Origin: an uncultured Chloroflexia bacterium
GTDB taxonomy: Bacteria > Chloroflexota > Limnocylindria > Limnocylindrales > CSP1-4
Assembly: GCA_963768655.1 (NCBI GenBank)
Contig: CAVYIM010000007.1
Coordinates: 1-64,000 of the forward strand
Direction: 5' to 3'
DNA length: 64,000 nucleotides
Shown: piece by piece, positions 1-64,000 of the stretch
Position numbering within the stretch: the first letter of the stretch is position 1
Layout: each line of letters begins with the position of its first letter
The notes under the pieces: generated by a model
Seen by the model: only the letters and a program-made list of their open reading frames with translations
Database searches by the model: none
What the model was told of the DNA's origin: nothing
Translations under genes and position numbers: made by a program

Positions 1-765
1 ACAGCTCGTCGAACGTTCCGTACCCACCGGGAAAAGCCACGAGCGCTTTCGCGCGAAGCACGAAATGAAACTTTCGTATCGCAAAGTAATGGAAGCTGGA
101 AGCATAGGTCAGGCGTGATGTAAGGGTTCCGGAAACTGCTCATGCGGCAGGGCAATATTGAGGCCGACGGACTTGGCGCCGGCATCGAACGCGCGCTGCG
201 GTTCGCCGCCTCCATGATGCCGGGGCCGCCCCCGGTCATGACGACGGCGGTGCTCGTCCTGGCCGTTGTTGCGGTTGGCTTCGCTGACGATCCGTCCGAA
301 TTCGCGGGCGACGTCGTAATAGCGGCTCTTGGCAAGGATGTGCTTTGCGGCGGCGAGGCGGTGCTCCAGCTCTTTGTTGCCGGGGTCTGCTGCGAGGGCC
401 TTTTTCAGATTTTCCACCTGACGGGATGCCTCCGCACGCTCGCAGATACGGGTGCTCCCGAAAACCACGATGGTTTGGCGTACCCCTGCTTCCCGCAGGA
501 GGAGGTCAGGCTTGAGATAGTCGATCTGGAGGCGAAGGCCGCGCAAGTCGTCCCGGGCGAGGAAGTCGAAGTCGGTATCCGCCCTGCGGTAGCTCGGACT
601 GTCGAGGATCGCTTCAATCCGGGCGTGGGCCTCGGGATCTTCCTTGGTGGATTTCGGAGCATTCCAGGGGAGGGGCTCGCGCCGCTGAAGCCGCCGGGGT
701 CGTTTCAGGAGTCTTAAGCCGTTACTAGCGCCGTGTTTTTTGGCCAAGATATGAGCTCCATGCAC
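1..765 (-). CDS. LOG family (TIGR00730-like) protein, frameshifted, runs off the window start
   Basis: IVVFGSTR and GAKSVGLNIALPHEQ in ORF 109-765; FAIRKFHF...FPGGYGTFDEL read in another frame at 1-100. Several indels. Confidence 0.8.
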
Positions 766-975
766 TGTGTGTAAATCGCTTTTAGCAAGATGAGCAAAGC
801 AGCGCTATCGCGGCGCGGCCTGATACCGCCCCGGACAGTCTGCTTCGCTTGTCAAACTCTGCTTACAAAGCCAATGTCACGGAAATAACACGTAGGGAGC
901 AATAAATGGGGGGCGTCGATTACAGATCGCCGTGGCGAAGCCGGGCAACCTCGCTGCGCGCCGCGGCGCCGCTTC

Positions 976-1769
976 TCAGCCTTTGAATGTCTTCGCGAGC
1001 CAATCGGCAATCGGCTGAGCGGCGTCGCGCCAGTTCTTGTCCAGCATGATCGCGTGCGCGCCGTTCGGCACGATCACGCAGCGCGCGCCGTAATAGATCG
1101 CGGTCAGGCGCACATCGGCTTCAGGCATGAACTGATCTTTCTCGCCACCTACGACGAGCAGCTTCGGCATCCCCCAGGGGAACGGGGCGAATGGCATCCA
1201 TCCCATGAGTTGCCGGCTCGCCGTCTCCGCAATATCGCCGATGCCTTCGGCAAAGCGCCGCCGAAGCTCGCGGGAGGGACGCTCGGCGAATAAGCCGTCC
1301 TCGATGATGTCGAGGTTTGCGGCGTCCATCCCTTTGTGCAGCACCGCCTTCATTTCATGAGCGAGCTTGGCATTTGAGGCGTACATCACCGCAGCTGCCC
1401 GGATCAGCCCGTGCGGAGGAGCGGAACAGAGGAGCACAACGCCCGCAGGCTTGCCGCCGCGCTGCACGAAGTTCTGAACCACCCCGCCGCCGAGCGAGTG
1501 GCCGATCACGACCGTGGGTCCGCCAATCTCATCCAGGCCCAGCCGATGTCTTCGGCGAAATCCTGCAGGGTGAACTGCCGGACATTTTGCGGCCTTCGCT
1601 CTTGCCATGCCCGCGCAGGCTCAGCGCATAGCTGTCATAGCCGAGCCCCGCAAAGAAAGGCAGGAAACTCGGTTCCCACACCCAGGCGCCGGTGCAATCC
1701 CGTGAACGAAAAGCAGCTTGACGGGCTTTGCGGGTTAGGCGCCGCTTCGCGTAGGAGTTCAAGTTTCAT
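976..1769 (-). CDS. alpha/beta hydrolase, frameshifted
   Basis: GHSLGG nucleophile elbow; SLRGHGKS in ORF 1529-1762; C-terminal GEKD and GAH. Split over frames; ATG at 1769. Confidence 0.8.
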
Positions 1770-1861
1770 GACCGGCCAATACAACGATAAGGTGCATGAT
1801 TGAATATCGCAGATCTTGAGCGAGGCAAGGGGACAAGGCGGATTACATTTTCGTTATATGG

Positions 1862-2458
1862 TTAAAGGGTGAAGTGCTGGAAGCCTTCAACGGGGAGCTC
1901 GAGGGATGTGCCATCGGCTTGGATGAAAGCCGGGGCGCGTTCTCCTGCTTTCATGATGCCGATGCGCGTCACGGGCACGCCACCGCCTCCGCTCGCCGTC
2001 TCGAAGGCAGCGGTGCGGTCGGCCGGAACGGCGCAGAGGATCTCATAGTCGTCGCCTCCGGATAGGATCGCGGAAATCGATCCGGCGATGCCGCTAAAGC
2101 GACGGTTGCCGCCGCCGATAGAGGTATTGAGGACACCGCGACGTCTGCAGACCCGTGACGCAGCGCACATGCGCGAAAGGTCGAGCGCGAGCCCATCCGA
2201 TATGTCCATCGCGGCCGACGCATGGCGTGCCAGGGCCTCGGACAATCCAGCCTCGGTTCCGGGTAGAGGTAACGCCGAGGAGAGAGTCGCGGTTCTCTGC
2301 GGATAATGTGGCTTCGAAATCGGCCTGCCCAAGACGTAGCTGAAGGCCGAGCGCGGCGTCGCCGAGCGTGCCGCTGACGTAGAGGAAGATCCCCGGCCCC
2401 GCAGCCGCCGCGAGGGACGAGGCCCGGCGGGGCGATGCCTCGCCGAAAGCGGTAATGC
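1862..2458 (-). CDS. thiL: thiamine-monophosphate kinase, 3' part only, frameshifted
   Basis: YVSGTLGDAALGL, AAMDISDGLALDL, LSGGDDYEIL, GFQHF; N-terminal half missing at the junction near 2458. Confidence 0.85.
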   Translation of the reverse strand, partial: ALPLSARHRPAGPRPSRRLRGRGSSSTSAARSATPRSAFSYVLGRPISKPHYPQRTATLSSALPLPGTEAGLSEALARHASAAMDISDGLALDLSRMCAASRVCRRRGVLNTSIGGGNRRFSGIAGSISAILSGGDDYEILCAVPADRTAAFETASGGGGVPVTRIGIMKAGERAPAFIQADGTSLELPVEGFQHFTL

Positions 2459-2459
2459 C

Positions 2460-2834
2460 ATGGAGCTGCGCGATCGGACCGTCAACTACTTCTTCGTGCT
2501 CCTGGCGATCGCCGCATGGGCGGTGGTCTTCGCGGTCGTGACGACCACCTATCCGAGGGAGAACCCGACCAGCGGCCTGGTGGGCGCCGGGGCCATCGGT
2601 CTGGCATGCGGCGTGACCGCGGTCCCGCTCTTCTGGCTGGCCGTGTTCGCCCGCCATCGCCGGATCGCCTTCCGAGGAGACTGGTCGCGGGCGATCAGAC
2701 GTGGCGCCTGGGTGGCGCTGGTCGTGGTGATTCTCGTCGCTCTCCGGATTCAGGGCGTGCTCAGCCTCCCGATCGCGGTCTTCGTGGCGGCCCTCGTCAT
2801 CCTGGCCGAGATGATTCTCTCGGCCGAGCGTTGA
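2460..2834 (+). CDS. small 4-TM membrane protein
   Basis: Four hydrophobic segments, GC3-rich codons. Confidence 0.7.
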   Translation: MELRDRTVNYFFVLLAIAAWAVVFAVVTTTYPRENPTSGLVGAGAIGLACGVTAVPLFWLAVFARHRRIAFRGDWSRAIRRGAWVALVVVILVALRIQGVLSLPIAVFVAALVILAEMILSAER

Positions 2835-2892
2835 GGCCGGGACTCGCGCTCGCCCCCTCCGGCCGGCGTGGCGGGGCGCTACGCTGTACCCG

Positions 2893-3723
2893 ATGACGGA
2901 CTTGCGTGGCAAAGCCGACACCGCCGCCGCCCTGGCGCGGTTGTACGACGTGGATCTGATCGACGATCCCGGCGACATCGACCTGTACCTCGCCCTGGCG
3001 GCCCGGACCGGCGGTCCGATCCTGGAACTCGCCGCGGGATCTGGGCGGATCGCGGTCCCGCTGGCCCGGGCAGGCTACGAGGTCACCGCGGTAGACAACG
3101 ACCCGGCAATGCTGGCCCGCCTTCGTCACAGGCTCGAGGAGATGGCCACGGGCGAGCCCGAGGTAGCCGGCCGAGTCCACCTCGTCGAGCGGGACCTGGT
3201 CGGGCTCGACATCCCCGGCAGTCCCAAGTTCGGGCTTGCCGTGCTGGCCCTCAATTCGATCCTGCTGCTCGACTCCCGCGAGAAGCAGCGAGCGGCTCTG
3301 GAGACGATGGCCCGTCACCTGGCCCCTGGCGGAGTGGCGGTCGTCGACGTGTGGCTGCCGGCCGCGAACGAGCTGGCCCGCTACGACGGGCGCCTCAGCC
3401 TGGAGTACGTCCGAACGGACCCCGAGACCGACCTGATCGTGACGAAGATCGCGAGCGCCGAGCACGAACCGACCCGCGGCCACGTCGAGCTGACCTCGAT
3501 CTACGAGGAAGGGGAGCAAGGCGGGCCCACGCGGCGCTGGGTTCGACAGGACCGATTGAGGCTGCTGGAGGCGGACGAGCTGTCCGAAATGGCCGAGGAG
3601 GCCGGTTTGATCGTCGAGATTCTGGCAGGCTCATACGATCTCGAGCCATTGGTCAACCATGACGAACGGGTCATCCTTATAGCGCGGAGGCGGGGGAGGA
3701 CCGGACCCGCTTCCTTGCTATAG
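2893..3723 (+). CDS. class I SAM-dependent methyltransferase
   Basis: ILELAAGSGR motif I, VTAVD, HLAPGG. Confidence 0.9.
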   Translation: MTDLRGKADTAAALARLYDVDLIDDPGDIDLYLALAARTGGPILELAAGSGRIAVPLARAGYEVTAVDNDPAMLARLRHRLEEMATGEPEVAGRVHLVERDLVGLDIPGSPKFGLAVLALNSILLLDSREKQRAALETMARHLAPGGVAVVDVWLPAANELARYDGRLSLEYVRTDPETDLIVTKIASAEHEPTRGHVELTSIYEEGEQGGPTRRWVRQDRLRLLEADELSEMAEEAGLIVEILAGSYDLEPLVNHDERVILIARRRGRTGPASLL

Positions 3724-3731
3724 TCGGGCAC

Positions 3732-4874
3732 GTGGCGACCACCACCTCGATCCGACTGCTCGTAGCGGAAGATGTTCCGCAGGTGAGCCAGCACGTCCGC
3801 AACCTGTTGAGCATCCAATCGCAGGTGAAGCTGCTGGAAGTCTTCACCGACGGCTCGAAGGTCGTCGAAGCGACCAGACAGCTCCGCCCGGACGTCGTCA
3901 TGGTCGACCTGCTGCTCCAGGGCAAGGTCAAGGGGCCTCAGCTCATCGAAAAGCTGCGCGACTCGGGGCTGGATGTCCCCGTCGTGGTCCTGACCGTGCC
4001 CCAGCACCCGCTGGCTCGCGACCCGAGCCGCGGTATCGACGCGGTCCTGACTCTCCCGTTCAGCGGCTTCGAGCTGGTGAACACGCTGGCCCACGTCATG
4101 ACCGACCGCCAGTCTCGGGCCGCCGGAGCATGCCGGGTAGTCTCGGTCTTCTCGCCCAAAGGCGGCGTCGGCAAGACCACGATCTCATTCAACCTGGCCG
4201 TGTCGTTGAGTCAGCTGGGCGTAGCCACGGCCTTGATCGACGGCAGCCTCCAGTACGGCGATCTGCGGGCGCTGCTCAAGGTTCCCGACGACGTGCCTTC
4301 GATCCTCGACCTGCCGACGGATCGCGTCCAGGAGTCGGATCTGCGCGACGTGATGTGGCGCGACCCGGCGGGAGTCGACATCCTGCTCGCCCCACCGCGA
4401 GTCGAGATGGCGGAGATGGTCACCGCCCGCGACGTCGAAAAGACGATCTCGATCCTGCGCCGCTTGTACCAGGCCGTCGTGATAGACACTCCGGTGACGT
4501 TGTCTGAGGTCACGCTGGCCTTCCTCGACGCGTGCGACGTGATCCTCTCGATCGTGACCTATGACTCCACCACGATCCACAACACTGTCTCGGTGGGGGA
4601 GGTCTTCGCGTCCATTGGCTACACGGCGGAGAAAGTTCACTACCTGGTGAACCGGGCGGACTCGAGCGGCGGCATGAGCCGCGACGAGCTGGCCCGGGCG
4701 CTCGGTCGAAGGCCCGACTTCGAAGTGGTCTCCGACGGCCGCCTCGTCGTCCAGGCGAACAACGAGGGCATGCCCTTCGTGGTCGCCAGCCCCGAGGCCG
4801 CGGTCAGTCGGGACGTTCGCCGTGCGGCGGCTTTGATCGCCGGACGCACGGCCGGGGCTCCGGTGAGACACTGA
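3732..4874 (+). CDS. receiver domain + MinD/ParA ATPase (CpaE/TadZ-like)
   Basis: N-terminal REC fold; deviant Walker A PKGGVGKT; DGSLQYGD; IDTP; ANNEGMP. Confidence 0.85.
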   Translation: MATTTSIRLLVAEDVPQVSQHVRNLLSIQSQVKLLEVFTDGSKVVEATRQLRPDVVMVDLLLQGKVKGPQLIEKLRDSGLDVPVVVLTVPQHPLARDPSRGIDAVLTLPFSGFELVNTLAHVMTDRQSRAAGACRVVSVFSPKGGVGKTTISFNLAVSLSQLGVATALIDGSLQYGDLRALLKVPDDVPSILDLPTDRVQESDLRDVMWRDPAGVDILLAPPRVEMAEMVTARDVEKTISILRRLYQAVVIDTPVTLSEVTLAFLDACDVILSIVTYDSTTIHNTVSVGEVFASIGYTAEKVHYLVNRADSSGGMSRDELARALGRRPDFEVVSDGRLVVQANNEGMPFVVASPEAAVSRDVRRAAALIAGRTAGAPVRH

Positions 4875-4878
4875 GGCC

Positions 4879-5817
4879 GTGTCCGACCCACGACCCATCG
4901 GCGTTTTCGACTCCGGCGTCGGAGGCCTGACCGTTCTACGCGAGATCCTGCGCCGGCTGCCCTTCGAATCGACGGTCTACCTGGGCGACAATGCCCGGGC
5001 TCCCTACGGCGTCCGCACCGACGACGAGGTCCGGCGCTTCAGCGTCCAGGCGCTCGACGCGCTGGTGCGTCGCGATGTGAAGGCACTCGTCGTGGCCTGC
5101 AATACCTCGACTTCGGTGGCCCTGGCCGACTTCCGGCGTCGCTACGACCTGCCGGTCCTGGGCGTCGTCCGGCCGGGGGCGGCGGCGGCGGCGCTGGCCA
5201 CGCGCACTCGACGCGTGGGCGTGATCGCAACGCCGGCGACGGTTCGCTCGCGCGCCTACTTCAACGCCATCAAGGACGAGAATCCGGCCGTCGAGGTGTA
5301 CGAACACGCCACTCCGACGCTGGTGCCCCTCGTAGAGGCCGGGCGACTCTCCGGCCCGGAGGTCGAGGCGGCGGTCCGCGCGGAACTGGCTCCTCTCCTG
5401 GGTGAGCGGAACGAGGGCGGCGAGTTCATCTTCCCGCTGCCGCCCTCCGCCCGAATCGACACGCTGCTGCTGGGTTGCACTCACTACCCCCTGCTGGCCG
5501 GAGTGCTGCGTGGCTGCGTGGGCGATGGCGTCGCGATCGTGGATTCGGCCACGGCGACGGCCTCGTCGCTGGCCGAGCTGCTTTCGGTCAACGGTCTCGA
5601 GGCGCCCGGGACCACCCGCGGCACGGCCGCCGACGCGGGCATGGCCGGCCACGAGCCGCCGCACGAGACTCTCGCTATGGCGGCGCATCACCAACTGACG
5701 ACCGGCGACGTGGCTGCCTTCAGGGCCGTCGCGGAGCGGATGTTCGGTGGGGAGTTTCCTGACATAGAGGCGATCGACCTGGCAGCCGCAGGGGCAGGCC
5801 GGATCGGAGTGTCGTGA
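4879..5817 (+). CDS. murI: glutamate racemase
   Basis: IGVFDSGVGGLTV, PYG, VACNT, LGCTHYP. Confidence 0.97.
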   Translation: MSDPRPIGVFDSGVGGLTVLREILRRLPFESTVYLGDNARAPYGVRTDDEVRRFSVQALDALVRRDVKALVVACNTSTSVALADFRRRYDLPVLGVVRPGAAAAALATRTRRVGVIATPATVRSRAYFNAIKDENPAVEVYEHATPTLVPLVEAGRLSGPEVEAAVRAELAPLLGERNEGGEFIFPLPPSARIDTLLLGCTHYPLLAGVLRGCVGDGVAIVDSATATASSLAELLSVNGLEAPGTTRGTAADAGMAGHEPPHETLAMAAHHQLTTGDVAAFRAVAERMFGGEFPDIEAIDLAAAGAGRIGVS

Positions 5818-7115
5818 GCGATCGGCCGGAGCCGCCACGGGACCGTGCCTCGTCGGCGCGAGGCACGTCAGGCGGCTCAGGCGGCTCAGGCGGCGCGGCT
5901 CGCTCGAGAGACTCGGGTCGCTCGAGCTGGCGCCGGGACGCGTTCCTGCAGGCCGGGTTCCTCGTGGGTGCCGCACTGGGAGCTGCCGCGACCGTCATGA
6001 GCCGTCGCATGGAGCGCTCGGCGAGACGCGGCCTGATCGACTGGCGAGTGGCGGAGCGAATCGCCGTCGACCGCGTCCGCCGCTCCCCGGGAACGCTTGC
6101 CTCGTATGAGCTCGCCGCCGCCGAGCCGGTGTATGCGGCGGCCATGCGGGAGATCGTGCCCGCTCTTGAAGCCGCGCTGGGGACGGAGCTTCCCGGCATA
6201 GTCGAGCGCAGCGCCGTCGTGGCCCGTGAAGAATGGGTGCGCGCGAACGTGACGACCTTCGCCGGCCTGTTCGGCAAGATCGAAGGCGATCTGCTGGACC
6301 AGATCCTGCCTCCGGGCTCCGGCTTCGTGAAGGCGTCGATGGCGATCGCCAACAGGGCTGTGTCGACGCGTCAGTTCGGCTTCCTGCTCGGATTCCTCGG
6401 CCAGCGGGTGCTCGGCCAGTACGACCTGGCGATCCTCTCGGCCGAATCGACGCCCGGACGCCTGCTCTTCCTGGACGAGAACATCAGGCGGACCGCGGAG
6501 AGCCTGGGCGTGCCGCTCAACCCGTTCCGGACCTGGATCGCCCTGCACGAGACCACCCATGCCTTCGAGTTCGAGGCGCATCCCTGGCTCCGGCCGTACC
6601 TGGCCGAGCGCCTGGAGCGGCAGCTGACTTCGCTGTCGTCGGGCGCGTCGCTCCTCAGCCGCGAAGCCGTGACGCGGCTCGGTCGCTCCCTCCGCGGCAA
6701 GAGCCCGGGCGAGCACTGGATGGAGGGGCTGATGGGCGAGGAGCAGCGGCGCGAGTTCCGCGAGATCCAGGCCGTCATGAGCCTGCTGGAGGGCTTCGGG
6801 GACTACGTCATGGATGAGGTGGGCGCCGACCTGGTGCCGGATGTCGAGCGGATCAGTCGCCGTTTCCATGCCAGACGCGCGCAGTCCACGGGAGCCGAGC
6901 GGGCCATCATGCGAGTCACAGGCCTGGACCTCAAGATGGAGCAGTACAGGCAGGGTGAGGCGTTCGTGGCCGCCATCGCGCGGGCGCGCGGCGCCGAAGC
7001 CCTGCGGACCCTGTGGCGCGGCCCGGAGACCCTGCCCCGGCCCGACGAAATCGATCTGCCGTCGCTGTGGGTGGCTCGAATCTTGCCGGCGCAGGGGTCG
7101 CGCGGTGCGACATGA
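5814..7115 (+). CDS. zincin-like metalloprotease (Zincin_2 family)
   Basis: VLGQYD, HETTH zinc motif, MSLLEG, KMEQYRQGEAF. Confidence 0.85.
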   Translation: MSDRPEPPRDRASSARGTSGGSGGSGGAARSRDSGRSSWRRDAFLQAGFLVGAALGAAATVMSRRMERSARRGLIDWRVAERIAVDRVRRSPGTLASYELAAAEPVYAAAMREIVPALEAALGTELPGIVERSAVVAREEWVRANVTTFAGLFGKIEGDLLDQILPPGSGFVKASMAIANRAVSTRQFGFLLGFLGQRVLGQYDLAILSAESTPGRLLFLDENIRRTAESLGVPLNPFRTWIALHETTHAFEFEAHPWLRPYLAERLERQLTSLSSGASLLSREAVTRLGRSLRGKSPGEHWMEGLMGEEQRREFREIQAVMSLLEGFGDYVMDEVGADLVPDVERISRRFHARRAQSTGAERAIMRVTGLDLKMEQYRQGEAFVAAIARARGAEALRTLWRGPETLPRPDEIDLPSLWVARILPAQGSRGAT

Positions 7116-7179
7116 TTGACGGAGGTTGCGCCGGGGCGGCGGGAGGCTTCCAGGTAGTTCCGGCACAGCGGAGGCGGGA

Positions 7180-8217
7180 ATGAGCTCGCAGAACGTCACC
7201 GGGGTCGTCGGTCCGGGACACGGTCCGGGCGGATCGCCGCTGGCCATCGGCATCAGCCCGGTGCTCACCGGTCGCGATGCATTCGACGCTATGGGCCGCA
7301 AGATCCTCGAGGCGGCGCCCGGATCGAGGCTGATCCCGGTTTCGGCTGAGGGGATCGCCGACGAGCCGGTCGACGAGATCGAGGTCCTGATGCGCGGCTG
7401 GTCGCTCGGCGGCGATGCGCTGGACCGCTTCGCGGGCCGGGCGTCGAAGCTGCGCTGGATTCATTCCGTGTCCGTCGGCGTCGAGGCGATGCTGACGCCG
7501 GTGGTCCGCCTGCGCGGCCTGACGATCACCAACGGCCGCGGAGTTTTCGACCAGCCGATCGGCGAGTACGTGATGACGATGATCCTGGCCACATGCCGGC
7601 GCCTGCCGGCGTTGCTGGAGCTGCAGCGGGAGCGGACCTGGCAGCCGATCGAGGCGGTCGAGCTGGCCGAGACGACCATCGGGCTGGTGGGCCTGGGCGG
7701 CATCGGCCGCGAGGTCGCGAGACTGGCGGCTCCGTTCGGACCGAAGATCGTCGCCGTTCGACGGCGGGTCGGAGCGGGCGAGACGCCGGCCGGAGTTCAG
7801 GTCCTGGGCGGGCTCGAGGCGCTGCCGCAGCTGCTATCCGTCTCGGATTTCGTGGTGCTGGCGCTGCCCCTGACCGCCGCGACGGAGGGCGTGATCGACG
7901 ACGAGGCGCTGGCCCGCGCGAAGCCGGGCAGCTGGCTGATCAACGTAGCCCGGGGCGCGCTGGTCGACGAACGGGCTCTGATCCGGGCGCTGCGCGACGG
8001 GCCGCTCGGCGGCGCCATCCTCGACGCGTTCCGCGAGGAACCGCTGCCTGAGAACTCTCTCTTCTACCGGTTCTCCAACTGCATCGTGACTCCCCACACG
8101 AGCTGGTGGAGCAAAGTCGTTCTGGACCGCGCTCTCGACGTCTTCTGCGAGAACCTGCGTCTCTACCGCTCGGGCGCGCCGCTCGAGCATCTCGTGGATC
8201 CTGCGGCCGGCTACTGA
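7180..8217 (+). CDS. D-2-hydroxyacid dehydrogenase
   Basis: GLGGIG, INVARG, LDAF.EEPLP, TPH; GGAGG RBS before ATG 7180. Confidence 0.92.
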   Translation: MSSQNVTGVVGPGHGPGGSPLAIGISPVLTGRDAFDAMGRKILEAAPGSRLIPVSAEGIADEPVDEIEVLMRGWSLGGDALDRFAGRASKLRWIHSVSVGVEAMLTPVVRLRGLTITNGRGVFDQPIGEYVMTMILATCRRLPALLELQRERTWQPIEAVELAETTIGLVGLGGIGREVARLAAPFGPKIVAVRRRVGAGETPAGVQVLGGLEALPQLLSVSDFVVLALPLTAATEGVIDDEALARAKPGSWLINVARGALVDERALIRALRDGPLGGAILDAFREEPLPENSLFYRFSNCIVTPHTSWWSKVVLDRALDVFCENLRLYRSGAPLEHLVDPAAGY

Positions 8218-8309
8218 GCCGCAGCGACCGAGCCGCGGCGACCGAGCGTCCGGCCGTCAGCTAGCATGTGCGCGGCGCGACCGCGCCCCGCGGAGGAGGT
8301 CAGGGCCAC

Positions 8310-9413
8310 ATGCAGATCGCCATCGTCGGGCTGGCGGGATCGGGGAAGACGGCCGTCTTCAACACACTGACCCGGGGCCACGCCCAGACCGGCGGCTACG
8401 GCGGCATGGAGCTGCACGTCGGGACGGTCAAGGTCCCCGACGAGCGGCTCGATCGGCTGGCCGAGATCTTCAAGCCCAAGAAGATCGTCCACGCCGACGT
8501 CACCTACTTCGACCTGCCCGCGCCTCCCGCCTCGACCGAGGGCCGGGTCGGGACCGAAGAGCTGCCAGCCGACCAGCTGGCCCGTCTGCGCGAGGCCGAC
8601 GCCCTGTTGCACGTCGTGCGGGCATTCGAGGACTCGGCCGTGCCGCACCCGGATGGTTCGGTCGATCCCTGGCGCGATCTCGAACGTCTCGACCTCGAGT
8701 TCACGCTGGCCGACCTTTCGGTGATGGAGAAGCGCTTGGAGCGGCTGAAAGCGAGCGGCCACCACGGGACGCCGGCGGAGCGCGACGCCAACGACCGCGA
8801 GCTGGCGCTGTTAGAGCGGCTGCACGAGACCCTGGCGGCCGGGAGGCCGCTGCGTGGCGAGGGCCTGACGCCAGACGAGGAGAAGTCGATCCGTGGCTTC
8901 CGCTTCCTGACCCAGAAGCCGGTCCTGGTCCTGCTCAACGTCGGTGAGGCCGATCTGCCGCGCGAGGCGGAGATCGTGGCCGGGATCGCCGGGCGGTACG
9001 GGCACGCCGGGGCGCTGGTCGATGCGCTGTCGGCCAAGATCGAAATGGAGCTCGGCGAGCTCGAACCCGAAGAGGCGGCCGTCTTCATGGACGAGCTGGG
9101 CCTGAAGGAGTCGAGCCTCGACCGGGTCATCCGGCTGAGCTACCGGCTGCTCGGCCTGATCTCGTTCCTGACCGCTGGCCCCGATGAGGTGCGAGCCTGG
9201 CCGATCCCAGACGGGTCCAACGCCGTCGACGCGGCCGGAGCGATTCACACGGACCTGGCGCATGGCTTCATCCGCGCCGAAGTGGTGCCCTACGAGAATC
9301 TGCTCGCGCTCAAGTCGATGGCCGAGGCCCGCAAGCACGGCAAGCTGCGTTCGGAAGGCAAGACATACCAGGTCCACGACGGCGACGTAATCGAGATCCT
9401 GTTCAGTAAGTAG
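8310..9413 (+). CDS. ychF: YchF/Obg-like ATPase
   Basis: GLAGSGKT P-loop, VPDERLD, FLTQKP, AGAIHTD..GFIRAEV, EGKTY.V.DGD; GGAGGAGG RBS. Confidence 0.9.
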   Translation: MQIAIVGLAGSGKTAVFNTLTRGHAQTGGYGGMELHVGTVKVPDERLDRLAEIFKPKKIVHADVTYFDLPAPPASTEGRVGTEELPADQLARLREADALLHVVRAFEDSAVPHPDGSVDPWRDLERLDLEFTLADLSVMEKRLERLKASGHHGTPAERDANDRELALLERLHETLAAGRPLRGEGLTPDEEKSIRGFRFLTQKPVLVLLNVGEADLPREAEIVAGIAGRYGHAGALVDALSAKIEMELGELEPEEAAVFMDELGLKESSLDRVIRLSYRLLGLISFLTAGPDEVRAWPIPDGSNAVDAAGAIHTDLAHGFIRAEVVPYENLLALKSMAEARKHGKLRSEGKTYQVHDGDVIEILFSK

Positions 9414-9679
9414 GGCGAGGGGCGGCGCGCGGCGGCGGCCGCCGCTCGTGGCCGCAATACCTGGCGCGGCCCGGCCCGGCCCGGCCCGGCCCCGCCCCGC
9501 CCGCGGTCGGTGTCCATCTTCGCCCGGGGCGGTCGGGACCGCAGCGTGGATCGGCCGGCCGTCAGCCCCGGCGCCGCCGCTGGGCCGCGGCGTCGTTCCT
9601 TTGCATGGCCGTGGGCGAAGTTGGGCAAGAGCGGCGCCACCCACCGGCGGGATTCGGCGCCCGCCGGGCAGTCCCCGGC

Positions 9680-10036
9680 TCAGTTCGGCAGGAAACCGTC
9701 GCGGGGGAGGTCGAGGAAGATGCCGCGGTAGTCCGGGCCGTCAGGATCGTCGTCATCGTCGGAGTCGATGCTGGCGAGGTAGTTCTCGTCCTCCAGCTTC
9801 GAGACGTTGACGGACGCCGAAAGCCGGTCGTCGGAGATCGGGATGAAGGCGTGGTCGCGCTCGAGCTCCTCGGCGATGGCTTCGATCAGGGTGTCCTGGG
9901 TGAAGGTGTCCTGGATCCGGCGGCGGATCTCCTGCACCAGCTCGAAGAAGTCGTCCGCGTCCATCTCCTCCTCGCGAACAAGGAGCACGTCGGCGAAGAT
10001 GTCATCGTCGCCTTCGCGAAGCTCGTAGAAGAACAC
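9680..10036 (-). CDS. small acidic hypothetical protein
   Basis: Coding-like 3' part of ORF 9680-10738; GTG start with GGAG upstream; very D/E-rich. Confidence 0.7.
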   Translation of the reverse strand: MFFYELREGDDDIFADVLLVREEEMDADDFFELVQEIRRRIQDTFTQDTLIEAIAEELERDHAFIPISDDRLSASVNVSKLEDENYLASIDSDDDDDPDGPDYRGIFLDLPRDGFLPN

Positions 10037-10058
10037 GTTCGACTCCAGGGAAGTGTGC

Positions 10059-10979
10059 ATGTCAGAGGCGCAGGGAGTATACGACGGGTCGGCCGGGGGT
10101 TCGGGCGGCTCGGTCGATCTGGTCGTCGTCGGCGCCGCGTCGCGGGACGTCACGCCCGACGATCCGCGGGGCTGGCGGCTCGGCGGCGCGGCGTCGTACT
10201 GCTCGCTCGCGGCGGCGCGACTGGGATTGCGCGTGGGCTGCGTGATCGGTGTCGACGGACCGGCGGCCGAAGCGACCGAGCTGAGCCTGCTCGAGGCGGC
10301 GGGCGTGCTGGCACGGCGGGTGCGGCTGGAGCACGGCCCGGTCTTCGAGAACATCGAGCGCGACGGGCATCGGCGCCAGCGGTGGCTGTCGAGTTGCGAC
10401 GTGGTGCCGGTGTCGGCTCTGCCGGAGGAGTGGCGCGGGGCGCGAGGCTGGCTGCTCGGGCCGGTCGCCGGGGAAGTGCGTGTGGAGTGGGCCGCCGTCG
10501 CCTCGGCCCGCGAGGACGCGTGCGTCGCGGTCGGCTGGCAGGGTCTGCTGCGCGAGTTCGCCCCCGATGGTTGGGTGAAGCGGATCGACCCGGCTCCGTC
10601 GCCGCTGCTGCAATCGGCCGGGTTGGTGTGTGCCAGCGTCGATGACGTGGCCCCCGGCCTGGGCCTTGCGGAGCTGCGCGCCTTTGCGCCTCGGGCGACG
10701 CTGGTCCTGACTGCCGGCGATCGCGGGGGCCTGGCCATGCGCGACTCGCACCTCGTCCGCTACCCGGCCATCCCAGCCCTACACGTCGTCGACCCGACCG
10801 GCGCCGGCGACGTGTTCCTGGCGGCGCTGATGGCCGCGTGGCTGCTGCGGGGGGAATTGGCCACGTCGCGGGCTCTGCGTTTCGCGGCGGCCGCCGGCTC
10901 GTGCGCGGTGGAGGGGGCGGGCCTGGCGGGCGTACCGACTGAAGCTCAGGTAGCCGAGCGAGCCCACCGCCGCGCCTGA
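10059..10979 (+). CDS. PfkB-family carbohydrate kinase
   Basis: GGAASY, DPTGAGDVF signature. Confidence 0.88.
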   Translation: MSEAQGVYDGSAGGSGGSVDLVVVGAASRDVTPDDPRGWRLGGAASYCSLAAARLGLRVGCVIGVDGPAAEATELSLLEAAGVLARRVRLEHGPVFENIERDGHRRQRWLSSCDVVPVSALPEEWRGARGWLLGPVAGEVRVEWAAVASAREDACVAVGWQGLLREFAPDGWVKRIDPAPSPLLQSAGLVCASVDDVAPGLGLAELRAFAPRATLVLTAGDRGGLAMRDSHLVRYPAIPALHVVDPTGAGDVFLAALMAAWLLRGELATSRALRFAAAAGSCAVEGAGLAGVPTEAQVAERAHRRA

Positions 10980-11046
10980 CGACGCCTGCCCCAGCGCAAA
11001 CGATGGGCGTTGTCTGACCCGGCCGTGGCTCGCTATCATCCGGCGG

Positions 11047-12240
11047 ATGGATTCCCGCCGACGCTCGTTGCTCCCGGCCGCGGGAGTCCTGGGCGCCTTC
11101 GTCTACTTCCTGGTCGGATGGTGCGGGCTGCTCGTCCCGTCGCTGATCCGCTCGATCGAAAGAAGCTACGACCAGTCGGATGCCGGAGTCGGCATCTACT
11201 ACTTGGTCGCCGCCTTCTTCTACGCCGCCGGATCGCTCGGGGGCGCCGTCGTCACTGAGCGCATCGGACGTCGCCCGGTGCTCGCGTTCGCTTCGGTACT
11301 CCTGGCCGCGGGTCTCGCGATACTCGGAATAGCGCCGTCGTGGGAGGCCTTCATCCTGGCTGCGATTCCCGTTGGGTTGGGCGTCGGGGCGCTCGACGGT
11401 GGGGCGAACGGCCTCTATCTGGATGTCTTCTCGTCGAGTCGAGGTGGGGCCCTCAACCTGCTCCATCTGTGCTTCAGCCTGGGTGCGCTCCTGGCGCCCC
11501 TTGCTGTCGGCCCTCTCGTCGAAGCAGGCATGCCCTGGCAGGTGGCGCTCCTGGCGACGGCCGTCGTGGCGCTGCTGCTCGGTCTGCCGCTGCTGGCGGT
11601 ACCGATGCCCGCGGGTCGCCGGGCGGCTGTGAGACCTGAGCGGCGGTCGGAAGGAGCGACCGGATCGAGCTTTGCGCGGCTGCCGATCCCGCTCCTTCTG
11701 CTGTGTGTGGCGATCGGCTGCTACATCGCCTCGGAGGTGGGGGTCAGCGACTGGATGGTCCGCTTCCTCGAGGCCGCGCCGCTGACCGTGGCCACGTCGG
11801 CCCTGGCACTGTTCTGGGGCGCGATGGCCCTCGGCCGGCTCGGTTCGGCCCGCCTCGCCGATCGCGTGGATCACGTCCGATACGCGACCCTGGCGGCGGT
11901 GGCGATGTCGATCGCCATTGCCGGCGCTATCGTCGTCCCGTCGGTCCCGGCGTCCATCGTCCTGTTCGGGCTGGCCGGTCTGGCGGCCGGGCCCGTGGCT
12001 CCGATGATCGTGGTCGTCGCCGGCGATCGCTATCCCGATCGATCGGCCGCGGTCGGCGGCTACACGACGACCGCCGCCGTCGCCGGGTCGATCGGCCTTC
12101 CGACGCTAATGGGCTTCCTGTCAGTGACAGTCGGTCTGGCGATGGCGATGACCGCGACGGTCGGACTCGGCCTCCTCTGCGCCGTCGCGCTCATGTTCGC
12201 GGGGCGACGCGGCCGAATCCCGGGAACGGCCGCTGCCTGA
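11047..12240 (+). CDS. MFS transporter
   Basis: About 12 TM segments, ERIGRR loop motif. Confidence 0.9.
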   Translation: MDSRRRSLLPAAGVLGAFVYFLVGWCGLLVPSLIRSIERSYDQSDAGVGIYYLVAAFFYAAGSLGGAVVTERIGRRPVLAFASVLLAAGLAILGIAPSWEAFILAAIPVGLGVGALDGGANGLYLDVFSSSRGGALNLLHLCFSLGALLAPLAVGPLVEAGMPWQVALLATAVVALLLGLPLLAVPMPAGRRAAVRPERRSEGATGSSFARLPIPLLLLCVAIGCYIASEVGVSDWMVRFLEAAPLTVATSALALFWGAMALGRLGSARLADRVDHVRYATLAAVAMSIAIAGAIVVPSVPASIVLFGLAGLAAGPVAPMIVVVAGDRYPDRSAAVGGYTTTAAVAGSIGLPTLMGFLSVTVGLAMAMTATVGLGLLCAVALMFAGRRGRIPGTAAA

Positions 12241-12275
12241 CCTGGAGCGCAGCCCGGCCGTCTAGCGGGTCGGCG

Positions 12276-13607
12276 TCAGATCCCCGCCCGCTCCAGGCGG
12301 CGCGCGAGCCTGGCCCGGCGGCACGCAAGGTCCGCTTCGAGGCCGCGGCGCAGGGCTGCCTGGTCGTGCCCCCGGCTGCGGTAGAGCGCCAGGAGAGCTT
12401 CGTCCGTGGCGGCCCAGGCGCCCGCCAGGTCGCGCTCGCGATGCTCGCGCTCCTTCGCGAGCTCGATCCAGCCCAGCGCCGCGAGCGGACCCGGAGCGGT
12501 CACCAGGCGGCTCCACGCCACGCCCGCCTCGGCCGTCCGACCCGCGCGGCGCAGCAGCCGCGCCAGCTCGACCGTGGCCAGCGCCACCTCCGGATCGCCG
12601 CCGTCGACGCCCTCGCCGGCGGTCTCCAGGCACGCCACCGCCTCATCGACCCGACCCTCGTGGCGGAAGAGCCGCGCCAGCCGCACGAGATCGCCCTTCG
12701 GAGCCCAGCGCCGCACCTCGCCGACGCCGTAGCCGCGCTCCAGGTGCGCCAGGATCCGCCCGAGCGTCACCACGTCCTCGGCGTTGTGGCGGGCCACGAC
12801 GCGGAGCGGTCCAACCGGTCCGCCGCGCAAGAACGAGTGGTAGACGGCGGGGATCTCCGACGCGGGAATGTCCGGGGCGCGGTGGCGGCGCAGGAGATGC
12901 CGCTCCACGGTCTGCAGGCGTGCGTCGGGCAGGCGGTGGCGGAAGAGCCGGCGGACCAGCAGAAGCAGGTCCAGGTGGCCGTCGGTCGAGGGCGGCCGGT
13001 CGCGGTTCATTCGAAAGCGCGTCTCCAGGAGCGGCCAATCGAAGCTTCGACCGTTGTAGGTCACGAGCCAGGCGTTCGACGGCGTCTCGGCCCGGAGCGC
13101 GTCGAGGAGAGCGCCCTCTTCGGAGTGGTCCGGCAGGGCCAGCTGGAGCAGCCGCAGCCGGTCGCCCTCCCACCAGGCCAGCCCGATCAGGAAGGCCACG
13201 GTTCCGGCGGCGCTGCCCAGACCGGTCGTCTCGGTATCCAGGCAGAGGAGGGGAGTGGAGGGTGACGGCATCCCCGGCAGGCCGGCCAGTCGATACCGAT
13301 CGACCGGCAGGTAGACCGGCCGGAGCTCGCGTCGGACGTACCAGCCGCGCGGCGTCTCGATGGCATCGCCGTCCAGGCCCGCTGCCAGCCGGCGGGCCAG
13401 AGACGCGGGATCGACCGGCCCGACGTCGCGCCAGACCGGTTCGGGCGGCCCGAACGAATCCGCCGCGGCCATGATCGATGCGATCGCCCGGCGGATGTCG
13501 GGATCGGCCTCGCCGGAATGCTCGGCCCGCGCCGCAGCGACGCGCCCCGTGGCGGCCCGTTGCCGGCGCAGATCCTCGATGCGGCGCCCGAGCCGCGTGC
13601 CGTCCAC
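12276..13607 (-). CDS. YprB/MrfB-like RNase H-fold exonuclease with C-terminal TPR-like helices
   Basis: LDTETTGL, TYNGRSFDWP, HLDLL, HNAEDV; directly downstream of the DUF1998 helicase. Confidence 0.88.
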   Translation of the reverse strand: MDGTRLGRRIEDLRRQRAATGRVAAARAEHSGEADPDIRRAIASIMAAADSFGPPEPVWRDVGPVDPASLARRLAAGLDGDAIETPRGWYVRRELRPVYLPVDRYRLAGLPGMPSPSTPLLCLDTETTGLGSAAGTVAFLIGLAWWEGDRLRLLQLALPDHSEEGALLDALRAETPSNAWLVTYNGRSFDWPLLETRFRMNRDRPPSTDGHLDLLLLVRRLFRHRLPDARLQTVERHLLRRHRAPDIPASEIPAVYHSFLRGGPVGPLRVVARHNAEDVVTLGRILAHLERGYGVGEVRRWAPKGDLVRLARLFRHEGRVDEAVACLETAGEGVDGGDPEVALATVELARLLRRAGRTAEAGVAWSRLVTAPGPLAALGWIELAKEREHRERDLAGAWAATDEALLALYRSRGHDQAALRRGLEADLACRRARLARRLERAGI

Positions 13608-13610
13608 GGT

Positions 13611-15980
13611 TCAGGCGGCCGTCGAGGCGGCACGGCCGGGCGCCCCGCCGCTCGCCGCGCCCCTCTCCGCCGCGCCCCTCGCCACGGCGCCGCGCGCCTC
13701 ATCCGCCACCAGAGCGCCCAGTAGCCGCAACGCCAGCGCCTTCGCGTCCACGTCCGGCTCGAGACGTGGCCCCGTGCAGGCCGGGCAGCCGCTGGCGCAG
13801 CCGCACCCGGCGATCAGCTCGGCTGCGCCCGCGATAAGCTCGGCGTGGCGCTCGAACAGGCGCTCTGACAGGCCGACGCCGCCGGGCACGCACTCGTACA
13901 GGTAGACCGTCGGTTCCTGGTTGTGCGGCGAACGGACCTGGCTCACCAACCCCAGGTCGCGCGGATCGACCATCAGCAGCACCGCCGCGACCGCCTGCAT
14001 CGCCCGGCCTGCGCCGAGCAGGGCGACGTCCAGGTCGGCTCGCCGCCAGCCCCGCGCCGCCCCGCCGGCCATGAGCCAGTAAGCCGTCGTCTGGAGCTCG
14101 ATCTCGGGCAGGTGGACCGGTCCCCAGCCCAGGTTCTCGTCCGTCCCGAACTTGAGCTTCTTGAACATGCTCACCAGGCTCGAAACCATGACCTCGCCGT
14201 GGGCCCGGCTGCCGCCGGCGGCAGCCGCGGAGTCGAACGTCTCGAGCGGCTTGAGCGTTACCGCACGGTCTGCGTACGTGTAGTGGTCGATGTCGACGCG
14301 GCGGACGTAGGCCTTGCGCTCGTCCCAGTCGAGCCGATCGACGTGGTACTGCGCCGACTCGTGGATGTAGATCGCGTCCTCGTGGACGAGCGTCTGGGCC
14401 GCGAAGATGTCGATCTCGCCGATCACACGCGGCCGGTCCGGAGTGGTGTCGATGATGACGACGTTCTCCTCGGCCGCGGCCCGCAGCGAGACCGACGAAG
14501 CCGGGAAGTTCTCGTTCGACCAGTACCAGCGATCGTCGCCGGCGCGCCGGACCAGGCCCTCCTCGCCAAGGAACGCGAGCAGCGGCTCGGCATCGGTTGG
14601 GCCGAACCGTTCGCCCGGCTCGAACGGAAGCTCGAAGCAGGCCGCCTTGAGGTGCGCGAGCAGGACGTGCAGGTTGTCGGGGTCGAGGCGGGCCTCCTCG
14701 AGCGTGGACGCGAGCAGGAACTCCGGGTGCTCGACGACGTAGCGGTCCACCGGACCGCCGCCCGCGATGAGGACCGCAACGCTCGTCTCCTGCCGCCGTC
14801 CGGCGCGGCCCATCTGCTGCCAGGTGGCCGCGATCGAGCCCGGATAGCCGGCCAGGATCGCGACGTCCAGCTGGCCCACGTCGACGCCCAGTTCCAGGGC
14901 GTTAGTGCTGACGACGCCCAGCAGCTCGCCGTCGCGCAGGCCCCGCTCCACGGCCCGGCGCTCCGTGGGCAGATACCCGCCTCGATAGCCCCGAACGCGG
15001 CTGCGCGGCCCGTCGCCCAGCCGCAGAGATTCCCGGAGCGTGGAGAGCATCAGCTCCACGGCCATTCGCGAGCGGCCGAAGACCAGGGTCTGGCGGCCGG
15101 CCCGCAGGAACGGGAGAGCCCAGCGAGTCGCCAGCGTCAACGCCGAGCCGCGCGCTCCGGTGGCCGGATCAAGCAGCGGCGGTTGGACCATGAGCACGTG
15201 GCGCTCGCCGGTTGGGGCGCCGTTGCGGTCCACAAGTCGAGCCTGCCGTCCCGTCAGGGCGGCCGCCAGCTCCGCCGGGTTGCCGATCGTGGCCGAGCAG
15301 CACACGATGACCGGGTGCGAACCGTAGTGGGCGCAGATCCGGAGTAGCCGCCGGAGGACGTTGGCGACGTGGCTGCCGAACAGACCTCGATAGGTGTGCA
15401 GCTCGTCGACGACGATGATGCGCAGCTGCTCGAACAGCTGAAACCATTTCGTGTGGTGGGGCAAGATGGCGGCGTGAAGCATGTCCGGGTTCGTCACGAC
15501 CACCTGACCGGCCGATCGGATCGCGGACCTGATCGGGTTGGGAGTGTCCCCGTCGTACGTGGAGGCGTTGATCTGGAGGCCGGCGGCGCGGCTCAGCTCG
15601 CCCAGCTCGGCGACCTGATCCTGGCCCAGTGCCTTGGTGGGGAAGAGGTACAAAGCCCGGGCCGTCGGGTCCTCGGCGAGGGCCTGCAGGGTGGGCACGA
15701 GATAACACAGCGACTTGCCCGAAGCCGTCGGCGTGACCACGACAACGTCATCGCCGGCGCGAACCGCTTCGACGGCTTCGGCTTGGTGGCGGTACAGGCT
15801 CACGATGCCACGGGCGCCGAGGCCGGAGACGATCCGCGGATCGAGCCAGTCCGGCATCGGAACGAAGGCTGCCGGTCTGGCGGGGATCGTGGCCCGATGG
15901 ACTACGCCACTCGACATGGACGGTTCGGTCATGATCTGGGCCAGCACCCGCTCGACACCGGCGGGCTCGTAGTAGCGCAT
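13611..15980 (-). CDS. DEAH-box helicase with DUF1998 (YprA/MrfA/Hrq1-like)
   Basis: PTASGKS, DELH, SAT, TNALELGVD, QMGRAGR, C-terminal CGCASGCPAC. Confidence 0.93.
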   Translation of the reverse strand: MRYYEPAGVERVLAQIMTEPSMSSGVVHRATIPARPAAFVPMPDWLDPRIVSGLGARGIVSLYRHQAEAVEAVRAGDDVVVVTPTASGKSLCYLVPTLQALAEDPTARALYLFPTKALGQDQVAELGELSRAAGLQINASTYDGDTPNPIRSAIRSAGQVVVTNPDMLHAAILPHHTKWFQLFEQLRIIVVDELHTYRGLFGSHVANVLRRLLRICAHYGSHPVIVCCSATIGNPAELAAALTGRQARLVDRNGAPTGERHVLMVQPPLLDPATGARGSALTLATRWALPFLRAGRQTLVFGRSRMAVELMLSTLRESLRLGDGPRSRVRGYRGGYLPTERRAVERGLRDGELLGVVSTNALELGVDVGQLDVAILAGYPGSIAATWQQMGRAGRRQETSVAVLIAGGGPVDRYVVEHPEFLLASTLEEARLDPDNLHVLLAHLKAACFELPFEPGERFGPTDAEPLLAFLGEEGLVRRAGDDRWYWSNENFPASSVSLRAAAEENVVIIDTTPDRPRVIGEIDIFAAQTLVHEDAIYIHESAQYHVDRLDWDERKAYVRRVDIDHYTYADRAVTLKPLETFDSAAAAGGSRAHGEVMVSSLVSMFKKLKFGTDENLGWGPVHLPEIELQTTAYWLMAGGAARGWRRADLDVALLGAGRAMQAVAAVLLMVDPRDLGLVSQVRSPHNQEPTVYLYECVPGGVGLSERLFERHAELIAGAAELIAGCGCASGCPACTGPRLEPDVDAKALALRLLGALVADEARGAVARGAAERGAASGGAPGRAASTAA

Positions 15981-15995
15981 CGCCGTACCTCAAAC

Positions 15996-16030
15996 AGAAC
16001 GTCCGTACGAAACCAGCCAACAGTCTAGCA
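15996..16030 (-). promoter_or_regulatory. putative LexA (SOS) box with extended -10 for the helicase-exonuclease operon
   Basis: AGAAC-gtcc-GTACG at 15996-16009 (7/8 match to GAAC-N4-GTTC); minus-strand TG-c-TAGACT at 16030-16022. Confidence 0.55.
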
Positions 16031-16090
16031 GCGTGGGCAAGCATGTGGTTCGGTTGACACGTCAGCTGCCGCCGAGCTACGATCCCGGGA

Positions 16091-16543
16091 ATGCGACGGA
16101 ACGAAGTGGACGCCTACGCGGAGCAGGAGGCGCGGGCCGCTGCCGAGGCCGGTCTGTCGCTCGGGCTCTCACGGCGGAAGCTGGCCGTGATCGTGGGCGG
16201 GTTGGTTTGCCTGTGGCTGGTCGGCGTCTTTGCCCACCAGGTGGGGGAGGCGGCCGCCGCCTCAGACCAGGTCGATGCGATGCGGGCCCGCAATGCCGCG
16301 GTCGTGAGAGAGATCAATTCGCTCCAGGCCGAGCTCGAGGTTATCCAGCAGACGGGTTTCATCGACTTCACGGCGCGGGGCTACATGCTCGGCTCGCCGC
16401 GCGAGATCCCGTTCACGATCGATCCCGCGGCGCCTGCGTTGCCTGCAGATGCGCCGGGTTCGACCGGCATCAATCCGCAGGCCGTCTCCCAGCCCGAGAC
16501 TCCGCTCGACGCCTGGCTGCAGGCACTCTTCGGCTCGAGGTAG
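16091..16543 (+). CDS. septum formation initiator (DivIC/FtsB-like)
   Basis: Single TM, coiled coil, FIDFTARGYMLGSPRE resembling the FtsB C-terminal motif. Confidence 0.65.
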   Translation: MRRNEVDAYAEQEARAAAEAGLSLGLSRRKLAVIVGGLVCLWLVGVFAHQVGEAAAASDQVDAMRARNAAVVREINSLQAELEVIQQTGFIDFTARGYMLGSPREIPFTIDPAAPALPADAPGSTGINPQAVSQPETPLDAWLQALFGSR

Positions 16544-16664
16544 CTCGGGCGTCCGACTTTCCGCGTGTCGCCTGACCCCGCGGCCCTGCCCCGCCATCTG
16601 CCCCTCGGCCGTGCCGCGCCAGAACGCGCGCGCCAGCGCGTGCCTCGCCGTTAGGATTGTCTGA

Positions 16665-17600
16665 GTGGATACCAACGTTCATGATCGCCGCCCGCTTCGA
16701 GTAGGGGTTCAGCTGCCCGAGATCGAGCGCCCCGTACGCTGGCCGGAGTTGGCCGCGATGATCCGGCGTATCGAGGCGCTGGGCTTCGACTCGATCTGGA
16801 CCGGCGATCACTTCCTGTACCACCTGGCCGACGGCACGGCCGACGCGCCGTGGGACGCCTGGAGCGTCCTTGCCGCCGCCGCGGCGATCACGTCGCGGGT
16901 GAAGCTCGGGCCGCTCGTCACGCCGGTCGGTTTCTACAACCCCGCGGTGCTCGCCAAGAAGGCGGCGACGGTCGACGAGATCTCCGGCGGGCGGCTGATC
17001 CTGGGATTGGGCGCGGGCTGGAACGAGACCGAGTTCCGCGGCTTCGGCGTCCCGTTCGACCACCGCGTCTCGCGTTTCGAGGAGGCGTTCACGATCATCC
17101 GAACGCTGCTGGCCGACGGCGAGATCGACTTTGCGGGGACGTACTTCAGCGCCCGGGATTGCCAGCTCGTGCCGCGATCCAGACCCGGCGGCCCGCCGCT
17201 GATGATCGGCTCCATCGGGGAGAGGATGCTCGGCATCACGCTGCCGTACGTGAGGTCGTGGAACGTCTGGCATACCGAGACTCACAACAGCCCGGCTGGC
17301 GTGGCGCCGCTGCTGACCAGGGTCGCCGCCGCCTGCGACGCCGTGGGCCGCGATCCCGCCACGGTCGAAGCCACGGTGGTCGTCCTCGTGCGTATGCCCG
17401 GTGGCAGGGGGCGACGCCAGGGCGACGGCACGCTCGACAGGACGCCTAACCCGCTCCAGGGCCCGCCGGAGGCGATCGCCGAGGAATTGCGCGCCTACGC
17501 CCGCGCCGGCGTCGCCGAAGTCCAGCTCGTCGTCGATCCGATCACCATCGAGTCGCTCGAAGACCTGGCGCCGGCCCTGGAACTTCTCGATCGCGGCTAG
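16665..17600 (+). CDS. LLM-class flavin-dependent oxidoreductase
   Basis: GFDSIWTGDH, LAKKAATVDEISGGRLILGLGAGW. Confidence 0.92.
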   Translation: MDTNVHDRRPLRVGVQLPEIERPVRWPELAAMIRRIEALGFDSIWTGDHFLYHLADGTADAPWDAWSVLAAAAAITSRVKLGPLVTPVGFYNPAVLAKKAATVDEISGGRLILGLGAGWNETEFRGFGVPFDHRVSRFEEAFTIIRTLLADGEIDFAGTYFSARDCQLVPRSRPGGPPLMIGSIGERMLGITLPYVRSWNVWHTETHNSPAGVAPLLTRVAAACDAVGRDPATVEATVVVLVRMPGGRGRRQGDGTLDRTPNPLQGPPEAIAEELRAYARAGVAEVQLVVDPITIESLEDLAPALELLDRG

Positions 17601-17609
17601 AAAAGCGAA

Positions 17610-17640
17610 GGCGGCGGGGCGGATGACCGCCTCGCCGCCC
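17610..17640. terminator. hairpin between convergent genes
   Basis: ggcggcggggcgg-atga-ccgcctcgccgcc. Confidence 0.55.
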
Positions 17641-17669
17641 TTGGTGCGACGTGGTGCTTGCGGCGGGGA

Positions 17670-18764
17670 TTACGGCGTGGCGCCGATCCAGCTGCCGCCG
17701 CCGCTGCACAGGTCGAAGCCGACCAGGCAGGCGGCGCCGTTGTTGCCGCTGGTGATGTCGCGGAACGTGATGCTGGTGCCGTAGACATAGGCCGAGTTCA
17801 CGACCACGCCGGCGTCGGCGGACCTGGCCGCCCACATCGGCGACGAAGCGCTGGTTCCGCCGACGACCCACCAGCCGGACTTGCCGCTGTAGCGGGTGCT
17901 GTCGTAGACGGAGACTCCGGACGCCGGGTCGGCGTCGAGCGAGACATCCGGTGTGGCGCGCTTGCCCTTGCAGTTGACCTGGGCGTAGCCGGCGAAGTCG
18001 GACTGAGCCGCGGTCGCCGTCTCATAGGCGCTGCAGCCGCCGCCGCCGTCGGCCCAGCCGGTCTCGGACGTGACGTTTCCGCTCGCGTCGAAGTGAAGGG
18101 TGGTGCCGCCGACCGAGATCACATCGGGGGACGAAGATGGCCATTCGGCCGGCGTGCCGTCATCGCCGGCCGAGACGAAGAAGCTCACGCCAGCCTGGGA
18201 GAAGTGGGAGTCGTAGGACGTCTCGCTCCTGGACTCGCTGCCGCCCCAGCTGTTGGAGACGTACTGGGCGTGGGCCCGAGCGTAGTCCTCCGCCGTCATG
18301 AGGTTGGACGTGCTGGCCGAGGTGGCTTCCACCAGCAGGATCTTCGCGCCGGGGGCCACGGCGTGGGCCCACTGGATGTCGAGGCTGATCTCGAGCGCCC
18401 ACCCTGAGTCGGTCTTCGGATACTTGCTCGAGCCTGTCTGGCTGACCTTCGCAAAGCAGCCGTTGGCCGTGGTGCACGCGGGCAGGCCGAACTGCGTGCT
18501 GAAGACGCCCAGGTCGGCCTCGGCCGTGGGATCGTCATAGGCGTCGACGATGGCGATCGTCTGGCCCGCCCCGGCCGTGGCGCTGGTCGAGAAGGCGTAA
18601 GCGGCCTTGATGGCGGCGGGCGACAGCCCGGTGGGAGCCGACGTGACCATGGGCCTCACCCGGAACATGGGTTGTGCCCAGTCGCCGGCCGGCGCGGCCG
18701 ACGTCGATGCCGGTAAAGCCACGAGCAGGAGGCTGGCCGACAGGATGCTGACAATGCGCTTCAC
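17670..18764 (-). CDS. secreted S53 (sedolisin-like) peptidase
   Basis: Signal peptide; EISLD, SAGDDG, GGTSAS, DITSGNNG; GTG start with GGAGG RBS. Confidence 0.9.
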   Translation of the reverse strand: MKRIVSILSASLLLVALPASTSAAPAGDWAQPMFRVRPMVTSAPTGLSPAAIKAAYAFSTSATAGAGQTIAIVDAYDDPTAEADLGVFSTQFGLPACTTANGCFAKVSQTGSSKYPKTDSGWALEISLDIQWAHAVAPGAKILLVEATSASTSNLMTAEDYARAHAQYVSNSWGGSESRSETSYDSHFSQAGVSFFVSAGDDGTPAEWPSSSPDVISVGGTTLHFDASGNVTSETGWADGGGGCSAYETATAAQSDFAGYAQVNCKGKRATPDVSLDADPASGVSVYDSTRYSGKSGWWVVGGTSASSPMWAARSADAGVVVNSAYVYGTSITFRDITSGNNGAACLVGFDLCSGGGSWIGATP

Positions 18765-19049
18765 GCGTCCTCCCATGACATCCGGACCCGCCGGGGCCGC
18801 GGACCAGCGCATCTGGCCGACCTCGGGGACGCGCCGTCACGTCCGTGCATCTCGGCACAGGCTATGGGCGTACCTCGCGGCGCGACAACCCATCAAGGTT
18901 GCGTATCGGCAAGTATGTCGACGGCGATGCCCAGCCGGCACGGTCGTGGACGTGGCGCAGGAGGCGCCCCGGGCGATGCCGCGGCGCCGCTGCAGCGTCG
19001 AGCGCCGTGGCCGCGTCTCGGCCCATCCGGTACACTACCGCCGCGCCAC

Positions 19050-19124
19050 GGCGGAGTAGCTCAGTGGTAGAGCAGGGGACTCATAAGCCCTTGGTCACTG
19101 GTTCAAATCCAGTCTCCGCTACCA
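19050..19124 (+). tRNA. tRNA-Met (CAT), probably elongator
   Basis: GGCGGAG/CTCCGCT acceptor stem, CTCATAA anticodon loop, GGTTCAAATCC T arm, encoded CCA. Confidence 0.93.
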
Positions 19125-19134
19125 ATGAATCTCA

Positions 19135-19170
19135 AAGCGACCCGGGCATCGGCCCGGGTCGCTTCGTCCT
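19135..19170 (+). terminator. terminator-like hairpin after the tRNA
   Basis: aagcgacccgggc-atcg-gcccgggtcgctt. Confidence 0.65.
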
Positions 19171-19397
19171 TCGAAGTGCAGCTCTCCTGCCGCGACGGCG
19201 ACCTGCGGGTCCGGTTTGTGCGAACGTCCCCACGACGTGTGGAGTCCTCTACGTGCAGGCGTCGTCGCGCAGCCCGCGACCGCTCGCGTGACCGGCCCGC
19301 TTGACTGCCCGATCGTGCAGGCCGAGCAGTCCTCGGGCGTATACTGCCTCGGCCGACCGGCCGAACCGGTCGCCACATCCGGAGGCTCCGCTACACC

Positions 19398-21323
19398 TTG
19401 AACAGAGGCTTTCTCCGCAACGGGATCGTCATGGCCGTCCTGGTGGCCGCGACCGTCCTGCTGCTCTACATCCTTATCCAGCCGGCCGCTCCCAACACCA
19501 AGGCCTACTCGGACTTCCAGGCCGACGTCCAGTCAGGGAACGTCACTAAGGTCGTGATGGACGGCACGACTCTGACCGTGACGGACAAGAACGGGATGAC
19601 CTACACGGTCGTGGCAGATCTTGTCAACGGCGAGTACGACGAGATCCAGAGCTGGCTGAAGGCGGGCGGCATCACGACCCCGATCAACTACACGGACAAG
19701 CAGCCGGCCGACACGGGCTGGATAGTCCTGCTGTTCTCGACGCTGCTGCCGGTCGTCGTGATCGTCCTCTTCATCGTCTTCTTCATGCGCCAGGCCCAGG
19801 GCACGAACAACCAGGCCATGAGCTTCGGCAAGAGCCGGGCGCGCATGTTCCTCGGGAACAAGACGGTCGTCACCTTCGCCGACGTGGCAGGCGTCGATGA
19901 GGCCAAAGCGGACCTCCAAGAGGTCGTCGAGTTCCTCAAGTACCCTGAGAAATTCAACTCTCTGGGGGCGCGCATTCCGCGCGGCGTGCTGCTCGTCGGG
20001 CCTCCGGGAACCGGCAAGACCCTCCTTGCCAGGGCAGTAGCCGGCGAGGCGGGCGTGCCGTTCTTCTCCATCTCCGGATCCGAGTTCGTTGAGATGTTCG
20101 TCGGCGTAGGCGCCAGCCGCGTGCGCGACCTGTTCGACCAGGCCAAGCGCAACTCGCCCTGCATCGTCTTCGTCGACGAGATCGATGCCGTGGGGCGCCA
20201 GCGCGGCGCCGGCCTGGGCGGCTCTCACGACGAGCGCGAGCAGACCCTGAACCAGATCCTGGTCGAGATGGACGGCTTCGACACGAACACCAACGTGATC
20301 GTCGTGGCTGCCACAAACCGGCCCGATGTCCTGGACCCGGCGCTCCTTCGCCCCGGTCGCTTCGACCGCCAGGTCATCCTCGATCGACCGGATCTGCGGG
20401 GCCGCGTGGCCATCCTCAAGGTGCACACCAAGGGCAAGCCGCTCGACAAGACTGTCGACTCGGAGAACCTGGCCCGACAGTCCCCCGGCTTCTCTGGCGC
20501 AGATCTTGCGAACCTCGTGAATGAGGCCGCCATTCTGGCCGCGCGGCGCAACCGCAAGACCATCGGCATGCCCGAGTTCAACGAGGCCCTGGAGCGGATC
20601 GTGGCCGGCCCCGAGCGCAAGAGCCGCATCATCTCGGACGCCGAGAAGCGGATCATCGCCATCCACGAAGGCGGCCACGCCGTCGTCCAGCGCGTCCTGC
20701 CCAAGTGCGATCCGGTGAACAAGGTCACGATCATCAGCCGCGGCATGGCCCTGGGCTACACCATGGCGCTGCCCGTCGAGGACCGCTACCTCCAGTCCAA
20801 GACCGAGTTCGAGGACAAGATCGCGGGCCTTCTCGGTGGCAATGCCGCCGAGCGGCTCATCTTCGGCGACACCACCACCGGAGCCAGCAACGACATCGAG
20901 AAGGCGACCGACCTGGCCCGCCGGATGGTCACCGAATGGGGCATGAGCGACAAGCTCGGTCCGCTGGCCTTCGGCAAGCGCGACGAGATGATCTTCCTGG
21001 GCCGCGAGATCGGCGAGCAGCGCAACTACTCCGACGACGTTGCCAAGCTCATCGACGAAGAGGTCCGAGCGCTCATCGAAAACGGCTACGTTCGGGCCAC
21101 TCAGGTTCTGACCGAGAACAAGGTGAGGCTGCTGGCCCTGGCCGACAAGCTCATCGCCGAGGAGACAGTCGAAACCGAGGCATTCGAGCAGCTGTTCAGC
21201 GACCTGCCCCCCAAGGAGAACCTGCACGGCATAAGCCTTGTGCCGACGCCGGGCGTCACTTTCAGCGACCCGACGCCGAGTGTGCCGCCCCCGGCCACCG
21301 CTCCCAGCCCAAGCCCCTCCTGA
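19398..21323 (+). CDS. ftsH: ATP-dependent zinc metalloprotease FtsH
   Basis: 2 [30 protein letters not shown]. Confidence 0.98.
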
Positions 21324-21345
21324 GAGGGATAGCGCCAACAGGACA

Positions 21346-21381
21346 GCCGGGCGGCCGAAAGGTCGCCCGGTTCTTGTGTTT
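21346..21381 (+). terminator. intrinsic terminator
   Basis: gccgggcggcc-GAAA-ggtcgcccggt followed by a T-rich tract. Confidence 0.75.
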
Positions 21382-21463
21382 CGCCCAGGAGCCCCCGGGC
21401 GGTCGTGGGTAGAATCGCCGCAGTGGCCGCGCATGCCGCAGCCGCCGAAGCGGGAGAGCTCCA

Positions 21464-22885
21464 ATGGCCGACGCATCCACGCATCCGATCGTTCGCGACG
21501 ACGCCCTCGAGGAATACCTGGCGCGGACCGCCGATCGGCGGCTTGAGTCGTACAAGGCCTTGCTCCGCATTCCGAGCATCTCCGGCATCCCCGCCCATGC
21601 CCCCGACTGTCGCGCCGCGGCCGAGTTCATCGCCGCGGACCTGCGCGAGATCGGCATGGAGCATGTCGAGGTCTGCGAGACCGGCGGGCACCCGGTGGTC
21701 TACGCGGACTGGCTGCATGCCGCCGGGAAGCCCACCGTCCTCGCCTATGCCCACTACGACGTCCAGCCCGTCGACCCGGTGGACCTGTGGGAGTCGCCGC
21801 CTTTCGTACCGGTCGTCAAGGAAGGCCGCATGCTCGCCCGCGGTTCGTCCGACTGCAAGTGCCACGTATCCATGCACGCCCGCGCCGTCGAGGCGCTCCT
21901 GGCGACCCGCAAGTCCCTGCCCGTCAACCTCAAGTTCGTGATCGAAGGCGAGGAAGAGTCGAGCTCCGTCCACCTGGACGGCTGGCTCGAGGCGAATCGC
22001 GACCGCCTCCAGGCCGATTTCGCCGTGATCTCGGACACGGGCTTCTTCGAGGGCAACCTGCCGGCCATCACGGTCGGGCTGCGCGGCCTCGTGTACTTCC
22101 AGCTCGATGTCACGGGCAGCCGCATCGACCTGCATTCGGGCGTGTACGGTGGGGCAGTCGACAATCCGGTGAATGCCCTGTGCGCCATCGTGGCAGCCCT
22201 CAAAGGGCCCGATGGACGCGTCAAGGTGCCGGGCTTCTACGATGACGTAGCCGAGCTGACAGAGCTCGACCGCCAGGCATTCGCCGCGCTCCCGTTCGAT
22301 CAGGAGGCCTATCGCGAGGGCATCGGCGTGCCCGCCTTCCTGGGCGAGCCGGGCTTCACGATCCTGGAGCAACTGGGGGCGCGGCCCACGCTCGACGTCA
22401 ACGGCATCTGGGGCGGCTTCGAGGGCGAAGGTGCCAAGACGATCATTCCCGCTCATGCCCACGCCAAGATCAGCTGCCGGCTCGTGGCCAACCAGGAGCC
22501 GGAGCGTATCTTCGAGCTCATCGCGGCCTACGTCGCGGAGGTCGCGCCCAAGTCGATCCGCTACTCGTTCCAGCGGCTGGGCGACGGCCGGCCGAGCCTG
22601 ACCCCGATCGACCACCCCGCGACCCAGGCTGCGGCGCGGGCGATCGAGTCTACCTTCGGAGTCACGCCTCTCTACATCCGTGAGGGAGGCTCCGTGCCTG
22701 TTTGCGCCAGCTTCGAGTCGATCCTCGGGCTGTCCACTGTGTTGCTCGGCTTCGCCCCGGCGGACGGACAGTTTCACGCCCCGAACGAGTGGATGTGGAT
22801 GTCCAACTTCGAAACGGGTATCAGGACCATTGCGCGATACTGGGACGAGGTGGCAGGCCTCAAGCTCCGCCAGGGAATGAGTTGA
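21464..22885 (+). CDS. M20 family dipeptidase
   Basis: HYDVQP, RGSSDCK, EGEEE, DLHSG, HAPNE. Confidence 0.93.
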   Translation: MADASTHPIVRDDALEEYLARTADRRLESYKALLRIPSISGIPAHAPDCRAAAEFIAADLREIGMEHVEVCETGGHPVVYADWLHAAGKPTVLAYAHYDVQPVDPVDLWESPPFVPVVKEGRMLARGSSDCKCHVSMHARAVEALLATRKSLPVNLKFVIEGEEESSSVHLDGWLEANRDRLQADFAVISDTGFFEGNLPAITVGLRGLVYFQLDVTGSRIDLHSGVYGGAVDNPVNALCAIVAALKGPDGRVKVPGFYDDVAELTELDRQAFAALPFDQEAYREGIGVPAFLGEPGFTILEQLGARPTLDVNGIWGGFEGEGAKTIIPAHAHAKISCRLVANQEPERIFELIAAYVAEVAPKSIRYSFQRLGDGRPSLTPIDHPATQAAARAIESTFGVTPLYIREGGSVPVCASFESILGLSTVLLGFAPADGQFHAPNEWMWMSNFETGIRTIARYWDEVAGLKLRQGMS

Positions 22886-23001
22886 CATGCGGATGTGGAG
22901 GCCCGAGCGGACGTGTGCACTCCAGATGGGTACTTGCACGGCATGGTCGCTGGTAGGATGAATCGGCTTGCATCACGACTAACAACTCGCTGGAGGCAAT
23001 C

Positions 23002-24087
23002 GTGACGGCGAAAGATCGCCCGGCGGACACGGAAACACCTTCCCAGCGTACCTGGCGGCTCGACACCGACAACGGCAGCCTGGCCCCGCGGTCGGCGTTG
23101 GACGTGCTCGTCGACCTCAACGACAACCTGGCCAGCGGACGATTCGGCGAGTACCAGCCTGTGCCGCTGGGGTTCGGCCTCCTCGACAAGACGATCGGAG
23201 GTGGACTTCGAGCAGGCGAATTACTGCTCATCGGCGGCGCGCAGGGGACCGGCAAGACGACCATGGCCCTACAGATGGCGCGCAACGTCGCCTCCAGCGG
23301 CCAGGCGAACGTGCTGTACGTGTGCTTCGAGCACGAGGAGCAATACCTGCTGAACCGGCTCGTCGCCCTTGAATCGGCCCTGGCCCACCTCCCGCAGAAG
23401 GCCGGTGCGATCAAGATCCAGGACGTCCGCAAGGAGATCATGGCTTCGTGGATGGCCGAAGGCGCCGGCGGCGCCGGCCTGACCGCGAATCAGAAGCTGC
23501 GCCCCAGCCTGGATCGGATCGCCCGGTACGGCCAGAGTCTCTTCCTGATGCGAGGAAGCCAGACCGCAAGCACGATCGACAACCTGCGCAAGCTCGTGCA
23601 ACAGCATCGCGCGCTCTCGGGCGACCGCCGGCTGCTGGTCGTGGTCGACTACATGCAGAAGGTTCCGATGTACCCGGAGCCCAGCACCGAGGCCGAGAAG
23701 GTCACCTTCATCGTCAACGGTCTCAAAGACATCGCCCTTACCGAGCAAGTGGCGATGATCTCGATAGTGGCCGCCGACAAGGAGGGCCTGAAGGCCCAGC
23801 GGCTGCGGAACCACCACCTCCGCGGCTCGTCGGCGATCAACTACGAAGCCGACATCATCCTGATCATCAACGAGAAGTACCACATCGTCGCCAAGGTCAA
23901 CATCGAGTTCAACCCGTACCAGGCTCAGCGTTTCCGCGAGTGGGTAGTCGTCTCGATCGAGAAGAACCGCGGCGGCCAGGACAACATCGATCTGGAATTC
24001 GAGAAGCACTTCGAGTACTCCTGCTTCGATCCGAACGGCCGGACCGTCCAGGAGAAGCTGATCGAAGAGCGCCTCTACAACGACTGA
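23002..24087 (+). CDS. DnaB-like (RecA-fold) ATPase lacking the DnaB N-terminal domain
   Basis: GGAQGTGKT, VVDYMQ, LRGSSAINYEAD, IEKNRGG. Confidence 0.85.
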   Translation: MTAKDRPADTETPSQRTWRLDTDNGSLAPRSALDVLVDLNDNLASGRFGEYQPVPLGFGLLDKTIGGGLRAGELLLIGGAQGTGKTTMALQMARNVASSGQANVLYVCFEHEEQYLLNRLVALESALAHLPQKAGAIKIQDVRKEIMASWMAEGAGGAGLTANQKLRPSLDRIARYGQSLFLMRGSQTASTIDNLRKLVQQHRALSGDRRLLVVVDYMQKVPMYPEPSTEAEKVTFIVNGLKDIALTEQVAMISIVAADKEGLKAQRLRNHHLRGSSAINYEADIILIINEKYHIVAKVNIEFNPYQAQRFREWVVVSIEKNRGGQDNIDLEFEKHFEYSCFDPNGRTVQEKLIEERLYND

Positions 24088-24100
24088 CCCGCAGCGCCCG

Positions 24101-24754
24101 ATGAGCTATGGCCGGAGGCCGGGCGACGGCCGGCGGCGGCCCTTCGTGCGGCCGGCCGACGACCCTCCGGGGACGAGCCGGCTCTTCGTGGCCGTGCCCG
24201 TCGCCGACGACGTTCGTCAGGCTGTGGGGCGGTTGATGGAGCAGTTGGCCGGCGCCCCGATCGACATGCGCGGCCCGGGCCAGCCGCGCTGGGTCCGAGT
24301 CGAGGGGCTTCATCTGACGCTCCGCTTCCTGGGGGCCACGCCGGACGTCCGCGTCCAGGAGCTCTCGGCGGCTGTGACTGCCGCCGCACGCGGAGTGGCA
24401 CCGTTTCGTGTCGAACTGGGCGGCGGAGGGGCTTTCCCGACTCCCCAGCGGCCTCGAGTGCTGTGGATCGGGATCGGGGCGGGAGCGCCGGAGCTGGGAG
24501 CCCTGGCGCGGCGGCTGGACGGAGAGTTGCAGCGTCTGGGCTGGCCGCCGGAGAACCGGCCGTTCCAGGCTCACCTGACGCTCGCCCGCACCGACGGCGT
24601 GGCAGGGTCGGACGAGAAGGCCAGGCGGTTGATCGAGCTGGCGCGCGACGTCCGGCTGGCGTGGCTGGCGGGCAGCCTCATCCTCTACAAGAGCCATCTG
24701 GGCCGGGGCCCGACACACTACGAAGCCTTGAGCGAGGCGCGCCTGGGGGGTTGA
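24101..24754 (+). CDS. thpR: RNA 2',3'-cyclic phosphodiesterase (2H family)
   Basis: RLFVA and two HLTL motifs. Confidence 0.92.
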   Translation: MSYGRRPGDGRRRPFVRPADDPPGTSRLFVAVPVADDVRQAVGRLMEQLAGAPIDMRGPGQPRWVRVEGLHLTLRFLGATPDVRVQELSAAVTAAARGVAPFRVELGGGGAFPTPQRPRVLWIGIGAGAPELGALARRLDGELQRLGWPPENRPFQAHLTLARTDGVAGSDEKARRLIELARDVRLAWLAGSLILYKSHLGRGPTHYEALSEARLGG

Positions 24755-25060
24755 CCTCGCCGAATCGACCGATCGTCGCTTTCATCTCGTGACCGTCGGC
24801 GCCCCGGAATATTGGTGGCGGCCGATGCTCGGCGGTTTGCGGCCGGCGGCCCACGACCCACGGCCGGCGGCCCACGACCGGCGCTGGGCGCCTGGCGCGC
24901 AGAGATGGCGGGCCGGGCGCCTGGCCACGCCGCCGGCTCGCCATGCGCAGTCGCCGTGCAGGAGCCCTGGCGGAAGCCGTAGGCTTTGCGCTCCAACCGC
25001 GTCGATGGGCGGGAGGGGGTTCGAGCTAGAGGTCGCCGGGATGCCGGCGGGAGGAGTCGG

Positions 25061-26413
25061 ATGGTCGAGCGCACGCGCTACATGCTGGACGAGGACAAGA
25101 TCCCTCGCGCCTGGTACAACATTTCGGCGGATCTGCCCGTTCCTCAGGCGCCGCCGCTCCATCCCGGCACGCACCAGCCGCTCACGCCCGACGACCTCGC
25201 GCCGCTCTTCCCGATGGCGCTGATCATGCAGGAGGTTTCGACCGAGCGCGAGATCGAGATCCCCGAACCGGTGCGCGCCGCCTACGCCCAGTATCGGCCC
25301 AGCCCGCTGGTACGTGCCCTGCGGCTCGAGAAGGCGCTCGATACGCCGGCCCACATCTACTACAAGTACGAGGGCGTGAGTTCGGCCGGCAGCCACAAGC
25401 CGAACACCGCCATCGCCCAGGCGTTCTACAACAAGCAGGAAGGTATCAAGCGCATCGCCACCGAGACGGGTGCCGGCCAGTGGGGCAGCGCGCTCGCCCA
25501 CGCGGGCGCGATGTTCGGTCTCGAGATCAAGGTCTACATGGTGCGGGCGAGCTACGACCAGAAGCCATACCGCCGCCTCATGATGGAAACCTACGGCGCG
25601 AGCGTCGTCGCCAGCCCGAGCAACGAGACCGACTCAGGGCGCGCCATCCTGGCCGAGCATCCCGACAGCCCCGGTTCGCTGGGCATGGCGATCAGCGAGG
25701 CGGTCGAGGACACGATGAAGCGTGACGACACGCACTACTCCCTCGGCTCCGTGTTGAACCACGTTCTGCTCCACCAGACGGTGATCGGCGAGGAGTCGAT
25801 CCTCCAGATGGAGATGGCAGGCGAGGAGCCCGACATAATCATCGCCTGCGCCGGCGGTGGCTCGAATTTCGGCGGCATCGCCTTCCCGTGGCTGGGCCGG
25901 ACTTTCCGGGGCGGCCGCAAGTACCAGGTCATCGCGGTCGAGCCTCTGGCGGCACCGAGCCTGACGCGCGGCAAGTACATGTACGACTACGGGGACACGG
26001 CCAAGCTGGCGCCGGTGGCCAAGATGTATACGCTCGGCCACGACTTCGTGCCGGAGCCGATCCACGCCGGCGGGCTGCGCTATCACGGCATGGCGCCGCA
26101 GGTCAGCCTGCTGAAGCACCACGGCTACATCGAGGCCCGCAGCCTCCATCAGCGTCCCTGCTTTGAGGCCGGAGTTCAGTTCGCGCGGACAGAAGGGATC
26201 ATCCCGGCGCCCGAGTCGACGCATGCCATCCGCGTCGCGGTCGACGAGGCTATCGCAGCCAAGAAGTCGGGTGAGAAGAAGGTCATCCTCTTCAACCTGT
26301 CCGGCCACGGGCTCTTCGACCTGTCGTCCTATCAGCGATACCTCAGCGGTCTGCTTGAGGACTACGAATACCCCGCCAAGGAGATCCGCGAGGCCCTCTC
26401 CCACGCGGGCTGA
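25061..26413 (+). CDS. trpB2: TrpB2-type PLP-dependent tryptophan synthase beta
   Basis: GSHKPN (PLP Lys), [35 protein letters not shown]. Confidence 0.93.
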
Positions 26414-26434
26414 CCTGTTCCGATCAAGGTTCAG

Positions 26435-26460
26435 GAGCCGCGCCGGAAGGCGCGGCTCTT
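26435..26460. terminator. hairpin after trpB2, possibly bidirectional
   Basis: gagccgcgcc-GGAA-ggcgcggctc-tt. Confidence 0.65.
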
Positions 26461-26630
26461 CGGATTCAGGACGGTTCGCTGCCGGCGGGCAGCCGATCGC
26501 TGGAGGAGGGGATAGCGATCGGCAGGAACAGAGCAGGAGGCGGGGAGCGGGTCGCTCCGGGGGGAGCGAAGCGACCCGCCGACACGGTCACTTGCCCGAG
26601 TGACCGTCGCCTCGCCATCGCTGGCGAACC
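26435..26630 (-). ncRNA. candidate sRNA with C-rich loops (6C/cuckoo-like)
   Basis: Perfect 10-bp stems with minus-strand loops AUCCCCUCCUCC and UCGCUCCCCCCGG, plus further hairpins. Confidence 0.45.
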
Positions 26631-26760
26631 TAAATATCATGAGTATTAGATCGGCACGTGGCATCGTGCATCCAACGTATTCACGGGCACACGATCGGAG
26701 CCCCGGAATCGGTCGATGCGCGATGGCCCCATTTGTCCCGCGATGGCGTAGCATCAAGCC

Positions 26761-27000
26761 ATGCCACGACTCGCCTGCTTCTCCTGCGGCCGGACTATCT
26801 GGGCGACCGTTCCGCTGGCGTCGCTCTTCGCCGAAGAGCGACGGTGCCCGCGGTGCGGAGCATCGCTTCGCGACGATCGGCGAGTGTGGGATCGGCGCGA
26901 CTATGCCAGGCGTGAGAGGGGCGTGGGGATCTCGCCGACCGGTGAGGAACGTCGTGTCGCGGACCGCCGAACCGTCCGGCGCCGCCGCAGCGCCGCCTGA
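26761..27000 (+). CDS. small Zn-ribbon protein with Arg-rich DRR/ERR repeats
   Basis: CFSC...CPRC; DRRVWDRR, ERRVADRR. Confidence 0.7.
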   Translation: MPRLACFSCGRTIWATVPLASLFAEERRCPRCGASLRDDRRVWDRRDYARRERGVGISPTGEERRVADRRTVRRRRSAA

Positions 27001-27113
27001 TCTCGCGGGTCAGTAGCGGTCGGGCGGGCGAGCTGCGGCGATTGGCGCGGCCTGAGTCTCGATCCCCGGCATCCGAACCAGGGCGCGTTCGCTCTCTGCT
27101 CTCGCCCTCTGGG

Positions 27114-27809
27114 CTAGAAGAGGCTGTCGTCCGACTTGGGCGGCTCCACGAGCCTGTTGCGGAGCGCGAAGGCCACGGCCTCCAGCTTGGAATGCACTCG
27201 CAGCTTGCCCATGATGTTCTGGACGTGCGTACGCAGCGTGTTGGGGGCGATGTAGAGACGCTCGCAGATCTCCGGCGTAGCCAGTCCCTCGGTCAGGGCC
27301 TTGAGCACTTCTAGCTCGCGCGGTGTCAGTGGCTCGATCTGGCGGCGCTCGGTGCCACGCTCCCTCGCGGCGGCGACGCGCTGGGCAATGCCGACGATCA
27401 CCGACCGGGGCAGAAGCGTCTCGCCCGCGTACGCGGCCCGGACCGCGTTGACGACCTCGTCGATCGCCCGGTCCTTGGTGAGATAGCCGTCCGCTCCGGC
27501 CTGGATCGACTCGAGAACCGTCTCGTCGTCCGTGAGGGCGGTCAGCATCACGACGCGAGCGGCGGGCCAGCGGGCTTTGATGGCCCGAGTGGCTTCGGCC
27601 CCGGTCCCGTCGGGCAAGCGATAGTCCATCAGGACGACATCGAGGCGTTCGCGGGCCATGGCCTTGGCCTCGGCCACACTGCCGGCGACACCGGCAACGA
27701 TGATGTCTGGCTCGCGGCTGAGCATCTGCGACAGGGCGCCAGTCAGGAGCTGATGGTCGTCGACAAGGAGGACCCGGATCGGTCTGGTCTCGCCATACGA
27801 TTCGAGCAT
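27114..27809 (-). CDS. NarL/LuxR-family response regulator
   Basis: VLLVDDH, VLMDYRLPD, YLTK, LTPRELEVL...TLRTHVQNI. Confidence 0.95.
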   Translation of the reverse strand: MLESYGETRPIRVLLVDDHQLLTGALSQMLSREPDIIVAGVAGSVAEAKAMARERLDVVLMDYRLPDGTGAEATRAIKARWPAARVVMLTALTDDETVLESIQAGADGYLTKDRAIDEVVNAVRAAYAGETLLPRSVIVGIAQRVAAARERGTERRQIEPLTPRELEVLKALTEGLATPEICERLYIAPNTLRTHVQNIMGKLRVHSKLEAVAFALRNRLVEPPKSDDSLF

Positions 27810-28067
27810 TGCTGGTGACCCTTCTTGAGTGTCGGCGCCGACGGGGAGGGTTGAGCAGCAATACCGGCCCCAACGCCTCTTGCATTCTAATCGGACTTTC
27901 AGCCTCCGCGCACTCATTCATCCGGGTTGGCGGCGCGGCACCCGGAATGAGTACCCCGGGCGGGCACTATGCAGCCCGCGATCGATCGGCTGCGTGCGAG
28001 ATCGTTGCGAGAATGTATAGAGCGACAGGTGGATTCGGGTGCAGGCGCGCCGCCCCATAATGGCGGC

Positions 28068-28955
28068 GTGAGAGTATCCATCGTCGGCTTCGGTCTGATC
28101 GGCGGCTCGATTGCGCGTGCCCTGCGCAGCCGTGGAGGAGCAGGGGAGTGGCACCTCACGGCCTGGAGCCGCACGCCGGGGCCGGTGCAGAAAGCCGTTG
28201 GGGACGGCGTCCTCGACACGGCCGCCGCGACGCTGGAAGATGCCGTTCGTGGCTCGGACCTGATCGTGCTGGCAGCACCGCCGCTGACGTGCCTGGGCCT
28301 CATTGACGAGATCGGCGGGACGCTGCGCAGCGCGCTGCCCGAGGACGCCACGGTCACGGACGCGGCCAGCTCGAAGGCCCGGATCGTGGCCCGTGCCGAC
28401 GCGGTGCGCTTGCCCTTCGTCGGGGGGCACCCGATGGCAGGTCGTGAGGCCAGCGGCTACTCCGCCGCGCTTCCGGACCTCTTCGTCGGGCGGCCGTGGG
28501 TGACTGTCCCGGGGACCTACGCGCGACTCCTCGACGCCGAGCGGGTAGGTGAGTTGATAGAGGCCTGCGGAGCTATCCAGATTCCTATGCTGGCGGCAGC
28601 TCACGACGACGCCGTCGCGGCTATCAGCCACATGCCTCTGATCGTCTCCGCCGTCCTCGTCGAAGCCATTGCGGGCGGGTTCCGTGCTCCAGAGCGCGTG
28701 GACTGGCAGGCCGCTCAGGCTCTGGCCGCCACGGGCTGGGCCGGCATGACGCGCCTCGCCCGCGGTGATCCGGCCATGGGCGCCGGCATCGCGGCGACGA
28801 ATTCGGCCGCCATCGCCGCTCGGTTGCGCGACGTGCGGGCGGCCATAGACGAGTGGCTGGCCGAGTTGGATCGGAAGGGCGGCCCCGATGCCGAGGTGCT
28901 TCAGTCGCGCTTCGTTTCGGCGAAGAAACGCCTGGAGGACTCCGAGCAGAGATGA
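28068..28955 (+). CDS. tyrA: prephenate/arogenate dehydrogenase
   Basis: GFGLIGGS, GGHPMAGRE, HD...ISHMP, TRLA; CATAAT just upstream of the GTG suggests a leaderless mRNA. Confidence 0.88.
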   Translation: MRVSIVGFGLIGGSIARALRSRGGAGEWHLTAWSRTPGPVQKAVGDGVLDTAAATLEDAVRGSDLIVLAAPPLTCLGLIDEIGGTLRSALPEDATVTDAASSKARIVARADAVRLPFVGGHPMAGREASGYSAALPDLFVGRPWVTVPGTYARLLDAERVGELIEACGAIQIPMLAAAHDDAVAAISHMPLIVSAVLVEAIAGGFRAPERVDWQAAQALAATGWAGMTRLARGDPAMGAGIAATNSAAIAARLRDVRAAIDEWLAELDRKGGPDAEVLQSRFVSAKKRLEDSEQR

Positions 28956-29560
28956 GCGCGGGGCCGGAGCTTGTCTATGCCGTGCCGCGGGACGTGCTGA
29001 TGGGCGATTCGACCTGGCGAGGCGTGCGAACTGCCGGGACCGAGAAGATCCTGGCACGCCTGGATCTCGGCGACTTCTACCCCAGGCCGGCGGCCGAGGC
29101 CGACACGGCCCTCAAGCAGCTCATCCCTTACCTGGTCCTGCGCGACGCGGATCGCATGTTCCTGATGAAGCGGAGTCGGGCCGGTGGCGATGTCAGGCTC
29201 CACGACCACTACTCGATTGGAGTGGGTGGGCACATGAACCCCGGCGACGAGTCGGTCCTTACGTGCCTCAAACGCGAATGGGGCGAGGAGCTGGTCGCCG
29301 ACTTCCTCCCCGAGTTCGAGTATTTCGGGTTGCTCAACGATGACCAGGTCGAGGTCGGCCGGCATCACCTGGGCGTCGTCTACCTGGCCGATGCGGCAGG
29401 CAGGCCCGTGGCGGTGCGCGAGACTGACAAGTTGAGCGGCGCCTTCGAGCCGATCGACGTCGTCCGGACGGTCTACGATCGCATGGAAACGTGGAGTCAG
29501 CTGGTACTCGACGCCCTCGACGACCGAACCTGCTCCGCGCCTTCGGAGTCTCACGCATGA
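28952..29560 (+). CDS. NUDIX-like phosphoesterase
   Basis: KQLIPY, SIGVGGH, REWGEE, VGRHHLG. Confidence 0.8.
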   Translation: MSAGPELVYAVPRDVLMGDSTWRGVRTAGTEKILARLDLGDFYPRPAAEADTALKQLIPYLVLRDADRMFLMKRSRAGGDVRLHDHYSIGVGGHMNPGDESVLTCLKREWGEELVADFLPEFEYFGLLNDDQVEVGRHHLGVVYLADAAGRPVAVRETDKLSGAFEPIDVVRTVYDRMETWSQLVLDALDDRTCSAPSESHA

Positions 29561-30162
29561 GCGACCACGTCGGTCCGCCCAGAGAGCGTGGCATGTTCGT
29601 CAAGGAAGCCTATCTGCAGCCCGATGTCGTTCGGGCGCCCGTTGAAGCGACCGGCGCCCGCGGCCGAACCATCGACTGGCAATTCGCCGAGGCTCTCACA
29701 GACGAGCTGAATGGCGCCTATCGGCTGGCCGGCTACCTTCTCGCCGACGCGGCCGAAGCTCAGGACGCCGTTCAGGAGGCCTCCGTTCGGGCCTGGCGAG
29801 GTCTATCCAATCTGCGGGAACGGGAGAAGTTCCACTCCTGGTTCAGCCAGATCCTCGTCAACGTATGCCGCACCAGGCTCCGCAAGCGGGCTCGCCAGCG
29901 CACCCTGGACGTCGATGAGGTGGATCTGGAGGGCGGCGACCCATTCCGGTCGGCCCTCGCGCGCGACGCAATAGGGCGAGCACTCTCAAGTCTCAGCACC
30001 GAGCTACGGATGGTCATCGTCCTGCGCTACTGGGGGGATCTCCCGCTGGCCGACATAGCCGATCGGTTGGGCATTCCGGTCGGCACCGTGAAGTCCCGAC
30101 ACCACGCTGCCCTGCAGACGCTGCGCCGCAAGATCGAACCGGCGACAGGGGGCATCAGATGA
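29557..30162 (+). CDS. ECF sigma-70 factor
   Basis: AQDAVQEA, W...ILVN, region 4 IADRLGIPVGTVKSR. Confidence 0.93.
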   Translation: MSDHVGPPRERGMFVKEAYLQPDVVRAPVEATGARGRTIDWQFAEALTDELNGAYRLAGYLLADAAEAQDAVQEASVRAWRGLSNLREREKFHSWFSQILVNVCRTRLRKRARQRTLDVDEVDLEGGDPFRSALARDAIGRALSSLSTELRMVIVLRYWGDLPLADIADRLGIPVGTVKSRHHAALQTLRRKIEPATGGIR

Positions 30163-31748
30163 GCGATTCAGACTTCGACATGGAAGAGCGGCTGCGGACG
30201 TTCGCAGCGAGCACCAGGACGCCGCCACTTCCCGCCGAGACGGCGGCTCTCCCGTGGACCGTCCAGTCCGATGCGTCGCGGCGCAGCCTCCTGCGCAGGC
30301 TTCTCCCGATCGACTCGGTGTGGCGGCTAGCCGGTCGGGCCCTCTACGGGGCGGTGCGCATCGCCGCCACGCTGGCCGTGGCGTTCGGGCTCCTGCTCCT
30401 CGTCAACAACACTCATGGCCGCGCCCCCGCCGCGGACATGATCGTGCAGCCGAGCGGACCGAGCCCGTCGCCGGCGTCAGATGCCCCGGCCGGACCCGAG
30501 GTCGTCGTCCTGCCGACGAGCGGCACCGTCGACGACATCATGGCGAGCTACGTCGCCGGGGGTGTGCACCAGGCCGAAGTGGACAACGCCGCGGCCGTGA
30601 TCGTCCAGCTGGATACGCTGGGCGGCAGCGAGAGCTCGATGCAGAGCATCTACGAGTGCCTCGAAGGCGCCACGATCCCGACGATCGTGTGGGTCGGACC
30701 TTCGGGGGCGAAGGCGGCGAGCGCGGGCACTTTCATCACCCTCTCCGCCAACCTGGCCTACATGGCGCCGGGCACGAATATCGGGGCGGCTTCACCGGTG
30801 GCGGCCGGGGGCGGGGACATAGCCGCTACGTACGGCCAGACCGAAGCCGACAAGGTCATGAACGACGCCGTGGCCAGCATCCGCAGTATCGCCCAGGAAC
30901 GACATCCGCTGGCCGTCGACTGGGCCGCGACCACGGTGGCGAACGCGCAGTCGTACTCGGCCGAGGAGGCCCTTGCCGCCCACGGCATCAACGGCATCGC
31001 GACGAGCCTCGATGACGTACTGAGCCAGGCCGACGGCCAGACGGTGACCGTCAACGGCGCACAGGTGATCGTCCATACGAAGGGCGCGACGACGGTCACT
31101 CTCGGCGAGGACCTGATCCAGTCGATCCTTCACGGGCTCGACGACCCCAACATCGCGTTCATCCTGCTCGTGTTGGGTGTCCTGTGCGTAGTTGTCGAGT
31201 TCTTCCACCCCACGCTGGTGATGGGATTGCTGGGCGCCTTCGCTCTGGTCCTCTCCTTCTACGGGTCTGGCAGCCTGCCTCTGAACGTGCTGGGGGTCGT
31301 GCTGGTCATCCTCGGGATAGGGATGATCGTGCTCGAGCCAAACCTGCCCAGCCACGGGATCCTTACGTTGGGCGGTCTCGTCAGCTTCGTCGTGGGCGCG
31401 GTCGCCTTTTACGGGTCGCCTGGACCTTACCTGCCAGCCGCCACGGTCGCGTGGCCCATCATCGTCACGATGGCCGCCGCCGCTGCCGCCTATGGCCTGC
31501 TCCTCGTCCGAACGCTGCTGCGGATGAGATACCAGGCCGTCCCGGTCGGATCTGGCCTGGTGGGGACGGTGAATGTCACGGGGATGACCGGCGTGGTCGA
31601 GAAGGACATCTCGCCTCTCGGAACCGTCTACGTGGGTGGCGAATCGTGGACGGCCAAGCTGGTTGGAGAGGGAGCCGCACTTCGGGGTTCGCGGGTCAAG
31701 GTGGTCCGCAAGGAGGGTCTGACTCTGATCGTGCAGGTTGTGGAGTAG
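30159..31748 (+). CDS. NfeD long-form membrane serine protease with an N-terminal anti-sigma-like extension
   Basis: LDTLGG, AASAG, TNIGAASP, TM bundle, C-terminal OB (GTVYVGGESWTA); about 110 extra N-terminal aa with an internal TM. Confidence 0.85.
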   Translation: MSDSDFDMEERLRTFAASTRTPPLPAETAALPWTVQSDASRRSLLRRLLPIDSVWRLAGRALYGAVRIAATLAVAFGLLLLVNNTHGRAPAADMIVQPSGPSPSPASDAPAGPEVVVLPTSGTVDDIMASYVAGGVHQAEVDNAAAVIVQLDTLGGSESSMQSIYECLEGATIPTIVWVGPSGAKAASAGTFITLSANLAYMAPGTNIGAASPVAAGGGDIAATYGQTEADKVMNDAVASIRSIAQERHPLAVDWAATTVANAQSYSAEEALAAHGINGIATSLDDVLSQADGQTVTVNGAQVIVHTKGATTVTLGEDLIQSILHGLDDPNIAFILLVLGVLCVVVEFFHPTLVMGLLGAFALVLSFYGSGSLPLNVLGVVLVILGIGMIVLEPNLPSHGILTLGGLVSFVVGAVAFYGSPGPYLPAATVAWPIIVTMAAAAAAYGLLLVRTLLRMRYQAVPVGSGLVGTVNVTGMTGVVEKDISPLGTVYVGGESWTAKLVGEGAALRGSRVKVVRKEGLTLIVQVVE

Positions 31749-31951
31749 GCATGGCGGCGACGCTCGTCGTCGCGGTGTCTGGCCGCCGTGCATCGCCAAC
31801 GGCTGTCATCGGCGCGGGATCGGGTGGTAGGGTAGCGAGCAGTGGAGATCGAACAGTTCGGTTCGCCGGGGAATGGAACGTCTTTGGGTGACGTGGTGGT
31901 CGCCCGCTAGAACCGCCCGCTTGGGCTCTGTGCTGCTGGAGGTATCGGGGA

Positions 31952-32869
31952 ATGGATACGACCGGGACAACGGTGCTGCTCATCGTGGTGCTCATCGTGG
32001 CCGCTCTGCTGATCGTCTTTGCCGCGATCTCGGTTCGGATCGTGCCGCAGTGGGCGCAACTGGTCGTTTACCGCTGGGGCCAGGTCAACGAGAGCCTTGT
32101 TCGCAGACCGGGCCTGAGGTTCCTGATTCCGATCGTCGACCGGGGCGTCCAGGTCGACCTGCGCGAGCAGTTCATCGAGGTTCCGCGCCAGACCGCCATC
32201 ACCAAGGACAACGCGCCACTGGGCGTCGACTTCCTGATCTACTGGAAGATCGTTGACCCGATGATGAGCCAGATCAACGTGGCCAACTTCGCCGGCGCCC
32301 TGCAGGGCGTCGCTGCTACGTCGCTCCGCTCGGTCATCGGCGACATCCCGCTCGACGACGTGCTCTCGCAGCGGGAGAAGATCAACGAGACGCTGCGTCT
32401 CAAGCTCGACGAGGTCACAGAGCGCTGGGGTGGCAAAGTAACGACCGTCGAGATCCGCGAGATTCTGCCTCCGCCGGCTGTGCAGGAGGCGATGAACCGG
32501 CAGCTCTCCGCCGAGCGAACCCGCCGCGCCGTCATCACCGAGTCGGAAGGCACGCGCCAGGCCACGATCAACGTCGCCGAGGGCGACAAGCAGTCGGCCA
32601 TCCTTCGTGCCGAGGGCGATCGGCAGGCCGCGATCCTGCGTGCCCAGGGTTTCAGCGAGGCACTGAACACGATCTTCGGCGCCGCCAAGAACATCGATCA
32701 GAAGACCATGACGTTGCAGTACCTCGATGCCCTCAAGACACTCGGCAGCGGGCCCGCGACCAAGTTCGTGATCCCGCTCGAGTTCACGCAACTCCTCGGC
32801 CCGCTTGGAGCGATGGTCCAGTCTGGGATGCAGGCCGGAGATGCCGGCCCGTCCGCGAAGCGCGGCTAG
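31952..32869 (+). CDS. SPFH/stomatin-like protein
   Basis: N-terminal TM, VDLRE, ITKDN, AERTRRA. Confidence 0.93.
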   Translation: MDTTGTTVLLIVVLIVAALLIVFAAISVRIVPQWAQLVVYRWGQVNESLVRRPGLRFLIPIVDRGVQVDLREQFIEVPRQTAITKDNAPLGVDFLIYWKIVDPMMSQINVANFAGALQGVAATSLRSVIGDIPLDDVLSQREKINETLRLKLDEVTERWGGKVTTVEIREILPPPAVQEAMNRQLSAERTRRAVITESEGTRQATINVAEGDKQSAILRAEGDRQAAILRAQGFSEALNTIFGAAKNIDQKTMTLQYLDALKTLGSGPATKFVIPLEFTQLLGPLGAMVQSGMQAGDAGPSAKRG

Positions 32870-33000
32870 GTGGCTCCCTGCCGGGCCGGCTCGCCTGCGA
32901 GACTACGGCTCGGCAACGGCCATGCGGGGTTGACCCGGGTGCCTCCCGGCCGGCCTGGCGTAGCCCCCTGGGGACTATGCCGCCGGTCCGGGAGGCTGCC

Positions 33001-33006
33001 TATAAT
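33001..33006 (+). promoter_or_regulatory. consensus -10 element
   Basis: TATAAT in GC-rich intergenic DNA about 90 bp before the CpaE-like gene. Confidence 0.5.
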
Positions 33007-33094
33007 CACAGCGTCCTGCGAGCGTCCCGGTCTTTGAGGGCGGCTGTCCGCCACGGTAACTGAATGACCGGGTGCGTCCGTTACAACAGGTGAG

Positions 33095-34300
33095 TTGATG
33101 GCCGTCAGGATCCTAGTAGTCGATGCCGACCCGACCGTCCAGCGAGCTCTCAGTAATGCGCTGACCCAGGCCGGATATCAGCCGATCGCCCTGGGCGACG
33201 GCGCCGAGGCCTTGCGCGTCGCGCGAACGGACCGGCCGGCGCTCGTCCTGATTGCGGCGAACCTGCCGGGCGTCGACGGGTTCACGATCGTCAGCCGGCT
33301 GCGAATGGAGGACGGTCCCTCCACCCATACGCCGGTCATCCTGCTGCTTGCGGAGAACGAAGCCGAGCATCGGGGCAAGGCCCTTCGATCGGGCGCCGAC
33401 GACTACCTGATCAAGCCCTTCCATCCGGCCGAGCTGATGGCCCGGATGCGCAGCCTCTTGTCTCGGTACGCGCCGGCCGACGCGGCGCCTACTCCTGCCC
33501 ATCGCACCGCTCCGGCGGCGATCTCCAGGCGTCGCGAGCCGGCCCGAGTGATCCTGTTCTATGGAGCTAAGGGCGGCGTCGGGACGACGACGATCGCGAT
33601 CAACACAGCCATCGCCCTGCACAAGGAAATGGGCAAGAGGGTCTGCCTGATCGACGCCAATCTGCAGTTCGGCGACCATCGAGTCTTCATGGACCTGGGT
33701 CTGGACAAGATGAGCATCGTGGATCTCGCGACGTCGCCGGGCTTCGATCTGGACCTCATTCGCCAGATTCTGATCAAGCACGAATCCGGAGTCGACTTGC
33801 TGCTCGCACCGCCCTCACCCGAAACTGCAGAGCTGGTCACGTCGGACCATCTGCCCGAGATCATCAACTTGATGATGAACGAGTTCGACTACATCGTGCT
33901 CGACGTGGACAAGCGGCTGGACGAAGTGAATTCGAGGATCATGGACGTCGTCCAGACGATCTACCTCGTGATGACTGCCGACCTCCCGTGTTTGAAGAAC
34001 GTCCGCCTCGTGCTGGAGACGATCGGCCATCTCGGCTATTCCGACGCGAAAGTCAAGCTGATCCTGAACCGTTCAAACGCGTTCACGGGCATCAACGTAA
34101 AGAACGCGGAGAGCGCCCTCAAGCGGCGGATCGATTATCAGATCGTCAATGAGTACCGCGCCGCGATCGGCGCGTTGAACAGCGGCGCTCCCTTCATGTA
34201 TACGAAGTCGGATTCGGCGCTCGGCCGGAACATGCTCGAGTTCGTGAAGGAGATGGACAAGGACCTGACCGAGCATCCGACCGCCAAGGTCGCCCGGTAG
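33095..34300 (+). CDS. receiver domain + MinD/ParA ATPase (CpaE-like), second paralog
   Basis: REC with GADDYLIKPF; AKGGVGTT; DANLQFGD; ALNSGAP. Confidence 0.85.
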   Translation: MMAVRILVVDADPTVQRALSNALTQAGYQPIALGDGAEALRVARTDRPALVLIAANLPGVDGFTIVSRLRMEDGPSTHTPVILLLAENEAEHRGKALRSGADDYLIKPFHPAELMARMRSLLSRYAPADAAPTPAHRTAPAAISRRREPARVILFYGAKGGVGTTTIAINTAIALHKEMGKRVCLIDANLQFGDHRVFMDLGLDKMSIVDLATSPGFDLDLIRQILIKHESGVDLLLAPPSPETAELVTSDHLPEIINLMMNEFDYIVLDVDKRLDEVNSRIMDVVQTIYLVMTADLPCLKNVRLVLETIGHLGYSDAKVKLILNRSNAFTGINVKNAESALKRRIDYQIVNEYRAAIGALNSGAPFMYTKSDSALGRNMLEFVKEMDKDLTEHPTAKVAR

Positions 34301-34370
34301 GTCTCATTCGGAGCCGGCCGCGAGATCGGCGGAGGGGTTCGGCGTGACGCTCGGCGGGTCGGCGTCCAGC

Positions 34371-34416
34371 CAGTGAAGGTCCAGATAAGCCGCAGTTGAG
34401 CCGGCCGGCGTAGCGT
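34371..34416 (+). promoter_or_regulatory. comM promoter: three 11-bp-phased repeats and -10
   Basis: cagtgaag 34371, cagataag 34382, cagttgag 34393, N10, TAGCGT 34411; GTG start 7 nt later. Confidence 0.5.
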
Positions 34417-34423
34417 CGCCGAC

Positions 34424-35539
34424 GTGCTCGCCTCCTTGCTTTCGGCCACTCTCCACGGCCTGGACGGCCGCATCGTTCGGGTCGAGGTCGACGTCGCCCC
34501 GGGTTTGCCCGGCTTCACGATCGTCGGGCTGGCGGACACAGCGCTGCAGGAGGCCCGGGAGCGGGTCCGAGGGGCGATTCGCAACAGCGGCTATGAGTAC
34601 CCGCCGCGGCGCATCACGGTCAACCTCGCCCCGGCCGATCTCCGCAAGGGCGGCGCTTCGCTCGATCTGGCGATCGCCCTCGGCATCATGGTCGGGTCGG
34701 AGCAGGTGAAGGCGACGGGCCGCTGGGCCGTTCTCGGCGAGTTGTCGCTCGGCGGCGACCTGCGCCCGGTGCCCGGTCTGCTGCCCATGGTCGCCGCCCT
34801 GGCGCGCCGGCGCGTGAGGCGCGTGATCGTTCCGGCCGACGGCGCGGCCGAGGCGTCTCTGGCGGACGGTGTCGAGGTCGTGCCGGCGACGACCCTGGCA
34901 GAGGCTGCGACGATAGTGCGGGCGAACCGGCGGGGGCGGCCGCGGGAGACACCGCCACGCGTGGAACTGGCGGACTCGCTCGGCCTCGAGGCCGACGGCG
35001 GAGTGGCGCGGGACGCAGCGGCGACGCAGGCCTCCGCGGATGGCGGCGAGGCACCGGATCTGGCCGAGGTCAGGGGCCAGCTGGAGGCGCGGCGGGCCTT
35101 GGAGATTGCACTCGCGGGCGGCCACTGCCTGCTCATGATCGGCCCGCCCGGATCGGGCAAGACGCTCCTGGCGAGGACGATCCCGGGACTTCTGCCGTCT
35201 CTGGACGACGACGAGTCACGGGTGGCGACGATCATCGCCTCGGTCGCCGGTCCGTCGCCGATAAAGGGGCTGGTCAGGACGCGACCGTTCCGAGCGCCTC
35301 ACCACACCATCTCCTATGCGGCCATGGTCGGCGGCGGCCCCCACCTGTCGCCGGGCGAAGTGACTCTGGCGCACGACGGCATTCTGTTCCTCGACGAGCT
35401 GCCGGAGTTCGACCGGGGAGCCCTGGAGGCGCTGCGCCAGCCACTCGAGGACGGCCAGATTGCGATCGCGCGAGTGGGCCGGGCGGCAGTCTTCCCCTCG
35501 CGGTTCCAGCTCGTGGCGGCCATGAATCCGTGCCCGTGC
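34424..35539 (+). pseudogene. comM: comM (YifB/Mg-chelatase-like AAA+ ATPase), 5' part, interrupted by integration
   Basis: [55 protein letters not shown] then foreign sequence and a stop at 35572. Confidence 0.93.
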
Positions 35540-37112
35540 AAGTGGGAACTACACACGGGAATCTGTAGGTGACGAGGGCCCTGGCGGTCTTCTTGCCGTC
35601 GGCCCCGACGTCGGTGTGGACGACGATCCCCACGAGCAGCCGGACGAGCTCCTGACGCTGCTCGTCGGTCAGTCCCGCGTCCAGCCGGGCGCGAACCTCG
35701 CATAGGAGGTCACGGGCCTCCTGCGGGACGACTTCGCCACGTGGAGCCTGTAGCGCGCCCACGCGGGCTCCGAGGGCGTCATGCTCGTGTGCGATGCGGT
35801 CGAGTTCGTCGTCGAGTTCGCCGTCGGGAAGCCGGCCGCGGATGTTGAGAGACAGGGCCTGCTTGCGCTGCCCCTCCAGCGCTTCGAGAGCCCGCGCGAG
35901 GGTGATCGACTCCGCCTCGGCTATGGCTCCCTGCGCCTCGCGCTCGGCGACTCCATCGAGTTCATCAAGGACATCGCCTGGGTCACGCAGGAACCGCTCC
36001 ACGTCGGCCCAGACGGCTGGCTCGATGGCCTTCACTCGAACCGAGCAGGATGGGCAGCGACCCGCTATCGGCCCTCGCTCGACCAGTTCGCCGCCGCAGC
36101 GGTATCGGCCCCCGGAGCGGTCTGCGGAGCCGACCAGAGTCAGACCGCACATGCCGCAGTGGATCACTCCCCGCAGCAGGTAGACGTGACCGCTGTTCTT
36201 GGCCGACCGGCGGTTGCGGGCCAGGGCCTCCTGAGCGGCTTGCCATAGGGCAGGGGAGACCAGGCCCTCGATCGGGGCAGACGTGATCTCGTGACCGCGA
36301 CGTTCTGTCTTCTCGCCGCGCTGATCGATCCGCCGGCCGTACTGCAGCTCGCCGCGGTAGACCGGGTTGACCACGAGGTTGCGGATCCGGCCTGCCCGCC
36401 ACAGGCCCTGGGTAGCCTTGCCACGGACCCCTCGCCCATCCCGGGCGTAGTGCGTGGGGATACCCAAGGCGTTGTACTCGCTGGCGATGGCCCTGCAGCT
36501 CTGACCTCGCAGAGCGACGCGCTCGTAGACGTCGCGGACGAGGTCGGCAGCCGTCAGGTCGGCCCAGGCAATGGTCTGGTCGGGCACCAGTCGAGCCTTC
36601 TGCTTGAGCCCGTCCACTCGAAAGCCCAACGGGACTATGCCGCCGGTGTAGCGACCCTCTCTGGCAGCCCGCGCCATCCCGTCGGCGGACTTGCGCAGAA
36701 ACTCGACTCGGGCGTGGTCGTCGACGACGGCCTGGATGTCGAAGGCCAGGGGGCTCTGCTCACCCTCGGCGTAGCTGAGCAGGCGGATGCCCAGATACGC
36801 CAGCCTGCGCCGGATAAGGAGGGTCTCCGGGGCGTCTCGGCCGAGGCGATCGGTCTTGTAGACCCACAGCTCGTTGAACAGACCTGCCGCGGCGTCCCGG
36901 AGGAGCCTTCCACCATCGGGGCGATCCGCCATCGCCACGGTGCCCGGGACGCCATCGTCGCGGTAGCTGGCCACCAGCTCGACTTCGGGCTCGCGAAGCA
37001 GCCAGCGATCGAGAACGTCGGTCTGGGTCTTGATCGTCTCGCGCTCGCGCTGGTCCTCGCTGCTGACCCGCTCGTAGGTCGCAACCCGCCGGACCCCTGT
37101 GGCCACGGTCAT
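35274..37112 (-). CDS. large serine recombinase (integrase)
   Basis: YERVSSEDQ catalytic Ser, DRLGRD, recombinase domain, CGMCG...YRC Zn ribbon, coiled coil; last ~88 codons are antisense comM. Confidence 0.95.
35528..35560. mobile_element. att junction (left end) of the element integrated in comM
   Basis: comM similarity ends at the CPC codons (35531-35539); cccgtg/cacggg inverted repeat at 35533-35559. Confidence 0.75.
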
Positions 37113-37315
37113 CGGATACCTCCCAGACCGCGGTCCGGCAGCTGCCTCGGGAGGCCAAGCACCACCCGCAGCGCAGCGACCATCGCCTCCTGGTCAGGCG
37201 TCCATGAACGCTCTATGTCGAGCGGTCTGGCAAGTCGCTGTCTCTTCGGCGGCGCGACGGAGGTAACTGACGGGGCGGAGGCCAGGTCCAGATCCAGATC
37301 ACGCGCATTCGACAT
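37109..37315 (-). CDS. small protein coupled to the integrase (candidate directionality factor)
   Basis: 68 aa, ATGA overlap with the integrase start. Confidence 0.55.
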   Translation of the reverse strand: MSNARDLDLDLASAPSVTSVAPPKRQRLARPLDIERSWTPDQEAMVAALRVVLGLPRQLPDRGLGGIR

Positions 37316-37372
37316 CCTCCGGTTATGGAGCCACGTGGGGCGGGTGTCACGTCAGCGAACGCGTCGACGCTT

Positions 37373-38224
37373 TCAGTGACGTGATTTGGGCCAGTTGCGC
37401 TCGATCGTGCGTCGGTTGGGCTGCCAGCCGGTCTCGGCGCCGAGGGCGGAGCGCAGCCGTTCGAGTGCGGGATGGTCCGCCCCTCCGACCAGGCCCAGCA
37501 AGGAGGTCGGCGTGAGCGACGGGTCCTGCGCGACGAGCAGTGCTAGCGCCTTCCGCAGCCCCAATGTGTCGCGTCGGGTTGCTCGCTTCCGACCGCCGGA
37601 GTAGGGCGGGCGGATGGCTGGAGGCCCGACGCGACGGATGAAGATCTCGGCGCTGGCAGCAAGGTCAGCCTGGAAGCGGGCGCTTCGTCCGTGCCGGCTC
37701 GAATGTGTCGCGAGCTGACCCAGGAGGGCGGCCGAGCGGTAGAAGCCGCCCGGTGGCAAGAGATTGAGATCGTCCGCGAGATCTCCCGCCGGGCGTGTGA
37801 GATCCGGCTCCAGGAGCGCTAGCTGCGCCAGAACGAGCAGGACGCCCACATCAGTTGGGTCCAGGGGTGCGCCAGCTGACTCGATGCGCATGGCCAGTCC
37901 CCGGAGTTGCTCAACAAAGAGCGGCCCGATGCGAGCCGCCTCTTCTCGAACTGCCTCCGACACGAAGTTGAATGGGTTCGGCCACTCGGTGCCGTCAGGC
38001 CAGTAGGGCGTGGCGTCAAGGAAGCGGACCGCGACAAGGGAGACGACGTACTGGTTGGGCAGAGCGAGTGGCTCTACGAGCAACTCCAACGCCGGCCTGG
38101 CGGCCGCCACTTCTCTCGCCACCGCGGGGTGTCCAACCCAGCCAACGGTCACCGCCCGCGCCAGATCGAAAAGCCGCTTCTGCCGGCGATGATCCGGATT
38201 GCGGGGGTCGTATCCGCCAGTCAT
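37373..38224 (-). CDS. hypothetical protein, possible DNA-binding regulator (start may be 38479)
   Basis: Open frame with basic C-terminus (GGRKR...RRTIERNW); co-oriented upstream of the integrase. Confidence 0.5.
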   Translation of the reverse strand: MTGGYDPRNPDHRRQKRLFDLARAVTVGWVGHPAVAREVAAARPALELLVEPLALPNQYVVSLVAVRFLDATPYWPDGTEWPNPFNFVSEAVREEAARIGPLFVEQLRGLAMRIESAGAPLDPTDVGVLLVLAQLALLEPDLTRPAGDLADDLNLLPPGGFYRSAALLGQLATHSSRHGRSARFQADLAASAEIFIRRVGPPAIRPPYSGGRKRATRRDTLGLRKALALLVAQDPSLTPTSLLGLVGGADHPALERLRSALGAETGWQPNRRTIERNWPKSRH

Positions 38225-38514
38225 TCCCCGTCCCACTGCTGTCGTGCCATCGCGCTTACGCGCCTCAGCGGGGCCGGCCAGTCGCCGCCGCAGTGCTTGG
38301 CGGGATTCCAGACACGGTGAATCTACGCCACCGATGTGACCAAAACGGGCGTCGCCGGGCCAAGTCGAACGGAAGACAACAACCCGCGCCGGGTGCGGAC
38401 TGACAACCGGGATCAGGGGTAGGGCGGTCGGGACGCCTGGGGCAGCCGCCTCACCGGCTCGCACACGCTCGTCCGGCATCGGCCCGGTCACAGAGCGGAG
38501 CCCGACCCGGCCCG

Positions 38515-38561
38515 ACGTTAGCAAGCGCCACTTATCCGGGGCTTATCTGCGCCTTATCATC
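38515..38561 (-). promoter_or_regulatory. three GATAAG repeats at 11-bp period and -10 TAACGT
   Basis: CTTATC on + strand at 38531, 38542, 38553; N10; TAACGT at 38520-38515. Confidence 0.6.
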
Positions 38562-38676
38562 GCGGCCCTAGATTGACGGCCAAACGGCCGCTCTTCCACC
38601 CGGGGTGGTCGCCTTCTCCACAAGCCCCCGCTGTCTTCCCCCTCAGGCGGCGGGGGCTTCCCCTTTGTCGCGGCCC

Positions 38677-39087
38677 TCATCGGACGGGCCGCAGGTGACG
38701 GTAGCGGTCAGGGTCGGACGTCTTCGGAGGCTCGGCCACTGGCGGGAGCCAGCGGCGATCCTGACGGCCCTTGGGAGTGATGCCGTAGGTGTCCGCCCAC
38801 ATGCGGTACTCAGACGCACGAGCGAAGTCGCCCCGCTCCATGGCATCGTAGAGATAGACCACGCAGCGCAGCCCGGGCACGTCCCACGGCCCCCAGTGAG
38901 CGGCCCACCAGGAGCCGAACCACGCCTCCCAGGCCTCCACCGACGACGGCAGGAGGCCATCGGGCGGTTGCGGAACGGGGCCATGTTGCCAGCCCATGGC
39001 GGTGGTCACCTGCCAGTCGCCACGGGCGAGGGGGCGCCTTCCTCGACGGGCTCCGGGCGCCTTGGGAGCTGGACCGCTACCGCCCAC
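38677..39087 (-). CDS. phage terminase small subunit-like protein
   Basis: N-terminal GSGPAPK, Trp-rich core, C-terminal SEYRMWADTYGITPKGR resembling actinophage-type TerS. Confidence 0.65.
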   Translation of the reverse strand: MGGSGPAPKAPGARRGRRPLARGDWQVTTAMGWQHGPVPQPPDGLLPSSVEAWEAWFGSWWAAHWGPWDVPGLRCVVYLYDAMERGDFARASEYRMWADTYGITPKGRQDRRWLPPVAEPPKTSDPDRYRHLRPVR

Positions 39088-39212
39088 GGGAAAGCCCCAG
39101 ACTGCTACACACGGCGAGGGTCCTGTGCCGGGGTGCTGCGGGTCGGGCGCCTCCTCCGCAGCGACCCTCCCCCCGGTGGACCGCGCTCGCCCTGCCCCAG
39201 ACCGGGCCGCGC

Positions 39213-40148
39213 TCAGACACCGATCGCATCGGCCACCTCGCGCCAGGCTCGGTCCTGCTGGCCCTCGAGTCGCCTCAGGTAGACGCTCGTGACCGCCAGG
39301 CTCGAGTGGTCCAAGAACTGGCTCACCGACTCGATCGACTCGCCAGCGTCACGGCGCAATTTCGCAGCCGTGTGCCGCAAGATATGTACCCCGGTCGGCG
39401 CCATGCCGGCGAGCCGCAGGTAACGGCGGAAGCGGGCATAGAACGTCCCGCTCGTGACTCCCTGCGGCCGCGCAGCGGCCTGCCAGAGCGACTCGTCTGG
39501 CGCCATCGTCGCGAGCTCCTTGCCCGCGTCAGCCAGGGTTGCGCAGATGGCCTCGTAGGCGGGCCGGGGGAGTTCCCGTCGACCGCGCTTGCCGCCTTTG
39601 CCCCGGTAGGAGTAGAAGACGGTCTCACCCTCGAGGCTGAGGTCTCCTGCCCGGAGGCCGATCACCTCCGCTCGCCGGCGGCCGGTCAGGACCAGGGTCA
39701 GCAGGATCGCCCGGTCTCGTCGTCCCGCAACGGTATCGGGCACTACCGCGAGGAGCCGCCGCACCTCGTCCGCTCCGCATCCACGGGCCACCGACTGGAC
39801 GGCTCTCGGTCGTTCGATCGCATCGGTCGGGTTGGAGAGGACCAGACCCATCCGGATCAGGAAGCGGTAGAAGGAGGACAGGCAGGCGATCCGGGCTCCG
39901 ACCGTCGTAGCCGACGGTGTCCGCCCGGACTTGCCGATGCCGTGGACGAAGGCGAGGACGTCGGCTGGCTTGACCCGATCCGGCGTCTTGCCCAGATCCG
40001 CGAAGAACGGCCACAGCATCCGGCTGTAGGACTCGACCGTTCGTCGGGAGCCTGAGCGGTTGCCTTTCTCGACCAGGAAGCCATAGAGCGCCTGGTCCCA
40101 GGCGGAGGGGTCTCCGCTGGCCAGGGCGGGGAGTGGTTGAGCGGTCAT
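39213..40148 (-). CDS. tyrosine recombinase (XerC/D-like)
   Basis: SAM-like N-domain; TGRRRAE, GKGGK, HILRH, LDHSS...TSVY. Confidence 0.92.
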   Translation of the reverse strand: MTAQPLPALASGDPSAWDQALYGFLVEKGNRSGSRRTVESYSRMLWPFFADLGKTPDRVKPADVLAFVHGIGKSGRTPSATTVGARIACLSSFYRFLIRMGLVLSNPTDAIERPRAVQSVARGCGADEVRRLLAVVPDTVAGRRDRAILLTLVLTGRRRAEVIGLRAGDLSLEGETVFYSYRGKGGKRGRRELPRPAYEAICATLADAGKELATMAPDESLWQAAARPQGVTSGTFYARFRRYLRLAGMAPTGVHILRHTAAKLRRDAGESIESVSQFLDHSSLAVTSVYLRRLEGQQDRAWREVADAIGV

Positions 40149-40258
40149 GGTGGGCGTCCTCGGGTACGGGCTGGACGCCCACATCAGTTACTCAGCCGGC
40201 CCCAGATAGCAACACCATGGCCAAATGGTGCCCATGGACGCCGGACCGAGTCGGGGCG

Positions 40259-40573
40259 TCAGCGATCGCCGGGCGGGTCCTGCTCAGGCGCCAGCGGGTT
40301 GATCGATTGGTTCCCAATCTGGCGCGCCCCTCCGAACAGGCTGAACTCACGCACCCGCAGCCGCCCGAGCCGGGGCACTCTTGGGGCGTCACTCCGCTCC
40401 ACGACATTTGCGAATGGTTCAACCTCCTCGATCCCGTGTTCTAGGGAGAGCGAGTAGATGTCGCTCGGCGGGTCGACGACGATGATGCCGCGCTCGAGCA
40501 AATCCTCTGCGGCGTCGGCGGAGAGTTCATAGGTAACGCCGTCGTAGACGAGCAGGCTCCTGCCGATCGCCAT
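40259..40573 (-). CDS. hypothetical protein
   Basis: GGAGG RBS, coding-like composition. Confidence 0.5.
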   Translation of the reverse strand: MAIGRSLLVYDGVTYELSADAAEDLLERGIIVVDPPSDIYSLSLEHGIEEVEPFANVVERSDAPRVPRLGRLRVREFSLFGGARQIGNQSINPLAPEQDPPGDR

Positions 40574-40758
40574 CTCTGCCTCCGGATCCTCAAACCGGGC
40601 AACTCGTGGTTCAAGTTGCACTCACACAATTGTGACTCCGGCCCTGTCGTTTAGGTTCTACCGCGTTTCGTTGGCGCTGGCAGGATGGAGCGCAATGGCG
40701 AACGGACGCTATCGCGGCGTCGTGACGACCGCCTGCGGTCCCTTCTCGCGTGCGGCGG

Positions 40759-40980
40759 TCAGTCGACTTTGGCGAAGAGGCTGAAGAGACCGTTCAGCTC
40801 CTTCTCCGTCAGGCCGAGGTCATAGTCGATGAGAAGCAACTGAACCTCGATCTGCTCCACCTCCGCTCGTGAAGGCGTGGCGTTGGATACCCGTGCCGCG
40901 ATGGTGTGGGCCAGCCCTTCCAGCCTGGCCATGCGCTGGGCGGCCGCGTTGATCCGAGCAACTATCTCAGCGTTGGTCAT
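40759..40980 (-). CDS. small coiled-coil hypothetical protein
   Basis: GAGGAG RBS before ATG; amphipathic helices. Confidence 0.6.
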   Translation of the reverse strand: MTNAEIVARINAAAQRMARLEGLAHTIAARVSNATPSRAEVEQIEVQLLLIDYDLGLTEKELNGLFSLFAKVD

Positions 40981-41558
40981 GGTTCTCCTCGTTGCCCCCG
41001 AAGAAAAGCGCGTCCTGAGGGGGATCAAACGCGCCCAATAGGTGGAGTCTAGAACGCAGCGGGGGTTCCTTGTCGGCGCTGGGCGGTGGCGCTTTCTGGC
41101 GCAGCGTTGCACGTCCACATGACGCCTTCTCGACACCGTGGCGACCCGCTGCCTCGCCAGACTCCGGGCCCGCTCCGCGAACAGATGCTCGCCCGAGCCT
41201 CCGTCGGCCATTTGGTCCGGCCTTCCCTGGCGGGGCCTCGACCCTGTCTGACCCAACGGTTGGCGCTGGCCTCTGTCGTCACCCACCAACGAGTCTTACC
41301 CCGACCCTCGATGCGACAGGCTTGCCCTTGCTAGTAGTCCCTGGTCACCGAGCACCATCGCCCGATCGTGAGGAGTCGAAAGGAGGAAGATCGCGACCAT
41401 CGGATTGGCCGCTGGTTCACAGTCAACCCTTGGGGAGCAGGCGGCCAGCAGTCGGACCTCGTTCTCGCCGGCCCGCGCCACAGGCCAATCATTCACTCAG
41501 TCATACTGCTGCCGTGGGGCGACGCCACAGGTGATTGGTAGCCGACGGGGAGTCGCTG

Positions 41559-42929
41559 ATGGGGTCGACGAAGACTTGCAGGCCGCGGGTGGGCGCTGTC
41601 CTGACCGGGTTGTTGCTCGTCGCCATCACGGGCTGCACGGCCGCCACACGCAGCCCGGCTCTTTCTGAGCGGCCAACCGCGGCTGCCAGTGAGTCGGTGG
41701 TAGCCCCTACCAGCTTGCCATCCTCGGCGCCCTCGTCGGTCCCAACGGATGTCCCTACCGCTGCGGCTTCGCCGTCTGATTACCCATATCCAGACGAGAA
41801 CCCGGGGCCGCCTCCGGCGCTGGCGAAGCTCACGACCGTGGATGTCTCCGGCTTCCAATCCGATGCGGCCAACAATGACCCGTACTGGGTCACCGTTGGA
41901 TCCGGCAGCGCGGCTCTTCACTACGACACCAGCAAGGCGAAGGGATCGATTCCGGTCCCATTGACCAAGGATGAACTGAATGACCCGCTTACTGGCGGTT
42001 ACCCGGACCTGTCTTGGAACGACCAGTTCGTGGTGATTACTACCGAATATGACATAGACCTGGAGGCCGGCGCCGCTGGGGGGTGTGGCTACGTGGCGGC
42101 GATTGCCTGGCAAATCCTGGTCGCCGTCATCGATAGCAGCGGGAAGCCTTCAGCCCCCACGGTGTTTGCCGTGGGTCAGAGCAACCTGAAGGTCGTTGGC
42201 CCGTCGAACACAGGCGCCGAAGGAGATGATTGTGCGTACCCGAGATTGCCCACGGTCGCGATGAGCGACGGCTTGATCGCCTACAACATTGAGAAGCCAT
42301 CTGTCGGCCAACCGTTCGGGTCCGAGATCCTGGTCCGTTCGTTGGCCGATGGCTCGACCGTTCGCGACTTGACTGTCCCCGACTACGTGGATTCCCTGCA
42401 GCTGTCAGGTCCGAACCTGGTCTGGATGGAGTTCGATGGCAATGTGGCGACCAGTCTGCCGCTCCGGATATCCACCGCGGCGAGCCCGGGCGCCCAGAAC
42501 TTCCTCGTCTACAAGACGCCCGGCGAAAGCGACCACTGGACTGCTCCGAAATACTGGCTCTCGGGGAACCTACTTGCATGGGACGGGTTTTCGACGGGGA
42601 AGGTCTGGCTCCGTGACCTCGCGACGGGCAAGCTCGCGCAGATCTCCCCAACCGGCGCAATCTGCGAACTCGAGGGTTTTGACGGCACCGACGCGCTGAT
42701 GACCTGCGGCGGCGACCCGAAGGTGTTGGCCTGGGCAGATGACTTCAGTCCTGATTGGGTCGTGTTGTGGTCATCGAGCGCCGGCGATCGCCTGCTGGTA
42801 AGCACACCGCCGGTCAACTGTTGGACCACGTGCGCCATGGCCAACGGCTCGGTCTTGGTGGACGTGACCGACGAATACGGGCGAGATACTTACTGGACCA
42901 TCCCCGTTGCAGCTCTGACCGGCAGTTGA
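41559..42929 (+). CDS. putative lipoprotein with beta-rich extracellular domain
   Basis: AITGC lipobox, Ser/Pro/Thr linker, propeller-like segments. Confidence 0.7.
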   Translation: MGSTKTCRPRVGAVLTGLLLVAITGCTAATRSPALSERPTAAASESVVAPTSLPSSAPSSVPTDVPTAAASPSDYPYPDENPGPPPALAKLTTVDVSGFQSDAANNDPYWVTVGSGSAALHYDTSKAKGSIPVPLTKDELNDPLTGGYPDLSWNDQFVVITTEYDIDLEAGAAGGCGYVAAIAWQILVAVIDSSGKPSAPTVFAVGQSNLKVVGPSNTGAEGDDCAYPRLPTVAMSDGLIAYNIEKPSVGQPFGSEILVRSLADGSTVRDLTVPDYVDSLQLSGPNLVWMEFDGNVATSLPLRISTAASPGAQNFLVYKTPGESDHWTAPKYWLSGNLLAWDGFSTGKVWLRDLATGKLAQISPTGAICELEGFDGTDALMTCGGDPKVLAWADDFSPDWVVLWSSSAGDRLLVSTPPVNCWTTCAMANGSVLVDVTDEYGRDTYWTIPVAALTGS

Positions 42930-43126
42930 GGGAGAAGCGCCATGGTCCAGGGCCGACGTCGCCTTCAAGTAGCACCCGACCGCCATGGCTTGATAGCGCA
43001 CGGGAGGACGAGGCCACTCGGTGCTGGCAGGTCGCGAGAGCGACGCTCTCAGGTTGAGATCAAGGTCTCAATCCCGTTGGCTACTGCGTCTTCAAGCGGC
43101 TCCTCGCGCCCCTCCCCGAGGCCGGC

Positions 43127-44572
43127 CTATTTGCCGCCAGCTGCCTCGCTGCCAACGATCTTCTGCTTGATGTCGGTGCTCGACTTGCTCAGGCCGGCGA
43201 TCAGTAGGTCCGGGGTGAGCCCAAACGCGGCCGCCACAACGAGGCCACGCGCGTCGCTGCCCAGATCGAGGACCTTGGAAAGGGAACCGGCGACGGCGGC
43301 AGCAACATCCGGGGTCGCGAACACGACGGGCGCGAGCGCGACTAGGAACACGCCCGCTACCGCGGCCAGCCCCGAGATCTGGGCAGTCGCAATGAGTCGG
43401 GCCTCGAATAGGCCGTAGTCGTCGACGGCAGAGTCGGCCTGCTCCTCGGCGCGAAGCCGGCTGAACAGGCCAATAATGGCGCCGGTAAGGAAGTACCCGC
43501 TTACCGCCACCAATGCCGATCGGCTGATCTCGCACACGATTGCCAGACCAACCATGAGGAATGTCACGAGGGCCGTGGCCAAGACGGCACGAAGGAGACG
43601 ATTGCGTTCCCGGATGAGACCTTCCCACTGATCGTCGCGGTACTCGTTGATCGCGGTACGCACACTCTTCACGACGGCGGAGGCGTCTTCGGACGGTGTG
43701 AAACCACCCACTGCCCCGGTGGGACCAAACAGGCCCTTGACGACCTCCGGGCCGATGGCTGCCTCGATTTCCTTCTGCAGCGTGGCACAGTTGGGGATGC
43801 TCGATCCGCTCAGTCGGTTGTAGTCGTAGATCGCGTCGCCAACGGCCGACGAACGGTCGATCTCGATTAGGGCCTCTTCAGCACGGTGGAGCGTGCGCCA
43901 GAGGTTCACATACCCCGTCGCCATCGCGAAGCGAAGGCCTGATTGGCCAAGCTCGATGTCAAGCGTTGACGAGTAGCTGCGCGCTTCAGCCAGTCGATCC
44001 CAGGCCTGCGGGTTGGCTGGTACGGGCTTGAGCTGCCACCAACTCTCGTATCCCATGCGCCAGGCGATGGAGTCCAGCAGACTGCGTAGCCTTCTGGCGC
44101 GAGGGAGAAGCTCGCCGTAGCTTCGAGACTGGGCGGTCTTGGCGCACGCCATCCAGTGGAATGCCGCCCCGCCTGTCACCCACAGGCTTAGGGCGACAGC
44201 CGTGCCCAGATAGAGCGCCTCCTGGTGTACCCGTCCGGTTCCGGGAGCAAGGTACGCGAGGACGACGGCCACAGCGCCGATGACTGGCAGAAACGGCGAG
44301 ATTGCCAGCAATGTGGCCCAGTAGGCCTCGTTGTAAGCGTTGTGGCCGAGGATGAGAGCGGCGGTCAGAAGCGTTGTCATCACGACGGCCACCGATCCGT
44401 CTGACAGGTCCTGGCGTATCCCGCCCGAGATGGGCCCCGGCAGGCCAAAGGTCCAAACGAGGAGCGCGCCGAGGAGTAAAGCAAGGGTCAGCAGGAAGGC
44501 GGCGCGCCAGCCGGCGTGGGTTTCGCGTTCCGGGTGCGGTGCTGGAAACCAGCTCAAGGATGGTGCGGTCAT
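43127..44572 (-). CDS. multi-pass membrane protein of unknown function
   Basis: About 4 TM, helical soluble domain, about 4 TM; GGAGG RBS. Confidence 0.75.
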   Translation of the reverse strand: MTAPSLSWFPAPHPERETHAGWRAAFLLTLALLLGALLVWTFGLPGPISGGIRQDLSDGSVAVVMTTLLTAALILGHNAYNEAYWATLLAISPFLPVIGAVAVVLAYLAPGTGRVHQEALYLGTAVALSLWVTGGAAFHWMACAKTAQSRSYGELLPRARRLRSLLDSIAWRMGYESWWQLKPVPANPQAWDRLAEARSYSSTLDIELGQSGLRFAMATGYVNLWRTLHRAEEALIEIDRSSAVGDAIYDYNRLSGSSIPNCATLQKEIEAAIGPEVVKGLFGPTGAVGGFTPSEDASAVVKSVRTAINEYRDDQWEGLIRERNRLLRAVLATALVTFLMVGLAIVCEISRSALVAVSGYFLTGAIIGLFSRLRAEEQADSAVDDYGLFEARLIATAQISGLAAVAGVFLVALAPVVFATPDVAAAVAGSLSKVLDLGSDARGLVVAAAFGLTPDLLIAGLSKSSTDIKQKIVGSEAAGGK

Positions 44573-44959
44573 GGATACCTCCCCCGTTCGGCAACGAACG
44601 GGGGAGGTCGCCTACATCGCTCCTCCCCGCGGCCGCCGGACCGGCGCTCACTCTACTCGCCGCGCTGGGCCGTGCAAGAGTTTGGGCAGGGACCGGACGC
44701 TTGCGCGAATGGCCCGCGTCTCCGGCCTGCCGCCCCGGCGTAGTAGGCCAGCCCACGCGAATCCGTTGGTGGGTGCGCCCTCAAAGACCATTGCGGGGCA
44801 AGACTATTACGCGTCGACACCATGACCACATCGCGACGGGTCGGTGTCGGCACGCCGCCAAAAGGCGCACCATATCCTCTGGAGACACGGCGACGCATCT
44901 GAGATCGTCAGAGCGGCCAAGCCACGTCTGAGTTCAACCCAACATCAGGAGGCACGCGC

Positions 44960-45418
44960 TTGAGCCCGCTGTTCCCTCGCCGGAAGCAGCCAGCTCCTCA
45001 GCCACCGTCATCTCTGTTCGATCCGACAACGGTCGACCTTGTCGCATCCACCAGAAGCGGCGACGCCCGTCTCTACATAGTCCGGGACCAGCAATGGACA
45101 GGATCTGACCCCGAGATCAGGTCGCTGCAGGAGAAGATCCACAACTACGTGGGCTTTGCGCTCGACGGCGGCATGGTGGCTCTCTATCCGGAGCTCACCG
45201 CCCAGCCATGGGCGATCGTCATTGACACGTACACCGGGCGTCCGGACGCTCGGACAATCGACGTGCTCCAGCGAACTGGAGACGTTGTCCGTCAGTACGG
45301 CGGCGAGCTGGTTCTCCACGAGCTGCGGCCGCCCGAAGGGCCCGGCCTACTACCGATGACGGTGAGCGTGACGAAGCTCGGCACGGCGCTCGATCCTTCC
45401 GAGCCCTTCGACTTGTAG
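44960..45418 (+). CDS. DUF6572-like protein
   Basis: VDLV...W...LQEKIHNYVGFALDG...YP pattern; AGGAGG RBS. Confidence 0.6.
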   Translation: MSPLFPRRKQPAPQPPSSLFDPTTVDLVASTRSGDARLYIVRDQQWTGSDPEIRSLQEKIHNYVGFALDGGMVALYPELTAQPWAIVIDTYTGRPDARTIDVLQRTGDVVRQYGGELVLHELRPPEGPGLLPMTVSVTKLGTALDPSEPFDL

Positions 45419-45584
45419 ATCTCCGTGGTCGAGCGTTCGAGCGGTACCGTATTGGCGCACGCTGGCGAACGAAGCGTGCCGGACCCGGCGACACGATGCG
45501 CGGATCGTGACCGGCTCAATCTCGGACGCGTGGCCGGGTGTCACCGTCAGGTCGGTGGTCGGACGAGCGAGGTAAGCACTCCCT

Positions 45585-47390
45585 TTAGGAGACCCAGTCG
45601 GGCGCTTCGCTCGCCGCCTTCCTCCATAGGGCGTAATTCGTCTCGCGAGTGGGCGCGTCCATCCTGGGCTTCCACTCGCGATCCTTCTGCCAGTTGGCCC
45701 GAAGGTCCTCGACGGTCTTCCAGAAGCCGACCGCCAGACCGGCTGCGTAGGCGGCGCCGAGGGCGGTCGTCTCGGCGACTTTGGGCCGGATGACCGGCAT
45801 GCCCAGGACGTCGGCCTGGAACTGCATCAGGGTCTCGTTGAACACCATGCCGCCGTCAACCTTGAGGGCCTTGAGCGGAACGCCGGAGTCGGCGTTCATC
45901 GCGTCGAGAACCTCGCGGGTCTGCCAGGCCGTCGCCTCGAGAACCGCCCGGGCGATGTGGCCCTTGTTCACGTAGCGGGTGAGGCCGGCGAAGACGCCGC
46001 GGGCATCGCCCTTCCAGTGGGGCGCGACCAGGCCGGAAAAGGCCGGCACGAAGTACACGCCGCCGTTGTCATCGACGGTCTTGGCCAGATCCTCGACCTC
46101 GGCGGTGATCCTGATCACTCCCAGGTTGTCGCGCAGCCACTGGACGAGGGCGCCGGTGATCGCGATCGAGCCCTCGAGGGCGTAGACCGCGGGCTGGTCG
46201 CCGATCTTGTAGCCGAGCGTCGTCAGCAGACCGCTCTTGGACGGCACCGCCTTCGTGCCCGTGTTGAGGAGCATGAAGCAGCCGGTGCCGTAGGTGTTCT
46301 TCGCCTCGCCGGGCGAGAAGCATGTCTGGCCGAAGAGGGCGGCCTGCTGGTCGCCTAGGTCACCGGCAACGGGCACGCCAGCGAGATCGCCAACGGCCTT
46401 GCCATAGACGGCGCTCGACGGCTTGACCGCCGGCAGCATGGAGCGCGGGATGGTCATGAGCTTTAGGATCTCGGGATCCCAGTCGAGGGTCGCAAGATTC
46501 ATGAGCATCGTCCGGCTGGCGTTACTCACGTCGGTGACGTGAACGCCGCCGTTGACGCCGCCGGTGAGATTCCAGATGCACCACGTGTCGATGTTCCCGA
46601 ACAGCAGGTCGCCTGCCTCTGCCTTGGCGCGGGCGCCGGCGACATTGTCGAGAATCCACTTGACCTTCGGACCGGAGAAGTAAGTTGCGAGCGGCAGGCC
46701 GACCTTGGCCCGCAGGCGGTCCTGGCCGCCCTGCTTGGCAAACTCATTGATGATCACGTCCGTCCGGGTGTCCTGCCAGACGATCGCGTTGTAGACCGGC
46801 TTGCCGGTCTTGCGATCCCAGACGACCGTCGTCTCGCGCTGGTTGGTGACTCCCACCGCAGCGAGGTCCGAGGCGGCGATGCCCGCCTTCTTGAGCGCGC
46901 CACGGATGACCTCGCCGCAGCGGGTCCAGATCTCCATCGCGTCGTGCTCGACCCAGCCCGGCTTGGGGTAGATCTGTTCGTGCTCTTTCTGATCGATCCC
47001 GACCACGCCACCGCTGTGGTCGAAGATCATGAAACGTGTGCTTGTGGTGCCCTGGTCCAGGGCGCCGACATATTGAGCGGAGGAAACCGCACCTAGTAGT
47101 CGCTGGAGCTGTTCGATCGCGGGTCGGGGGAGGTCGCCCACCTCAAGGTAGTGCTTGGCGAGACGACGGGCTTCAGGCTCGTTGCCGCCCTTCCGATAGA
47201 GCGCGACTGCGCTTATTGCCACGACGCCACGCGTGCGTGGGCGGTCAGACGGGACTCTGTCGAACGCAGCGGCTTCCCAGTGGGCCGCCTCAAGGTACGC
47301 CGCCGACGCAGCCTGTTCCTCGCCGCGCGCTAGAAGATCGTTGCCACGAATCATCAGTGCCTCGGCCCGACGGTGAAGATCAAGAGACAC
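45585..47390 (-). CDS. glpK: glycerol kinase with an N-terminal ~100-aa helical (TPR-like) domain
   Basis: [50 protein letters not shown] all intact. Confidence 0.9.
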
Positions 47391-47396
47391 TGCGAT

Positions 47397-47969
47397 CTAG
47401 GCCTCCTTCAGCCAGATGCGGCCGTTGAGGAAGCCAACGACCCCGGCCATAGCCGGTTTCGACCAACCTTGGGCGCGAACCTGTTCGATCTTCTCGCGCA
47501 GTCGCCGAGTCATCTTGGCTTCGTCGTCGAGGTCTATGCCCGACACCTCGAACAGCACGACGTCATCTCTGTCGAGGTTCAGGTCTGGATCGTCCGTCGC
47601 CTCCGCACCTGCCGGGACCAAGTAGTAATCCCCTCCTGATTCGGCCAAGGCCTGGCCGATCGTCACTAGCCCCACGCGGAGTTCTGCCGCACCCAAAGCG
47701 AGCGCGCAAGCACCATTCTCGGTCGCCTGTACCGCATTTCTGTAAGCCCGGACCAGCCTCGTGTCAGGCTCGGTCCAACGCAGTTCAACCTCGACGGACG
47801 CTCCAGGTTGCACGCAAACGCTCGCTGTTGCGGGCGGACGATGATGCCGACAAAGGCACACCCGAGCGGCGTCAGTAAGGAACGCCGCCACCGAGGCCGG
47901 CACGCCTGGATGCGTTCGGTGTAGGAAGTCCTGGTCGAGATCGAAGCCAGGTTTGGGGCTCAGTATCAT
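47397..47969 (-). CDS. putative PD-(D/E)XK-like protein
   Basis: TENGA...GGDYYL...FEVSG...K.EQ pattern; its 3' end carries the RBS of the next gene. Confidence 0.55.
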   Translation of the reverse strand: MILSPKPGFDLDQDFLHRTHPGVPASVAAFLTDAARVCLCRHHRPPATASVCVQPGASVEVELRWTEPDTRLVRAYRNAVQATENGACALALGAAELRVGLVTIGQALAESGGDYYLVPAGAEATDDPDLNLDRDDVVLFEVSGIDLDDEAKMTRRLREKIEQVRAQGWSKPAMAGVVGFLNGRIWLKEA

Positions 47970-48087
47970 GTTGGGACAGGGTATTCACCTCCATCGGCAG
48001 GGACAATCCCTTGGCCCTGCCCAGGCTGCACCATGAGCAGATAAGTTGGTCAGGCCCAGACGGCGACTCGCCTCGAGTAACTTGGTG

Positions 48088-48609
48088 TCAGACCTTCATC
48101 AGGATGTCGCTCAGCCGGGAGAGCCTACGCCGGATGAAGTTCATCCCTTTGTTTGCCCATTCGGGAACTCCTTGGTACACGCCCCCGCTGAAGTCGGCAT
48201 CGCTCTCGAAGTGTGAGAGGTAGTCGGGGGCATACCGCTCAACGCTCCGCCTCGCCTCCTGGTACCAGGCGTCGATCCGGGTCTCCCATTGCGCCCGGAG
48301 GGTTTCATCGGACGCCCCGTCGGTTCCCAACTTCACGGCGCCAAGCTCCTTGATCAGCGCGTTGCCAGCTTGGAGGATCCGATTTAGCTCGAAGGAACCG
48401 GGCCGAAGAAACGACACGCGCGCTACCACCGGCCGGGCACTCGCGACGTAGGCCAGAACGCCGGCGACACCTGCCGCGACCAGGAACGGTGTCAACGTTC
48501 CCGCCTTGTCAGCGGCTTTGGGATCAGTCGCGACGAGGGTCGCCAGCGCAGCGAAATATGCCGTGAACAGGGCCGCGCACAGACCCGCCAGCAGCCGCCG
48601 CACAATCAT
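48088..48609 (-). CDS. 2-TM hypothetical protein
   Basis: Two N-terminal TM segments and a helical C-terminal domain. Confidence 0.6.
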   Translation of the reverse strand: MIVRRLLAGLCAALFTAYFAALATLVATDPKAADKAGTLTPFLVAAGVAGVLAYVASARPVVARVSFLRPGSFELNRILQAGNALIKELGAVKLGTDGASDETLRAQWETRIDAWYQEARRSVERYAPDYLSHFESDADFSGGVYQGVPEWANKGMNFIRRRLSRLSDILMKV

Positions 48610-49045
48610 GCCGCCCTCGAGCCGCTCATGGCCCGCAGAATACGCCAGGCGGAGCGCCCTCGAAGCAGCCGCTCAACGGCCGCCAGGATAGGGGGCGGGT
48701 CGACCCGGCCGATCAATATCGTCACCATCCAGCGATAGCGTGAGCCCAGAGCGGGCAGAGTCGCCGGTTCTGAGAGCGTGCAGCCGCTGGCCGTGTCCGC
48801 CGCGAACGGCAGCAGCCGAGAGTGTGCTTCTGCTTAGACCAGCCAGTTCAAACAGGGTAGACTACCCGGCGGTTCCTGCCCCAAGGGTCAGCACAACCGT
48901 CGCGAGGCTTCGAGGCGGCGACCCGCTCATCGGCGGGAAGAGCCGCTGGTAGCGTACCGGCGCTGTGTTGGACTTGAAGGCCCAACAGGGCCGGGGGTAT
49001 CTACGATTCTCGCTCTGCGCAGATTGGTTCACCAAGCAGCTGCTG

Positions 49046-49831
49046 ATGCATGCCACTTCTCGTCTGCTCCCTGTGCTGGCTCTGGGCTTGGTCGCTGTTG
49101 CCTGTGCTTCCACGAGCGCAGCCCCAGCGGCCCCGGGTGCCTCTACAGCGCCGGTTCAGACAGCGGCCGCCACAACCGCGGTTGCGGTCACTGAGTCGGC
49201 AACGGCCACAGCCCCGCTGACCGCGGCCCTGACATCTGCGCCGACAGCCACGGCGAGCGCGCCGCTGCGCCTGGTGGTGCTGGGCGACAGCATCACCGCC
49301 TGGGGCAGCTGGCCGGCCGCAGTGGATGCCGCCAGTCCGCACCTGGTGCTGGTGCACAACGCCGGCGTGGCGGGCGACAGCACCGCGCAGATGCTCGCCC
49401 GCCTCGACCGTGACGTGCTGGCCTATCAGCCGGACGTGGTGGTTCTCATGGGAGGTACGAACGACCGCTGCCTACGGAGTCAGCCGGCCACCGTGGCCCA
49501 GGCTGCTGCCAACCTGCGCGCGATCATCGAACGCCTGCACGCCGCCGGCGTACTGGTCGTGCTGATGACGATCCCACCCTGCCTGGGCCTGGCGCGCATC
49601 CTCCCGATGAATGCGGCCATTCGGCGACTGGCCGCCGTCGAGGGTACGCCGCTAGTCGACATCTACGCCGCGCTGGTGGGCAAGGGCGACGCCTACGTTC
49701 CGGCCTACCAATGTGGGGACGGCATCCACCCGAGCGCCGCTGGCTACGCGAAAATGGCCCAGGCAATCCTGGCGGTGACCAGCCAGTTGTGGCCGGAACA
49801 GCATCCGGCCCGCGCCGAGCCCAAAGACTAA
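49046..49831 (+). CDS. SGNH/GDSL hydrolase lipoprotein
   Basis: AVAC lipobox; GDSIT, NAGVAG, GTND, DGIHP. Confidence 0.9.
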   Translation: MHATSRLLPVLALGLVAVACASTSAAPAAPGASTAPVQTAAATTAVAVTESATATAPLTAALTSAPTATASAPLRLVVLGDSITAWGSWPAAVDAASPHLVLVHNAGVAGDSTAQMLARLDRDVLAYQPDVVVLMGGTNDRCLRSQPATVAQAAANLRAIIERLHAAGVLVVLMTIPPCLGLARILPMNAAIRRLAAVEGTPLVDIYAALVGKGDAYVPAYQCGDGIHPSAAGYAKMAQAILAVTSQLWPEQHPARAEPKD

Positions 49832-50037
49832 TTCCTGTGCTCGCTGAGCAAGCGTTTCGGCGCGCCTCCGCCTCGGCTGGCGAATTCCGCGGCTCCGCCC
49901 CGGGCCTTTTCGTGTCAAGTCCGCATTCATGACGTGATACATTAGCCTGCGACTGGCCCTGCGAATTACGCAGGGCCGCCGATGGGGTAGCGCAGGGGCG
50001 CTCGACCGGCTTTGCAGGCATCGAGGAGGGCTTCGGT

Positions 50038-53000
50038 GTGCGTACGTCAGGTTCGGCATTGATGAATCGAACGATGCGGCACGGCAGGCTCGCTGCTGTA
50101 GTCACCGTCGCAATCCTGGTCGCAGGTCTGTCGCCCGTGTTGCCGGTCATAGCTGCCACAAGGCCCGGACCTCTCCCGCCCGTCCTGACGCCTAGGATCG
50201 ATCCTTCGGCCGCGCAGAGCCTGGCCCGCTCGACCGCTCCCACGGCCGAGACGTCGAGGCCGACGGCCGGCGCACCTGATGCCGCCGGTTCCGGCATGGC
50301 CCCGACCGAAGTCCCGTCTCTGCGCACGGCGTATAGCGACACCTACGACAACCACGACGGCACGTTCACTGTCCACGTGAGCCCCGATCCTATCAACTAC
50401 CAACCGACGGCTGGCGCGGCCTGGACGCCCATCGATCTGTCCTTCGCGCCGATCTCGGGCGGCAGCGGCCGAGTCAGAGCCGGGATGACGCCGGTCCCGG
50501 TCGAGGTCGGGGCGCCCGGCGACGCGGCTGGCTTTGTGAGTGTCGACACCGGCGAGGGCGTGATCAGCCTCCGGCTCGTTTCTGGGGCCAAGCAGGGCAG
50601 CTCGGCATCGGAGCCTGTGGCCGCAGCGGGCGGCGCCAAGGTTGCTGGCCTGCTCCCAGGCGTTGATCTACAGGTCAGCGCCAATCCCTCTGGCTTCAAC
50701 ACGTTCCTCGCTTTCGCCTCTAGACCCGCTTCCCCCTCGTTCACCTTTGAGCTGGACTCACCCGGGCTGACCCCTGCTCTGCAACCCGACGGCTCAATCA
50801 GTTTCCTAGACAAGAGCGGCATGACGGTTGCCACGATGCCCCATCCCTATGCCGAGGATTCGACGCCCGACGATCAGCGCGGCAGCGGGCAGATGACGGT
50901 CGACGTCGTCTATTCGCTCGCTACCCAGGGCGCCACCACCCTGCTCACGGTGAGCGTCGATCCGACCTGGCTCGCGAGCGCGGTCTATCCGGTCTATGTC
51001 GACCCGTCGGTCAATGTGAGTACCACCGCCAACATGAAGGACACCTTCGTCGACGCGATGTACCCGACAGAGAACTGGGAAGGCTTCAAACGCTCGGACT
51101 CCCCCTACTACTACGAGATGCTTCTCGGAGAAGACCCCGACAACTCGACGCAAGTCTGTAAGGACCTGCTCAGCTTTACGATGCCGGCCGCGGTTGCAAG
51201 CTCGACAATCGACTCGGCCACGCTCCAGATCTTCCCCTACTGGCAGTACGAGCACTACAGCGCGGTCACGACTTGGGTCGACCAGGTGACATCGAGCTGG
51301 AGCGCGGGGAGCGTAGATTGGAACAACCAGCCGAGCATCACCACGACCGGCGCCGTGACGGCGACGACAGTCCAGGGCACGACCGGATCATTCGACATCA
51401 CGAGTTTCGTGCAGGGCTGGGTCGACACCCCTTCGACTAACTACGGCATCCAGCTGAACGAGAACGGCAACGGCGGCACCTATTGGAAGCGCGTGATCTC
51501 GTCTGAGCAGACCGGCGCCAACATACCCACGCTAGCGATCACCTACAGCAAGCCTACGGCGACCGTGTCCGCACCGACCGGTAACGTGTGGACCAACAGC
51601 CGCACCCTGACCTGGGCCTACACCTCGACCGACGGCCCGGCCCAAGCCGCCTACGACGTCCAGGTTGCGACCGACTCTGGCTTTACCAACCTCGTCGTCA
51701 ACACGGGCAGCCAATCGGGCGCTGCCTCCAGCTACGCGATCCCATCGGGCACCACCCTGACCAACGGCACGACCTACTACTGGCGAGTCGAGGTTTCCGA
51801 TGGCCATATCTGGTCGGCCTGGACCGCCGCGGCTCAGTTCCGCTGGGACGCCACGGCGCCAGCCTGGAAGGGTTTCACCGCGCCCGCTGCGCAGGTCGAC
51901 CAGTCGGCGGCCTCCTACACTTTCGCCTGGAATGCTGCGACCGATTCCCCCGGGTCCGGGGTCGCTGGCTATAGCCTGCAGGTCCAAACGGCTGCGATCT
52001 CGTCTACAGCCAACGTGTGCTCCACGACATGGTCGAATTCTCGGTACGGTCCAGCCCCTAACCACCACCAGCTACGCGGTTTCCTCCATGACTGGCGCCA
52101 CGTGCTATCGAGTCGGCGTATTCGCCACGGACGCAGTCGGCAACCCAAGTAGTACGTACAGCTCCAGCCCGGTCCTGGTCGACACGACCTCGGCCAACGC
52201 CCCGACGGTCACCGACAACTGCACTTCGCTCGGCTCCTGCTATCGGGTCGGCAACACGATCTACTTCCGGCCTGCAGCAGCCGGCACGCTCAGCCTGACC
52301 TCGACCGGCACGGACAACGAGTCTGGCATCGCCTCCTCGACCTTCGGCGCGCTCTCGGCTCCGACCGGCTGGACCTATACCTCGGGCACGGTCACGGGCA
52401 ACCCGGCCTCTAAGAGCGTCACCTGGTCGAGCACGGCCGGCAGCACGACGCTCCAGATAACCACCACCAACAATGCCGGACTCGTTTCGCCCGCCACGAC
52501 CATCACCTTCACACCGGACTCAACGATCACAGGTTCCTTCACCACGCCCGGCAGCAGCCTCGTCGTTCAATCGGGCACGAGCTACTCGGTCGCCTGGACT
52601 GAGACAGAGACTGGATCTGGCGTCGCGAGCCGCTCGCTGCAGCGTCAGAAGGGGACCGTCGCCACGGCCGGCACCTGTACCGGAGTCACCTTCGCCAACG
52701 ACGGTAGCCCGTCCACATCTGCCTCACCGGTCAACGCCACCGGTCTGGTCAGCGGCAACTGCTATCGCTGGGCTCTGACCCTCACCGACAACGTCGGCAA
52801 CATTGCGACCCTAACGTCGGGTTCGGTCCTGGTCGACACGACCTCGGCCAACGCCCCGACGGTCACCGACAACTGCACTTCGCTCGGCTCCTGCTATCGG
52901 GTCGGCAACACGATCTACTTCCGGCCTGCAGCAGCCGGCACGCTCAGCCTGACCTCGACCGGCACGGACAACGAGTCTGGCATCGCCTCCTCGACCTTCG

Positions 53001-56000
53001 GCGCGCTCTCGGCTCCGACCGGCTGGACCTATACCTCGGGCACGGTCACGGGCAACCCGGCCTCTAAGAGCGTCACCTGGTCGAGCACGGCCGGCAGCAC
53101 GACGCTCCAGATAACCACCACCAACAATGCCGGACTCGTTTCGCCCGCCACGACCATCACCTTCACACCGGACTCAACGATCACAGGTTCCTTCACCACG
53201 CCCGGCAGCAGCCTCGTCGTTCAATCGGGCACGAGCTACTCGGTCGCCTGGACTGAGACAGAGACTGGATCTGGCGTCGCGAGCCGCTCGCTGCAGCGTC
53301 AGAAGGGACCGTCGCCACGGCCGGCACCTGTACCGGAGTCACCTTCGCCAACGACGGTAGCCCGATCACCAGCGTCTCCCCGGCAACGTTCAGCGCTCCG
53401 GTGGCCGGCTACTGCTACCAATGGGTGCTCACGCTTACGGACACCGTCGGCAACGTCGGAACCAGCACGTCAGGCATGGTCATCCGCGACACCAGCAGCG
53501 CCCTCGGGCAACAGAGCCAGCTGAGCCTTGAATTCCTGGGCTCTGGGATCGGGCGACGGGGCGGACGTCAACGTCGTCACTGGCGACCTGGTTGTGAGCC
53601 ATTCGATCGTGAGCCTGCCCATCCGCGGCAGCTCGGTCTCGCTCGATCTCACCTACAACAGCCAGGATCTCGCGAACGTCGGTCTCGGCACCGGCTGGCG
53701 CGTAAACGTGCAGCGGCGGCTCACGCTCAACCCCGACGGCAGCGTGACCCTCGTCGACTCCGACGGGGCGCGATACCTGTTCACGAACCCCGTCACCAAC
53801 GGCACCGTCACGACCTACGCGCGGCCGGCGGCTCTGTTCGCGACCCTGGTCGAGGACACGAGCCAGCAGAGCCAGTTCACCCTGACCTACAAGGACCTCT
53901 CCCTTGACCGCTTCCTCATCTCCGGGTCCGACGCGCTCCTGGTCCGCCAGCAGGATCGCTTCGGCAATGGCGTGACGATCGCTTACAACAGCGGAACCGA
54001 GGACATCTCGACCGTTACTGACGACACGGCCCGAGTCATCAACTTCACCTGGACCACCACTACCTCGCCCCATCAGCTCGCCTCGATCACCGACTGGGCC
54101 TGGATCAACAGCTCGGGCGTCGTCCAGACGAGCGCCACCGGCTCTCGCCGGACCTATCGCTTCTTCTACGACGGCAGCGGCGCCCTGATCGGCTGGGCCG
54201 ACCCGCTCAACGCGTCAGGCACCTGCCCGACCGGCGGGAGCCATCTGACCTGCCTGACCTACAGCGGCGGCCAGCTGACCGGCATTGCCAAGACGCAGAC
54301 CTACACCACCTTCAACGGCAGCTCGCTGGGCGCTGCCACCCGCGTGGCTTCGACGAGCTTCGCCTACTCTAGCGGCGACGTGGCCGGCGTCACCGACGCC
54401 CTGACCAACCAGACTACCTTCGACCGCTCGACACCGGGCCAGACCACCGTTCATCGGCCGGCCAGCGGCGCGGTCACATATGCCTTCGCGGCAGCCGACC
54501 CGTACGGCCGTGTCACCTCGGTCTCGCGCAGCCTGTCGGGCACGCCGATCGTGCAGACGACGGTCTGGGACGCCGCCTTCCCGACGCTGCCCGACTCGGT
54601 CACCGACAACTCGACCGGAGCTCTGAGCACGCCCTCGCGGACAGTGACGTATACGTACTTCGCAGGTTCGATGGGCAACCTGGCGCGGGAGGTCGAGCCT
54701 CTGACCGCGACGACCGACCGGCGGACCGATTACACGTACAACGCCAACAACGACGTGACCCAAGAGATCGTCAGCCAGGATGGCTCGACGACCCTTCAGA
54801 CCACCACTCGATACTGCTACGACAGCGGCTGCTCGCTCAGCGGCAGCGGCCTGTCGATACTCAGCGAAATCGACGACTACGTCTCGGGTAGCTCTGCCAC
54901 AAACGACACCAACGTCCGGACCGACTACGCCTACGACGCCTACGGGCAGAAGACCCGGACCACGCGCCACAACCGTGATGCAGCAGGTGCTGACCTCGAC
55001 GACCGCATCGACGCGTCGGTCTACAATTCGTATGGCGACGTGACGGCGTCGATCACCAACTATGCCGACGGCCAGGTGACCGGCGGCACCGACGTGACTC
55101 CCGATGCCAGCGGCGCCCGGACAGACCTGACGACCACGTACACCTTCGACACCGCCGGCAACGAGGTCAGCGTTGCCGACCCGCGCCGCGCGATCGAACT
55201 CGCTCTCGGATCTGCGGGTGCCGACGACTATGTCACCCGCTCCACCTTCGATGCCCTCAACGAGAACCTGAGTCAGACCACCCCGACGACTCCCGGGGTC
55301 AGCGGCGTCCCCAGAAGAGCTCGTCGAGCGTCTACGACGAATTCGGCTCGGTCCGAGCTGCAACCGACCTGAACGGTATCGTCACCGGCACAGCCTTCGA
55401 TGCCGGTGGCAACTCGACCGCTACCTATGAGATCGACCCCTCGCCTCTCGGCGCCTCACAGACGTCGTCTTCTACCTATGACGCCGCCGGTCGCCTGGCC
55501 ACCAGCAAGGACGCGCGGCAGGTCGCCAACGGCGCCCTAGGTCACACCGCCTACGGATATGACGATCTCGGGCAGCAAGTCTCCGTCACCGACGCCGCGG
55601 GGTCCAGCCCCGACATCTCAAGCGAGACGACAACCACTTACGATGCCCTCGGGCGCAAGACGGCAGACGACTACTCAGTCGGCGGTACGTCCTATACCTA
55701 CGATTTGGGAGGCCGAGCGCTCACGACCGACGACGGCCTGTCCTGCTCGACGAGCACGTACGACTACCAGGACCGGACCACGACCACTACCAGCGGCCTG
55801 AACACCGGGACCTGCACCGATGGCGGTGACGGCTCCACGACAACCAACACCTACGACGGCCTGGGTCGGCTCACGCTGGCCCAGATCACTGCGGGCGTGA
55901 ACGTCGGAGACAAGACAACCAACGATGTCTACGACTCCGCGGGCGACAAGCTCTCCGACTCGACCACCAAGTCCGGTGTGGTGGCGACCGCCACCACGCA

Positions 56001-57897
56001 GTTCAACCTGCTCGGCCAGGCTATGAGCGTTCTGGCTATCGATGGCTCCACTACGAAGTCCGACTATGATCCAGCCGGCAACGTGTCCGACAGCTGTCTG
56101 TGGGCCTCGGGCTCCACGGTTGGCTCGTGCTACCCGGTGGGCACGACTCCATGGACCAACCCGCCGACCAAGGCGACGAGTTCGGTCTACGACGCTGGTA
56201 ATCACACCATCGCCTCGACCGACGCCGCCACCGCGATGACCACGACCTACGACCCGACTCACGACTACGCGGTCGCCGCCACATACCTGCCGACAGGCTC
56301 GGGCCACGAGTATCAGACCTACTACACGTACGACTCCAAGCAACGCGTGACGGCGCTGACCCACCAGGACTGCACCCTCTCGACTGGCCACTCCTGCACC
56401 AGTGCGAACGTCGTTGGCTCCGACGCCTACACGTACGATGCCAACGACAACCGGACGCAGGTCACCGAGTACAACGGCGCTACCACGACCAACGACTACT
56501 ACTGCTACGACGCGAACAACCGGCTCGTCGCCGAGAAGTCGGGCAGCTCGTGCGCGACCAATCCCGACGAGACGTACACGTACGACGACTCCGGCAACCG
56601 CCTGACTGCGACCGTCGGTGGCGTAACTACGAACTTCGCCTACGACAGCGACGGCCGCCTGTGCGCCGTTGGGGCGACCTCCTGCAGCTCACCCAACGTC
56701 ACCTACGACGATGCCGGCCGAACAGCGACCTACAACGGCTGGTCTTACCTCTACGACTCGGCGGGCCGTCTGGTTTCGGCTTGCCAGAGCACGAGTTGCA
56801 CTGGCTCGGGCTTCAACCGAGTCGACTACACGTACGATGGCGACGGCAACCGTACCCAGATCGTTGACACGACTGCAGGAGGCGTCGCTACCACCACGAC
56901 CTTCACCTACCAGGGCGGCATCATGGTCGGCGAGTCGGTCAACGGCACGCCGTCGCGCGGCTACCTAGCAGCCGGCGGCTCGATGGCCGAGATGACCATT
57001 CCGAGCGGTTCGGAAGCCGGGACCTACATCGTGACCTGGAACGGTCACGATGACGCCACGAGCCTTAACTTGATCAACGGCGACGGCTCGCTCACCCCGG
57101 TCAACAGCTACAGCTACTCGACCTGGGGAACGCCAACGACAAGCGTGGCCAGCGGCGCCAGCGACCTGGCCTTCCGCTTCCTCTACATCGGCTCGGGCGA
57201 TGTCCAGTGGGACAATGACTTCAGTATCAGCCTAGAGTACATGCACGCGAGGAGCTACTCGCCTGCGTTGGGGCGGTTCCTGCAGCCTGATCCAAGCGGC
57301 GAGGATCTCGGTTACGCTTACTCGCAGAATGATCCCGTTGGGCACGCAGATCCCACGGGCACGTTTGCCATCCCGCGACTCATATGGGGGGTTGAGTGGG
57401 GCTACGAAGGGCAAGACTACGGCCTCGCCAATCTAGCCGTAGGCCTTGTCTGCGGACTCACGAGCTTCAGCGGCTTCTTCACCAGCTGGATTGGCTATTC
57501 GGTCGGTGCTGGCTGCACGATCGGCGGATACATCCTGGGGAGCACGCCAATTGGCGGGTTCCTAGAGTCGCTGGCAGGAAAGAAGGCAAAGGGCTCCACT
57601 GGATGGGACGTTATGGTTGAGACTCCGCACGTGTTCCTGCGCGTACTGTCCTATTGCCCGCCGGGCAGCCGCATTTGCTCAATCAGTCAGGTGCGCATAT
57701 GGATCAAGATGAGGCAATCCTATCGTGATTGGTGGTGCCGCTACTACTTCACGTATTCAACCTGGCAGCTCAACAACCCGGACTGGTTCAGTGGCTACAA
57801 TGGCGCCACTCCCATGTGCCCCAAAATGAACAACAACCAGGCCTCCATCCTCGTCTCGGCCGTGGGCCTCATCCCAATCCTTTTCGACATGCTATAG
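50038..57897 (+). CDS. giant secreted RHS/YD-repeat protein (~2600 aa) with DNRLRE-like and Ig/FnIII-like domains, four frameshifts
   Basis: Signal peptide, DNRLRE-like module, YD repeats, core ARSYSPALGRFLQPDP...YSQNDP...DPTG; frames join at about 52037, 53305, 53533, 55310. Confidence 0.88.
52170..53364 (+). repeat. near-identical tandem duplication, period 654 bp
   Basis: 52170-52711 matches 52824-53364; the one difference seen is a missing G (agaagggg vs agaaggg). Confidence 0.92.
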
Positions 57898-57976
57898 GGG
57901 TAGTGCTGGGCATACTCGACGGAGCATGGGCAACGAAAGGGCCAATAGGTTCGCCGCACATAGCGGAGGCTAGACT

Positions 57977-58339
57977 ATGGACAGGTCTTGGGCGGTGACT
58001 CAAGCGGCCAGAGCTGGTGCTTCGGTTGGGGCACTAGTAGGTGCGCCCGTGGCCTACGGCCAGAGCCGGATCCCGGGGGCTCTGGTGGTCGCAGGCTTCC
58101 TTCTCGGGGCCGCCATCGCCACTCAGTACGCGCTCCGGCGGCTGGAAACCTCCAAGCGGGTAGTTACTCCCGTAACGCTGACAGCGTATGCAGCCGTCTT
58201 CTTCGGGCTTCAGGCTGTGCCGGCAGCCGATGCTTACCTGGCGGCCATCGTGGTTTTCGCCATCATAGGCTTGTCGATGTGGCTGCCGAGCGCTTGGGCT
58301 GGAAGGTCAGCCCAGAAAGGTAGAGGCCCGACCCGCTAA
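57977..58339 (+). CDS. 4-TM membrane protein, candidate immunity protein
   Basis: Immediately downstream of the RHS tip; GGAGG RBS. Confidence 0.6.
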   Translation: MDRSWAVTQAARAGASVGALVGAPVAYGQSRIPGALVVAGFLLGAAIATQYALRRLETSKRVVTPVTLTAYAAVFFGLQAVPAADAYLAAIVVFAIIGLSMWLPSAWAGRSAQKGRGPTR

Positions 58340-58444
58340 AGCCAAGCGCAAACCGGCGGAAGTGTCGGAGTTGTCCGGTCGGGTGATCGCCTTGGCGCGC
58401 TCGCCAGATGCACGCGTAGGTCTCGGGTCATTGACTTCAGCGCG

Positions 58445-59361
58445 GAGGATGTCCCGATCGTCGTGGAATTTCAGTGAGGGTCGGGTCTCCAGGTTGCTGA
58501 TCATATCGGTTGGTTGGTAGCGCTCGCCTCGCTTTCGATGTGGAGCTCGCGCTTCAGCGCAGCGGCAAGAATGGGCAGCTCCCGATAGCCACAGACTCGG
58601 CGGAACTGAGCCTCTGCGGCGAGCATCCCAGCGGCGGCCCAGCGCAGCGCCATCTCGCCCGACTCCCAGTTCTTCACCCGGCGGGCGTGCGTCTTGACGA
58701 TCTCGATCATCGATTCCATCGGGTTGGTCGACTCGAGCGTCCTCCAGAGCGAGCCGCTGATGCCCAGACGCGTCAGGGTGAGCGTGTCGTCGAGCCCCTC
58801 GCGCAGCGACGCGGCGGCTCCCGGACGGCTGTGGGCCAGACTGCGGGCCAGGGAGTGGAGGGCCGCCTTCGCCCTGTCCGGATCTCGCTCGGCCCAGGCG
58901 GCCCGAAGCCGGCGCTGGGCGAGCGGTCGTTCGATCTCGGGCAGGTGCTCTAGAACGTTGCGCTCTTTGTGGCGATGGCAGCGATGGATCGCCACGCCTT
59001 TGCCCAAGAAGGTGCGGATGGCCGAACCGATGGCGGAGCCGCCGTCGACGACGAAGAGGACGCCTGCGCTTGTGTCCAGACCGCGATCGCGCAAGTCCGC
59101 CAGGAGCGCGTTGACCACCGCGCTGTTCTCGGTCGTGCCCTCGACCACGCCGAGGGGCACCTTGTGGCCGGCGGCGTCGATCCCGAGCGCGCCTACGAGC
59201 AGGTGATCGCCCAGGCGAAAGCCATCGAGCATGAGCACGAGGTAGCGGCGGTCGTCGAGTCTGCGCCCGAGCAGCTCAGCCAGGCGCTCTGCCGTGGCGG
59301 CGAGGAAGCGGCGGCTGACGGCGGCGTGGCTGGTCGAGACGGCGGCCTTACGCGAACCCAC
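58445..59361 (-). mobile_element. IS256-family transposase, 5'-truncated, with right end
   Basis: SHAAVSRRF, LMLDG, VVDG, RCHRHKERN, STNPMES; IR-like end aaattccacgacgatcgggacatcctc at 58445. Confidence 0.88.
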
Positions 59362-59541
59362 GGTGCTCGCCGGAACTGGCCAACGGTGCTCGGACTCACC
59401 CCACAGTCGCGCTCCCTAGGTTATCGAGCCGAGCCTCAGCCCGCCAACTCTGCCGACGAGCCCACAGGGCCGCACACCTTCACCCGTAAAGTGTCGGGCT
59501 GACTCCAAAGACGGCTCCGATCCGATCGAGAACTGGCCGCC

Positions 59542-60006
59542 TTATCGTGGCATCCACCACGGCCACCAGGTCGGCACCCCGGACGGGCACAGGTAGCCCC
59601 GCATGTCGGGTCCGGACGGCGCCCAGGAGAGGGAGTGGGTGCCTACCAACACAAACGCGACGACTGCCGCGAGCCCTGCGGCCACCAGGAATCCAGCGGC
59701 CGGATGGATTCGCGCCGCAAGGAGGGACAGGAGACAGTTGGCCGCAGCGACTGTAGGGGCCAGTAGCACGAACTGGAGCCCCAAGGCAGGGTCATTGCCC
59801 GAGTCGAAGTAGACCCCGCAGTCGTCGGCAGCGGCAACCGCGATCCTCATGCCGATCCAGACGGACAACACCCCCAGCAGACAGGCTGCCAACGCGACTC
59901 CAACGTAGAGCCACGCGGAGTGGTGTCTGGCTGCTGGACTGGGGTTCGGTGGACCGCCTGGCCACTGAGGGCCGGTTCTGGCGGTGGGTTGGTTCAGGGG
60001 GTCCAC
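59542..60006 (-). CDS. 3-TM membrane protein with CPSGVPTWWPWWMP tail
   Basis: Hydrophobic segments and Cys/Trp-rich C-terminus. Confidence 0.65.
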   Translation of the reverse strand: MDPLNQPTARTGPQWPGGPPNPSPAARHHSAWLYVGVALAACLLGVLSVWIGMRIAVAAADDCGVYFDSGNDPALGLQFVLLAPTVAAANCLLSLLAARIHPAAGFLVAAGLAAVVAFVLVGTHSLSWAPSGPDMRGYLCPSGVPTWWPWWMPR

Positions 60007-60172
60007 CGATGGATCATAGCAACGACGCTAAGCCGAATGGGTCCTGTCGACGACCCACTGGTCGGCGAAGGCGTGTTCAGCCCCGCTCCGCACCTTACCC
60101 GTATAGTGTCGGCTCTAATCCTCTGAGCCCGACCCAGAAGAACCTCGTTTGTGAGGGCAGCCTAGATGGCGG

Positions 60173-61036
60173 TCAGCCCGCGGGCTCGACTCCCACGAAC
60201 CGGTACGCCGCTCCAGCGCGCTCGACGTGGCCGAGATCTGCGAGGTGGAACCCGTGGATCAGGGAGCGGCGTTGGGCGGCGCGGTCGAGGAGCCGACGAC
60301 GTGTAACCACCGTCTGCGCGGGGTCGGCGTCCATGCCCGTCGTCCAGTCCGGGTGCGCGAAGTCCCACTCGTGGAAGACCGCGTCGCCGAGGGCGAGCAG
60401 CTTCGCCGCGCCGGACTCGATCTCGATCGCCACGTGACCAGGCGTGTGGCCGGGCGCCGGGACGATCCGCACACCGGGGCCGACCTCCACCGCGCCGTCG
60501 GTCAGCTCGAGCAGGCCGGCCTCGCGGAGTGGCGGGAGATGGAGGCGCGCGATCGCCGCGAGGTAGGCGTCGGTGGCCCGCGCGCGTCCCGGCTCGAGCC
60601 AGTAGTCCCACTCGATCGCCGACATGACGTGGCGGGCGTTCGGGTAACGGGGGACGCGGACGCCGTCGCGCACCCTCGTGAGCCCGCCGATGTGGTCGGC
60701 ATGGGCATGCGTGATCAGCACCAACGCTATCTCGTCGGGGGTGAGGCTGGCAGCGGCGAGGGACGCCTCTGTTCCCCCGATAGCCGCACCCCACTCGGCC
60801 GCCAGCTCCTCGCCCGCCCCGGCGTCGAGCAGCATCGGCCCGTCGGCCGTCCGCACCAGGAGCGGGCGGTAGGGCACGGGCAGCGAGCCGTCGGGGTTGA
60901 GCCGACCCTCAAGGAGCGTCCCGATCAGCGTGGGCTCGACGTCCGGGAACACGTCCGCCACCTCGTAGGCGGCGACGCCGTCGCAAAGGATCTCAACCTC
61001 ATGCGCCCCGACGCGGATCACGTCCTTTCGGATCAT
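60173..61036 (-). CDS. MBL-fold metallo-hydrolase
   Basis: LLDAG, THAHADH, PGHTPGH, GD, GFH; GGAGG RBS. Confidence 0.92.
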   Translation of the reverse strand: MIRKDVIRVGAHEVEILCDGVAAYEVADVFPDVEPTLIGTLLEGRLNPDGSLPVPYRPLLVRTADGPMLLDAGAGEELAAEWGAAIGGTEASLAAASLTPDEIALVLITHAHADHIGGLTRVRDGVRVPRYPNARHVMSAIEWDYWLEPGRARATDAYLAAIARLHLPPLREAGLLELTDGAVEVGPGVRIVPAPGHTPGHVAIEIESGAAKLLALGDAVFHEWDFAHPDWTTGMDADPAQTVVTRRRLLDRAAQRRSLIHGFHLADLGHVERAGAAYRFVGVEPAG

Positions 61037-61223
61037 CGGCCGGCCTCCCACAGGGTACGCAGGGACGCTAGAGCGACGGCAACTCGAGGTCAAGCCACCG
61101 CCGTCGCGCAACCAAGCCGAGCCCTCAGCTCAGGATGAACAACGTCGCCCGAGCACCGTGACGATGCAGCCATCGTGTTGCCGCCGTTCGACGCCGGCGC
61201 CAGTGGTTCTTGGCTCCGCGCGA

Positions 61224-62372
61224 TCACCCGCCGGCCGCGACTCCCCGGGCCAGGAGCTCGTCGTAGCGCACAGGATCCACGTTCCCCCCGCTCAGGATGG
61301 ACACCACGCGCCCGCTCGCCGGCAGTTCGTCCTCGTGGAACAGCCAGGCGGCGAGGGTAGTGGCGCCGGACGGTTCTAGCACCAGCCGCGCTTCCCGCGA
61401 CGCGCGGACCATGGCCCGGGCGATCTCATCCTCTGTCACGGTCACGATGCCGTCGAGATAGCGGCGCAACAGCTCGAACGGTATGCGCCCGATGTGGGTA
61501 GTCCGCTGGCCGTCGGCGATCGTCCGTCCGACCATGTCCGCCGGCCAGATCACGATTTGGCCCTGCTCGAGCGAGTCACGGGCGTCCGCGGCCAGAGCCG
61601 GTTCGACGCCGACCACGACGGCGTCCGGCCGAAGCGACTTCACCGCTACGGCCACGCCGCTGGCGATCCCGCCTCCGCCAACCGGGACCAGCACGGTGAA
61701 TGGTGCCGGTTCGGTCCGGCGGCCCCTCGGAGTCGTGGGTTTGCGCTCGTCGAGGGAGGCGAGCTGCTCGACGATCTCGAGTCCGATGGTTCCCTGGCCG
61801 GTGATCGTGGCCGCGTCGTCGTACGGCGCGACCAGCGACAGACCGTCGACCCGCGCCAGTTCGGCGGCCCGCTGCGCCCGCTCCTCACTCGATGGGCCAA
61901 CGAAGACGATCTCGGCGCCGTCCTCTTGGACACGCTCGACCTTGATCCGTGGCGCATCCGAAGGCATCACGATCACCGCGCGGACCCCGAGGAGTCGAGC
62001 GGCGCGCGCCACGCCTTGGGCGTGGTTGCCGCTCGAGTGCGCCACTACGCCGGCGGCACGGCGTTCCGCCGACAGCGCGGCGATGTTGTAGTAGGCGCCA
62101 CGCAGCTTGAACGCGCCGATCGGCTGGAGAGACTCCGGTTTCAGCCAAGCGCGGGTGCGCCCAAGTGGGTCGCCGTCCTCGGGCCGCCCGAAGGGCAGCA
62201 GCGGCGTGCGCACGACTACGCCCCGGATCACTTCGGCGGCGCCGCGGATGGCGGCCAGGGTGACCAGCGCCGCCTCGTCGAGCCGTGCGTCCGATCGAGG
62301 GTCCGGGATTGGTGAGACGGTCGGCGGCTCCGGCGCCACGGGCGGGAGCTGAGTCGGTCTTCGTGGAGGCAT
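61224..62372 (-). CDS. threonine/serine dehydratase (PLP-dependent)
   Basis: ESLQPIGAFKLRGA, HSSGNHAQG, VPVGGGG, EPSGA, SGGN. Confidence 0.93.
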   Translation of the reverse strand: MPPRRPTQLPPVAPEPPTVSPIPDPRSDARLDEAALVTLAAIRGAAEVIRGVVVRTPLLPFGRPEDGDPLGRTRAWLKPESLQPIGAFKLRGAYYNIAALSAERRAAGVVAHSSGNHAQGVARAARLLGVRAVIVMPSDAPRIKVERVQEDGAEIVFVGPSSEERAQRAAELARVDGLSLVAPYDDAATITGQGTIGLEIVEQLASLDERKPTTPRGRRTEPAPFTVLVPVGGGGIASGVAVAVKSLRPDAVVVGVEPALAADARDSLEQGQIVIWPADMVGRTIADGQRTTHIGRIPFELLRRYLDGIVTVTEDEIARAMVRASREARLVLEPSGATTLAAWLFHEDELPASGRVVSILSGGNVDPVRYDELLARGVAAGG

Positions 62373-62792
62373 GTCCAGGCCACTATAGTGCCGGCAACCC
62401 TCTCGACCGCCGCCAGCCGGCCCTCGGGAAGCCGATCGAGCGAAGTAGCGGCGCTCCAGAAGCAGCCTCGCCTCGTGGCCTCAGCCCCGCGCCACTCGAC
62501 CAGCCGGCACGTCAATCGCAGTTCGTCTGTTTCAGCCCATACTTGGCCAGTCCCGGGTCGAACGACAGCCGCGTGGGATGAGACAGACTGGCACCGACCT
62601 TCACCTCGGGTTACGTAGCGGATCAGGACAGGAGCGGTCTCCAATGACACTCGCCATCCTCGGCGTGCCAACCCACATCGCACTCATCGCGGTGGTCATC
62701 ATCGTGGTCGTCGTGGCGGCGGCATGGTGGTTGATCGACCGTCGCAAGTAGGTCACGCCGAGCGTTGTGCCGATCGCTCCGAGCCGGGCTAC

Positions 62793-62873
62793 CTCGATCG
62801 ACCATTTGTGCCCGCCGTCACGGACGGCAAGACCGGTGCGATCCGCTTCTTCGGCCGTGTGGTCGATCCGTCC
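62793..62873 (+). pseudogene. serpin C-terminal remnant
   Basis: LDRPFVPAVTDGKTGAIRFFGRVVDP matches the serpin signature; no upstream body. Confidence 0.55.
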
Positions 62874-62964
62874 TCTTGGCGGACCCCGTCGCTATTCAGC
62901 CAGAGCGGCCATCGAAGCTACTGCCGAGTGCCAGAGTGCGAGCCCTGCCCAACTTCCGGCTGGT

Positions 62965-63406
62965 GACTGGCCGATCGCGCCTGGCGCAGCTCACGAGCAG
63001 GACGCTGGCGCCAAGTCGGATCGCCAAGCAAGGCGGATGGGCGAAGTTCGAGTTCACCGCGAGCGTCGACGCCATCTGCAATGTGAGCTACGTCCTATCG
63101 GATCGAAGCGCTGGCAGCGGGACCCAGGTGGATGCGAGCGCCGGCAAGGTGACCGAGGACGACATGTACATCTCTCCCAGCGTCGCTCCCGGCCACGGTG
63201 AGTTCACCCTGACGTGCACCGATATGGACGGTAACTCCAAGATGGCGACCGGAACGTTCGAGGTACTGTCCGCGTCGGCGACACCGACGCCTTCGGCAGC
63301 TCCGACAGCCCCTCCGACCGAGGCTCCGACGGAAGCGCCGACTGCGAAACCGACGGCCCGTCCGACCGAGGCTCCGCCTGCTGCTCAGACGCCGACTCCG
63401 TCCTGA
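62965..63406 (+). CDS. fragment of a secreted-type protein with Pro/Thr/Ala-rich tail
   Basis: Beta-rich segment with two Cys, then APTEAPT repeats; no clear start. Confidence 0.4.
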
Positions 63407-63502
63407 ACACGACCGAGAAGACGGGACCAGAGACTGGGCTAGGGCTCGCCGAGATCGATGGAGTCATCGTCTCGGCGGAGTGCCGCTCGTCTTGTCTAGC
63501 GG

Positions 63503-64000
63503 TCAGCCGGCAGTCGGCACTCCGATCCAGAAGCGTGAGCCGTCATCGGTGGCGAGAAGCCCTGTAGGGCCCAGAGCCACATAGGGGTTATCCCACCACG
63601 GCAGGTCGCCGATCTGCTTGAGGGTGACCAGCTTGAGCTTGTCATCCTGGGCAATCAGGGTCAGCGAAGAGTTATCTGATGCTGCCCAGCCCCACCCAAG
63701 TCCGCAGCTTCGGCCAGCCAATATGGGCTGTAAGAACAGCTGCGGGAATCCCTTGACGAGATTCCAGGTCTTCCCATCGGTGGAGACCCAGGAAGCCAGG
63801 AAGCCCGACCCTGTATCGGGGGACCACTCCTGCGCCACTAGCATGTGGTCGTCTATCCGATAGACGTTCATGCTGATGGTTGACGGACCGGCCCTGGTTC
63901 CGCTCAAGTCCTCGGGGCTCCAGGTCGTGCCGTCGGGAGACCACCACAGTGCGACCTGATAGATGGACGTGTCCGGCTCTACGACGCCACAGCCGAGAAA
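63503..64000 (-). CDS. hypothetical protein with Asp-box (BNR-like) repeats, partial
   Basis: WWSPDGTTW and WVSTDGKTW; continues beyond the window. Confidence 0.6.
   Translation of the reverse strand, partial: FLGCGVVEPDTSIYQVALWWSPDGTTWSPEDLSGTRAGPSTISMNVYRIDDHMLVAQEWSPDTGSGFLASWVSTDGKTWNLVKGFPQLFLQPILAGRSCGLGWGWAASDNSSLTLIAQDDKLKLVTLKQIGDLPWWDNPYVALGPTGLLATDDGSRFWIGVPTAG

Follow-up and report, generated by a model that had tools for sequence, protein, structure and literature searches.

The window analysed here, a stretch of 64,000 nucleotides from an uncultured member of the Limnocylindrales, holds the 5' part of the DNA-repair and DNA-uptake gene comM on its plus strand (34424-35539; residues 1-372; Pfam ChlI and Mg_chelatase, profile positions 1-163 of 207). 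Its reading frame stays open into island DNA as far as 35572, and homology to an intact ortholog stops at 35539. This is the last position of the 9-bp core TGCCCGTGC (35531-35539), which lies in the comM codons for N-P-C-P-C-G and which a comparison of attB, attL and attR across relatives identifies as the island integration site and, here, as the core of attL. Island copy E1 begins at 35540, runs past the end of the window at 64000 and reaches C7:69148 (33.6 kb); behind it, in tandem, stands a related copy, E2. The inverted repeats GGTGTAGTT and GAACTACAC flank the core, and an attP-like junction lies at C7:69098-69190. Cargo of the island includes an FGGY kinase, a GDSL lipase, Rhs/DUF6531 proteins and an IS256-type transposase, with a ParB-methylase beyond the window.

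The recombination module of the island reads, on the minus strand, Xer-like recombinase, probable terminator, box promoter, ~85-nt leader, variable ORF, orf68 and large serine recombinase. The serine recombinase (35274-37112, minus strand; 612 aa) has Pfam Resolvase, Recombinase and Zn_ribbon_recom domains, which together with the attP inverted repeats around a short core mark a large serine integrase; its NCBIfam matches to CcrB and XisF are weak, with XisF among the best. Its last ~85 codons are the antisense strand of comM, and its homology to the second island copy stops at residue 527. The small orf68 (37109-37315, minus strand) overlaps the recombinase start, has no family match and accompanies the recombinase in seven related loci (65-83% identity); we regard it, by inference, as a candidate directionality factor. 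The first ORF of the operon (37373-38191, minus strand; ~272 aa from the ATG at 38191) had been called a regulator, a label that finds no backing, as the ORF lacks Pfam and NCBIfam matches and falls into unnamed Atlas clusters only. In E2 the same slot holds a different gene.

Between this ORF and the promoter lies a conserved leader of ~85 nt (38426-38508, minus strand), which begins at the predicted transcription start and occurs with 77-91% identity in 25 of 51 genomes in the genus, some of these 25 having comM intact. The alignment of 29 leader copies shows weak covariation, single-base indels among them indicate that the leader is not coding, and the leader has no match in Rfam. On the other side of the promoter, two G+C-rich hairpins (38581-38664) separate it from the upstream operon and probably form a terminator; a sub-threshold 6C-like match shows both stems. 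They follow a 136-aa ORF (38677-39087, minus strand) with a weak small-terminase-like (helix-turn-helix) match (Pfam Terminase_7, 27.4 bits at a cut-off of 27), which is also present in one related locus, L065. The Xer-like tyrosine recombinase (39213-40184, minus strand; Pfam Phage_integrase and SAM_1, Xer-type NCBIfam models below their cut-offs) is the best-conserved gene of the module, mostly at 82-92% identity and at 59% in one locus, and stands directly upstream of the box promoter in 23 of 26 loci. An integron reading of this recombinase and the 85-nt element was rejected: integron-integrase models reached 45 bits against a cut-off of 265, and a second copy of the element occurs in only 3 of 26 loci and not in this genome.

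The promoters of comM and of the island operon have a common layout of three (c)AG(A/G)TAAG-type boxes in 11-bp phase, N10 and a TAnnnT -10 hexamer. Upstream of comM, cagTGAAG (34371), cagATAAG (34382) and cagTTGAG (34393) span 34371-34400 on the plus strand and are followed after N10 by TAGCGT (34411-34416). The GTG start of comM at 34424 lies 7 nt past this hexamer, which implies a leaderless mRNA. On the minus strand of the island, atgATAAG, cagATAAG and cggATAAG (CTTATC at 38553, 38542 and 38531; 38531-38561) repeat the 11-bp period, again with N10 before the -10 hexamer TAACGT (38515-38520). The original prediction of one shared promoter architecture thus matches exactly at both sites, far beyond chance. 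With both strands counted, the 3,368,982-bp genome contains ATAAG just 348 times, and CAGATAAG 22 times. The pair ATAAG-N6-ATAAG was found twice in the window, both times within the island promoter (0 expected from 100 dinucleotide-preserving shuffles), and the composite pattern with at most two mismatches retrieved exactly the comM and island sites (0.00 expected). Genome-wide, two distances between ATAAG and TAnnnT stand out as peaks, 10 nt with 5 cases and 21 nt with 9, whereas every other distance in the range 0-29 has 0-2 cases. When the three C7 sites were left out of the weight matrix, the island promoter scored 38.7 (rank 7 in the genome) and the comM promoter 38.4 (rank 8), with the reversed-genome control at 20.5 or lower. 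A chance likeness of two G+C-poor patches, for which the small size of the motif is the one argument, is contradicted by the rarity of the motif, the spacing peaks, the leave-out ranks, the shuffle tests and conservation at comM and at the leader copies; statistics and conservation together rule it out for practical purposes.

About 28 promoters in this 3.37-Mb genome have the box architecture (28 sites scoring above 24, nine of them non-seed sites; reversed-genome maximum 17.8). In 14 of the 28, an ORF of 50 aa or more starts 5-7 nt past the -10, and these 14 are thus leaderless. The 11-bp period holds at comM, at the island sites and across the regulon, in line with the direct repeats 11 or 22 bp apart that characterise SARP sites. 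Under the box stand comEA (HHH_3/SLBB) and comEC (Competence), a ComF/GntX-like gene, RadC, an SSB paralog and an LTD/OB protein with a weak ExeM/NucH nuclease match; no pilus genes were noticed under the box in an unsystematic look. Half of the regulon members here fall outside DNA uptake or lack a known function, among them five XRE-type regulators, a CoA-transferase, a periplasmic binding protein, an acetate kinase operon, toxin-antitoxin genes and many family-less ORFs. The signal behind the regulon may therefore be broader than competence. A search for RNA runs yielded none that contains this stretch.

For relatives in the genus (Chloroflexi/Candidatus Limnocylindrales MAGs), the box was counted as conserved where the weight matrix reached 20 or more, or 20.5 or more for comM, at the expected place. 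The box precedes comM(-dprA) in 20 of 22 same-genus loci, comEA-comEC in 28 of 30 (one miss being a cut locus), the comF-like gene in 24 of 29, the ssbB-like paralog in 27 of 30 and the gene of a STAND-SARP regulator in 21 of 26, counts that come from relatives that are not independent and from matrices that held this genome's comEA, comF and ssbB sites as seeds. TAnnnT lies 6-7 nt ahead of the comM GTG in all 22 loci, and dprA follows comM in the four relatives checked. The conservation expected upstream of comM orthologs was thus borne out, as was that at related elements, where the motif is present, with the -10 at a fixed distance from the leader, at 24 of 29 leader copies. A radC operon with the box was found in this genome only. 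By eye, the same geometry with GTACG-type boxes appears in another family of the order, with 1.1-Mb genomes, at comM in 6/6 loci and at comEA in 3/3; this family has a SARP-domain homolog (32-36% identity).

A common motif upstream of DNA-uptake and DNA-processing genes, as expected of a competence regulon, is thus present. Among the genes that had been named for a scan, comM (with dprA behind it), comEA-comEC and the ssbB-like gene carry the box, and recA has no site above the control. The additional proposal of induction by DNA damage finds no support here: the highest-scoring site near recA in the genome-wide matrix scan reaches 12.7, less than the control maximum, at a distance of ~340 nt from the recA match. 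PafBC, a WYL-domain activator, binds a RecA-independent promoter motif, which differs from the ATAAG repeats.

The likely activator of the box promoters is a 1139-aa protein with a MalT-like STAND ATPase and a C-terminal SARP (winged helix plus BTAD) domain (Pfam AAA/TPR, Trans_reg_C 926-983, BTAD 1026-1135). Residues 57-617 are MalT-like (E 1e-63), and the AfsR SARP domain (8hvr) can be aligned with the C-terminal ~205 residues, from about 931 to 1135 (E 6e-8). The promoter of this gene itself carries the box in this genome, and two boxes and a leaderless ATG are seen by eye upstream of homologs down to 34-47% identity at 15 of 15 loci, two of which score at least 20. It is this apparent autoregulation and the geometry of the repeats that point to the STAND-SARP protein. 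According to PMC10936776, direct repeats at SARP targets are separated by 11 or 22 bp, and some 8 bp lie between the 3' repeat and the -10. In the box promoters ATAAG is followed by exactly 10 nt to the -10, or by 8-9 nt if the unit is ATAAGC(c/g), and hence comes within 1-2 bp of the ~8-bp rule, depending on the repeat limits. The attribution of the 11-bp repeats to a winged-helix activator agrees with the SARP repeat period and with the presence of a box-bearing SARP-domain gene.

The boxes could instead be bound by an OmpR/PhoB-type response regulator or by a second BTAD protein, possibly under a general stress or growth-phase signal, with the STAND-SARP gene as one more target. Many OmpR-type regulators and a second BTAD protein are indeed encoded, and many non-competence genes have the box. 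PhoB/OmpR-type sites likewise show an 11-bp phase and replace the -35. We nevertheless hold this to be distinctly unlikely, because the genus-wide conserved core is the DNA-uptake set, the STAND-SARP gene retains two boxes and its leaderless start in distant homologs, and the geometry fits the SARP rule, for the -10 distance to within 1-2 bp.

The original prediction went further in proposing that the element had copied the activator site of comM, so that the inducer of comM would also trigger excision and rebuild comM on demand. Such excision would resemble that of the Listeria comK prophage and would reconnect dprA too. In favour of this mechanism, the island operon has a top-scoring box promoter, integration is precise, the frame would be regained if attL recombined with attR, and the insertion severs dprA, downstream of comM, from the box promoter as well. 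The 3' half of comM begins exactly at residue 373 in all five insertion-bearing relatives, and in four of these both halves are free of stops and frameshifts; PMC7397523 offers a precedent. Copying, however, has left no sign: over 51 nt the comM site shares 57% identity with the island site, which puts the two at rank 18 of 171 promoter pairs (mean 49%), and they thus have no extended homology. The box is moreover regulon-wide and genus-wide, and the promoter-leader module is present in genomes with an intact comM (G001, G010, G012 and G017). With the same box at a whole set of DNA-uptake genes, the island looks tied into the host competence programme rather than a copier of the comM site alone. 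Restoration on demand also fails in this assembly, which lacks attR, the comM 3' part and dprA and in which attL and the attP-like junction, rather than both junctions of a gene-splitting element, flank the tandem island pair; comM is hence not restorable here. In G011 both comM halves contain a stop or frameshift, and orf68 is no more than a candidate for the directionality factor. Copying with excision as a comM repair is thus unlikely overall, and competence-coupled excision as such is a possibility for those relatives that keep both halves.

A selfish role of the island is somewhat less improbable, though still doubtful. The island would hit comM, and related islands ssbB, to cripple transformation that could delete it, and would use the competence activator as a cue for escape, transfer or expression of the variable first ORF, not for comM repair. 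Insertion of mobile elements into comM and ssbB is widespread and read in this way in the literature (PMC12378983; see also PMC4774983 and PMC11441513). In agreement, comM is lost or decayed in two of the six insertion-bearing genomes (this genome and G011), the ssbB-like gene of this genome is in fragments and duplicated in part, five relatives have partial copies, and the module also occurs away from comM. Yet both comM halves remain open in four of five relatives, which fits continued use and also recent insertion, and there is no sign of island transfer, with no conjugation or capsid genes among the scanned ORFs of the window.

We favour, as the probable explanation, that comM and the island operon have activator-dependent promoters of a single class, which defines a DNA-uptake regulon to which the serine-recombinase module belongs. 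Two or three 11-bp direct repeats with the consensus cAG(A/G)TAAGC would stand in for the -35, the proximal repeat ending ~10 nt before TAnnnT. The core of the regulon comprises comEA-comEC, the comF-like gene, comM-dprA, the ssbB-like SSB paralog, the STAND-SARP gene and, in this genome, the radC operon. The STAND-SARP protein would bind the repeats side by side and recruit RNA polymerase as AfsR does, the regulon would be switched on for DNA uptake, and the island recombinase operon would be co-induced with the competence genes. The island that splits comM at TGCCCGTGC is one module of a mobile family, with two tandem copies here, and co-induction could lead either to excision that rebuilds comM-dprA or to selfish escape. 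It is tempting to go further and cast the STAND-SARP protein as the master competence activator in Limnocylindria, with islands in comM, and probably in ssbB, sharing its box, so that competence excises the island and rebuilds comM-dprA as a reversible switch gated by the ~85-nt structured leader RNA; taken as a whole, we judge this extended scheme quite improbable.

To our knowledge, nothing is known about competence and its control in Chloroflexota, and we know of no member of this lineage that is transformable; among the papers listed in a literature search, none pairs Limnocylindria with comEC or natural competence. A conserved box that joins comEA-comEC, comF, comM-dprA and the ssbB-like gene yields the testable prediction that these bacteria, uncultured and abundant in soil and freshwater, can be transformed. 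It also names a candidate master regulator of the SARP type, so far tied to antibiotic clusters, and provides a handle on competence in metatranscriptomes. Mobile elements that disrupt competence genes and also probably heed the competence activator bear directly on the debate of sabotage versus regulated switch.

The box promoters resemble Streptomyces SARP promoters (AfsR afs box, ActII-ORF4, DnrI) in having direct repeats one helical turn apart over the -35 region. The encoded SARP-domain protein is like AfsR in its NOD and TPR modules and in its C-terminus, which aligns to AfsR, but its domain order is reversed, with the MalT-like ATPase and TPR first and SARP last. Unlike the Streptomyces systems, the promoters described here are from Chloroflexota, often have three repeats and many leaderless targets, and serve DNA-uptake genes and mobile elements instead of antibiotic clusters. 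Genes such as comEA/comEC, comF, comM, dprA, ssbB and radC are the typical list of competence regulons. One motif at these genes is also the pattern of the CRP-S/Sxy, ComK box and ComX cin-box regulons, from which the present regulon differs in the type of activator. Such a competence gene list is likewise targeted by a Legionella sRNA (PMC12378983). In SARP promoters (PMC10936776), as in the box promoters, the first ~8 bp of the 11-bp unit are conserved and the proximal repeat has a fixed short distance to the -10, which is ~8 bp in SARP promoters and 8-10 nt here, depending on the repeat limits.

Like phi10403S in comK of Listeria, skin and SPbeta of Bacillus, and the Anabaena fdxN element, the island is a large-serine-recombinase element with a precise core in a coding frame, and its recombinase operon has the kind of promoter used by the host programme for which the split gene is required; the similarity to the fdxN element extends to XisF being among the best weak NCBIfam matches of the recombinase. 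Unlike in these elements, the far junction and the 3' part of the gene are gone here, and the promoter belongs to the module family regardless of insertion site. AbaR islands integrate by Tn7-like transposition, whereas the present island uses a serine integrase and a 9-bp core in NPCPCG codons. The AbaR islands of Acinetobacter and others share with the present island the target comM and the presumed effect on transformation (PMC12378983).

The promoter of comM and that of the recombination operon in the mobile island that splits comM both fall into one SARP-type class of promoters, in which 11-bp-phased ATAAG-type boxes replace the -35 element. Upstream of comM, on the plus strand, the boxes cagTGAAG, cagATAAG and cagTTGAG stand at positions 34371, 34382 and 34393, followed after 10 nt by the -10 hexamer TAGCGT (34411-34416); 7 nt past this hexamer, a 382-aa frame opens with GTG. 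On the minus strand of the island, atgATAAG, cagATAAG and cggATAAG (CTTATC at 38553, 38542 and 38531) precede the hexamer TAACGT (38520-38515), again by 10 nt. The sequence thus agrees with the original prediction in the boxes, their positions, the N10 spacing and both hexamers. At a genomic G+C content of 68-69%, the two strands of the 3,368,982-bp genome together contain just 348 copies of ATAAG and just 22 of CAGATAAG. Both ATAAG-N6-ATAAG pairs of the window belong to the island promoter (0 expected from 100 shuffles), and the composite pattern, allowing up to two mismatches, matches exactly the two sites (0.00 expected).

A listing of every CAGATAAG and every ATAAG pair revealed the same arrangement at many loci of the genome. 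Genome-wide, five of the distances from ATAAG to TAnnnT measure 10 nt and nine measure 21 nt; these are the peaks, each remaining distance between 0 and 29 nt being represented 0-2 times. A first weight matrix, seeded with 19 aligned sites, scored 28 genome sites above 24, nine of them non-seed sites, while the maximum in the reversed genome, which served as control, was 17.8. At 14 of these 28 sites an ORF of 50 aa or longer starts 5-7 nt past the -10, i.e., the genes are leaderless, which supports the hexamers as real -10 elements. When the three sites of contig C7, which includes the window, were left out of the matrix (control maximum 20.5), the island promoter ranked 7th (38.7), the comM promoter 8th (38.4) and the promoter of a second, tandem island copy 19th (29.7) in the genome. 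Over 51 nt, the comM site shares 57% identity with the island site, the 18th highest value among 171 promoter pairs (mean 49 ± 7%). Each site matches the consensus, without the extended homology that would point to copying; the idea that the island copied the comM site is not borne out and is dropped, while the central proposal of a shared host cue is retained.

Downstream ORFs were scanned with Pfam and NCBIfam, and family searches were run on the genome. Besides comM, boxes precede comEA (HHH_3, SLBB) followed by comEC (Competence), a gene for a ComF/GntX-like phosphoribosyltransferase-fold protein, a small ORF followed by RadC, a 1165-aa protein with Lamin-tail and OB-fold domains and a weak ExeM/NucH nuclease match, an SSB paralog, and a 1139-aa regulator with AAA, TPR, Trans_reg_C and BTAD domains. 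Further box-preceded genes encode five XRE-type proteins, a CoA-transferase pair, a periplasmic binding protein with methyltransferase, an acetate kinase operon, BrnT, MazE-like and PIN proteins, and a dozen ORFs without family. With DNA-uptake and DNA-processing genes and a likely activator at its core, the class is predicted to be a competence regulon. Enrichment had also been anticipated at other genes of DNA metabolism; it is seen at comEA-comEC, the ssbB-like paralog and comM, but not at recA, where the best nearby site in the genome scan, some 340 nt away from the RecA match, stays below the control with a score of 12.7. With no site near recA scoring above control, we rejected a DNA-damage regulon; the suggested induction by DNA damage has no support.

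All five XRE-HTH genes behind boxes are leaderless (N-terminal HTH, 219-855 aa; C5:164378-165037, C6:48660-51227, C5:207748-208560, C3:885234-886091 and C4:679223-680095), most with a CATCCT-type -10. A class II ribonucleotide reductase gene with a LAGLIDADG intein (C3:879798-884237) is located downstream of a box-controlled XRE gene. Immediately 5' of the comM promoter, a fusion of a receiver domain with a MinD/CpaE-type ATPase (33095-34300, plus strand) has the TadZ-like arrangement of Tad pilus loci and no box upstream.

Conservation was assessed by scoring 160-200 nt upstream of up to 30 orthologous loci per gene from 50 other genomes of the genus; the counts therefore refer to a single genus, whose genomes are not independent. 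Upstream of comM, where the motif had been expected to recur, 20 of 22 loci score at least 20.5 with the leave-out matrix (the remaining two 19.8 and 19.9), and TAnnnT lies 6-7 nt ahead of the GTG in all 22. With a matrix that included the genome's own sites, 28/30 comEA loci score at least 20 (one miss is cut at a contig end, the other scores 18.4; lowest identity among the scored loci 56%), and 24/29 comF-like, 21/26 regulator and 27/30 ssbB-like loci are at or above threshold. dprA directly follows comM in all four relatives checked, so the comM promoter probably serves dprA too.

In a second family of the order, with genomes of ~1.1 Mb, the ATAAG matrix found no site upstream of comM (0/6). 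By eye, these six comM loci and 3/3 comEA loci share the geometry but differ in the box; the order is GTACG, N6, (G/A)TA(C/T)(C/T), N10, a CAnnAT-type hexamer and, after 6 nt, the start codon. The SARP domain alone has a homolog in these genomes (32-36% identity), and the pattern suggests that box and DNA-binding domain diverged together. Leaderless starts and GTACG-type boxes characterize comM and comEA of the 1.1-Mb genomes (loci L028-L033 and L280-L283).

The likely activator of this competence-type promoter class is P0001, the 1139-aa regulator. Its residues 57-617 are MalT-like (NCBIfam E 1e-63, under the equivalog cut-off), followed by Trans_reg_C (926-983) and BTAD (1026-1135) domains in Pfam; an alignment to the SARP domain of Streptomyces AfsR (8hvr, E 6e-8) covers ~205 residues of the C-terminal region (~931-1135). 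The genome encodes one further clear BTAD protein. Two boxes and then a CAnnAT hexamer precede the P0001 gene, which starts 6-7 nt past the hexamer, and by eye this arrangement of boxes, hexamer and start is kept in 15/15 homologs from other genera (34-47% identity), two of which score at least 20. According to the SARP literature (PMC10936776), SARP targets consist of direct repeats spaced by 11 or 22 bp, the 3' repeat being 8 bp away from the -10; a pair of 11-bp repeats overlapping the -35 is occupied by two adjacent protomers, and contacts involve the first 8 bp of each repeat. The boxes fit this rule in having a conserved (c)AGATAAGC followed by three variable bases, and a proximal unit that ends 6-7 nt before the -10; agreement with the published '8 bp' hinges on where the repeat is taken to end. 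From this geometry and the autoregulation implied by its own boxes, we infer that P0001 is the factor acting on them.

The island operon consists of an ORF without family, a 68-aa ORF (orf68) and a 612-aa large serine recombinase (Resolvase, Recombinase, Zn_ribbon_recom; Pfam); the label 'regulator' first given to the leading ORF found no support and was dropped. From the second box to 38426, the sequence recurs at 77-91% identity in 25 of 51 genus genomes, with up to nine matches per genome. Across 26 loci, the module order is Xer-like tyrosine recombinase, hairpins, box promoter, ~85-nt leader, variable ORF(s), orf68 and serine recombinase. The Xer-like recombinase is upstream in 23/26 loci (mostly 82-92% identical, 59% at one locus); where the 1.5-kb flank reaches, the serine recombinase is 53-72% identical at six loci and orf68 is found in seven. 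As had been expected of related integrase elements, 24 of 29 leader copies carry a box promoter scoring at least 20.5 at a fixed distance, and among the five exceptions, three represent an additional copy at a locus that already has one a few hundred bases upstream. Since the module also occurs in four relatives with intact comM (G001, G010, G012 and G017), the promoter belongs to the element family and not to the comM insertion.

The leader begins at the predicted transcription start, and no Rfam family matches it on its strand. A look-up of RNA data sets covering 33000-40500 listed none. A coding function was rejected because of single-base indels and loss of the ATG in 6/29 copies. RNAalifold with default scoring yielded 10 invariant pairs only; RIBOSUM scoring gave a rod-like fold of 30 pairs with 89.7% of cells paired, in which five pairs change on both sides, a weak covariation reached by 13 of 500 shuffles. 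The rod structure is suggestive, not proof. A covariance model run on the window and the following 54 kb found no further leader copy; on this ground and on the low scores of integron-integrase models (45 against 265 bits), an integron-like reading of Xer-like recombinase plus 85-nt element was rejected for now. The ~85-nt element (38426-38508, minus strand, and 28 copies at L065-L093) is more conserved than the surrounding genes. L090, L074 and L082 have a second leader copy without promoter 0.4-1.2 kb downstream, which in L090 sits past a small antisense zinc-ribbon ORF.

Based on the shared promoter class, we predict that the island recombinase operon would be switched on together with the competence regulon. 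In one of two competing readings, excision would then rebuild comM-dprA; restoration of comM was the original idea. The 382-aa frame on the plus strand corresponds to the 5' part of comM (ChlI and Mg_chelatase in Pfam, with Mg_chelatase matched over profile positions 1-163 of 207), and its homology to intact comM stops at 35539. The core common to attB and both junctions in relatives is TGCCCGTGC (codons N-P-C-P-C-G), and the element-side inverted repeats around it, GGTGTAGTT and GAACTACAC, look as expected for a serine-integrase attP. The first island copy measures 33.6 kb (35540 to C7:69148), because its right end meets the left end of the second copy at an attP-like junction (C7:69098-69190). 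Relative to the first copy, the second is 69% (protein) and 73% (DNA) identical in the recombinase, 85% in promoter-leader, and 82% (protein) and 78% (DNA) in the tyrosine recombinase. The attachment-site comparison found no attR for this island. Compared with two relatives, C7:35539-112115 (76.6 kb) replaces ~2.1 kb holding the comM 3' part and dprA, both absent from the whole assembly (88.6% complete, the gap lying inside one contiguous contig). Excision could not rebuild comM in this genome, and restoration on demand fails here. It is possible in relatives: comM frames end at the same place in five, all of which have the 3' half, beginning at residue 373, on another contig, although G011 has a stop or frameshift in both halves.

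Open halves, as found in four carriers, point rather to excision that rebuilds comM-dprA, or else to recent insertion. The competing reading is that the island targets competence genes and responds selfishly; such targeting of comM and ssbB has been described (PMC12378983). Decay or deletion of comM in two of six carriers leans this way, as does a fragmented, partly duplicated ssbB-like gene in this genome. This ssbB-like gene resembles a second integration target among the competence genes: at C6:104501-112154, outside the window, a box-controlled copy diverges past residue ~91 and is accompanied by three partial copies (residues 1-53, 1-52 and 50-92), two with their own box promoter. Fragments akin to residues 1-53 occur in five relatives.

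The serine recombinase frame crosses attL, with its last ~85 codons on the comM antisense strand (35274-35539, minus strand), so that its C-terminus differs between the integrated and excised states; in the second copy, the tail is supplied by the neighbouring element. The recombinase transcript is antisense to the end of truncated comM. A ~905-bp repeat with a Mutator-family (IS256-type) transposase (58444-59348) has 13 further copies of 99-100% identity on contigs C3, C4, C5, C7 and C9, and the island FGGY carbohydrate kinase gene (45616-47072) is 95% identical to C5:527039-528495. A 670-bp direct repeat (52170-53492, 93% identity) lies between the gene for a 704-aa carbohydrate-binding protein and the DUF6531/Rhs genes.

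Among the entries listed in our literature searches, none linked BTAD/SARP proteins to com genes or Limnocylindria to competence. SARP-type activation, competence boxes, insertion of mobile elements in comM and regulated excision are each already known; as far as these searches show, what is new lies in how they are combined, in the phylum, in the reversed order of the regulator's domains, and in a mobile module that carries the host box.

Follow-up and report, generated by a model that had tools for sequence, protein, structure and literature searches.

Closest described systems

Type II toxin-antitoxin (TA) modules, considered here together with nuclease-immunity pairs, are recognised as two adjacent, co-directional and coupled small genes. 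Nucleases of the PD-(D/E)xK type, which include lambda-exonuclease/alkaline exonuclease, Hjc, I-Ssp6803I and tRNA splicing endonuclease, have a core of alpha-beta-beta-beta-alpha-beta order and the catalytic motif D...(D/E)-x-K; variants in which a residue of the following helix substitutes for the motif lysine are of a known kind. Hachiman is composed of the HamA nuclease and the HamB helicase. Glycerol kinase (GlpK), an enzyme of the FGGY family, is encoded by a stand-alone gene with its own start codon, usually together with glpF and glpD.

The locus described here lies in a 64-kb window, the whole stretch of DNA that was analysed, from an uncultured Chloroflexia bacterium. It comprises gene A, which encodes a putative nuclease, and a second gene in which the N-terminal domain of a protein B (B-N) is joined in frame to a complete GlpK. 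The A/B-N pair shows the adjacent, co-directional and coupled arrangement of type II TA genes. It also resembles TA and nuclease-immunity pairs in its patchy distribution, its solitary position amid apparently ordinary chromosomal genes, and the predicted docking of the partner onto A's conserved face. It differs from type II TA modules in that the usual B partner is large (~370 aa) and carries additional domains, among which no DNA-binding antitoxin domain was recognised.

A further likeness is to Hachiman, which also combines an effector of the restriction-endonuclease fold (predicted for A) with a larger partner protein. Structural comparison places B-N near the helical N-terminal region of HamB (8vx9_B, Z 9.7), and A near HamA (8vxy_A, Z 3.4), but these Z values are within the chance range for helical repeats. 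One related locus does carry a helicase after B-N, but this protein matches Helicase_II, Z1 and MzaC rather than HamB. A, B-N and canonical B have no PADLOC match to HamA or HamB, A has no match in Pfam (where HamA is DUF1837), and the partner in the window is a kinase. By these searches, the A/B module has no member of the HamA (DUF1837) or HamB families of Hachiman.

Organization of the locus

Both genes are located on the minus strand. Gene A (47397-47969) is translated into a 190-aa protein with the pattern E84...D114...E141-V-S-G. Within its 3' end lies a ribosome-binding-like motif, AAGGAGG (47402-47408), placed 11 bases ahead of the GTG of the next gene. The stop codon TAG of gene A (47399-47397) is followed by 6 bases and then by this GTG at 47390, a geometry that is repeated at the locus of a second species. 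The GTG opens a 601-aa ORF (45585-47390) made up of B-N (47091-47390), a ~100-aa, predicted TPR-like helical domain that is the conserved partner of A, a six-residue linker (47073-47090), and a complete GlpK running from the canonical Tyr4 to the stop codon (45585-47072).

The kinase part has no start codon of its own. Upstream of the DQGTTS motif, in-frame ATG, GTG or TTG codons occur at residues 1, 13, 57 and 84 only; none lies between residue 84 and the motif, and the next one, Met121, is already past it. The kinase corresponds to residues 104-600 and matches the GlpK family end to end, above the curated cut-offs of NF000756 (759 bits; cut-off 498) and TIGR01311 (722.6; cut-off 590.35). Pfam assigns FGGY_N to residues 107-354 and FGGY_C to residues 364-553, and the motifs DQGTTS and GDQQAA are both retained. 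Compared with ordinary GlpK, the fused copy bears a 106-residue N-terminal addition and is not beside glpF or glpD, neither of which is present within the window.

A previous interpretation, made from the letters alone and referred to here as the sequence-only reading, had described the 190-aa protein with its motif pattern and the AAGGAGG before the next GTG, the helical domain fused in frame to a complete GlpK with no internal ATG at the usual GlpK start, and the absence of glpF and glpD nearby. The sequence, the family scores and the start-codon scan confirm this description. The last point holds for the window; a canonical glpF-glpK-glpD operon is present on contig C5 of the same genome, and the fused glpK is therefore an extra, second copy.

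The gene A protein and its predicted fold

The A family consists of 27 proteins without annotation. A has no Pfam, NCBIfam, PADLOC or significant PHROG match, its profile gave no meaningful match to PDB sequences, and the Atlas returned only "hypothetical protein" clusters and a weak Hjc lead at 0.78. Conserved alignment columns include T83/E84, G112, D114, Y116, E141-V-S143-G, R156, K160 and Q163, among which D114 is nearly invariant and E141, Ser143, K160 and Q163 are invariant. An extra conserved N-terminal part contributes C38, R41, H43 and P46. The record for A in the protein-search collection is 138 aa long, not 190.

In the AF2 model of A (pLDDT 94), the order of elements is right for the alpha-beta-beta-beta-alpha-beta core; D114 opens one strand, E141-x-S143 lies in the next strand, and K160 and Q163 are found on the following helix. 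The best structural neighbour is 3syy (Z 6.0, rmsd 2.9, 95 aligned), followed by tRNA splicing endonucleases (Z 5.8 and 5.2), I-Ssp6803I (Z 4.7) and Hjc (Z 4.6). These neighbours almost all have the restriction-endonuclease fold, yet every Z is at most 6.0, below Z 8, and Foldseek with the model returned nothing at E <= 0.001 (best E 8.5e-3). The model shares with PD-(D/E)xK nucleases the order of core helices and strands, the acidic residue at the start of one strand and the E-x-x in the next. It differs from them in the absence of a sequence-level relationship, in the serine that replaces the lysine, and in the conserved Lys/Gln pair on the next helix.

A is accordingly best described as a protein predicted to have a distant restriction-endonuclease-like (PD-(D/E)xK-type) fold, for which we infer nuclease activity. 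Because the canonical lysine of (D/E)xK is an invariant serine, catalysis is not assured; K160 and Q163 could take the place of the motif lysine. The nuclease-like character proposed in the sequence-only reading thus finds backing in the modelled core and in the consistency of the neighbours, but the scores are weak.

B-N and its variable C-terminal modules

The profile of B retrieves 2382 representative clusters at E <= 1e-3, and 123 of the best 150 of these matches are 355-400 aa long. B usually continues past B-N into a region of ~260 aa with an OB-like end. This region varies: at one locus (L039) a ResIII/Z1 helicase stands after B-N in its place, at another (L049) B-N is followed by a radical-SAM/LAM_C enzyme, and forms of 113-175 aa consist of B-N without any C-terminal module. 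The sequence-only reading had proposed listing the other domains attached to the helical module, and the OB-ended region, the helicase and the radical-SAM/LAM_C enzyme belong on that list. A word-based protein search returned no long proteins with B-N (330-1052 aa), the window's own 601-aa product included, which is therefore apparently missing from the collection searched.

Alignments of B-N reveal invariant positions at H6, A35, A36, E39, T53, G55, S60 and P88. The domain is predicted to adopt a TPR-like fold, as suggested by VIA Z values of 10-12 to many TPR proteins, obtained with the model of a canonical homologue. Foldseek pairs B-N with the TPR of kinesin light chain at a probability of about 1, but with E of about 0.06-0.15, and Pfam TPR matches are sub-threshold and occur in a single homologue. 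No PADLOC family was matched by B-N or canonical B, canonical B had no match in the phage and plasmid collections searched, and the B profile had no meaningful match among PDB sequences. The middle of canonical B (about 116-295) received no fold assignment. Across the family searches of the locus and its relatives, sub-threshold matches to PorE (E 0.12), PDC-M45A (E 0.02), PDC-M02B (E 0.018) and phrog_22155 (E 0.015) were disregarded.

Pairing, predicted binding and distribution

B-N lies directly downstream of A at 18 of the 21 informative A loci; the remaining three (L044-L046) are near-identical to one another. ATGA or GTGA overlaps are present at 5 of 10 loci. Carriers of the pair belong to several phyla and were found by a locus search with query P0021; a related-locus search of genome contigs with query P0002 returned nothing. 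The distribution is patchy: of the 51 genomes of the genus 2 gave a convincing match, as did 8 of the 401 in the phylum sample; weak rows in other genomes of the genus (E 0.004-0.009 for A and 6.5e-4 to 8.6e-3 for B-N) were treated as noise. At most genome loci read, the pair's neighbours are ordinary housekeeping-type ORFs, as judged by eye. Between the two carriers, purifying selection acts on A (omega 0.23) and on B-N with its linker (omega 0.32). A and B-N are the two conserved parts of a two-gene module that is widespread and unannotated.

Modelling of the complex, which the sequence-only reading had suggested, predicts that the two proteins bind each other. A with B-N reaches an ipSAE of 0.87 (runs 0.88, 0.84 and 0.87), and the best of 3 controls scored 0.00; 58 of 80 solved complexes and 2 of 110 mismatched pairs attain the same ipSAE mark, although these counts are only rough here, where own alignments were used. 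Partner pLDDT is at least 89, and contacts agree between runs to at least 95%. Since the PDB contains no sequence relative of either family, the score does not stem from a remembered complex. The predicted interface is formed by N78, T83, E84, G112, D114 and Y116 of A and by H6, E39, R52, T53 and S60 of B, all of them conserved columns. The idea of a conflict or TA-like pair gains from the conserved, translationally coupled pairing and from the predicted binding, but the module matches no PADLOC defence family.

The junction with glycerol kinase

An independent example of the fusion exists. A metagenome contig of a second species (L037) carries the identical junction, in frame, with GlpK beginning at Tyr4. 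In both species 106 residues precede this Tyr4, and the linker is of equal length and differing sequence. As no more than about 6 codons, those of the linker, can vary freely, conservation of the frame argues only weakly for selection. The fusion is not recent, contrary to one alternative offered in the sequence-only reading: synonymous divergence of A and B-N between the two carriers is about 0.9-1.2. The recurrent A/B-N pairing, taken with a junction shared between two species, is more than chance. In the genome assembled for the second species (G019), a 20-nt deletion falls exactly at the junction and leaves GlpK out of frame and without a start.

A highly improbable explanation is that the in-frame join of the window is an assembly or polishing error at a repeated gene. 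The glpK gene does form a 1.5-kb repeat in this genome, polishing could produce the near-perfect 5' identity between its two copies, and no public read or contig (Logan contigs, four runs) bridges the junction across 47072-47393. Logan contigs of run X1 cover 46898-47048, 47394-47544 and 47670-47860, all without differences, with nothing on 47093-47393, and those of X2 and X3 depart at 47072 into the region upstream of canonical glpK. This coverage neither supports nor contradicts the junction, and because no public read or contig crosses it, the in-frame state in the window itself derives from the assembly. Against an artefact stand the same in-frame junction on the independent contig of another species, the position of the locus in the interior of a 301-kb contig, and the fact that homology to the canonical copy begins exactly at the other species' junction. 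The fusion is thus not unique to this assembly. A one-base error was also considered, as the canonical copy has one more base before the shared TATGTC; the idea was dropped in view of the same-length in-frame junction of the second species.

Two copies of glpK in one genome

The fused GlpK and the canonical GlpK of the same genome share 93% identity, and the difference is unevenly distributed. The 5' part of the fused gene (46181-47072, 892 nt) is 99.8% identical to canonical glpK on contig C5, a tract that is the product of either gene conversion or homogenisation during assembly and polishing. The 3' part (45585-46180) has a mosaic structure, and its identity to canonical glpK is about 88%. 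This 3' third diverges faster than canonical copies do (omega 0.33 vs 0.12) and holds 11 changes at sites that are invariant in 5 canonical GlpKs. The dN/dS rows with G019 were left out of the glpK comparison because the deletion at its junction broke the codon register and made them invalid. The pattern is consistent with redundancy of the copy and equally with a change of role.

One possible account of these data is that the fused glpK is redundant, unexpressed or non-functional and nearing loss, its intact look being due to conversion by the canonical gene. The nearly identical 5' tract, the relaxed 3' third with its changes at otherwise invariant sites, and the frame-breaking deletion in G019 would all be expected of such a remnant. 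This account nevertheless appears quite improbable: 1.8 kb are free of stops and frameshifts in two species, omega, at 0.33, remains far below 1, and the pair needs B-N to be translated, which means that ribosomes at least enter the fused ORF.

Surroundings and a possible island origin

In DNA comparisons with 5 genomes of the genus, the segment of about 40.3-53 kb that contains A and B-N stays almost entirely unmatched. GC3 amounts to 0.64-0.69 in A and B-N, 0.78-0.96 in glpK and about 0.8-0.88 in the flanking genes, and the composition of A and B-N accordingly looks foreign. No tRNA was found within 30-64 kb.

These surroundings bear on an alternative in which an A-B island sits just upstream of glpK in a glp operon, a functional glycerol kinase merely receives its start codon and extra N-terminal residues from B-N, and the extra copy of the present genome is that arrangement moved on the island. 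In G019 the only glpK-grade match is the copy after A-B (the other match is a 37% paralogue); its 3' end overlaps a glpD-bearing contig by about 122 nt, and a glpF contig ends 72 nt past glpF. In the window, a tyrosine recombinase is located 5 kb away, but it belongs to a separate multi-copy element. The G019 contigs on the glpF side could not be joined through another contig, and short contigs may hide a second copy. Moreover, the canonical operon of the present genome is intact at another place; a comparison of 37.5-41.5 kb with 44.5-50.5 kb showed no att-like repeats, and the rest of the genome yielded no remnant of glpF or of the region upstream of glpK. This origin is therefore considered unlikely.

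Proposed readings: a tolerated replacement or a sensor

The preferred reading, to which we give a probability of about 0.5, is that A and B form a TA-like or defence-like nuclease module in which the C-terminal part of B has been replaced by GlpK and the replacement is tolerated. According to this proposal, A would be a small protein whose restriction-endonuclease-like core carries a variant motif, D...ExS, and B-N would consist of five helices in a TPR-like fold and dock onto A next to the putative active site. B-N would be the part always required, holding or regulating A and probably neutralising it, and the C-terminal part would be exchangeable. In this genus, an entire GlpK, attached at Tyr4, stands where the ~260-aa OB-ended region usually lies. 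The fusion most likely originated a single time, presumably when a deletion or rearrangement linked B-N with a glpK next to it; that such a deletion came about by chance is fully plausible. The fusion would have persisted because B-N has kept its function and the kinase does no harm.

A different role for the kinase is conceivable, in which GlpK serves as the input domain of B and its closure or oligomerisation, driven by a substrate or effector such as glycerol or ATP, sets the hold of B-N on nuclease A. This would make the pair a toxin or defence system gated by metabolic state, as the sequence-only reading had suggested. In its favour, B-N is found elsewhere with clearly different modules, including an intact radical SAM with LAM_C and a helicase. 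The cut in B falls at a domain boundary (about residue 105), the kinase is kept nearly whole from Tyr4 with intact motifs and no start of its own, the junction is identical in two species diverged to dS of about 1, and the 11 lineage-specific changes in the 3' third could be adaptive. On the other hand, coupling of the kinase's state to A is without support, the elevated omega is equally well explained by relaxation, and a 20-nt deletion variant exists. The first 892 nt have been overwritten by the canonical copy, which is unexpected if the fused copy specialised there; within the genus, just 2 of the 51 genomes have the fusion; and no link between FGGY kinases and defence was found in the open-access literature. 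A sensory function of GlpK is hence doubtful, and the GlpK fusion is best read as a domain replacement that is tolerated, not as an established sensor of glycerol.

A broader proposal treats B-N as a portable docking domain that tethers the nuclease to interchangeable inputs (an OB-containing domain, a helicase, a radical-SAM enzyme or a glycerol kinase), with release of the nuclease gated by glycerol/ATP status or by a phage effect on it. It is a speculative extension and unlikely to hold in this form. If true, it would amount to a metabolic-enzyme-gated toxin or defence system, a kind that has not been described.

Significance

Annotation pipelines would label the fusion gene simply as glycerol kinase with an extended N-terminus, or truncate it. 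A and B represent a large family without Pfam, NCBIfam, PADLOC or PDB relatives, for which a structural interpretation and an interface prediction are now available for the first time, and the pair is directly testable as a nuclease/partner module. In the GlpK, radical-SAM and helicase variants, the domain predicted to bind A is kept and the rest of B is swapped. This pattern of swaps can show which half of B is indispensable and what the stimulus of the module is.

A glycerol kinase encoded as a fusion

Gene A (47397-47969, minus strand) encodes a 190-aa nuclease-like protein and carries AAGGAGG within its last codons (47408-47402). Its TAG stop is followed by six bases and then by the GTG at 47390 of the next ORF, which runs on the same strand to 45585 and encodes 601 aa. 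Residues 104-600 of this product are identified by family profiles as an entire glycerol kinase (NF000756, 759 bits, cut-off 498; TIGR01311, 722.6 bits, cut-off 590.35), with both Pfam FGGY_N and FGGY_C found. The first ~100 residues, here termed B-N, are helical and matched no family in Pfam, NCBIfam or PADLOC. Before Met121, the frame contains start codons at residues 1, 13, 57 and 84 alone; because Met121 comes after the DQGTTS phosphate-binding motif, the whole kinase can be made only as a fusion. The kinase part is thus ordinary GlpK by family tests but is not a stand-alone gene. The sequence-only reading, which had described this arrangement of gene A, AAGGAGG, GTG and a helical domain joined to a full GlpK lacking its own start, agrees with the ORFs, profiles and start codons. 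In the large protein collection, gene A is represented by a 138-aa protein that begins at Val53 read as Met and omits ~50 conserved N-terminal residues (C38, R41, H43, P46), and no record of the 601-aa product was apparent there.

The junction in a second species

Convincing matches to A and B-N occur in two of the 51 genomes of the genus, that of the window (G000) and G019, a MAG of a second species. Weak partial B-N matches in three others (G015:C6:14157-14327, G023:C76:14362-14616 and G051:C2:14146-14307; E 6.5e-4 to 8.6e-3, in frames of 271-337 aa) were treated as noise. The A protein of G019 is 68% identical to that of the window, and its gene is followed by the same stop and 6-base spacing, by B-N and by a start-less glpK, which lies out of the B-N frame with a TGA just ahead of GALDQG. 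A metagenome contig of 4322 nt, L037, is identical to this locus (L009, contig C145) over 2482 aligned bases, apart from 20 extra bases located exactly at the B-N/glpK junction. With these bases, B-N of L037 continues in frame into GlpK; without them, the glpK of G019 is frame-broken and start-less. A frame-breaking variant of the fusion therefore exists, as in the G019 MAG.

Across the join, the protein sequence is [20 protein letters not shown] in the window and [20 protein letters not shown] in L037. In both, GlpK begins at Tyr4, Met121 is equally numbered and 106 residues precede the kinase, and the linker sequence has diverged between them. The shared junction and 106-residue length indicate that the B-N/GlpK fusion had a single origin and would since have been inherited or transferred. 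A very improbable alternative is that the window fusion would be an assembly error. No public Logan contig lies on 47093-47393 or bridges the junction, so support comes from relatives; the same in-frame junction on the independent contig L037 argues against an artefact unique to this assembly, an outcome that the sequence-only reading had named as fatal to its claim. Between the two carrier species, dS is ~0.86 for A and ~1.17 for B-N, with purifying selection on both (omega 0.23 and 0.32, respectively). As all but some six linker codons are subject to other constraints, the preserved frame says little about selection on the fusion itself.

Two copies of glpK

Genome G000 (9 contigs, 3.37 Mb, 88.6% complete) also contains a canonical glpF-glpK-glpD operon on contig C5, whose GlpK has 498 aa. 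DNA similarity between the two glpK copies starts exactly at window position 47072, corresponding to the canonical Tyr4 codon. An 892-nt tract (window 46181-47072; C5, L002 2091-2982) is 99.8% identical, with two differences, and the remaining ~600 nt of the fused copy form a mosaic with ~88% identity to the canonical one. As the tract shows only 89.7% and 88.5% identity to glpK of two other species in the genus, a recent gene conversion by the canonical copy is likely, or else homogenisation of the paralogues during assembly polishing. In the 3' third, omega is 0.33 for fused versus canonical glpK and 0.12 between two canonical copies. The fused gene also carries 11 changes at sites invariant in five canonical GlpKs, compared with 0-2 in close canonical ones. 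Constraint on the fused kinase thus appears relaxed or altered, with the reading frame intact. These changes would suit a decaying copy, an improbable rival account. In another, likewise improbable, B-N would serve as promoter and N-terminus donor to a working kinase.

The sole glpK-grade match in G019 is the copy after A/B-N. Its end overlaps the glpD contig by ~122 nt; the glpF contig ends 72 nt past glpF, and no further G019 contig overlaps that end. Given the single match and the overlap with the glpD contig, the fused gene may be the operon's own glpK in the G019 species, unless the assembly missed a second copy.

The A/B pair in other genomes

The A family has 27 members in the large protein collection, none of which carries a name or a Pfam domain. 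Through A, 24 loci were fetched (11 in species genomes spread over several phyla, 13 in metagenomes); three break off inside A and were left out. B-N lies directly downstream on the same strand in 18 of the remaining 21, with ATGA or GTGA stop/start overlaps in five of ten loci looked at. The other three (L044, L045, L046) are near-identical metagenome copies of one element with A but no B-N downstream; these A genes are possibly orphans, or their partner is too divergent for detection.

The region that follows B-N is variable. Ten of the 18 loci have ~260 further residues (a 364-394-aa protein), one more is cut by a contig end, three have nothing after B-N (142-175 aa), and L037 has GlpK; P0031 is a window-like short form of 123 aa. 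In locus L039 (1084-3615), B-N is fused to a ResIII/Z1 helicase in an 843-aa protein (PADLOC Helicase_II 6.5e-54, MzaC 1.4e-18), which together with A would form a nuclease-plus-helicase pair. Locus L049 (6531-8462) joins B-N through a low-complexity linker of ~60 residues to a radical-SAM/LAM_C (lysine-2,3-aminomutase-like) enzyme with an intact CxxxCxxC, 643 aa in total. A possible internal start in L049 lies at Met117, with a GAGG motif. The ~260-aa region, the helicase and the radical-SAM enzyme bear out the suggestion of the sequence-only reading that other domains might be found fused to the helical module. The B profile matches 2382 representative clusters at E <= 1e-3, 409 of them at <= 1e-30, and 123 of the best 150 of the 2382 matches are 355-400 aa. 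The long form being the common one, both here and in the ten loci, the GlpK form is probably derived.

The A/B module has a sparse, patchy distribution. Of 401 genomes sampled from the window's phylum, 8 carry it, one of them, from a different genus in the window's family, as a canonical pair; of 401 from the phylum of a gammaproteobacterial carrier, only 1 does, namely the seed itself. A sample drawn around a Dehalococcoidia MAG (L016) gave the genomes and hits already obtained for the window's phylum, which places the window's organism in the phylum of that MAG. In most genome loci read, the pair adjoins ordinary housekeeping-type ORFs, as judged by eye. In two loci of the window's phylum (L051 2441-3058, L052 286-888), the translated ORF before the pair resembles by eye a family-4 uracil-DNA glycosylase. 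A stand-alone helical domain of 113 aa is present at L054 1501-1842, with no recognisable A directly upstream, and G457:C1:2409977-2410276 gives a weak match to a short stand-alone helical domain in a 119-aa frame.

Predicted folds and binding

The AF2 model of A has a pLDDT of 94. Foldseek returned no match at E <= 0.001 (best 1a79, a tRNA splicing endonuclease, 8.5e-3), and a wide structural search gave three chains at Z >= 5 and none at >= 8. The neighbours are nearly all restriction-endonuclease-fold proteins: alkaline exonuclease 3syy (Z 6.0, rmsd 2.9, 95 aligned), splicing endonucleases (Z 5.8, 5.2), I-Ssp6803I (Z 4.7), Hjc (Z 4.6) and lambda exonuclease (Z 4.4), with Cas4, VRR-NUC, CinB, HamA and Card1 lower in the list. 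The order of elements matches the restriction-endonuclease core, with a helix bearing T83/E84, a strand starting at D114, a next strand with E141-V-S143 and a following helix carrying R156, K160 and Q163, all invariant or nearly so. An invariant Ser replaces the canonical lysine, so the putative active site would be at best a variant. The structural evidence is consistent, if weak: the nuclease fold proposed from sequence is favoured by the neighbours, but Z stays below 8, the lysine is absent and no demonstrable membership of A in a named nuclease family was found.

The model of canonical B, the usual ~370-aa partner of A, has a pLDDT of 92.5, with residues 1-108 TPR-like and the last ~70 residues resembling small OB-type barrels such as CusF and SilF (Foldseek probability 1.0, target TM 0.63-0.65, E 0.02-0.08). 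No fold was assigned to its middle region. The complex of A with the window B-N, whose modelling had also been proposed, was predicted with ipSAE 0.87 (runs 0.88, 0.84, 0.87), against 0.00 for the best of three controls, partner pLDDT >= 89 and at least 95% contact agreement between runs. Of 80 solved complexes, 58 attain this ipSAE mark, as do 2 of 110 mismatched pairs; these proportions apply only approximately here, since custom alignments were used for the A/B-N prediction. A PDB sequence search found no relative of either family, so the score does not reflect a solved complex in the predictor's training data. The predicted interface contains conserved positions on both sides, and as E84, G112, D114 and Y116 of A are among them, the model supports B-N resting against the putative catalytic face. 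Such a prediction supports binding rather than showing it.

Genomic surroundings

GC3 is 0.64-0.69 in A and B-N, 0.78-0.96 along glpK and ~0.8-0.88 in flanking genes. Apart from glpK itself, the stretch at ~40.3-53 kb finds hardly any DNA match in five genomes of the genus. The neighbouring genes comprise unannotated ORFs and genes for a DUF6572 protein, a GDSL lipase, a CBM96 protein and DUF6531/RHS proteins. At 50038-57897, a CBM96/Ig-domain protein (704 aa) precedes DUF6531 and RHS-repeat proteins, and this region beside the accessory stretch looks like a polymorphic-toxin-type locus. A tyrosine recombinase of the phage-integrase family (39213-40184, minus strand) lies within 38427-40243, which matches at least 12 separate G019 contigs and several places in genome G006 at 78-84%. 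The recombinase thus belongs to a separate, multi-copy element, probably a mobile one with the recombinase at its core. Upstream of A, the window and the G019 species have different genes, which limits the conserved unit to A and B-GlpK.

Relation to known systems and proposed working

The A/B pair is similar to type II toxin-antitoxin and nuclease-immunity pairs in gene layout and predicted binding. It also bears a loose likeness to Hachiman, in which a restriction-fold protein is paired with the helical N-terminus of a larger partner, but PADLOC did not assign the pair to Hachiman. In the main text of open-access literature, no link between FGGY kinases and defence or toxin systems was found. 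The pair would represent an unannotated two-gene nuclease/partner family, here with a metabolic kinase replacing the usual C-terminal module.

GlpK could now act as an input domain of the A/B module. Several different C-terminal modules on B-N exist elsewhere, but nothing supports this role directly, and it is considered rather improbable. The preferred reading, given about an even chance, is that A is a small effector of nuclease type, that B-N is its obligatory binding partner, holding or regulating it at the conserved face, and that the remainder of B is an exchangeable module. A single rearrangement would have cut B at the domain boundary, with loss of the usual C-terminal region, and fused B-N to codon 4 of a neighbouring glpK. 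The GlpK form would persist because the function of B-N is preserved and the cell tolerates the kinase tail. Such an arrangement would explain why some B proteins are short, why unusual fusions to intact enzymes of neighbouring type occur and why a redundant kinase copy evolves under relaxed constraint.
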